The notes: generated from the sequence alone by a model not told the origin. A stretch of 32,000 nt of DNA from Thermoproteus tenax Kra 1 (GCF_000253055.1 NC_016070.1:570001-602000), one strand, 5' to 3'. Shown: positions 1 through 32,000, numbered from the stretch's first letter. Program-made: numbers and translations.

Positions 1-242
1 GGGCGTTCTTGAACACCGGATCGTTCTATGTCTTAAACGAGATGCCCAAGATCCTCGATATATTTGCCAAGCTCAGGCTCTCCCACGCCCTCGAAAGCGC
101 CGCGAGTGAGGTATCAGACGAGCCTCCCCCCTCGGCCGTAAACATCGTCTCACAACTGTTGTTAGACGAGGACGTGCGCAGGGGCCTTGCGTTCGTCATA
201 AAAGTAGCGAGGGAAATAGGCGTCTCTCTGAGGGCTAAATAG
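1..242 (+). CDS. C-terminal part of a DUF1641-like protein (5' end outside the window)
   Basis: The frame is open from the window edge. The C-terminal stretch LLDEDVRRGLAFVIKVAREIG resembles the short conserved DUF1641 motif. Stop at 240-242. Confidence 0.45.
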   Translation, partial: AFLNTGSFYVLNEMPKILDIFAKLRLSHALESAASEVSDEPPPSAVNIVSQLLLDEDVRRGLAFVIKVAREIGVSLRAK

Positions 243-612
243 GAACTTGAACCTCGACTTCGACCTCGGGCGGAGTCTGCGATCTATCCACTTTAATGTA
301 GACCTCCCTAGTGGGAGACCCCAGAGAATACCCGCTGTTCAGAGCCCAGAAGAGCACAGTTGCGTAGGCGTTGTCGACCTTCTCTGCGGATCCCGCAAAT
401 TTATATACAGCCATCCTAGCAGAGGGCAGAGTCTTGTCTCCGTTTGGGTCTGGGGAGAAGACCTCGACCACCATGTTGTTGCCCTCCTTTCCGTGGAAGA
501 CTAGTATCACGCCCGGCTTGAGATCTTGCAGAAGGGCCGCCCTATTGGGGACTCTCTTCATTGCGCTGAACCCTCTAACCTCTTGAACTTCTTTGACCTC
601 GACTTGGGGCAT
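235..612 (-). CDS. GyrI-like / effector-binding-domain small protein (hypothetical)
   Basis: 125-aa ORF. Its layout (...ARMAVYKFAGSAEKVDNAYATVLFWALNSGYSLGSPTREVYIKV...EVEVQVPI) fits the GyrI-like small-molecule-binding fold pattern. It converges on the upstream ORF with an 8-nt overlap. Confidence 0.5.
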   Translation of the reverse strand: MPQVEVKEVQEVRGFSAMKRVPNRAALLQDLKPGVILVFHGKEGNNMVVEVFSPDPNGDKTLPSARMAVYKFAGSAEKVDNAYATVLFWALNSGYSLGSPTREVYIKVDRSQTPPEVEVEVQVPI

Positions 613-638
613 GGGGCCAAGGTTTATCTATCAAATAA

Positions 639-1334
639 ATGTTGATGGCCCCCAGGCCCGGAGACGTAGTGTATAAGTTCGAGGGGCCGTTGAAGCTTGT
701 CGAAATAGTGGACCGTCCAAACCGCTTTCTAGTTAGAGTGACTGAGAGCGGGACAATCAAGCTGTGCCACCTCCACGACCCCGGCAGATTGCCGGAGTTA
801 GTGAGGCCTGGAGCAGAGACTCTCGTGAGGCCCACGAGAGGCGCCAAGACGGACTGCTCCGTAACGGCAATAAGGGCGCCCAACGGACACTGGGTAGTCG
901 CGGACAGCCGTATACACAGCGCTATCGCTAGGAAGTTCTTAGGCGAGGGAGCAGAACAGGAGGTGAAAGTGGGCGGCCACAGACTGGACTTCAAGCTGGG
1001 CGATACATATATAGAGGTCAAGGGATGTACCTTGGTTATTGACGGCGTTGCTCTGTTTCCTGACGCTCCAACGAGGCGGGGGGCGGAGCACATGTCGTTG
1101 CTCAAATCCTTGATAGAGGCTGGCTACAGAGCCAAGGTTATCGTCTTGGTCATGAGACCTGATGCGTTGTGCTTCTCTCCGAACTGGCGGACTGACCCGC
1201 GGTTTGCGGGCGCGTTCGTCGACTTGATAGACGCAGGCGGCGAGGCGGCTGTATATAAGTTTGAGTTTGCAGAGGACGGCTCAGTCGTCTACGCCGGCGA
1301 CATCGGGCTGTGCCCAAACTGGAGGAAGCGCTAG
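639..1334 (+). CDS. sfsA: Sugar fermentation stimulation protein SfsA homologue
   Basis: 231 aa with typical SfsA features: RPNRFLVRV...CHLHDPGRLPELVRPG, HRLDFKLGDTYIEVKGCTL...ALFPDAPTRRGAEHM. Confidence 0.85.
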   Translation: MLMAPRPGDVVYKFEGPLKLVEIVDRPNRFLVRVTESGTIKLCHLHDPGRLPELVRPGAETLVRPTRGAKTDCSVTAIRAPNGHWVVADSRIHSAIARKFLGEGAEQEVKVGGHRLDFKLGDTYIEVKGCTLVIDGVALFPDAPTRRGAEHMSLLKSLIEAGYRAKVIVLVMRPDALCFSPNWRTDPRFAGAFVDLIDAGGEAAVYKFEFAEDGSVVYAGDIGLCPNWRKR

Positions 1335-1370
1335 GGGGCAATACATATAAATAAGGCATAGAGGACGCTT

Positions 1371-2093
1371 GTGGATATTATCTACTTAGTTCTAGCGGCC
1401 CTTCTAGGTTTAGAGATATGGACCGCCATCTACATCTACAGAGGGCTCAAGTCTATAGAGTCTGTGGTATATCCTGTGCTCGCAAACTCGATATGGATAC
1501 GCGAGAACAACAACGCGGTCGTCGAGGTTTTGGCCGATATATTAGCCGCGCGGGGGGTAATAAACTCCGACGAAAGAACCCTCTTGACGTCGCTTGTGCG
1601 CCAGTCTAGGCTGACTCTAAGCGATTTGGACAAAGCTGAGGAGCTCCTAAACAAGAGGCCGGAGGAGCTGACCTCGGAGGATATAAAGGAGTTGAAGCGC
1701 ATAGCTTCCGCTTTGTTAACGTGGCCCACGCGGAAGGCGGTGCGGTTGGCCATACGCCTGTTGTCCTATGTCTCGCAACTTGAGAACGACCGCGGAGTCC
1801 TCTCCGCGGATAAGGTGGAAGTCTCCTACATCGCTGAGACGTGTACGATCAAACTACAAGTAAAGAGGGGCGAGACCGTCGAGACGCTAGAGGAGGCCGA
1901 TGAGGAGTGTGTAGACAAGAGGGCCTCAGCCCTGAGGGAGCTCGCGCGTAAACGGGACGTTAACAACGCCAGAGATGCTCTCTCTATGTACGCGTTGTGT
2001 AAAACTAGGCAGGACGCTGGGTGTAGGTCGTTGATGTCCAAACTGAGCCCCCTGGAGAGGAAGTCGCTCGATTTTCTGTTAAATGGGCAATAG
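1371..2093 (+). CDS. Hypothetical membrane-anchored coiled-coil protein
   Basis: GTG start. N-terminal hydrophobic helix (IIYLVLAALLGLEIWTAIYIY) followed by a charged helical region. It overlaps the next ORF by 11 nt. Confidence 0.5.
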   Translation: MDIIYLVLAALLGLEIWTAIYIYRGLKSIESVVYPVLANSIWIRENNNAVVEVLADILAARGVINSDERTLLTSLVRQSRLTLSDLDKAEELLNKRPEELTSEDIKELKRIASALLTWPTRKAVRLAIRLLSYVSQLENDRGVLSADKVEVSYIAETCTIKLQVKRGETVETLEEADEECVDKRASALRELARKRDVNNARDALSMYALCKTRQDAGCRSLMSKLSPLERKSLDFLLNGQ

Positions 2094-2550
2094 ACAGTTC
2101 CCTCCCGCCTCGGTGGATCAAGTCTTGGGTCTCCTGAAGGTATTGAAGTCTCTCGGAGGCAGAACCGACATTTACCGCATAGATGAAGAGGTTGAGATAG
2201 ATTTCGATGAGCTGAGCAACGCGGTCAACGCGGCGAAGATCTTGGGGCTCGTCGTGACGGAGGGAGGGGACGTGGAGCTCACGGAGCTGGGGGACAGAGT
2301 TCTCCGCGAGGGGCTCGAGGGCGTAAGAGATCTATTAGCTAGACGTGTAGCAGAGCTCAGCCCATTTGCTGAGATTCTAAGCAGACTGAGGGCTCAGGGC
2401 ACTCTAAAGCTCGAGGAGGTGGTCAAGCTCCTATGCGCCCTGGGATACTGTGATGATATCCTTGTGAGGAGGATGTTAGGTTGGGGCGTCCAGTTGGGGG
2501 TTCTATACATCTCCTCCGACAGCGTGATGCCGGCTCAAGAAACTTCGTAA
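2083..2550 (+). CDS. Small winged-helix-like protein, AAA-associated C-terminal domain-like (PF09821-like)
   Basis: 155 aa. The pattern PPASVDQVLGLLKVLKSLGG..DIYRIDEE...AAKILGLVV..GGDVELTELG is typical of that domain. Probably co-transcribed with 1371..2093. Confidence 0.5.
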   Translation: MGNRQFPPASVDQVLGLLKVLKSLGGRTDIYRIDEEVEIDFDELSNAVNAAKILGLVVTEGGDVELTELGDRVLREGLEGVRDLLARRVAELSPFAEILSRLRAQGTLKLEEVVKLLCALGYCDDILVRRMLGWGVQLGVLYISSDSVMPAQETS

Positions 2551-2894
2551 TGGATATTTTTCTATTTAAAAATTTACAATGATCTATATCTCCATGGATA
2601 CAGATGGCGGGACTTCTAGGTCTGGGAGATGTCATCGCCACAATATCCAGCCCCAAGGTTCCCTTCGTCTAATTCTTGGCTCCGTCAGGAAATCTTGAAA
2701 GAACTCCGCCGACTTCGGCACGCCGTTCAGAGGCCACTCCGAAAAAGGCGACGATCTTGAGAACCTATAGAGGAGGGGCCGGGTCTGTTCAAGGAGACAA
2801 CCAAGTGGTCGAAGACCTTGGGCACAACGACCGCGCCGCCCTAAAGGGCGAGGCTTGTTGTTCGTGATGTCAAAGGCGGAGCATTAATTTATTA

Positions 2895-3464
2895 ATGGAG
2901 AGGTGTTCCTCTGTGTCCTTCAATTTAGTGGTCGCCACTGGGTGGCGTCAGGAGCGTATGTGTATGGAGGAGCTCTACAAGGTGGGGGACATATTGGGCA
3001 AAAGGGTAGTTGAAGTTTGGTTCACAGGCTTTGACGGCTTAATCACGGGCCGGGTTGACGGCGATCCGATTGAGTTCGTGAGAGGCCTCGCGGAGTTGGT
3101 GACCTCTGGATACTACGTCCCCAAGTATATACTGAGGGCGACGCCCATTATGATAGTGGTCAAGACCGACTTAGATGAAATAAACAGAGCTGCGGCAGAG
3201 TTGGCCGCCAAATACATAGGGCCCAACGAGAGCTTCAAGATCGAGCTGAAAAAGAGGGGGGTCAAGTACGATAGATTGGCAGTGATAGACTACGTGGCTA
3301 AGGCCATCGATAGAAGAGTAGATCTGACGCGCCCCGATAAGTACCTCTGGATAGAGATGTTCCCCACGCGCACGGGGCTGTCCGTGCTTAAGGAGGGCGA
3401 AAGCTTCTCTCTGATGAGGATGAAGGTCGGCGAGGGCCATGGAGGAGGGGAACAGAGCAGTTGA
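2895..3464 (+). CDS. THUMP-domain RNA-binding protein
   Basis: 189 aa with N-terminal FNLVVATGW and a C-terminal THUMP-like pattern (FKIELKKRG...DLTRPDKYLWIEMF...GLSVL). A TTAATTTATTAA box at 2884-2895 suggests the real, leaderless start may be the GTG at 2913. Confidence 0.7.
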   Translation: MERCSSVSFNLVVATGWRQERMCMEELYKVGDILGKRVVEVWFTGFDGLITGRVDGDPIEFVRGLAELVTSGYYVPKYILRATPIMIVVKTDLDEINRAAAELAAKYIGPNESFKIELKKRGVKYDRLAVIDYVAKAIDRRVDLTRPDKYLWIEMFPTRTGLSVLKEGESFSLMRMKVGEGHGGGEQSS

Positions 3465-4047
3465 GGGCGTAAGGATAAGATACCTCCGGGATGGGTCCGG
3501 GCCGCCCATAGTGCTCCTCCACGGCTATTCCTTCAACGCAGACGATTGGTTCACGTCCGGTATCGCTCCAGAGCTAGCCAAGGAATACGCCGTCTATGCC
3601 TTCGACATGCCCTACGGCGCAAAGTCGAAAAGCTCCAGATTTAGGGCGAGCCCAAGGGAATACGCAGGTTTTCTCAAGAGACTGTTAGAGGCCTTCTCGT
3701 TAGACAGACCTCCCATAGTGGGCCCCTCTATGTCAGGCGAGGTTCTCCTGTGGTATGCGGCGTTGGGATATCCCACTGTGTTGCCAGTGGTCGTTGGACC
3801 TGTGGGGTTGGACGACGCTGAGCTCCAATCTGCTCTCTCCAAATATCGGGGGCCCCTCGTGTCCATATGGGGGGAGGGGGACAAGATCTCGCCCCCCTCG
3901 ATCTACGCGCCCCTCTTGAGGAGGCTCGTGCCCTCGGCTAACATAGTCGTAATGCCCAACGCGGGTCACCCCGCCTATTTAGATCGCCCTCAGGAATTTC
4001 TAGACGTCTTGAGGACGTACCTAAGAGAGTTTAACTACGCTACGTAA
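3439..4047 (+). CDS. Alpha/beta-fold hydrolase
   Basis: PIVLLHGYSFNADDW (oxyanion region), nucleophile elbow VGPSMSGE, C-terminal NAGHPAYLDRPQEF. Confidence 0.8.
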   Translation: MEEGNRAVEGVRIRYLRDGSGPPIVLLHGYSFNADDWFTSGIAPELAKEYAVYAFDMPYGAKSKSSRFRASPREYAGFLKRLLEAFSLDRPPIVGPSMSGEVLLWYAALGYPTVLPVVVGPVGLDDAELQSALSKYRGPLVSIWGEGDKISPPSIYAPLLRRLVPSANIVVMPNAGHPAYLDRPQEFLDVLRTYLREFNYAT

Positions 4048-4076
4048 AATTTATATCTGGCACATCCCGTCCGTTC

Positions 4077-4775
4077 ATGTCTCAGGAGGTAGTTGATAGG
4101 GCCCAGATCGCTAAAGAGGTAGGCAAAGCGACGGCGAGACTCGTCGAGTGGATAGTTCTGTACGTTGTAGTCGCTGCAGCAATAAACGGCTTCTTGATCC
4201 CCTATCTGAACAACCTATTGAGCCAAGTCAAAATCCCATATATCACACCGACCAACTCAACTACGGCGTCCCCGTCGGCCTCCTCTGGTGGTCCTCTTAC
4301 GCCATACGCGCCATACATCAACATACTACTCGCCTTGGCTTTCGGCTACCAGATAGTCATGGCCTTCGCAAACGTGATGTATTGGAACCTCCGCCTAAAG
4401 TACGACCACTCCACAGCTACGTCAATCAAGAGCATGGTGAGACTCATAGGGATCGGCGCAATGGTGGCGGCCATAGCCGGAGGCGTGGCCGGCGGAGCTG
4501 CAGGTGTCGCGCTCGGCGGCTTCCTAGCCTTAGTCATAGGCTTCGCCACACAACAGGTCCTGGGTCAGGCTATTGCTGGCCTCTATGTTCTGCTCGCTAG
4601 ACCTTTCAAGATAGGCGACATAGTGAACATCGGGGGCGACCAAGGCCCCATCAAAGAGATCACTACCTTGTACACTATAATGGACAAGGGAGACCAGATA
4701 GCGCTGATTCCTAATAACACGATAGTCGGAAGCAAGCTGTATATCCTAAAGCAGGGCCAACAACCAAAACAATAA
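4077..4775 (+). CDS. Small-conductance mechanosensitive channel (MscS family)
   Basis: Several TM helices followed by the MscS signature ARPFKIGDIVNIGGDQGPIKEITTLYT...ALIPNNTIV. Confidence 0.7.
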   Translation: MSQEVVDRAQIAKEVGKATARLVEWIVLYVVVAAAINGFLIPYLNNLLSQVKIPYITPTNSTTASPSASSGGPLTPYAPYINILLALAFGYQIVMAFANVMYWNLRLKYDHSTATSIKSMVRLIGIGAMVAAIAGGVAGGAAGVALGGFLALVIGFATQQVLGQAIAGLYVLLARPFKIGDIVNIGGDQGPIKEITTLYTIMDKGDQIALIPNNTIVGSKLYILKQGQQPKQ

Positions 4776-4776
4776 G

Positions 4777-5625
4777 CTATATTTTTTCGAATATTAATGC
4801 ATAAATATGTCCAAGATCGCTATATTCTACTTCTTTCATTTTGGCGAAATATCTTCTCACTTCGTCGGGGCTCATCTTGAGGTAGCTCGGCGGCCCGAAC
4901 AAAGTGCCCGGTTTATGTTCGATTATTAGGATATGCCCGCCCGCCTTCAATATACGCTCCACCTCCCTTACGGCGGCCTCTTTGTCCAACAAGTCGTGGA
5001 AGACGTTGGACATAACGGCGAGGTCTACGGCCTCCTTGGGTATCGACGTATGGAGCACGTCCTCTTTAAGTATGATGAGATTGGGCGCCCCTATTTTGGC
5101 CACCTCCTTTAGTGCATCTTCATCTAGATCGATGCAATATACTCTGGAGGCGAAGTCCTTAAGCACGTCGCACAGCCTGCCGGCGCCGCAGCCTAAGTCG
5201 GCCGCCACTCCTCCCTTAGGTAGATATTTCGCTATAAGGGCGTACTCGTCCTCCGAAACTCCGCGCCACATCCGACCGTGGCCATGCTCGCCGTGTGTAG
5301 GAGCCACGGCCTCCTTCAACAGCCCCTGCGCAAATAGCTTGACGGCCTCCTCCGACGACCCTTGGAAGATATAGATCTTCATGCCCCAGTTCCTCGCTAT
5401 CTGGAGACCTCTCGGGCCTATTTCGGATGCGATGAACGCTTGAGCCCCCCTCCTCCTGGCCTCGGCTAACGCCGCCGCCCCCCTGGCCATTCTGGCATAT
5501 TTGGCCGGGTTTTCCACCCTCTCGATCAATCTATAGCCCCCGCCCCCAACTTCGTATATGGCGATCTCCTCCGACTCGCCAGGTCCATCTACATAGCCCT
5601 TGGTTTCCGATATCGCTATTCTCAT
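4777..5625 (-). CDS. Fusion protein: NifX/NifB-C-like (dinitrogenase FeMo-cofactor-binding fold) domain plus class I SAM-dependent methyltransferase
   Basis: The N-terminal ~110 aa (MRIAISETKGYVDGPGESEEIAIYEV...AFIASEIGPRGLQIARNWGMKIY) match the Nitro_FeMo-Co domain pattern. A His/Gly linker (HGEHGHG) follows. The C-terminus carries SAM motif I (VAADLGCGAGR) and post-I/II motifs (VYCIDLD, LKAGGHILI). Its ATG overlaps the stop of the upstream DHPS gene (ATGA at 5622-5625). Confidence 0.75.
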   Translation of the reverse strand: MRIAISETKGYVDGPGESEEIAIYEVGGGGYRLIERVENPAKYARMARGAAALAEARRRGAQAFIASEIGPRGLQIARNWGMKIYIFQGSSEEAVKLFAQGLLKEAVAPTHGEHGHGRMWRGVSEDEYALIAKYLPKGGVAADLGCGAGRLCDVLKDFASRVYCIDLDEDALKEVAKIGAPNLIILKEDVLHTSIPKEAVDLAVMSNVFHDLLDKEAAVREVERILKAGGHILIIEHKPGTLFGPPSYLKMSPDEVRRYFAKMKEVEYSDLGHIYALIFEKI

Positions 5626-6536
5626 ATTTCCGATATTCTTTTCTCTAATTTAAAGTTTCTCACTACTTCCGCTATTCTGACGGCTTGCCAAGTCTCGGGC
5701 GGATTATGAGTTCTGACTACGTCGGCTCCGTTGAGCACCGCTATTGCCTCGGCGGCTACGGAGCCAGGAAGCACCTCCTCCGGCGAGCTGGCGCCGACTA
5801 TCCTCCTGATGAAGGTCTTTCTGGACACGCCAATGAGTATCGGTCTTCCGAGCTGTCTCAGCCTTTCGAGGTTTGCTATTATGTAGCTGTCCCAACGCCA
5901 CCAAGGCCAGTTTGGATCTCCGTGCCTTAGCTCGCCTTGGACTACGTAGGGCTCATCTCTGGGAGGAAGCACTGGAAAGCCTATCCCTGGATCCACAATG
6001 ATTTTATCGGGCTCCACTCCGCACTTAGTCGCGAGATCTATACTCTCTTTCAACGCCTCCATCACTCGGTCGATGGGATCGACGCCGGCCTTGGGGGCGC
6101 GCTCTCTAGCCATCAGTATGAGCGCTACGTCGTAGTCCTTCGCCACCTTGCACATCTCTGGATACATTTTGAGACCGGTGACGTCGTTTATAGCCACAGC
6201 GCCCGCCTTTATGGCCTCCTCGGCCACTCTCGGCCTATATGTGTCTACACTTATTGGTATATCAAAGTTTTGCGCCAGCGCTCTGATTATGGGCGTCACG
6301 CGCCTTGCCTCCTCGTCTTGCGTAACCCAAGTGTGCTTGTAGGGAGCTGTCGACATACCCCCCACGTCTATTATATCGACGAACCTCGCCCAACTCTCCA
6401 CCCGCCTTAGTGCCTCGTCGGCCTCCCTGACCACTGAGCCCGAATAGAAGGACTCTGCCGAGGCGTTGATTATACCCATGATCCTCACCGGCTCGCCTCC
6501 GCCGATCTTAAGCTTGCCCAATCGGGCGAATCCCAT
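5622..6536 (-). CDS. folP: Dihydropteroate synthase-like pterin-binding protein
   Basis: Motifs GIINASAESFYSGS, DIIDVGGMSTAPY, ISVDTYRP, INDVTG, IVDPGIGF, VRTHNP. I placed the start at the internal ATG 6536 (MGFARLGK...) because a GGAGG lies ~9 nt upstream and the 30-aa extension to 6626 is Arg/Lys-rich junk. Confidence 0.85.
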   Translation of the reverse strand: MGFARLGKLKIGGGEPVRIMGIINASAESFYSGSVVREADEALRRVESWARFVDIIDVGGMSTAPYKHTWVTQDEEARRVTPIIRALAQNFDIPISVDTYRPRVAEEAIKAGAVAINDVTGLKMYPEMCKVAKDYDVALILMARERAPKAGVDPIDRVMEALKESIDLATKCGVEPDKIIVDPGIGFPVLPPRDEPYVVQGELRHGDPNWPWWRWDSYIIANLERLRQLGRPILIGVSRKTFIRRIVGASSPEEVLPGSVAAEAIAVLNGADVVRTHNPPETWQAVRIAEVVRNFKLEKRISEI

Positions 6537-6703
6537 AAATTTATCCTCCTTTTTTCTTTTAGTGGCACCTTGTCCGCGACTTAATAGCCGCCGTTGCCGC
6601 GGACTCTGAGTACGAGAAAAGGGCAAGGGACTTCGGTCTGTCCCTAATAGACAGATGTATAACGGCCAAGGGGCTGGAGAAAGCGTGTTGTCTAAAGCTT
6701 CTT

Positions 6704-6991
6704 ATGGAGTTGGGCATCCAGTTGGCGTACTTAAGGCGGTTTCCGCCCGACAAAAGGATGGAAGTATTGAGGAGGAGGGAGAGGAGGGGCCTCGCGTTTA
6801 ATATGTCCATGTTGGAGAGGAGCGGACTACCGGGCCCTCATAAGGCCAGGATACTCAGGACCTACCTCAAGGTGGCCGCCTACGTGCACCCAACCACTAG
6901 GGCCATGTCTGACAATATCGATGAAGAGCTAGAGAGAAGAGCTCTGGAGTCCATCCACTTAATATTCAAGGCAGTAGTAAAAAATAAGTAG
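6704..6991 (+). CDS. Hypothetical small basic protein
   Basis: 95-aa ORF with protein-like composition. No family recognised. Confidence 0.4.
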   Translation: MELGIQLAYLRRFPPDKRMEVLRRRERRGLAFNMSMLERSGLPGPHKARILRTYLKVAAYVHPTTRAMSDNIDEELERRALESIHLIFKAVVKNK

Positions 6992-6994
6992 AAC

Positions 6995-7306
6995 TTGATA
7001 GTTGTGCAACGGATCACCAAGAGCAAGACCTTTGTGTTTGAGGCGCCCATCAGCGATGAGATAGTGGCTAAGTTGAAGCAGTGGGGCCAAGTATCGACTA
7101 GCGCCGCTCTGACGGTCTTCACCTTGGGGTCGGGCGAAGTTCGAATCAGGGTTATCAGAGACACCCCCTCAGTTAAGGTCAGGAGGATCTCGATAAAGCC
7201 GGAGTGCGGCTGCGTCTTAGAGCTGGACGAAGTTAGGGAGTTCGAGAAGGGCACGGTCTACTATAGATACATAGGATACAAGCCCTGCGAGGCCCATAAG
7301 TCCTAA
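6995..7306 (+). CDS. Hypothetical small protein
   Basis: 103-aa ORF (TTG start, alternative GTG at codon 4) lying 3 nt after the previous ORF. No family recognised. Confidence 0.4.
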   Translation: MIVVQRITKSKTFVFEAPISDEIVAKLKQWGQVSTSAALTVFTLGSGEVRIRVIRDTPSVKVRRISIKPECGCVLELDEVREFEKGTVYYRYIGYKPCEAHKS

Positions 7307-7329
7307 AACTTAATACGAAAGTTCTATAG

Positions 7330-8565
7330 GTGAGGCTCTACGTTGAGACGTATGGCTGTTGGCTCGCCAAGGCAGACGCCGAGATTATAGCTAGAAGGCT
7401 AGGCGGCACCAGAGTAGATAGACCTGAGGACGCTGACGTTGTCCTCATGTATACATGCGCCGTTAGAGAGGACGGCGAGATCAGACAGCTTAAGAGGATA
7501 AGAGAGTTGGCCTCTAAGAGCCTCATTGTGGCCGGGTGTCTCGCTAAGGCGCGCCCCTACACAATAAGACAGTTGGCCCCCAGCGCCCAGCTCATATATC
7601 CCAACGAGGTGGAGGGCGGACGGGAGAGAACGATGTCCGCCCTGCCGGAGCCGGACGGCTCCGTGATATATACAGTTCCACTCCAAGTCGGCTGTCTGGG
7701 AAACTGCACCTTCTGTGTCACCAAATACACGCGCGGAGGCGCTGGCTATGTCAAGAGTGCACGCCCGGACCAAGTCGTGGAGCACGTTAAGAGGGCTGTG
7801 GCAAAGGGAGCCAGAGAGATCTACCTCACCGGTCAAGACGTAATAACCTACGGCTTTGACGCCAGGTGGCAGAGAGGCTGGAATCTGCCCGATCTTCTTG
7901 AGAGGATACTCAGAGAGGTCGACGGCGATTACAGAATCAGGATCGGAATGTCGGAGCCCTGGGTCTTCGGCAAGTTTGTCGACCAGATACTAGATATCGT
8001 GAAAAGCGACGAGAGGGTCTACCGGTTTTTCCATCTGCCCGTTCAGTCGGGCAGCGACAGAGTGCTGAGGAGGATGGGCCGGCGCTACACGGCCCAAGAA
8101 TATAGGGAGTTGGTGTTGAAGATAAAGAGAGAGTTAAACGACGACGTGTTCATAGCCACGGACATAATTGTGGGCTTCCCGGGCGAGACCGAGGAGGACT
8201 TCCAAGAGACTCTCAAGCTTATGGAGGAGCTCGTTTTCGATAAAGTACACGTGGCGCGATACAGCAGAAGGCCCTTCACAGAGGCTTCGGTTATGCCCGA
8301 CCAAGTTCCCGACGCAGTCAAAAAGGAGAGGAGCAAAAGGGCCTCCTCCCTCGCATTGGAGCTCGCCCTGAGGAGGAACCAACGGTTTGTGGGAAGGCGC
8401 ATCAGAGTGTTGGTCGACGAAATAGACCACGGACTGTTGGTAGGGAGGGCGCACGACTATAGACAGGTCGTTGTGGGCCGCGGCGAGGGCCCCCTCGGCG
8501 TCTTTGAAGATGTGATGGTCGTGAAAGCAGAGCCGGTCTACCTCTGGGCCTATCCCGCCGCCTAG
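7330..8565 (+). CDS. Archaeal MiaB-like radical-SAM methylthiotransferase (MtaB/CDKAL1-type tRNA modification enzyme)
   Basis: N-terminal UPF0004 domain (LYVETYGCWLAKADAE...TCAVRE), radical-SAM cluster motif CLGNCTFCVTKY and a C-terminal TRAM-like domain. GTG start. Confidence 0.9.
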   Translation: MRLYVETYGCWLAKADAEIIARRLGGTRVDRPEDADVVLMYTCAVREDGEIRQLKRIRELASKSLIVAGCLAKARPYTIRQLAPSAQLIYPNEVEGGRERTMSALPEPDGSVIYTVPLQVGCLGNCTFCVTKYTRGGAGYVKSARPDQVVEHVKRAVAKGAREIYLTGQDVITYGFDARWQRGWNLPDLLERILREVDGDYRIRIGMSEPWVFGKFVDQILDIVKSDERVYRFFHLPVQSGSDRVLRRMGRRYTAQEYRELVLKIKRELNDDVFIATDIIVGFPGETEEDFQETLKLMEELVFDKVHVARYSRRPFTEASVMPDQVPDAVKKERSKRASSLALELALRRNQRFVGRRIRVLVDEIDHGLLVGRAHDYRQVVVGRGEGPLGVFEDVMVVKAEPVYLWAYPAA

Positions 8566-8738
8566 CGCTGGGCCGAGCGCATTGACGCTGAGGAGACATG
8601 CCGTATAGAGAGGCGCAGCTGTATATTCGCCTTTGTCCCCGTTGTGGAGCCAAGATGAAATAGTGAAAGCGCACAAACAGACACAACATCCCCGGCTCTA
8701 GGCTCTGAAGCTGCAAAGGGGGCGCGACCGGAAGATGA

Positions 8739-10451
8739 TTATAATATTACTTGTTCCCAGGGATACCTCTTACTCCATTTTTCCTCCCTTAACCTCTTGA
8801 GCTCCTCCATCATACTCTCAAATTCAGCCCTCTCTATACGTCTGAAGAGCGGTTGCACATCTCCGAGAGCTACGCCCGGATCGGGCCTTCTGGTCGCCTC
8901 TCTCCACAAGATGGGCGGCCTCAGTCCCATCATCTGCCAGAGCCTCTCCATCGATGCGGGCACCACTGGGTACATAATTATTGCAACGTTTCTCACGGCC
9001 CAATAGGCGTTGTACATTATAGTATTCGCCTCCTCTGGCCTCTCCTTCGCCGCTTGCCAAGGGGCCCTCAAATTGAGATATCTATTTCCCTCCCTAGCCA
9101 ACTCGACCGCTGTAGCCAAGGCATCTTTCAACTCTATTCTTTCGTAGTGCTCCTCCGCCTTCTTGGTGAGCTCCTGTATCTTGGCCGCGAAGGCCTCGTC
9201 CTCCGCCGTTGAGGCTCCAGGCGCGGGGACGACTCCCTTCATCCTGCTCTTTATGAACGAGAGGACGCGGTGGACGAAATTCCCCACATCGTCGTTCATA
9301 ATCTTGTTAATTATATCCAGAGCGGTTGCCCACGTGAAATCCACATCTCTGTTCTCGGGCCTTAAATACACTAGGACGAAACGCCAGTAGTCGGCCGGCA
9401 TAAGCTTCAAGGCCTCGTCGATCCATATGCCCCACCTCCTGCTCTTAGATATCTTGTCTCCCTCGTATGTGAGATACTCTGTGGACGACGTAGTGAGCCT
9501 AGTGGTGTAGCCCTCGCCGCTTGCGAAGATCAGCGCCGGCAGTATAATCACGTGGAACGGTATATTGTCCTTGCCTACGAAGAACACAGCCTTCGCCGAG
9601 GGGTCCTTCCAGAAGTACTCCCACTTCTCCGGCTCCCCTCGCGCCTCAAAATACTCCTTGACCGCAGAAATGTACCCCAACACGGCCTCGAACCACACGT
9701 AGATAGTCTTGCCCTCGGCTCCGGGGAACGGGGCCGGTATGCCCCATCTGTTGTCCCTAGTTATGGCCCTGGCCCTCAGACCTTCTCTGAGTATTGACAA
9801 GGACATCTCCCGGGCGTTCTGGGGGAGCTCGCTGTTGTTCTCCACGTATCTCTTCACGGGCTCCTCCAGCCTCTTTAAATCTAGATACCAATGTTTAGTT
9901 TTGCGCCACTCAGGCTTGGCGCCACAGATTGCGCATTTCGGCTCTACGAGGAGCCGCGGCTCGAGGAGTCTGCCGCACCTCTCGCACTGATCTCCTCTCG
10001 CCCTCTCATATCCGCAGTATGGACATTTGCCTATAATGAATCTATCTGGCAGAAAGATCTTGTCGTTGGGACAGTACGGGAGCTCATCCTCTTGTATAAA
10101 TATATAATTATTTTTATATATTTTTTCAAAAAATTTTCGAACAAACCCAATATGAGTTTCACTATGTGTATGAGTATATAAATCGAATGAAATATTCCAA
10201 CGTTTAAACAGCTCCGACACTATCTCGTGCATCCGCATGGCGTACTCTTTGGGGTCCACGCCCAACTGTATCGCCTCTACCTCTATAGGCGTTCCATGCA
10301 TGTCTGAGCCCGACACAAACACAACTTCGTGTTCCCTCATCCTTAGGTACCGTGCGTATACGTCTGCAGATAGCACTGAGCCTATCATGTTGCCTATATG
10401 GGGGACCGTCTGTACGTAGGGCCACGCACTGCCTATAATGAACTTTGCCAT
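8739..10451 (-). CDS. metG: Methionine--tRNA ligase, catalytic (alpha) polypeptide without the C-terminal tRNA-binding domain
   Basis: HIGN motif ([19 protein letters not shown]), zinc knuckles ([18 protein letters not shown]...CAICG) and KMSKS-type loop (KISKSRRWG). Confidence 0.95.
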
Positions 10452-10501
10452 GGGACGAGATCCTTCTGATTCTATAAAAATTTCGAGATCTCCTCCTGGG
10501 A

Positions 10502-11206
10502 TCAGCGGCCGAACCTCCTCTGCCTTCTTGTGTACTCCTCTAGTATCTCTCTTAGGTCCTCCTTCTCTATCTCGGGCCAGTACTTATCTAAAAAGAAGAG
10601 CTCAGTGTACGCACTCTGATACAGGAGGAAGTTGCTCAACCTCTTCTCGCCGCCCGTCCTAATAAGTATGTCCGGCTCCGGGTACTGGAGATAGCTCGTG
10701 TCGAGACAATTGAACAAGCTAGTCTCATTCAATTCCGCCAGTCTAACCTCGCCGTTTATGATCCTCTTGATGCACCTCACTATCTCCGCGCGTCCACCAT
10801 ACCCCAGGGCCAATGTGAGGTCGTAATCGCCGTACCTCTCAGTCTCTTTCTCGAGCTTCTCCATCTCCTCCACTAGATCCCGCGGCAGAATTGATCTATC
10901 TCCGATGAATCTAACTCTGACCCTGTTGTCGTGAATTATGGGATCTTCCCGCGTCCTCCTTATTTCGTCCTTGAATACTCTGAAGAGGAGCTCCAGCTCG
11001 GCCTTGCTCCTCTGCAGATTTTCGGTGGAGAGCGCGTAGAAGGTCATATGTTTTATCTCCCTATATTCAAGGACCCAGGTGGCGAATTTCCTCACCTTCT
11101 CCACGCCCCTCCTATAGGCCTCCAGGAAACTCAGCCCATATTTCTTGGCGTATCTCCTATTGCCGTCCGGTATAACTGCGATGTGTTTCGGAAGTCTAAC
11201 AGACAT
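10502..11206 (-). CDS. uppS: Cis-prenyltransferase (undecaprenyl/di-trans,poly-cis-polyprenyl diphosphate synthase)
   Basis: [49 protein letters not shown]. Confidence 0.93.
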
Positions 11207-11522
11207 TTTCCCCCACGTGTCTGTCGTCTTGTTCTAACGTCGTCAAGAGCGTCGGCTTTTCGCAGGTGGCCAACAACATGCCCTGGCTCTCATACCCCAT
11301 GATAGTCCTAGGTTGGAGGTTTGCGACTACTACGACGTATTTCCCCACGAGGTCCTCCGGCCTGTAGACCTCCGCCAGGCCCGCCACGATCTGTCTCCTC
11401 TCAGAGCCTAGATCTACTATCAGCCTTATGAGCTTTCTAGACCCCTCTATTCGGGCCGCCTCGACGACCTTTCCGACTTTCAATTGTATCTTTTTAAAGT
11501 CGTCTATCGTAATAAAGCTCAC
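11196..11522 (-). CDS. tRNA-binding domain protein (Trbp111/EMAP-like; MetRS beta-subunit-like)
   Basis: 108 aa. FKKIQLKVGKVVEAARIEGSRKLIRLIVDLG....IVAGLAEVY.PEDLVGKYVVVVANLQPR.IMGYESQGMLLA is the OB-fold domain normally fused to the MetRS C-terminus. GTG start ~24 nt downstream of a BRE/TATA. Overlaps uppS by 11 nt. Confidence 0.85.
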   Translation of the reverse strand: MSFITIDDFKKIQLKVGKVVEAARIEGSRKLIRLIVDLGSERRQIVAGLAEVYRPEDLVGKYVVVVANLQPRTIMGYESQGMLLATCEKPTLLTTLEQDDRHVGENVC

Positions 11523-11534
11523 AGCAAGGCGTCT

Positions 11535-11556
11535 CGAAATGTATATAAAGTTTACC
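11535..11556. promoter_or_regulatory. BRE/TATA element, possibly bidirectional
   Basis: On the minus strand, GGTAAA-C-TTTATATA is centred ~24 nt upstream of GTG 11522. On the plus strand the same element reads TATATAAA (11542-11549), ~27-34 nt upstream of the terminal stem of the GC-rich RNA, which starts at 11576. Confidence 0.5.
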
Positions 11557-11572
11557 GCATCTTTACAGCAGA

Positions 11573-11852
11573 AAGCCTCGCCCTTCAGGGCGTGGTGAAT
11601 TTAATCTACGGCAGAGCTGGTGAAGACAGCGGAAGGGAGGGGCAAGGACGGGCGCCGCGCGGGGGCGAACCCAAGCGCGGAATGGCCCAGGCGGGGGACG
11701 CCGCAGTGCCCTCCGCCCGGGCTGTCCGCCTGAGGCCCATCCCCACGGCGGCGCAGGATAGAGGCGTACTGCCCGACGTCGAACGGATCAACCCCGAGGA
11801 GGGGCAACGGGTGAGGCCCCAACGGTGGAAACTCCGCCTAAGGCGAGGAGGA
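11573..11852 (+). ncRNA. GC-rich structured RNA, family unassigned (RNase P RNA is the leading guess)
   Basis: This ~280-nt block is far more GC-rich than its flanks, and its only ORFs translate to Arg/Gly/Pro-rich nonsense. A terminal stem CCUCGCC (11576-82) pairs with GGCGAGG (11842-48). Internal hairpins include CCGCGC/GCGCGG, GGCGGGGG/CCCUCCGCC (with a G.U pair, which favours the plus strand) and CCCC-GAGGA-GGGG. The 3' segment GGUGGAAACUCCGCCUAAGGCGAGG resembles the RNase P CR-V/P4-to-P1 layout. The ends are approximate. Confidence 0.6.
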
Positions 11853-11854
11853 GG

Positions 11855-12250
11855 TCATCTTAAGACTAGGTCCCTATAGGCAGGGCCTACCGCGTAGACT
11901 ATCACATTCTTCAGAGCTGCCGAATCTTTGATCTCGTAATTGATCTGCACAGCGACCCCTTGCGCTATATGGACGAATGCCACTCTCTCTATAAAATTTC
12001 CCACAATTCTCTCTTGGACAGGAGTTATGGTCGCAAAGTCGTCGCCGCCCACCGCCAGATAGACATCGAGCCTCTGGAGAGTCCCGTCTGGAGAAACTCT
12101 GCACTCTATAAAGATGGGCCCGTCAACCTTTTTCAACTCGACGGGGACGCCGATTTTTTTGAACTTGGAGATAACCATTGAGACTGTGTTCACAACTTGG
12201 TCCTTGCTCGGCAACGGCAACAACATCACCGCCGGCGGCGCGGAGATCAT
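11855..12250 (-). CDS. Hypothetical protein, co-transcribed with the large surface protein
   Basis: 131-aa ORF starting 5 nt after the stop of 12256..14745. Normal composition. No family recognised. Confidence 0.5.
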   Translation of the reverse strand: MISAPPAVMLLPLPSKDQVVNTVSMVISKFKKIGVPVELKKVDGPIFIECRVSPDGTLQRLDVYLAVGGDDFATITPVQERIVGNFIERVAFVHIAQGVAVQINYEIKDSAALKNVIVYAVGPAYRDLVLR

Positions 12251-12255
12251 ACAAC

Positions 12256-14745
12256 CTAGTCTTTACCTCTCTTTAACTTTATCGCAACGACGGCCGCGTA
12301 GGCTATGCCGAATGCGGCCATATAACCCAACAGCAGCACCTCGGGCACGCCGAGGATGCTCTCGACCACAGTGACGGCCTCGGCGTTTGAGTAGTTTGCA
12401 TCCACATATGGATTACCGCCGTAATACGCCCTAACTATGTAGGAGCCTGGAGCTGGCAACTCTATGTGTGTAACAGTCCTCTGACTATTTATATATTCAG
12501 TAAAAGAATATGTATTATTATTATTAATATTTTGAGCAATAATAGTAAGAGTACTATTATATATCTTCGCTGATGTACTAATTATCACTATTACGTCGAT
12601 CTTTGAATTGGGCAGAGCCAATCTGGAGGGGATCTCAATTATGATGCTGGAGGGGTTCTTCTGGACCTCCACTACGGCGGAGGCCTTACATGAATAGTAT
12701 CTATCGTCGCCGGGAAAGATGGCCGACAATATGTGGCTGCCCGTCGAATTAAACGTTATATTGCCGAGTCTGAATTTCCCTACGTAGTTATTATCAACAT
12801 ATATATATGGCGTCACTTGGCTTTCCAACAAAATAGTATAAGTATGTAATACATATACTTTTGATGAATTTAATAAAATTTTTATATAACAATTTGCTTT
12901 ACTAATATATATTAATTTTGTGGCATATCCACTAGAGTAGTTCTTTGAGGCGCTCTGAAACACAGCTGTGATGTTAAATACGCCCGACCTCGGCGGACTC
13001 CACGACACATTGACAAAGGAGAGGGGTGCGCTGTAGATCAACGTATTGTTTACATAGATAGATAGCGTGCCCGCCACAGACGGACTAGCCCGCGCCCATA
13101 TGGAGATAGGCACGCCGTAGACCGAGCGGTCGGGCGCCGAGATCTCCACAGATACTGTAGCGCTCTCAACGATGAGCACCGCCGAGGCAGATGTCGGGAA
13201 GAGGTTGGGCGATCCAGGATAGCTGACAGTTATAGTGTAGATGCCGGCTGGGAGAGGCGGCAGAGATATGGCTGCAGAGCCGTTGACGAAGACCTCCTCG
13301 GTGAAGTTCGATACTCTCACGTCTACATAGCCTTGGACCGGCCTGCCGTATACTGTGAGCCTCACAGGGATTGTCAGGCTTTCCCCGTAGCGCGCCTTGA
13401 TTTCATACGGCAGAGAGAGCGAGGGCTGCGAGCGAGCGACGACCAATGTGACATTGTAGTAAGCCGGGAGAAAGTTTCTACTAGACGGCGTAAAGGCCAC
13501 AGTGAGGCTGTGGACGCCTGCGCCCAACTCCATTGTGTCTATTGTGAACCCATTGAGTCTTCCGTCGACGTAGACAGCCTCCGATCCTTGGGGCTCGACA
13601 GTCGAATAGGCTCTCGCCGATATCTGGGCCACTTGTCCGTAGTTTAACACGACTACGCTTCCCGCTGTAGAGCCGTTGACGAAGACCTTGAGCGAGACTG
13701 GGGCGGGGCTCACAATGAGGTATCGGGCGAGGGCCTCCTCCGTCGTGTTGACGGTCTGCAGAGCTACTGTAGTCACGTTGTAGACTCCGGCATCTAGGGA
13801 CGGCAGATTCACAACAAGAGGCGTAATGCCCGACGCCACTGTAGTGCCGTTCACTAATACAACTACGGGCAACTTGAGCGGGGCGCCCGCCACGTAGGCA
13901 ACCACCGAATAGCTAATCGGCGTTCCATAGGTCGTCCTCTCCGAGAACCCGCTCAACCTCACCTCAGGGCTGGCCCTATTTATTGTAAGAGTGGCGTTGG
14001 CCAAAATCAACGAGCCTTCGTAGAGCAAGAGCGTGAAGTTGCCGGCCGGCAATGCGAACCTCGGTATCGATGCCCCCGACTGAGCGGATGCGCTGAAAAG
14101 GACCGCGCTCGAGTTCTCAATTATGAGCATGCCAGGCTCCGCCAGCGGGGGGCTCATCGTGAGGTTCACTCCGTAGCCGTATGTAGAACTGAGGGGAGAG
14201 ATAGTCGGCGTCACTATGTAGGTGAATCTGGCGTAGAACGTGCCGTTCGTGAGAAGCATTGAGTAAAGGCCAGAGTAGGGAGGGACATAGCTCGTGTTGA
14301 GGGGAACTGCAGTCCCATTGGCATATAGCTTTATACCTATACAAGATGAAGATACATTTACATATATTTTACTAGTAAAGTTTGCTGATGAATAATTAAT
14401 ATAACATATATTTTCTACTGGTAGTATTTTCTCAGTCCCGTTAACTTTGATAATAACAGGATTGCCTGTAGGATATAGCCCTACATTTATTATATTGTTT
14501 TTAATAACTATAAAATCTATTATAGCATTAGTAATATTTATTTTTGTTGAATTTATATTTATTGATGAATTTATTATTATCGTTATATTTGTATATGTAT
14601 TTGCGTTAACAGCCGATGGATACACCTGCATATCGCTATCCCATAGATATGGCACATTGAACAGAGAGCCGGCATAAACGTTAATAGATACTGCGACAGA
14701 GACTAATATGAGTATTAAGGCGATGACCTTCGACGTCTGGGGCAC
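12256..14745 (-). CDS. Large secreted, C-terminally membrane-anchored, sequon-rich surface (S-layer/adhesin-like) glycoprotein
   Basis: The GTG at 14745 gives a classical signal peptide (M-PQTSKVIALILILVSVAVSINVYA/GS) and lies 25 nt downstream of CCTTTATAGC (14766-73). The ORF track's alternative start at 14826 would overlap the divergent HAD gene by 119 nt. The protein has repeated beta-sandwich-like modules (recurring YG.PI, VNG, AG.Y.IT), very many N-x-S/T sequons, and a C-terminal TM helix plus basic tail (LLLGYMAAFGIAYAAVVAIKLKRGKD). Confidence 0.7.
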   Translation of the reverse strand: MPQTSKVIALILILVSVAVSINVYAGSLFNVPYLWDSDMQVYPSAVNANTYTNITIIINSSININSTKINITNAIIDFIVIKNNIINVGLYPTGNPVIIKVNGTEKILPVENICYINYSSANFTSKIYVNVSSSCIGIKLYANGTAVPLNTSYVPPYSGLYSMLLTNGTFYARFTYIVTPTISPLSSTYGYGVNLTMSPPLAEPGMLIIENSSAVLFSASAQSGASIPRFALPAGNFTLLLYEGSLILANATLTINRASPEVRLSGFSERTTYGTPISYSVVAYVAGAPLKLPVVVLVNGTTVASGITPLVVNLPSLDAGVYNVTTVALQTVNTTEEALARYLIVSPAPVSLKVFVNGSTAGSVVVLNYGQVAQISARAYSTVEPQGSEAVYVDGRLNGFTIDTMELGAGVHSLTVAFTPSSRNFLPAYYNVTLVVARSQPSLSLPYEIKARYGESLTIPVRLTVYGRPVQGYVDVRVSNFTEEVFVNGSAAISLPPLPAGIYTITVSYPGSPNLFPTSASAVLIVESATVSVEISAPDRSVYGVPISIWARASPSVAGTLSIYVNNTLIYSAPLSFVNVSWSPPRSGVFNITAVFQSASKNYSSGYATKLIYISKANCYIKILLNSSKVYVLHTYTILLESQVTPYIYVDNNYVGKFRLGNITFNSTGSHILSAIFPGDDRYYSCKASAVVEVQKNPSSIIIEIPSRLALPNSKIDVIVIISTSAKIYNSTLTIIAQNINNNNTYSFTEYINSQRTVTHIELPAPGSYIVRAYYGGNPYVDANYSNAEAVTVVESILGVPEVLLLGYMAAFGIAYAAVVAIKLKRGKD

Positions 14746-15460
14746 TATCTTCCCAGTGGAGCCCGCTATAAAGGTTGTCGCCGATGTTCTAACGAAGGCG
14801 TTGGGCAATAGAGTGCCGTGGAGCACTATCTACTCCTTTATACAAGACGAGAGGAGGGCATTAAAGTTGGCGCGTAGAGAGAGACAAGAGCTCATACCGC
14901 CCACCTACAACCTCTTCAACATAAGGAGGAAACTAAGGGAGAGGGGCATCCTCGCCGATTTTGACGTATACGAGGCCCAAGACCTAATCGATAAGGCGGT
15001 GGGAGCCCTTGAGATCTCTCCATTTTTAGACGCCGTGGAGGCCGCCAAGGCTGCCCGCGACGATGGATACAAATTGGGTATAGTCTCCAATGTGCTCCTA
15101 TGGAGATCCAGGGCGACTAGAGAGCTGTTGACTAAATACGGTATAGCTGATCTCTTCGACGTACAGATCTACGCTGACGACGTTGGCTACGTCAAGCCGA
15201 GCATCAAGCTATTCGAGATGGCGTCCTCGCTCCTCGCGGGCGACGTCATACCGGACGTCTATATACACGTCGGAGACGACCTCTTTGAGGACTTCTTAGG
15301 GGCTATTATGTCCGGTTTCCAGGCCGTACTAGTGGACCGCGCCGGCGTCTACATCAAGAGGGAGTACCACGAGGCTATTCCTTGCAGAGCATATATAGCC
15401 CGCGATCTGAGGGCGCTGCCCCTAATCGCCCATCAGATAGAGAGCTGTGTCAGTAGATAA
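14708..15460 (+). CDS. HAD-superfamily hydrolase (haloacid dehalogenase type II-like / subfamily IA)
   Basis: Motif I FDVWGTIF (D-x-[YW]-G-T as in L-2-haloacid dehalogenase-like enzymes), GIVSNV, and motif IV HVGDDLFEDF. A TTAATAGAT box lies ~30 nt upstream. The ATG at 14723 is an alternative start. Confidence 0.8.
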   Translation: MSIKAMTFDVWGTIFPVEPAIKVVADVLTKALGNRVPWSTIYSFIQDERRALKLARRERQELIPPTYNLFNIRRKLRERGILADFDVYEAQDLIDKAVGALEISPFLDAVEAAKAARDDGYKLGIVSNVLLWRSRATRELLTKYGIADLFDVQIYADDVGYVKPSIKLFEMASSLLAGDVIPDVYIHVGDDLFEDFLGAIMSGFQAVLVDRAGVYIKREYHEAIPCRAYIARDLRALPLIAHQIESCVSR

Positions 15461-16194
15461 CGTGCGTAGGACAGAAGCGATGATACGCCCGGGGACTCCT
15501 CGGGCCTGAGCTTTAGCACCTCTATCTCCAGAGCTTGTCTGGCGAGGCCCAACAGCGGATCGTAGGGTACCACGTGGGGCTCTTCTCCGAAGGCGTCTCT
15601 CACGATGTCGGGCCAGTCGCCGCCGTATATTCCGGAGACCTTGGCCTCTTTCATATACATATTGAGAATAGGCTTAAGCCGCCTTCCGCCCAACTCGGCC
15701 GATACCTCGGCTGCGGCGGCAACCGAGGATATGTCGGGCACTGTGACAGGGACCACGTAGTCGAACAAACCCTGTAGAGGGGAGCCTCTGCCCAACGGCG
15801 GAGAGTCTATTATTAATAACATGGAGCCGAGCCTCTGCTCTAGCTGTTTAGTAAGCGCCTCAAAGGGCTTTCTGAAGAAAGGCGCCGGCCTCGTCATGAA
15901 CGAGAACACCACGTTGAACTCGTCGCTCTGAATCTGCCACCGCCTCAAATAGAAGGCTTGTAGAGGGTCTATCAGTCTTCCGTCCAAATAGTCAGATAGA
16001 TTCATCCCCTTAACTTCGCGCGAGCCCATGAGCAACATGCTGGCTGTGCCGGGCGATGGAGTCAGATCTATCAAAACGACTGGATATTTACTCTTGTTCC
16101 TATACGCATAGGCCAACGCTACAGCGATGTTCACTGCGAGTGTCGTCTTGCCTGTACCTCCCTTAACACCTGAGGAGAAGGCCAGCGTCTTCAT
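15433..16194 (-). CDS. ParA/MinD-superfamily (SIMIBI) P-loop ATPase
   Basis: Deviant Walker A SSGVKGGTGKTTLAVN and Walker B LLIIDSPP. 253 aa. Its ATG overlaps the stop of the upstream small membrane ORF (ATGA-type overlap at 16191-16194). Confidence 0.85.
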   Translation of the reverse strand: MKTLAFSSGVKGGTGKTTLAVNIAVALAYAYRNKSKYPVVLIDLTPSPGTASMLLMGSREVKGMNLSDYLDGRLIDPLQAFYLRRWQIQSDEFNVVFSFMTRPAPFFRKPFEALTKQLEQRLGSMLLIIDSPPLGRGSPLQGLFDYVVPVTVPDISSVAAAAEVSAELGGRRLKPILNMYMKEAKVSGIYGGDWPDIVRDAFGEEPHVVPYDPLLGLARQALEIEVLKLRPEESPGVSSLLSYARYLLTQLSI

Positions 16195-16430
16195 TCTATC
16201 TGAGGCGGCCTTTCCTGTCGTCTTTTTATCTCCTCTGGCGTTATTGCGGTAGGCTTCGGCTCAACGCGCTGAGCGGGCTGTTGGCGGGAGGGCCTCGTGG
16301 GCCATATGATCAGAAGAGCTCCGACGAGGTACAGGCCCACGGCCACGATGGTAAATTGAGCGGCTTGTGTATACGGGAGCAGTATCAGTATCGACAGCGC
16401 TGTCAACAGTAGGCCTAGGTATTGTCTCAC
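16191..16430 (-). CDS. Small two-TM membrane protein with a charged Pro/Gln/Arg-rich tail
   Basis: I start it at GTG 16430 (M-RQYLGLLLTALSILILLPY...FTIVAVGLYLVGALLIIWP...). That position is ~24 nt downstream of the TTAATTAA box (16450-57) and beyond the stop of the upstream gene (16454). The 60-aa extension in the ORF track overlaps that gene and looks non-coding. Confidence 0.5.
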   Translation of the reverse strand: MRQYLGLLLTALSILILLPYTQAAQFTIVAVGLYLVGALLIIWPTRPSRQQPAQRVEPKPTAITPEEIKRRQERPPQIE

Positions 16431-16453
16431 ACGAAGATAAAAAATGTTGTTAA

Positions 16454-16762
16454 TTAAGTTCTTTCTGCGATTATGACAGCGCGGCGCACTATGTCGCACA
16501 CAGCAGCAAAGTCGCCTTGTGCCGCGGCCTCCCAAAGCGGCGTATTTCTCTTGAGGATGTATTTCTTGCCTATTTTGTCCAGAAGGCCTTGCGCCATTAG
16601 GGCCTCGCATATGGCCGCCACCCTCAATGTGACCGACCTAGTGGTTCTGTACCTCTCCTCAGACCACCTCGACACATCGCCGACAGTAAAGCTGACCACG
16701 TTCCCCTTGGCGCCCTCCACGAGCTTGGCCAGATACCTGCCTAAGATCTCGCAGACTTCCAC
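16454..16762 (-). CDS. Hypothetical small protein (possible winged-helix)
   Basis: 102-aa ORF with a GTG start and normal composition. Part of the same-strand cluster 15433-17847. Confidence 0.5.
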   Translation of the reverse strand: MEVCEILGRYLAKLVEGAKGNVVSFTVGDVSRWSEERYRTTRSVTLRVAAICEALMAQGLLDKIGKKYILKRNTPLWEAAAQGDFAAVCDIVRRAVIIAERT

Positions 16763-16792
16763 GACCCTATCGAACTATAGATAAAAATATTT

Positions 16793-17122
16793 TTATTTCG
16801 ATGAGGTGTATATCAGTCTGCCCTCTTCATCAAGCCGCCTTTTGATCCTCCCCTCCTTGGACAGCTCGTCGACTGCCCTCATGATATCGGCTGTGGTATA
16901 CCCCTTCGATCTCCCCCATTTGAATAGCTCGTCCTTACTCGCAGAACCCCGGCTCGATATGAACGAGTAGATCTCCTCTACGATATGCTCCTTCGTCGCT
17001 GTCGGCGTCGAGGAGGCGGCGGCTGGGCGGCTCTCCCCGCCAGTTGGGCTCTCCCCCAAGAAGGCCAACAGATCGCCTCCCTTTTTCTCCTCCCTCTTTC
17101 GCTTGGACACGTTTATTTCCAC
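16793..17122 (-). CDS. Small DNA-binding-like protein: basic N-terminus, low-complexity linker, C-terminal winged-helix-like domain
   Basis: 109 aa. KRKREEKKGG, then a Pro/Ser/Thr/Ala linker, then IVEEIYSFISSRGSASKDELFKWGRSKGYTTADIMRAVDELSKEGRIKRRLDEEGRLIY (helix-turn-helix plus wing pattern). Confidence 0.55.
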   Translation of the reverse strand: MEINVSKRKREEKKGGDLLAFLGESPTGGESRPAAASSTPTATKEHIVEEIYSFISSRGSASKDELFKWGRSKGYTTADIMRAVDELSKEGRIKRRLDEEGRLIYTSSK

Positions 17123-17136
17123 TCAGCTAGATATAA

Positions 17137-17847
17137 TTATTCGTCTGTGGACGCTCTGCGTCTCTGAGAGGCGTTGAGGAGGTTGGCGAGGTGCTCCTCC
17201 AAGCTTCGCTCAGCACATTCTAGATCTATCTGCACCACGCCGAGAGGTCCTTGGGCCTTGCTGCATTGAGTCAACCAGCTGGGGACGCCGTCAGAATAGG
17301 CCTTCCCACCCAAAGATATTCCGCCGAGGGCCTCGGAGAGGGCCTTGCGCAGAGGGTTCCCTCTATATTCCACCTGGCCGCCCCTCTTCTCGACAAGGCC
17401 CACGTCTTGGGCTATAGCTATCAAAGATTTGAACGCTACATGGTTCACCCAACTGGACGGAGATATCTCAGCTATCCTCTTATTCAGCTCCTCGTACAGC
17501 TCATCGAGATCCAAGGCCTTCCTCTCAGCCAGGATATCCGCCAGAATCTTGTACTGAACTAGCGAGATGTAGAAGAGCGCGTGGAATATGGCGGGCCCGA
17601 GCGAGTGATACAACGTCAATAGCTCGTAGGCGGCCTCGGTCAGAGACGCAGATTTGTCTGAAGTTTTCACGAGCCCGAGCCTCTCGAGGAAGCGGGTTAT
17701 ATCGCCCTTCCCCTTGCCGAAGTCCAACCCCTCGCTCCTGAGATCCTCCAGAGGCGATGAGCCCCTCTGTGAGACGAGCTGGAGGTACTTTACGAGCCTT
17801 TCGAGCCTTATCGGCGGGAATGGAATGCTTCTTTGAAGATGGAGCAT
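17137..17847 (-). CDS. Hypothetical protein with tandem winged-helix-like modules
   Basis: 236 aa. The N-terminus (PPIRLERLVKYLQLVSQRG..LEDL......ITRFLERLGLVK....ASLTEAAYELL) has the same pattern as the 2083..2550 protein. A second module contains DVGLVEKRGGQVEY. Confidence 0.55.
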   Translation of the reverse strand: MLHLQRSIPFPPIRLERLVKYLQLVSQRGSSPLEDLRSEGLDFGKGKGDITRFLERLGLVKTSDKSASLTEAAYELLTLYHSLGPAIFHALFYISLVQYKILADILAERKALDLDELYEELNKRIAEISPSSWVNHVAFKSLIAIAQDVGLVEKRGGQVEYRGNPLRKALSEALGGISLGGKAYSDGVPSWLTQCSKAQGPLGVVQIDLECAERSLEEHLANLLNASQRRRASTDE

Positions 17848-17940
17848 ATAAGGTACGTTATGCGATAAATAAGGCGGATAATGTTGCCTAAGGTCATATC
17901 TGTATCATATGGCACCGGCGCGCGAGACGTCGTCCCACGC

Positions 17941-17963
17941 TTAAAAAGACCGTTTTAGGACGG
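17941..17963 (-). terminator. Hairpin plus T-run downstream of thi4
   Basis: On the minus strand, directly after the TAA (17967-69): CCGU-CCUAAA-ACGG followed by UCUUUUU. Archaeal termination at oligo-T is established; the role of the hairpin is inferred. Confidence 0.45.
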
Positions 17964-17966
17964 CGG

Positions 17967-18747
17967 TTATGTCCTCTTGCCGTCGCTGGAGAGATCTGCG
18001 TGTATTATCTCGGCCACCTTCCTCCCAGACATCAACATGCCTCCGAATATCGGGCCCATTCTGGGAAGCCCGTGAACGGCGCACACAGCCATGCCCGCTG
18101 CATATAAGCCCGGCGCCACCTTGCCCGTATACTCAACCACCAACTTTTCCGAGACCTCCGACCACGCCGACTTCTCCCCCTTAAGCTCTATTCCCAACTC
18201 GGGGACTTTCCTCGCCGCAACTGATATCACCTCTGCGTCGTGGCCTGTGGCGTCTACTACGGCTCTGGCTTGAGTGTATAGGGGATCCACGTGCATGCCG
18301 GAGGCCTGTATGGGGGTCCAGTACCACAGAAGGCCGGGGGACTCTCGGAGGATCTCCTCTGAATATGACGTCGTCCACATGGACTCCCAAGATTATCTTC
18401 GCCCCAGCGTCTATGGCCCCGGCCGCCAGCTTGGCTATCATCTCTGCAGGGTCTATGGCGAAGAGCCCATCGCCGACATCCCTAAACCTTATGCCGAAGT
18501 CTTTTATTATGGGCAAGGCCTCTGCTTGCACGATGATCTTGGGGAACATATTGCCGCCGGGGCCGATACCTCCTCCGAAGGAGAAGCGCCGCTCGTATAC
18601 AACGACTTTATAGCCCCTCTCTGCCAAATACTTTGCCGCCGTGAGGCCGGACGGACCAGCCCCCACTATGGCTACATCTACATCGCTGTACTCCTCGAGG
18701 ATCTCGGCGCCATATCTTATTATCGCTCTGCCTATCTTGAGCTCCAT
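17967..18747 (-). pseudogene. thi4: Thiamine thiazole synthase (Thi4, archaeal His-type) interrupted by a single frameshift
   Basis: The N-terminal frame (18747 downwards) carries VAIVGAGPSGLTAAKYLA, ERRFSFGGG...[13 protein letters not shown]. The C-terminal frame carries [30 protein letters not shown]...GMAV...[13 protein letters not shown]. The two frames join at a C5 run on the coding strand (G5 at 18336-18340). The total length of 781 nt is one nt more than a 260-codon gene. Confidence 0.8.
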
Positions 18748-18868
18748 AGGCCTTTCCCAACTTCCATTTTTAACTTTTTGGATATCGATAATCAGTTTAT
18801 CTCTATAGCCGAGGAGTACAAGACTTAGACCCGAGTAATCTTTATTTGACTAATGCTACACTCACACT

Positions 18869-19771
18869 ATGGAGATAAGGAAACTGATTAGAATAGGTGA
18901 AAGATCTTATGGCATCACAATACCGAGGGAGTGGGTTGAGCTTAACCAGTTAAAGGTCGGCTCTCCTCTCAAGATTTTGGCTGAGCCGAACAAGATACTG
19001 ATCCTCCCCGCCACGGCCGAGAGGACGTCGGTCAGCGCCGTTATAAAAGAGGCGGATATAGAGAAGGCGTTGAGGGACATAATCGCATACTATATAGAGG
19101 GCGCCGACGAGATAGAAATAGAGTCGGACCAGATCTCGGCGCTCGTGGGGAAAATCGAGGGGAAGCTCCCGGGCGTGGTCGCGTTAGAATCCGGCGGGAA
19201 GCTCAAGCTCAGGATCGTGACTAAAGAGGACGTGAACATAGACGAGGTAGTCAGAAGCATGTACACGACTGTTATGGCCATGTTCCAACTGTTCTTGGAT
19301 TATCTGAGGAGGGGGGACGAGGAGGATGCCCGGGAGCTTCTCAGAATGGACGACCAACTCGATAGACTCTACTTCCTCTCGCTCAGAGTGATCAAGAAGA
19401 ACATATACCAGAACCCTCAAGGCTATGTAGACTACGTCATAGTGGTAAAGAACTTAGAACACATGGGCGATGCCTTAGACAGATCCACCAACTATCTGAG
19501 ACAAAATGATGTGCCCTGCAAGAGGGAAATTACGGAGATCTTTGAGATGTTGCAGAAATACGCCGAAGGCGCAGCCAAGTCCTTCCTGGAGAACCGCTAC
19601 GAGGACGCACTAAAGACTATACTAGAAAGAGAAGGTATGTTCAAGAGGGCGCTCGCGCTCTCGCAGTGCGAAAGAAGTGCGCCGATAATGCACGAGGGCA
19701 TGTTGATAACTGCGTTGGCCGCCGATATAGCAGAGGCCGCCTACTCCAAACATATACGACAGAGGAGCTAG
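18869..19771 (+). CDS. phoU: AbrB/SpoVT-domain plus PhoU-domain phosphate-uptake regulator homologue
   Basis: N-terminal swapped-hairpin motif (IRIGERSYGITIPREWVELNQLKVGSPLKI) followed by two PhoU-like helical repeats (DDQLDRLY..., LEHMGDALDR...), the typical archaeal architecture. Confidence 0.85.
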   Translation: MEIRKLIRIGERSYGITIPREWVELNQLKVGSPLKILAEPNKILILPATAERTSVSAVIKEADIEKALRDIIAYYIEGADEIEIESDQISALVGKIEGKLPGVVALESGGKLKLRIVTKEDVNIDEVVRSMYTTVMAMFQLFLDYLRRGDEEDARELLRMDDQLDRLYFLSLRVIKKNIYQNPQGYVDYVIVVKNLEHMGDALDRSTNYLRQNDVPCKREITEIFEMLQKYAEGAAKSFLENRYEDALKTILEREGMFKRALALSQCERSAPIMHEGMLITALAADIAEAAYSKHIRQRS

Positions 19772-19824
19772 CCGCCTCAGAGAGGCTGACCAAGGCCCTA
19801 GAACGTTTAATTAGGCCCATAGGC

Positions 19825-20541
19825 ATGCCCATGGACCGAGTAGTTTTCTCGCCTCCCTTCACGGGGCTTGTGGGCATTCTATATGCCCTATTGGCGCTGT
19901 TGCTACTTCCGTCATATCTGGCGGGCCTCGCCGAGGTTCTGAGAAACGTGGGCCTCAACATAGCGGCTGCAATCATCGTGGCCGCCGCGTCAGTGTTGCT
20001 GAGCCTGCTGCTGAGCCCCTTCCACCTGGTGGTCTACACCAGCAGGAGGAGGGTGTACTACCCAAGCGTGGATATAATCTACGTCTTCGGGCTCCCTATA
20101 CCAGTGCCCAAGATGGCATACACTGAACAAGTGGCGCGGCTCGCTGTGAATTTGGGCGGTGCTGTGATACCTGTCGCGCTCTCTACGTTTATTTTATTTA
20201 AACTGCCGACTCTGTTCGCCGCGGGCGCTCTGGTCTCCTCACTGGCGGTGTCCCTCATCGTATATCGGATGAGCCGCGTGGTGCCGGGACTCGGAGTAGT
20301 GACGCCCGGCTTCCTCCCGCCGTTGCTCGCGTTGGTCTTCTCGCTGTGGGCGGGCCGCCTTACGCCGGCTGTTGCGTACATAGTGGGCGTCTACGGCACT
20401 CTGCTCGGCGCTGATGTCTACAACCTAAAGAAGATTCTTGCCCAGATGCCCCCGTTGGCCTCTATCGGCGGGGCCGGCGTTTGGGACGGCATATATCTGA
20501 CCGGCATAGTCGCGGCTACTCTCGGTCTGCTATTAAGATAG
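19825..20541 (+). CDS. DUF1614-family integral membrane protein
   Basis: Start taken at ATG 19825 (MPMDRVVFSPP...), downstream of the phoU stop. Multi-TM protein with VNLGGAVIPV and SIGGAGVWDGIYLTG motifs characteristic of DUF1614. Confidence 0.7.
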   Translation: MPMDRVVFSPPFTGLVGILYALLALLLLPSYLAGLAEVLRNVGLNIAAAIIVAAASVLLSLLLSPFHLVVYTSRRRVYYPSVDIIYVFGLPIPVPKMAYTEQVARLAVNLGGAVIPVALSTFILFKLPTLFAAGALVSSLAVSLIVYRMSRVVPGLGVVTPGFLPPLLALVFSLWAGRLTPAVAYIVGVYGTLLGADVYNLKKILAQMPPLASIGGAGVWDGIYLTGIVAATLGLLLR

Positions 20542-20545
20542 AAAT

Positions 20546-20596
20546 ACGGGCGGTCTATACCTAATAGGGGGGTTCGCCGGGGTATCAACCGCCCGT
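20546..20596 (+). other. 51-nt GC-rich imperfect stem-loop of unknown function
   Basis: ACGGGCGGU (20546-54) pairs with ACCGCCCGU (20588-96) and AUACC (20557-61) with GGUAU (20581-85), separated by a 2x2 internal loop. The apical loop is 19 nt. It starts 5 nt after the DUF1614 stop, and a T6 run lies at 20626-31. Confidence 0.45.
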
Positions 20597-20759
20597 TGTA
20601 GGATTTAGTCTAGGGCTATATATGGTTTTTTATTAGTATTAGCAAATCTAAATCTTCTGATATAAAATATATAGTATCTTTATAAAACTAGCAAAGAGCG
20701 CGACGGAAAGAATTGAACATAAACATCAAAGTGATAATACTAATTGTAAATCCGTTTTT

Positions 20760-21215
20760 CTATATTATCGGTCCGACGTCAGGTCTACCCTGCCTCAAGC
20801 CGCGGCCCGCCGCCTCGGTTAAATCGCCGCGGAGGAGCGCCACTAAGTTGCGCGCGTGCTTCCTCGCTCTGTCTATCGCTATTAATTTCAGTTCTCCCTC
20901 GTCAGTTGCCTCGTCCTCGTGCACTGTCGCATCCAGGATGAGCACGTCGTATTGTATCTGAAGCTCGATAAGGCCCAACGACATAGCCAGATAGCTCAGC
21001 TTGTCAGTTAGAGAGGGCCCGACCCAACCTACGACCAAGATGGCCGTACAGCCCTCCTTCATGAGCTTTTTCGCGCCCCAGATAGTGTTCTTTATTCCCG
21101 GCACTGTGATTCTCTTGACGACCACATCAGGGGCGAGGCTCCTCAGCTCGTCTATGGCCTCGGAGCCCATGTCCACCCGGGCGAACGTGGTGTCGACTAC
21201 GCCTATACAGTCCAT
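20760..21215 (-). CDS. ribC: Riboflavin synthase, archaeal type
   Basis: IGVVDTTFARVDMGSEAIDEL...ITVPGIKN...AILVVGWVG matches the MJ1184-type archaeal riboflavin synthase family. Confidence 0.88.
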   Translation of the reverse strand: MDCIGVVDTTFARVDMGSEAIDELRSLAPDVVVKRITVPGIKNTIWGAKKLMKEGCTAILVVGWVGPSLTDKLSYLAMSLGLIELQIQYDVLILDATVHEDEATDEGELKLIAIDRARKHARNLVALLRGDLTEAAGRGLRQGRPDVGPII

Positions 21216-21258
21216 AAACCTGAGCGAAAACTAAATATATATCTAATGGGGTCTCGGC

Positions 21259-21627
21259 GTGAGGCGTTTTGGCGTCTCCCTCCCCGATGACCTCGCGCGG
21301 GCGGTGGACAGCATAGCGGAGGAACTAGGCGTGACTCGCAGCGCCGTCGTTGCTCAAGCCGTGGCAAGCTTTGTACAGGAGTACAGAGGCCATCTGAAGA
21401 GCGGGCATATCTGCCTTGGCGCCGTTCTCTCGCTTACCGAGGGCATGGAGGCCGTAGGCGAAATAATGGAGAAGTATAGAGACCTGATAGCTAATTATTC
21501 ACATATCCACTTGGGAGAGAAGTGTATATCGGTTTTCGTAGTCCAGGGAGATGGACAGAAGATAGGGGAGTTTCTGATGGGCCTTTCGGAGAAGGCCGCG
21601 AAAACTTTCTTTACGCCTATAGAGTGA
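21259..21627 (+). CDS. nikR: NikR-like ribbon-helix-helix metal-responsive transcriptional regulator
   Basis: GTG start. N-terminal RHH motif (RRFGVSLPDDLARAVDSIAEELGVTRSAVV). The C-terminal ACT-like domain has an H-x-H...C metal motif (YSHIHLGEKCISVFVVQG). Confidence 0.8.
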   Translation: MRRFGVSLPDDLARAVDSIAEELGVTRSAVVAQAVASFVQEYRGHLKSGHICLGAVLSLTEGMEAVGEIMEKYRDLIANYSHIHLGEKCISVFVVQGDGQKIGEFLMGLSEKAAKTFFTPIE

Positions 21628-21652
21628 AATTAATACCCGAAGCGGTGTAGAC

Positions 21653-22570
21653 ATGGAAGAGTGGATAAAGATATTAGGCGATTTGGTCAGAGAGAATCTG
21701 TTTCGTAAGAGCTTTCCGCTTCCGGCGGACTCCTCTATATGCACGAAGTGGGCGGAGGGGTTGAGGAGGGGCGGCAGACGCGTTCTGTACACCTCGTGTA
21801 TGTACCAACTGGCTCCATTGATAGCGAGGGCCGTGGAACTTCTCGAGAGGTCGGGCGCCAGCGCGGGCGGTCTGAGGGCCAAGCTTACAGGCCTTGGCGC
21901 CAGACTCCTCGGGGGACTCGCGTTGAGGCCCTCTGAGGAGGACCTCGAGTGGGCACAGAGAGTTCTGAAGAATATAGCCGGCATGTTGGCCAAAGCCGGC
22001 GTAGAGTTCGGCGTATTAGACGATGAGCCCTATTCAGGCGCGTTGTTATACGAGCTGGGGTTCGAGGATGACTTTGCAGAGTATGCAAAGAGGGTCTATA
22101 AATACTTCAAGGATAAGGGCGTTGAGGAGGTGATAACGGTTGATCCCCACACGCACTACACTCTGGAGAAGGTTTATCCGAAATACGTTGATGGTTTCGA
22201 CATAAGGGTGACCAACTACATGGACTATATAAGGCCGGCCAGGGCCTCTGTAGATAAAGTTGTGATCCACGATTCCTGCCTTTATGCAAGGTATCTCGAT
22301 AGATACGATGTCTATAGAAGGCTATTGGACTCTGTCAAAGTCCAACACGTGGAGGATCCCTACGTCACCGGGAGGGCCTACTCGGGCTGTTGTGGAGGGC
22401 CCGTCGAATCGGTGAGACCCGACGTGGCCAAGTCGGTGGCTAAGTTGAGAGTAGGCCAATTGGCCAAGCTGTCCAATATAGTGATAACGGTGTGCCCCAT
22501 CTGTTACGTCAACTTGAGCAGAGCCGGCGGAGGCGTGAAGATATACGACTTAGCTGAGGTCTTGTCGTGA
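21653..22570 (+). CDS. Cysteine-rich (CCG-domain x2) Fe-S oxidoreductase subunit, HdrB/GlcF-C/GlpC/LutA-like
   Basis: Two CCG-type Cys clusters (YTSCMYQL...; DSCLYARY...YSGCCGGPVE...VCPICY). Confidence 0.75.
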   Translation: MEEWIKILGDLVRENLFRKSFPLPADSSICTKWAEGLRRGGRRVLYTSCMYQLAPLIARAVELLERSGASAGGLRAKLTGLGARLLGGLALRPSEEDLEWAQRVLKNIAGMLAKAGVEFGVLDDEPYSGALLYELGFEDDFAEYAKRVYKYFKDKGVEEVITVDPHTHYTLEKVYPKYVDGFDIRVTNYMDYIRPARASVDKVVIHDSCLYARYLDRYDVYRRLLDSVKVQHVEDPYVTGRAYSGCCGGPVESVRPDVAKSVAKLRVGQLAKLSNIVITVCPICYVNLSRAGGGVKIYDLAEVLS

Positions 22571-22836
22571 TATCGGAGATCGATAAGTGCGCCAGGTGCG
22601 GCTTCTGTGAGGCAGTGTGCCCGACGTACAACGCGTTGAGGATGAGACATCTGGGACCGAGGGGGCGTCTCCACATGGCCCGGCTGGCTCTCGCCGATGG
22701 CAGAGCGTCGAAATACGTTGTAGAGAGCATTGAGACGTGTCTGCGATGCCGAGCATGCGAGCTCGTCTGCCCCGTCTCGATAAAGATAGTTGACGTCATA
22801 ACCGCGGCGCGCAGAAGGCTCCGTGAAGCTACCTAG
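22567..22836 (+). CDS. 2x[4Fe-4S] ferredoxin-domain protein (GlcF/GlpC N-terminal-domain-like)
   Basis: CARCGFCEAVCP and CLRCRACELVCP motifs. The GTG start overlaps the previous stop (GTGA at 22567-70). Confidence 0.75.
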   Translation: MISEIDKCARCGFCEAVCPTYNALRMRHLGPRGRLHMARLALADGRASKYVVESIETCLRCRACELVCPVSIKIVDVITAARRRLREAT

Positions 22837-23200
22837 GTCGTTTCTAGACGAGGTCGAAAGGCGGTGTTCTCCCCGCGAGGAGTGCGTCGCGTTGTTGTTC
22901 GGCATAGGCGGCGAGGTCTCCTCGTGGGTTTGGCTCAAAAACGTCGCACGGAGCGCCATTGAGTTCAAAGTGGATCCCGAGGAGTTCTATTCAGCGTTGG
23001 CCGAGGCTGAGGCGCGCGGCGCAGAGCTTCTAGCTATTTTCCACACACACCCTGGCCCGCCCGTCCCCAGCGATCTAGATCTTAAATATATGAGACTGTG
23101 GAGGGTGGTCTGGATCATTGCAAACGTGTACACTCTGGAGCTCGCGGGCTGGATGGCCACGCCGTGGGGAATAAAGCCTATTAACGTAGAGAGAATATAG
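22823..23200 (+). CDS. Minimal JAB/MPN (JAMM-like) metalloprotease
   Basis: 125 aa. Has the conserved Glu (REECVALLFG) and HTHPGPPVPSDLD (H-x-H-x6-S-x2-D, one residue shorter than the canonical JAMM spacing). Confidence 0.72.
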   Translation: MKLPRSFLDEVERRCSPREECVALLFGIGGEVSSWVWLKNVARSAIEFKVDPEEFYSALAEAEARGAELLAIFHTHPGPPVPSDLDLKYMRLWRVVWIIANVYTLELAGWMATPWGIKPINVERI

Positions 23201-23204
23201 CACT

Positions 23205-24185
23205 ATGCTCATCTTGACGACCCCCACGAACATAAGATACTTCTCAGGGGTAGAGCTCAACTCTTACGAGAGATTCGCGGCGTTAATTGTGTGCGGAGGG
23301 AGGAGGATATTCGTCGCGCCGCAGCTTGAGCGCGGACGCGTGCCGGAGCCTGCCTTCTTCTACGCTGACGGCGAAGATCCGGCGGTCGCCCTCAGAAGGG
23401 CTGTGGACCTCTGTGGGGAGGACGAAATTCTTGAAATAGATGGAGGCACTCAGCTTAGGCATTGGGAGGTCGTCCGGAGGGCTCTGGGCGAGGTTCCCTA
23501 CAAACTCGCCGACGAGACTGTAGCGCAGATGAGGGCCGCCAAGAGTGAGGAGGAGATCGGGAAAATAAAGAGGGCTGTTGAGATCATTAAGGAGGTGATG
23601 GAGGGACTTAAGGCCGAGCTGTCGCCTGGAGTCACCGAGAGGAGGATCGCCGCAATGGCCTATGCGATGTTGATGGAGAGGGGGGCTGAGCCGGGCCCCA
23701 TCTTGGTTCAATTCGGCGAGAACACGGCGCTTCCCCATCAGGGCCCCACAGACAGAAGGTTGAAAGAGGGCGATGTAGTCATATTTGATTTTACTGCCGC
23801 CTACGATGGATACTACGGCGACATTACAAGGACGTTGACGTTCAGAGGCGCGCCGCCTCAGTTCGACGCAATATATAACGCCGTAGCAGAGGCCCAACGG
23901 ACGGCCATCTCAGCCTCTCGGGCAGGCGTCAGAGCCGGCGACGTGGACGAGGCGGCTAGAGCCGTCTTACGCCGCTATATGCTAGACCGGTTCTTTGTAC
24001 ATAGGACCGGCCACGGGCTGGGCCTGGACTTCCACGAGCTGCCCAACGTGGCGCCTGGAGAAAACTATCAGTTGAGGGAGGGCAACGTGTTCACTGTCGA
24101 GCCCGGCGTATATCTGCCGGGCCATTTCGGCGTAAGGATAGAGGACGACGTAGCTATAGTGGGCGGAGCCGCCAGAGTGCTCTAA
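23205..24185 (+). CDS. M24-family Xaa-Pro (amino/di)peptidase
   Basis: Pita-bread metal ligand motifs: DVVIFDFTAAYDGYYGDITRT, HRTGHGLGLDFHELP, FTVEPGVY, VRIEDDV. Confidence 0.88.
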   Translation: MLILTTPTNIRYFSGVELNSYERFAALIVCGGRRIFVAPQLERGRVPEPAFFYADGEDPAVALRRAVDLCGEDEILEIDGGTQLRHWEVVRRALGEVPYKLADETVAQMRAAKSEEEIGKIKRAVEIIKEVMEGLKAELSPGVTERRIAAMAYAMLMERGAEPGPILVQFGENTALPHQGPTDRRLKEGDVVIFDFTAAYDGYYGDITRTLTFRGAPPQFDAIYNAVAEAQRTAISASRAGVRAGDVDEAARAVLRRYMLDRFFVHRTGHGLGLDFHELPNVAPGENYQLREGNVFTVEPGVYLPGHFGVRIEDDVAIVGGAARVL

Positions 24186-24721
24186 CACTCGCCTTTGAGC
24201 CCCTTAGGCGGAGTGACGCCCCGCTGTCCTTGGTATGAGCCGGAGTAGAGGGCCTTCCCTTGCGCCTTCACGAGCACTAGGTGCAAGAAGCGGAGGCCGG
24301 GCTTTAGGACTATGGTGTTCGGCGACTCGTTTACCACCTCAATTGTTATATTGCCCTCGAAGCCCGCGTCCACTACAGTGGGCGGTATGACTAGGCCGTA
24401 TCTGGCCAACGTAGACCTCAAGTTGGCGAGGCCTACTACGTCGTCCGGCATTCTGACGTACTCCTCAGTGGTGAGCAATACAAAGTTTCTAGGCGGTATG
24501 GCTATCTCCTCGGCCTCCCTTACTATTCTGAAGTGCCTCCTGGCCTCCCCCTCCGCCAGCTCGCACGGCCTTATCGCAGCTCCCTCGTAGGCGTATATGG
24601 CGTACTCCCTCCCTATCCTCAAGTCTAGGCCGTTCTCCCTCACTGTGTCCTCTCTGAGGGGCTCCACTCTTAGTCTTCCGAGTGAGATCAGACTCTTTAT
24701 CTCATTGCCGGCTAGTATCAT
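24182..24721 (-). CDS. dcd: dCTP deaminase family protein
   Basis: MILAGNEI...NGLDLRIG......LANLRSTLARYGL..PPTVVDAGFEGNITIEVVN. Overlaps the peptidase gene convergently by 4 nt. Confidence 0.9.
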   Translation of the reverse strand: MILAGNEIKSLISLGRLRVEPLREDTVRENGLDLRIGREYAIYAYEGAAIRPCELAEGEARRHFRIVREAEEIAIPPRNFVLLTTEEYVRMPDDVVGLANLRSTLARYGLVIPPTVVDAGFEGNITIEVVNESPNTIVLKPGLRFLHLVLVKAQGKALYSGSYQGQRGVTPPKGLKGEC

Positions 24722-24788
24722 AGAAGTAAACGTGCCGAGTATTTTAGAGGTGGCGGATGGAGATAAATATATACTCTAGATATTAGCT

Positions 24789-25349
24789 GTGTTCATCGAC
24801 CAATTCACCTCGTGGATTCTGAGCGTGAAGTGGTCCATACTATTCTCCTGGATAATTATGATACTGATAGCAGCTGCTATAGCTCTCGCGGCCTCTGGAC
24901 GGCCCAGGAGGCCTCTGCGCCGGTGGTTCGGCGACTATTTCGTGAGGTGGGGGCTCTCGGGCCTTTTCCTGTGGTTCATTGTGTTCGCTCTGTGGGCCGT
25001 GAGGGAGCTGTTGGCCCAAAACTTCGTCTTCCTGATATGGCCGATTGAGGGCTTCATAGAGAACGCGACAATATGGGGAGTTATGCTCACGGGGTTCCTC
25101 ACGCTTGCGTTCTTCGGAGGCACTCTGTTCCTAGAGGCGATCTTCGACAAAGGCCTTGAGCTCCCGGCCGAGGGCGTCGTCTATTATAAACAAGAGGTCT
25201 TGTTGACGTCTCAGAGGGCGAAGGTCAGAGGTATGTACGTCCATCTGCCCGGCGAGCCTCCGGCAGAGGTCGAGGAGGAGGCTACAGCCAGAAAGGCCTT
25301 GGAGGTTCAGGCGGAAGATCGCAGGAGGGGTGGTAAAAGTAATTCTTGA
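24789..25349 (+). CDS. Hypothetical integral membrane protein with an acidic/basic C-terminal tail
   Basis: GTG start ~20 nt downstream of ATAAATATATA. Four predicted TM helices. No family recognised. Confidence 0.5.
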   Translation: MFIDQFTSWILSVKWSILFSWIIMILIAAAIALAASGRPRRPLRRWFGDYFVRWGLSGLFLWFIVFALWAVRELLAQNFVFLIWPIEGFIENATIWGVMLTGFLTLAFFGGTLFLEAIFDKGLELPAEGVVYYKQEVLLTSQRAKVRGMYVHLPGEPPAEVEEEATARKALEVQAEDRRRGGKSNS

Positions 25350-25599
25350 CGGAGTTCTCGTCTATTTGGCAGGAAAGAGGGAGCTACAGGTTGACGCCGG
25401 CTCAGTAAGAGAGTTAATCGAACGCCTTAAGGACAGGCCCAAGCTCTACGAAAGGATAACCAGAGGGCCCCGCGGAGAGTTGGCCCCCGATATATATATC
25501 GCTGTCAACGACGTAGATATAAGGTTGCTTTCAGGTCTGGATACCCCCCTGGGGCCTGAAGATGTAGTCTTAATAATAGCCTATATACATGGAGGGTAA
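25330..25599 (+). CDS. MoaD/ThiS-family ubiquitin-like small protein ending in Gly-Gly
   Basis: 89 aa with a beta-grasp pattern (VKVILDG.........VDAGSVRELIERL........IAVNDVDI.......L.PEDVVLIIAYIHGG-stop). GTG start 20 nt inside the upstream gene. The ogt ATG overlaps its His-Gly codons. Confidence 0.72.
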   Translation: MVKVILDGVLVYLAGKRELQVDAGSVRELIERLKDRPKLYERITRGPRGELAPDIYIAVNDVDIRLLSGLDTPLGPEDVVLIIAYIHGG

Positions 25600-26065
25600 G
25601 GTCTGTGCCAGATACGGCCCCGTCGTCTTGTCGTGGAACGGCAGAAGGGTGGAGTTAGTCGACCGTTGCGATAAACACGTGGACCTTCTCCAGTTCGTCG
25701 ACTTAATAGAGCTGCGCCCGTCAGACCCACTGATAGTCCTCCTGGGGATCAAGCGCGGTAGCGTCGTCTCCTATAAAACCCTTGGGGCAGCAATGGGCGT
25801 AAGCCCAAGGGCGGTTGGAGCGCTTCTGCGTAGAAATCATCTCCCCGTAGTTCTGCCCTGCCATAGAGTGGTCATGTCGGACGGATCTCTGGGCGGCTAC
25901 ATATATGGCGCCGAGGTCAAGAGGGCATTACTGCAGTACGAGGGCGTGGAGTTCTGCGGCGAGCGCGTATGTGGGCTCTCTGAGCTGCAGGAGATCAAGG
26001 ACGTGAGGGGGACCCTCCTGGAGAGCTTGGGAATCGGCAGGTGGCGACTTAAAAATAGGAAATAG
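25589..26065 (+). CDS. ogt: O6-alkylguanine-DNA alkyltransferase
   Basis: Active-site LPVVLPCHRVV (PCHR motif) and helix-turn-helix SYKTLGAAMGVSPRAVGALLRRN. Confidence 0.88.
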   Translation: MEGKVCARYGPVVLSWNGRRVELVDRCDKHVDLLQFVDLIELRPSDPLIVLLGIKRGSVVSYKTLGAAMGVSPRAVGALLRRNHLPVVLPCHRVVMSDGSLGGYIYGAEVKRALLQYEGVEFCGERVCGLSELQEIKDVRGTLLESLGIGRWRLKNRK

Positions 26066-26068
26066 GGG

Positions 26069-26308
26069 TTGGCCATGGTCGTCAGAGTGAAAATAGACCG
26101 CCAGAAGTGCGTAGTGGCGCACTTCTGCCTCTTTTATGCTCCCGTAGTGTTCATGCCCTCATTGCCCGAGGGAAAGCCAGCGATAGCGGAGCAGTACCGG
26201 CTCAACAACAAAGTCGACGAGGGCGTAGTCCCCGACTCGCTATACGAGGTAGTCAAAGAGGCTGAAAAGAACTGTCCCTCCGGCGCAATAAAGGTCTATA
26301 GAGAATGA
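26069..26308 (+). CDS. Small ferredoxin-like protein with a non-canonical cluster motif
   Basis: 79 aa with the mono-cluster ferredoxin layout (VKIDRQKC....C...AP.VF ... NCPSGAIKV), but the usual C-x2-C-x2-C is replaced by C-VVAHF-C. TTG start, with an alternative ATG at 26075. Confidence 0.55.
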   Translation: MAMVVRVKIDRQKCVVAHFCLFYAPVVFMPSLPEGKPAIAEQYRLNNKVDEGVVPDSLYEVVKEAEKNCPSGAIKVYRE

Positions 26309-26922
26309 AGGCCGTTGTTTTCGACGTCGATGGAGTGCTGACTCCGTTCAGATCGGCGTGGAAAAGACTCCACGACATCTTAGGCGTGGACGCAAACCTC
26401 AATAGGCTCCTCTTTGAGCGCGGCTACATAGACTACGTCCAGTGGGCGGTGGCCGACGTAGCGCTGTGGAGGAACGTCCCGCGATACATCGTCGAGGCTG
26501 CGTTTAAGCCTAGGGAGGGCTTCGACTTCATGTGCAGCAAGTTAAAAGAGGCGGGAGTTCTCATGATAGCGCTCTCGGCCGGAGTGAGCTACACTAGACG
26601 GCTCTCCTTCTGTTTCGACGAATTTCTTGTGAATGATGTGATATACAATGGGGAGTCTGTGTCGGACATCAATGTGTTTGTCACCAACAGCAACAAGGCC
26701 CAACTTGCGTCGGAGATACTGTCAAAACATGGAGTCCCGTTGGACGAAACAGTCGCGGTGGGTGACAGCGAAACGGATATACCTCTATTGGAGGAGGCCG
26801 GATTCTCCATTGCCTTCAATCCCACCAGCAGGCGCGTTGAAGAAGCCGCCGATGTTGTAATAAGGTCTAACAAGCTTTATCTTCTTACCAAATACCTATT
26901 GGCTATACTCAAAAGCAGATAG
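26305..26922 (+). CDS. HAD-IB hydrolase (phosphoserine phosphatase-like)
   Basis: Motif I VVFDVDGVLT and motif IV VGDSETDIPLLEEAGFSIAFNP. The ATG overlaps the previous stop (ATGA at 26305-08). Confidence 0.8.
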   Translation: MKAVVFDVDGVLTPFRSAWKRLHDILGVDANLNRLLFERGYIDYVQWAVADVALWRNVPRYIVEAAFKPREGFDFMCSKLKEAGVLMIALSAGVSYTRRLSFCFDEFLVNDVIYNGESVSDINVFVTNSNKAQLASEILSKHGVPLDETVAVGDSETDIPLLEEAGFSIAFNPTSRRVEEAADVVIRSNKLYLLTKYLLAILKSR

Positions 26923-27076
26923 ATCAATTAATTCTTAATTATCTATTATTATAAATAACTTTAAATATTATCTGAAATAAATTTTATTTACTTTAATAAT
27001 ATCATTTGTATTAATAGATTCTTATTTTAAAAAACTTAAACAATAATCTTTTTATTTTATGCTATAATTAGATTAT
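26923..27076 (+). promoter_or_regulatory. 154-bp extremely AT-rich intergenic tract containing the ppdK promoter
   Basis: Almost pure A/T between the HAD stop and the ppdK ATG. Multiple TATA-like strings, the last being TTTTATGCTATAATTAGATTAT directly before the ATG at 27077. Confidence 0.5.
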
Positions 27077-29824
27077 ATGCCTAAAAAGTACGTCTTCGAT
27101 TTCGATGAAGCCGACTATCGAAATAAGAGGCTCTTCGGCGGCAAGGGCGCCAGCTTGGTACAGATGGCGCAACTGGGCCTCAGAGTGCCGCCGGGCTTTA
27201 TAATAACAACTGAGGCGTGTAAAGACTTCTTCGGGCCCAAGAGGGAGGAGATAGCGGAGCTCGAGGCACAATTAGCCAGACAGCCGCCGCCGGATGTCAG
27301 AGATGCGCTTATCACAAAGTTGTTCTCAATAATAGATAGCTTAGATCTGCCACAGGGACTGTGGGAGGAGGTCGTGGAGCATATGAAGAGGCTAGAGGAC
27401 AGAACAGGCCGTAGATTCGGCGATCCGAAGAATCCCTTGTTGGTCTCCGTGAGATCCGGCGCGGCTGTGTCGATGCCTGGCATGATGGACACAGTGCTCA
27501 ACCTCGGCCTAAACGATGAGACCGTTAAAGGCCTCGCCGAACAGACCAACAACGAGTGGTTCGCCTACGATGCATATAGACGCTTTATTAATATGTTCGG
27601 AAGAATTGTATTAAATATAGATGATAAACTATTCTCAAAAGCATGGGATGATATTAAGAGGAAATATGGCGTAAAGGAGGATCCGCAGATGCCGATCGAG
27701 GGCCTAAAGGAGGCAGTTGAAATATTTAAGAAGATAGTGGCAGAGAGCCGCGGAGCCTTCCCGCAAGACCCTTGGGAGCAGTTGAAGTTGGCCATAAAGG
27801 CTGTGTTTCGATCTTGGGATAGCCCAAGGGCTATCTTCTATAGAATCGCCGAAAAGATAACAAGCGATATCGCCGACTGCACCGCTGTGAATGTAGTCAC
27901 TATGGTGTTCGGCAACATGGGCTGGGACAGCGGAACAGGCGTCGTCTTCTCGAGGGACGTGGCCACTGGAGAGAACAGGCTATATGGAGAGTTTCTCCCT
28001 GTGGCTCAGGGAGAGGACGTTGTGGCAGGGATAAGGACCCCCATGGATATAGACGAATTCAAGAAGAGGTTTCCACATTTATATGAAGAGTTATATAATG
28101 GTGTTAAGTTATTAGAAAAAGTAAATAAAGATGTACAAGACGTAGAGTTCACTGTAGAGCGCGGGAGACTCTACTTCCTGCAGTGTCGCAACGCCAAAAT
28201 GACTCCCATGGCGAGGGTCAAGACGGCCGTTGATATGGCCAAAGAGGGCATAATAACTAAGGATGAGGCTCTGATGAAGGTCTCTCCAGAGCATGTCCTC
28301 CAGCTCCTTTATCCGCGCATCGATCCTAAGGCAAACGCGAGGCCCATCGCCAAAGGACTGCCCGCGAGCCCTGGCGCCGTCTCGGGGCAATTAGTGTTCA
28401 ATCCGGACGATGCCGTAAAGTGGGCCCGCGATGGAAAAAAGGTTGTGCTCGCCAGAGTTGAGACAAAGCCCGACGACGTCCACGGCTTTTACGCGGCCGT
28501 GGGCATTTTGACCACAAGAGGGGGTATGACCTCACACGCGGCTGTTGTCGCTAGAGCTATAGGCAAACCTGCCGTTGTCGGAGCGGAGGACGCTGTTGTG
28601 GATGAACAGAACAAGGTGTTGAGAGCGGGCGGCCTAATATTGAAGGAGGGGGACTGGGTGACTATCGATGGAAACACAGGCCTTGTATATCCAGGTGTGG
28701 TCCCAACGTTGGAGCCAGAGCTGATACCTGAGCTAGAGGAGCTGTTGAGGTGGGCCGACGAAGTGAGGAGGCTCGGCGTTAGGGCCAACGCCGATCTTCC
28801 AGAGGATGCCGCCATAGCCAGAAAGTTCGGCGCAGAGGGGATAGGGTTGTTGAGGATAGAGCGGATGTTCAGAAAGCCTGAGCGCCTCGACCTCCTTCGT
28901 CGGATAATTTTGGCAGAAAATAGAGAGGAGAGAATAAAACATCTGGAACAGCTCTATAGGATGTTAAAGGAGGATTTCAAGGCGATCTTCGAAATAATGG
29001 ATGGATTGCCCGTAGTAGTAAGGCTCATAGATCCTCCGCTCCACGAGTTCCTGCCGAAGCCGGAGGAGGTGCTTCAACAGATATGCGAGGGGAGGATGTC
29101 AGGTAAAGATGTGTCCTCATTGGAGAGGCTGTACAATAGATTGAAGGCCCTGCAGGAGGCCAACCCTATGTTGGGCCATAGAGGTGTGCGCGTGGGGGTG
29201 AGCTACCCCGAGGTCTACTATTATTTGACCAAGGCTATCGCGGAGGCCGCCTCAGAGCTCAAGAAAGAGGGCCGCAACCCGGTCGTAGAGATAATGATAC
29301 CTCAGGTGAGCGACGTAAGGGAGATTAAATATGTAAAGGAAAAGGGAATAATGCCGGCGCTGAGGGATGTGGAGGAGAGCTCCGGAGTTAAGTTAGATAT
29401 CAAGATAGGCACTATGATAGAGACTGTGCGCGCTGCGCTCACCGTAGAGAAAATAGCGCGAGAGGTCGACTTCATCAGCTTCGGCACAAACGATCTCACG
29501 CAGGCCGTGTTTAGCTTCAGCAGAGACGACGCAGAGAACAAGTTTATACCGCAATACCTCGACCTCAAGATACTCGACGCAGATCCTTTCGAGACGTTGG
29601 ATCCAGAGGGTGTGGCTAAGCTGGTCGAGCAGGCTTCCAGGTCGGCCAAGGAGGCTAACCCGGCCATTGAGGTTGGGGTCTGCGGCGAACACGGCGGCGA
29701 GCCGAAGTCCATATCGCTCTTCAGCAGAATGAAGATAGATTACGTCAGCGCCTCGCCGTTTAGGGTTCCTCTGGCTAGACTTGCGGCCGCTCAAGCGGCT
29801 ATCGCAAGCTCCAAACGTGAGTAG
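27077..29824 (+). CDS. ppdK: Pyruvate, phosphate dikinase
   Basis: 915 aa. N-terminal ATP-grasp (GGKGASLVQMAQLGLRVPPGF), phosphohistidine swivel domain (TTRGGMTSHAAVVARAIGKP) and C-terminal PEP-utilising TIM barrel (FISFGTNDLTQ...CGEHGG). Confidence 0.97.
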   Translation: MPKKYVFDFDEADYRNKRLFGGKGASLVQMAQLGLRVPPGFIITTEACKDFFGPKREEIAELEAQLARQPPPDVRDALITKLFSIIDSLDLPQGLWEEVVEHMKRLEDRTGRRFGDPKNPLLVSVRSGAAVSMPGMMDTVLNLGLNDETVKGLAEQTNNEWFAYDAYRRFINMFGRIVLNIDDKLFSKAWDDIKRKYGVKEDPQMPIEGLKEAVEIFKKIVAESRGAFPQDPWEQLKLAIKAVFRSWDSPRAIFYRIAEKITSDIADCTAVNVVTMVFGNMGWDSGTGVVFSRDVATGENRLYGEFLPVAQGEDVVAGIRTPMDIDEFKKRFPHLYEELYNGVKLLEKVNKDVQDVEFTVERGRLYFLQCRNAKMTPMARVKTAVDMAKEGIITKDEALMKVSPEHVLQLLYPRIDPKANARPIAKGLPASPGAVSGQLVFNPDDAVKWARDGKKVVLARVETKPDDVHGFYAAVGILTTRGGMTSHAAVVARAIGKPAVVGAEDAVVDEQNKVLRAGGLILKEGDWVTIDGNTGLVYPGVVPTLEPELIPELEELLRWADEVRRLGVRANADLPEDAAIARKFGAEGIGLLRIERMFRKPERLDLLRRIILAENREERIKHLEQLYRMLKEDFKAIFEIMDGLPVVVRLIDPPLHEFLPKPEEVLQQICEGRMSGKDVSSLERLYNRLKALQEANPMLGHRGVRVGVSYPEVYYYLTKAIAEAASELKKEGRNPVVEIMIPQVSDVREIKYVKEKGIMPALRDVEESSGVKLDIKIGTMIETVRAALTVEKIAREVDFISFGTNDLTQAVFSFSRDDAENKFIPQYLDLKILDADPFETLDPEGVAKLVEQASRSAKEANPAIEVGVCGEHGGEPKSISLFSRMKIDYVSASPFRVPLARLAAAQAAIASSKRE

Positions 29825-29895
29825 TCAGACTGGGACGGCTCTTTCATTTGATCGGCATATCGGAATTCATCACTAGAGACAACGCTCATATCTCG

Positions 29896-29913
29896 CTTAA
29901 AAGCTTAATAAGC
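29896..29913 (+). promoter_or_regulatory. TATA-like box upstream of the SRP RNA block
   Basis: CTTAAAAGCTTAATAAGC. The TTAATAA part (29905-11) lies ~25 nt upstream of the first G/C-rich bases (~29934). Confidence 0.4.
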
Positions 29914-29933
29914 TCGTGGGTGTGCAATAACAG

Positions 29934-30265
29934 CCCCGGGAGATCGTCCCCGAAGGAGCACCCTTAAGCCGCCGGGTAGTGCGTTCGAGGGGGCTCCGGG
30001 GCGGATGACCCGCCGACACGCCGCGTGGGCCGGCGCGGCTGGTCGGACGGGGGTTGCAGTGGGCTGGACGGGCGCCGCCTGTCCCTCCCTCCGGAGCCCT
30101 AGGTCAGGGGGGCCCGTAACTCCGCCGGCGCCGGCCGTCGCTCCCACGTGGGCGGTCTGGCGGGCGATGAAGCCTCGGCCCTCGGGGCCTGCCCAGCCGG
30201 CGTACCCAAGCCGTAGGGCTTGGCGGCGCCGGCGAAGGCGGCGAACCAGGGGAGGTCCGGGAGAG
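29934..30265 (+). ncRNA. Signal recognition particle (7S) RNA, apparently circularly permuted (breakpoint in the helix 8 apical loop)
   Basis: Very GC-rich ~330-nt block with no credible ORF. Its 3' end AACCAGGGGAGGUCCGG (30244-60) matches the helix 8 5' strand. Its 5' end GGAGCACCCUUAAGCCGCC (29955-73) matches the helix 8 3' strand, and the two ends pair collinearly. A helix-6-like hairpin with a GNAR loop GUAG lies at 30206-23, and a GUAAC motif at 30116-20. Details are in the findings. Confidence 0.7.
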
Positions 30266-31201
30266 CTATATCTTTATTTCGGCCAAAGTGTCGTCGGTAT
30301 AGACGTCCTTGATCGCTAGGATGTCGCCCGAGTAGATCCCAATCTTGGGCCTTACCGCCCTATAGGGCCCAGCCTTGCTTGAGAAGATAGTGTAGACCAC
30401 AGAGTTGTGCCGCACGAAGCCCTGTTCCACGTATAAGTGGCCTCTGACTATTCCCTTGAGCCCCTCTCTCTTGAGGAACTCTGCGGTGGGCCTTCTGCCG
30501 TAGAGCCAGATGCCAGGTCCTCTAGGGCTCGGCATATAGCTCTCGCAGTCGCATGGATCGTTCCACAGAGCCTGAAAGGCGAGGGGGTCCTCGGGCAGAG
30601 TGAGGTCCCCCCTTACGGCCTTGAGCTCCTCCAGTGCTGCGGGCTCCATCGAGGGCTCCTTGAGGGGCACGCCGCCGTGGACGGCCAGAAGTACGTCGTT
30701 TATTTTAGCGGCCAGAGGCATGCGCGCGAACATCTTCTCTATTTCGCCGTAGAGCTCCGCGCAGTTGGGGAGTCTCTTCAAAAGACATAGCTCATCTATG
30801 AACCCCCCGTCCTCGTTCATAAGCGGAGACTCGTGGTTGCCCCTCAGGACGTAGGCCCTCCCCTCGAGGTAGAGGCCGACGACGGTCTTCAGAACCTCAA
30901 GTCCGTGTCTCCCTCTGTCGACGTAATCTCCAAGAAAGAGGAGCTTTTTATTGCCCCATTTCTCCAAGATGATGTCCAACGTGTCTCTGTCGCCGTGTAG
31001 ATCCCCTACGATGACCAGTTCCTTCTCTCTGATATCTAGCACTAAGCCCCCCTCGGCGAACTTAGCCGCCGCCTCCCGGAAGAGCTCCTTCAAGTCCACA
31101 GCCACGAGCCGTTGTGTTAATTTTACGGTTACGTCAGCCTGAATAGGCGAGAGGCGTTGTAGTAGACTCTGTCCACTACATCGTCCTCGCTCATGCGCCA
31201 T
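30266..31201 (-). CDS. PPP-family Ser/Thr protein phosphatase (calcineurin-like metallophosphoesterase)
   Basis: GDLHGD, GDYVDRG, RGNHE and VHGG motifs. The longest ORF overlaps tatD by 73 nt. The GTG at 31105 (V33) is a likelier start, 23 nt after the tatD stop. Confidence 0.88.
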   Translation of the reverse strand: MAHERGRCSGQSLLQRLSPIQADVTVKLTQRLVAVDLKELFREAAAKFAEGGLVLDIREKELVIVGDLHGDRDTLDIILEKWGNKKLLFLGDYVDRGRHGLEVLKTVVGLYLEGRAYVLRGNHESPLMNEDGGFIDELCLLKRLPNCAELYGEIEKMFARMPLAAKINDVLLAVHGGVPLKEPSMEPAALEELKAVRGDLTLPEDPLAFQALWNDPCDCESYMPSPRGPGIWLYGRRPTAEFLKREGLKGIVRGHLYVEQGFVRHNSVVYTIFSSKAGPYRAVRPKIGIYSGDILAIKDVYTDDTLAEIKI

Positions 31202-31845
31202 ATCTCGGCCAACACCTTTATCGTCTCCTTCACCATGGGCGGCTGGAGCTTGAGCCCTCTATACTCGTAGGGCCCGTCGCTCTCCAACAACACCATATCG
31301 GGGCGGGCCGCCTCGGCGACATCCCTGTGTTTCTTCTGTATCTTCACAGCTGGGTTTATGGTTATATAATAGCCGTATCTGCCGATGTCTTCCAAAAGGG
31401 CGAGGGGGCCGGTGTACCAGTGGATAACGGCCTTGTCCACGTCCGCCTTCCTCAGAGCCTCGACCACGTCGGCCCACGCATCCGGCGCATGGACGTTGAG
31501 CACTAGATCGTACTCTTTGGCCAATCGGAGGAACGCCGAGAACACCTCCCTCTGTTTTTCGTAGGTCTCGGGCACGAACTTCTTATCGAGCCCAACCTCG
31601 CCTATGCAAGGCGCATTGCTCCTCTCGATGAGCTTCAGCGTTGTGGAGAGGTCAGCGGGAGTGGATCTGTCTACGTGCCAGGGATGTATGCCGAGGCAAG
31701 GGACTAAGCCGATGCGCTCGCTCAGCTCCAGAGTCCTCGCCGAGCTCGTTGCATCGTCTGAAACCCCCACCAGTTTTATCTCGGAGAATTTGGCGAGCTC
31801 TTCGTCGGAGAACTCATGGCAGTGGCAGTGAGCGTCTATCAACAC
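31129..31845 (-). CDS. tatD: TatD-family metal-dependent hydrolase/DNase
   Basis: MLIDAHCHCHEF (HxH), GEVGLD, NVHA and a distal HWYTG / ESDGPY pattern. Confidence 0.88.
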   Translation of the reverse strand: MLIDAHCHCHEFSDEELAKFSEIKLVGVSDDATSSARTLELSERIGLVPCLGIHPWHVDRSTPADLSTTLKLIERSNAPCIGEVGLDKKFVPETYEKQREVFSAFLRLAKEYDLVLNVHAPDAWADVVEALRKADVDKAVIHWYTGPLALLEDIGRYGYYITINPAVKIQKKHRDVAEAARPDMVLLESDGPYEYRGLKLQPPMVKETIKVLAEIWRMSEDDVVDRVYYNASRLFRLT

Positions 31846-31917
31846 AGTACACCGTGGCTGCCAGATTTTAAAGGTTGATCCAGTGACAGAGAAGTGAGGA
31901 GGAGTAGAGTCAGAGTT

Positions 31918-32000
31918 ATGGGGATCGACGTAGAGCTGTTGGAGTTCGATGAGGGCGTTGAGACCGTTGAAAGGGCGGCCAGAGCCAGCGGCGAGCCGCC
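31918..32000 (+). CDS. 5' end of a possible YbaK/ProX-like aminoacyl-tRNA deacylase (truncated by the window edge)
   Basis: The ATG at 31918 is preceded by GAGGAGG. The 27 aa visible (MGIDVELLEFDEGVETVERAARASGEP) resemble the N-terminus of YbaK-like proteins. Too short to be sure. Confidence 0.3.
   Translation, partial: MGIDVELLEFDEGVETVERAARASGEP

What the first reader, a model, noticed from the sequence alone, without database searches (positions are those of the whole stretch)
29934..30272. Circularly permuted SRP RNA gene: the two strands of helix 8 lie at opposite ends of the gene and the flanks fold into a BHB-like splice motif
The GC-rich block between ppdK and the phosphatase gene has no credible ORF.
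- **3' end of the block:** It reads GGCGG-CGAACCA-GGG-GAGG-UCC-GG (30237-30260). This matches the conserved 5' strand of SRP RNA helix 8 (E. coli 4.5S: ACCAGGUCAGGUCCGGAA; the GAACC...CAGG...CCGG pattern of archaea and human). No GNAR loop or AGCA strand follows, because the convergent CDS stops at 30266.
- **5' end of the block:** The missing strand is here, as GGA-GCA-CCC-UUAAG-CCGCC (29955-29973).
- **Pairing of the ends:** The two ends pair collinearly: UCC/GGA, GGG/CCC and GGCGG/CCGCC. This recreates the symmetric loop (GAGG opposite GCA, one nt short of the canonical AGCA) and the asymmetric loop (CGAACCA opposite UUAAG).
- **Other SRP elements:** A helix-6-like hairpin CCAAGCC-GUAG-GGCUUGG with a GNAR loop (30206-23) sits just upstream of the helix 8 5' strand. 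A GUAAC Alu-domain-like motif is at 30116-20. The gene order is therefore helix 8 3' strand, helix 5 3' strand, Alu domain, helix 5 5' strand, helix 6, helix 8 5' strand.
- **BHB-like fold:** Outside the UCC/GGA stem, trailer GGGA (30259-62) pairs with leader UCCC (29947-50). It is flanked by unpaired GAG (30263-65) on one strand and CGAA (29951-54) on the other. An imperfect outer helix follows (30266-72 with 29940-46, 5 of 7 pairs). This is the helix/bulge/4-bp helix/bulge/helix geometry recognised by the archaeal splicing endonuclease.
- **Direct repeat:** An 8-nt direct repeat CCGGGAGA marks both ends (29936-43 and 30257-64).
- **Loop restoration:** Joining UCCGG to AAGGA would restore a GGAA tetraloop. 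Canonical cuts after the second bulge nucleotide would instead give a larger loop, so the exact junction is uncertain.
- **Precedent:** As I recall, permuted SRP RNA matured by BHB cleavage and circularisation has been reported for Thermoproteus. If this genome is not one of those, it extends the phenomenon.
Basis: partly seen in the sequence, partly recalled or inferred. Interest (0 to 1): 0.8.

Follow-up and report, generated by a model that had tools for sequence, protein, structure and literature searches.

The report
Known permuted SRP RNA, Thermoproteus tenax
This is the circularly permuted signal-recognition-particle RNA gene of Thermoproteus tenax, whose transcript is cut by the tRNA splicing enzyme and joined into a circle. 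It was published for this exact organism and locus in 2015, so the reading is correct but not new.

Summary
The window is Thermoproteus tenax: its ppdK is 100% identical to the T. tenax protein. Every oligonucleotide published by Plagens et al. 2015 (eLife 4:e11623) for the T. tenax permuted SRP RNA matches the window exactly. Their constructs place the mature RNA at 29955-30263 (309 nt, the published length), and they join G30263 to G29955.

- **Rfam:** The native gene fails Archaea_SRP (13.5 bits). Cutting the stretch at 30263 gives 36 bits, E 3.6e-7, 3'-truncated one base past the helix 8 tetraloop.
- **Covariation:** Nine distinct homologues rotated into canonical order give 113 pairs, 96% paired. 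23 pairs show compensatory change, three of them in helix 8, which spans the gene ends.
- **Two details are wrong:** The junction gives UCC-GGGA-GGG followed by a full AGCA, not a GGAA loop. The BHB central helix is CCCG (29949-52) with CGGG (30258-61), which puts both published cuts after the second bulge base.

In passing: related Thermoproteus genomes carry the SRP unit and a neighbouring C/D box sRNA in three different arrangements.

The parts
27077..29824 (+). ppdK (pyruvate, phosphate dikinase), the upstream flanking gene
   Evidence: ORF. Pfam PPDK_N, PEP-utilizers and PEP-utilizers_C. 100% identical to a protein named 'pyruvate, phosphate dikinase [Thermoproteus tenax]' on a 1,841,542-bp contig.
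29825..29873 (-). C/D box sRNA (C box GUGAUGA to D box CUGA), convergent with ppdK and divergent from the SRP RNA gene
   Evidence: Box pattern and conserved guide regions CCGAUAU and GCCGUCCCAG are shared with orthologues in 13 related loci. Weak C/D-box family matches on the minus strand. The paper reports a C/D box sRNA next to the SRP RNA gene.
29905..29910 (+). TATA box TTAATA of the SRP RNA gene
   Evidence: Exact match. [quoted passage not shown]
29932..29954 (+). 23-nt leader of the precursor, removed at the BHB. It contains one copy of the CCGGGAGA repeat (29936-43).
   Evidence: Leader length from the paper, counted back from the mature 5' end fixed. The start at 29932 is inferred, not read from data here. 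Repeat.
29949..29952 (+). BHB central helix, leader strand CCCG, pairing with 30258-30261
   Evidence: 4 of 4 pairs and invariant in all 11 homologues. This is the only register that puts both published cuts after the second base of a 3-nt bulge (my inference).
29953..29955 (+). 5' bulge A-A|G, cut between 29954 and 29955
   Evidence: The published BHB substrate and 'open' construct start the mature RNA at GGAGCACCC = 29955. The bulge is AA|G, CA|G or AC|G in homologues.
29955..30263 (+). Mature permuted SRP RNA, 309 nt, circularised by joining G30263 to G29955
   Evidence: The published S-domain construct joins 30248-30263 directly to 29955-30002. The length of 309 nt equals the published length.
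29955..29973 (+). Helix 8, 3' strand: GG (tip stem), AGCA (symmetric loop), CCCU, UAA (asymmetric loop), GCCGCC
   Evidence: Folds. Compensatory changes with the 5' strand in homologues (helices 9 and 10).
29974..30057 (+). Helix 5, 3' strand
   Evidence: helices 5-7; 16 pairs with a change on both sides.
30058..30119 (+). Alu-like small domain: three hairpins closed by GGGCU/GGCCC, followed by GUAA. No helix 1.
   Evidence: The paper states that helix 1 is absent. Assigning these hairpins to helices 2-4 is my inference.
30120..30194 (+). Helix 5, 5' strand
   Evidence: The distal part aligns to Archaea_SRP model positions 114 onwards.
30196..30233 (+). Helix 6 with GNAR tetraloop GUAG (30213-16), the SRP19 site
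   Evidence: The only part of the native gene that matches Archaea_SRP (13.5 bits, model 143-180). The paper's GNAR mutant alters exactly this loop.
30237..30263 (+). Helix 8, 5' strand (GGCGGC, GAACC, AGGG, GAGG, UCC), GGGA tetraloop (30259-62) and G30263, the first base of the 3' strand
   Evidence: Archaea_SRP alignment, 3'-truncated, 36 bits, E 3.6e-7, model 114-210.
30258..30261 (+). BHB central helix, 3' strand CGGG. In the mature RNA these bases are C58 of the tip stem and the first three loop bases.
30262..30264 (+). 3' bulge A-G|A, cut between 30263 and 30264
30264..30279 (+). Trailer, ending in a T-rich run (CTTTATTT, 30272-79) that is a likely terminator. It overlaps the stop codon of the phosphatase gene.
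   Evidence: Sequence. The BHB substrate extends to 30272. The terminator role is inferred.
30266..31201 (-). Metallophosphoesterase / protein phosphatase gene (ppa), the downstream flanking gene. The real start is probably GTG at 31099 (277 aa).
   Evidence: ORF. Pfam Metallophos, 78 bits. A 277-aa homologue at 99% identity begins MDLKELF, which corresponds to codon 35.

Best explanation
The block is the circularly permuted SRP (7S) RNA gene of Thermoproteus tenax.

1. Transcription starts about 22-27 nt downstream of the TATA box at 29905-10, near 29932. The gene order is helix 8 3' strand, helix 5 3' strand, Alu domain, helix 5 5' strand, helix 6, helix 8 5' strand.
2. The 23-nt leader and the short trailer fold with the gene ends into a BHB motif. 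Its central helix is CCCG 29949-52 with CGGG 30258-61.
3. The tRNA splicing endonuclease cuts after A29954 and after G30263.
4. The ends are ligated into a 309-nt circle, presumably by RtcB.
5. Ligation restores the helix 8 tip: UCC, the GGGA tetraloop, GGG, and the AGCA side of the symmetric loop. The circle can then bind SRP19 and SRP54.

Shown in the literature for this sequence: circular junction reads, cleavage of a BHB substrate by the recombinant endonuclease, and weaker SRP19/SRP54 binding to the open form. Shown here: identity with that sequence, the structure, and its covariation. Inferred: RtcB as the ligase, the exact transcription start coordinate, and the BHB register.
For: **Identity with the published case**
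- ppdK is 100% identical to the T. tenax protein, on a 1.84-Mb contig.
- All published T. tenax constructs and probes match the window exactly. These are S-domain P1 (30172-30247), P2 (30248-30263 joined to 29955-30002), the open construct, the two BHB substrate arms (29942-59 and 30257-72) and both Northern probes.
- The paper places the gene between ppdK and ppa, gives 309 nt, a 23-nt leader, a TTAATA box and an adjacent C/D box sRNA. All of these are present here.

**Covariance model**
- There is no Rfam hit at gathering score in the native window, and only helix 6 matches at 13.5 bits.
- When the stretch is ended at 30263, Archaea_SRP aligns model positions 114-210 at 36 bits, E 3.6e-7. 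The match is flagged 3'-truncated and ends one base after the tetraloop.

**Structure**
- Fold z-score is -4.21.
- Nine distinct homologues rotated into canonical order give 113 consensus pairs. 96.1% of cells are paired and 23 pairs have a change on both sides. No shuffle (0 of 500) reaches the observed values for the percentage paired, the both-sides changes or the covariation score.
- Helix 8, which spans the gene ends, has three such pairs, for example A30248-U29964 becoming U-A or G-C.

**BHB**
- The central helix and both 3-nt bulges sit at the same positions in all 11 homologues, while the bulge bases vary.
Against: - The native gene does not reach the Rfam gathering score. I could not run the rotated sequence through the Rfam model.
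- The 5' part (29955-30062) gives no truncated Archaea_SRP match on its own.
- The same truncation trick on the most divergent homologue gives only 12.6 bits, E 0.49.
- The minimum-free-energy folds of mini-constructs prefer the GGA/UCC register over the one I propose. The two registers are close in energy, and I chose between them using the published cut sites, not energy.
- The outer BHB helix is poor in T. tenax.
- Junction reads, cleavage and protein binding come from the paper and were not re-derived here.
Confidence: 0.97

Rival explanations
1. It is an ordinary linear SRP RNA gene that the covariance model misses only because of unusual composition or divergence. The end-to-end pairing would then be helix 1 or part of helix 5, not helix 8.
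For: Archaeal SRP RNAs are long G+C-rich hairpins, so the ends of any such gene pair. The native hit is weak.
Against: - The SRP54-site motifs lie at the two gene ends, in the order 3' strand then 5' strand.
- The Rfam alignment stops at the gene's 3' end, one base past the helix 8 tetraloop, and is flagged as truncated.
- The Alu-like hairpins and GUAA sit in the middle of the gene.
- The published constructs join 30263 to 29955.
Confidence: 0.01
2. It is a decayed remnant (pseudogene) of a rearranged SRP RNA gene, and the working SRP RNA is encoded elsewhere.
For: Only 32 kb of the genome could be inspected here. No canonical SRP RNA is in that window, which says nothing about the rest of the genome.
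Against: - The same permuted gene sits at the same locus in at least 10 other Thermoproteus assemblies and contigs.
- These copies are 74-84% identical, with 23 pairs kept by changes on both sides. That indicates selection on the structure.
- The paper reports that no canonical gene is found in T. tenax. It also reports Northern signals, circular junction reads and SRP19/SRP54 binding.
Confidence: 0.01
3. The block is protein-coding (ORFs 30005-30319 on the + strand, 104 aa, or 29905-30147 on the - strand, 80 aa), or is some other structured RNA unrelated to SRP.
For: Mechanical ORFs exist, as is usual in G+C-rich DNA.
Against: - Homologues differ by 1- and 2-nt indels (lengths 309, 307 and 304 nt), which would shift any reading frame.
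- Substitutions follow base pairs, not codons.
- The Archaea_SRP match has E 3.6e-7.
Confidence: 0.01

Closest known systems
Permuted, circularised SRP RNA of Thermoproteus tenax and T. uzoniensis (Plagens, Daume, Wiegel, Randau 2015, eLife 4:e11623; PMC4731332)
   Same: It is the same object. It has the same flanking genes, the same 309-nt mature RNA, the same junction, the same leader and TATA box, and the same neighbouring C/D box sRNA. Sequence is identical over every published oligonucleotide.
   Different: Nothing differs in the window itself. The comparison with 10 further loci (three arrangements of the SRP unit and the sRNA) is not in the text of the paper as I read it. I could not see its figures.
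Canonical archaeal SRP RNA (Rfam RF01857, Archaea_SRP)
   Same: - Helix 6 with a GNAR loop.
- Helix 8 with GAACC and UAA in the asymmetric loop, GAGG and AGCA in the symmetric loop, and a GNRA tetraloop.
- A long helix 5.
- An Alu-like end followed by GUAA.
   Different: The gene is rotated by more than 100 nt, so the transcript ends lie in the helix 8 tip. Helix 1 is missing. The mature form is circular. The native gene fails the family's gathering score.
Archaeal BHB-dependent processing of permuted or circular RNAs: split and permuted tRNA genes, circular pre-rRNA intermediates, and permuted 23S rRNA in Thermococcales (PMC7758197)
   Same: The same enzyme logic applies. A helix formed by distant parts of a precursor presents a BHB to the splicing endonuclease, and the cut ends are ligated.
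   Different: Here the product is the SRP RNA. Ligation repairs a protein-binding hairpin tip rather than a tRNA body or an rRNA processing stem.

Membership tests
Permuted circular SRP RNA of Thermoproteus (Plagens et al. 2015) | Gene lies between ppdK and the ppa phosphatase gene | tested here: met
   ORFs and Pfam.
Permuted circular SRP RNA of Thermoproteus (Plagens et al. 2015) | Sequence identical to the published T. tenax constructs, giving a mature length of 309 nt | tested here: met
   Nine published sequences or sequence segments match exactly. 29955-30263 is 309 nt.
Permuted circular SRP RNA of Thermoproteus (Plagens et al. 2015) | Transcript termini lie at the tip of helix 8, with helix 8 strands at opposite gene ends | tested here: met
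   Fold, 3'-truncated Archaea_SRP alignment, and covariation in helix 8.
Permuted circular SRP RNA of Thermoproteus (Plagens et al. 2015) | Circular junction reads, cleavage by the splicing endonuclease, and binding of SRP19 and SRP54 | not testable with these tools
   Experimental results, reported in the paper for this sequence.
Archaeal SRP RNA (Rfam RF01857) | Reaches the family's gathering score (96.5 bits) | tested here: not met
   No hit at gathering score. Best native match 13.5 bits; 36 bits when cut at the junction. A covariance model cannot follow a rotated order, so this failure is expected. The rotated sequence could not be submitted.
Archaeal SRP RNA (Rfam RF01857) | Helix 6 GNAR tetraloop and the helix 8 SRP54 motif (xAGG / AGCA symmetric loop, GNRA loop) | tested here: met
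   GUAG at 30213-16. After ligation, GAGG, UCC, GGGA, GGG, AGCA. These bases are invariant in all homologues.
Archaeal SRP RNA (Rfam RF01857) | Helix 1 joining the 5' and 3' ends at the Alu domain | tested here: not met
   Continuous sequence at 30055-30062 with no extra helix. The paper says helix 1 is absent.
Bulge-helix-bulge (BHB) substrate of the archaeal splicing endonuclease | Central 4-bp helix flanked by two 3-nt bulges on opposite strands, with the cut after the second bulge base | tested here: met
   CCCG/CGGG with AA|G and AG|A. This is the only register consistent with both published ends, and it is invariant in 11 of 11 homologues. The register is inferred; the minimum-free-energy fold prefers a neighbouring one.
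Bulge-helix-bulge (BHB) substrate of the archaeal splicing endonuclease | Stable helices on both sides of the bulges | tested here: inconclusive
   The inner helix is 2 bp and then continues as helix 8. The outer helix is irregular in T. tenax and most relatives, but is 7 bp in L040. The paper calls the T. tenax enzyme family the most relaxed in BHB recognition.

The most novel reading that the evidence does not exclude
The window itself holds nothing new. The most novel reading left open comes from the relatives.

The SRP unit and the orthologous C/D box sRNA occupy one intergenic site in three arrangements: SRP then sRNA on one strand, sRNA then SRP on one strand, or SRP inverted as in T. 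tenax.

In the commonest arrangement the C box starts 4-9 nt after the BHB 3' cut, with no AT-rich promoter in between. The splicing endonuclease may therefore release both RNAs from one precursor.

The first two arrangements are rotations of each other. That would fit an ancestor in which a canonical SRP RNA gene carried a BHB intron, hosting the sRNA, in the helix 8 loop. Tandem duplication and loss would then give the permuted forms. On this view T. tenax is a derived inversion that acquired a shared, near-palindromic TATA element.
Probability: 0.25. Interest if true: 0.5.

Novelty: already known. Interest (0 to 1): 0.15.

Why it matters
The phenomenon is striking. A universal ribonucleoprotein RNA is encoded back to front and made functional only by the tRNA splicing machinery closing it into a circle. 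However, it was discovered and tested in this organism in 2015.

For the scan, this is a useful positive control. A reader with no tools recovered a real and unusual feature that the Rfam covariance models miss in this window at their gathering scores.

The comparative side observation, three arrangements of the SRP unit and the C/D box sRNA, bears on how permuted RNA genes arise. The paper left that question open.

Tried and rejected
As a substitute I ended the searched stretch at the mature 3' end, which allows a truncated alignment. The same trick gave nothing for the 5' part and only 12.6 bits, E 0.49, for the divergent homologue L040.

2. **Canonical relatives for a rotated covariance model.**
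- A junction-spanning 21-mer (GGAGGTCCGGGAGGGAGCACC) found nothing in the metagenome contigs.
- A 5'-strand pattern found only permuted genes plus chance hits.
- No SRP RNA lies within 10 kb of ppdK in Pyrobaculum oguniense, P. calidifontis or a Pyrobaculum-like contig.
- None lies within 10 kb of the phosphatase orthologue in P. islandicum, P. neutrophilum, Vulcanisaeta souniana or Caldivirga maquilingensis.
- No canonical comparator was obtained, and the custom model was not built.

3. **Exact-protein look-ups of the window's own genes.** Both failed. For the phosphatase, probably because the ORF I translated starts upstream of the likely real GTG start. For ppdK, no gene with that product is on record. 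The genome-contig scan returned no 100% match either. The organism was identified and from the published oligonucleotides.

Both were rejected against the published junction and against conservation.

5. **The 8-nt direct repeat as a duplication scar.** It is kept only as speculation. It is short, overlaps the near-palindromic CCCGGG, and is only partly conserved in relatives (CCGAGAGG).

Full report
**What is there**

Window 29934-30272 lies in a 73% G+C block in a genome of about 54% G+C. The block sits between a 915-aa ppdK gene (27077-29824, + strand) and a convergent metallophosphoesterase gene (30266-31201, - strand; the probable real start is GTG at 31099). The 8-nt direct repeat CCGGGAGA at 29936-43 and 30257-64 is real.

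**Identity of the locus**

The ppdK protein is 100% identical to 'pyruvate, phosphate dikinase [Thermoproteus tenax]' on a 1,841,542-bp contig.

Plagens et al. [quoted passage not shown] They report:
- a 309-nt RNA with a 23-nt leader;
- an adjacent C/D box sRNA;
- circular junction reads;
- a BHB motif cut by the recombinant splicing endonuclease;
- weaker SRP19/SRP54 binding to the open form.

Their supplementary oligonucleotides all match the window exactly:
- S-domain P1 at 30172-30247;
- S-domain P2 as 30248-30263 joined directly to 29955-30002;
- the open construct;
- the BHB substrate arms at 29942-59 and 30257-72;
- both Northern probes.

The mature RNA is therefore 29955-30263, which is 309 nt as published, and the constructs join G30263 to G29955. 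TTAATA is at 29905-10. The finding is the published case, in the same organism.

**Model-based test**

Rfam finds nothing at gathering score in the 32-kb window. In the native context only helix 6 matches Archaea_SRP, at 13.5 bits and E 1.1.

A rotated sequence cannot be submitted to the tool. Instead I ended the searched stretch at the mature 3' end. Archaea_SRP then aligns model positions 114-210 to 30167-30263 at 36 bits, E 3.6e-7, flagged as 3'-truncated. The alignment assigns:
- U56-C57-C58 as the 5' strand of the tip stem;
- GGGA (30259-62) as the tetraloop;
- G30263 as the first base of the 3' strand.

So the gene stops one base beyond the helix 8 loop. The other half (29955-30062) gives no match on its own, as expected for strands that have lost all their partners. 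The same trick on the most divergent homologue is weak: 12.6 bits, E 0.49, model 127-211.

**Structure and covariation**

The 309-nt RNA folds, linear or circular, into four elements (z = -4.21):
- helix 8: 29955-73 with 30237-58;
- a long helix 5: 29974-30057 with 30116-30194;
- helix 6: 30196-30233;
- an Alu-like end of three hairpins followed by GUAA.

I collected homologues from Thermoproteus assemblies and hot-spring metagenomes. They are 74-84% identical, and all are permuted in the same way.

Nine distinct sequences rotated into canonical order give a consensus of 113 pairs. On these pairs:
- 96.1% of cells are standard pairs, against 39-51% with partners slid by 1-3 columns;
- 23 pairs have changes on both sides, against 2-6 when slid and 7.7 +/- 2.0 in shuffles (0 of 500 shuffles reach the observed value).

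Helix 8, which spans the gene ends, has three such pairs. For example, A30248-U29964 is U-A in six sequences and G-C in one. Length differences of 1-5 nt among the homologues rule out a coding reading.

The published junction is G30263-G29955. It gives UCC / GGGA / GGG followed by AGCA (29957-60). The 3' side of the symmetric loop is therefore the canonical four bases, not 'one nt short'.

The published cuts are after A29954 and after G30263. The only register that places both cuts after the second base of a 3-nt bulge, as the two-fold symmetry of a BHB requires (established knowledge of the motif), is this one:
- central helix CCCG 29949-52 with CGGG 30258-61;
- bulges A53 A54|G55 and A62 G63|A64.

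That register is invariant in 11 of 11 homologues, while the bulge bases vary.

Minimum-free-energy folds prefer the neighbouring GGA/UCC register, so the two are close in energy. My choice rests on the published ends, and I could not see the paper's Figure 4A. The outer helix is irregular in T. tenax but is 7 bp in L040. This fits the relaxed specificity the paper describes for this endonuclease family.

**Seen in passing**

The orthologous C/D box sRNA is at 29825-29873 on the minus strand. Written with the phosphatase gene reading rightwards, the site has three arrangements:
- **(I)** phosphatase, then SRP, then sRNA, all rightwards, then ppdK leftwards. Confirmed with both flanks or the sRNA in eight loci.
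- **(II)** the SRP unit inverted. Seen in T. tenax and L039.
- **(III)** sRNA before SRP on the same strand. Seen in L040.

In (I) the C box begins 4-9 nt after the BHB 3' cut, with no AT-rich stretch between them. This suggests a shared precursor.

Pyrobaculum has neither the SRP RNA nor the sRNA next to ppdK or next to the phosphatase gene.

**What failed**

No canonical SRP RNA from a relative could be retrieved. A rotated covariance model built from canonical genes was therefore not made.

**Verdict**

It is already known, for this exact sequence. Interest for discovery is low. The comparative arrangement data are a minor lead.

Noticed in passing
window 29825-29873 (- strand); L002 6220-6267; L007 8087-8134; L039 6761-6808; L040 7183-7230: An orthologous C/D box sRNA (guides CCGAUAU and GCCGUCCCAG) accompanies the permuted SRP RNA gene in every Thermoproteus locus examined. 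The order and orientation differ: SRP then sRNA on one strand in most loci, sRNA then SRP in L040, and divergent in T. tenax and L039.
   Followed up: partly
L001 6217-6222, L002 6215-6220, L003 6232-6242, L007 8134-8143: In the commonest arrangement the C box starts 4-9 nt after the BHB 3' cut of the SRP precursor, and the intervening DNA is G+C-rich with no TATA-like element. The sRNA is probably made from the SRP trailer, with its 5' end set by the splicing endonuclease.
   Followed up: no
window 29896-29912; L039 about 6826-6838: In the two loci with a divergent SRP gene and sRNA, the spacer holds a near-palindromic AT-rich element (GCTTAAAAGCTTAATAAGC in T. tenax, TTTAATAAAC in L039). It lies roughly 22-28 nt from both RNA starts and may be a shared bidirectional TATA element.
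   Followed up: no
window 29936-29943 and 30257-30264: The leader repeats the last bases of the gene plus the first trailer base (CCGGGAGA). Relatives keep a weaker version (CCGAGAGG). It could be a scar of the duplication that permuted the gene, or a by-product of the CCCGGG palindrome. This is unresolved.
   Followed up: partly
L036, L037, L038, L041, L042 compared with L039, L040: Gene order breaks between Thermoproteus and Pyrobaculum exactly at the SRP/sRNA site. In Pyrobaculum, ppdK is followed by two small ORFs and a diphthamide synthase gene, and TatD-phosphatase abuts the dCTP deaminase gene. No SRP RNA lies within 10 kb of either gene.
   Followed up: partly
window 30266-31201 (- strand): The longest ORF (311 aa) probably overstates the phosphatase gene. 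Close homologues are 275-284 aa, and a 99%-identical protein starts at the GTG at 31099. The SRP trailer overlaps this gene's stop codon.
   Followed up: yes
L015, L016, L018, L019, L025 (for example L018 about 10375-10540): Five metagenome contigs picked up by chance share an unrelated conserved element. An AT-rich promoter-like stretch is followed by GGCGGGGGGUGUCAAGGAAAAACGACCGCGGCGAACCAGGGCAGGCCCGGGGCUUGCUGC...GCCCCGCC. It may be a small RNA and was not examined.
   Followed up: no
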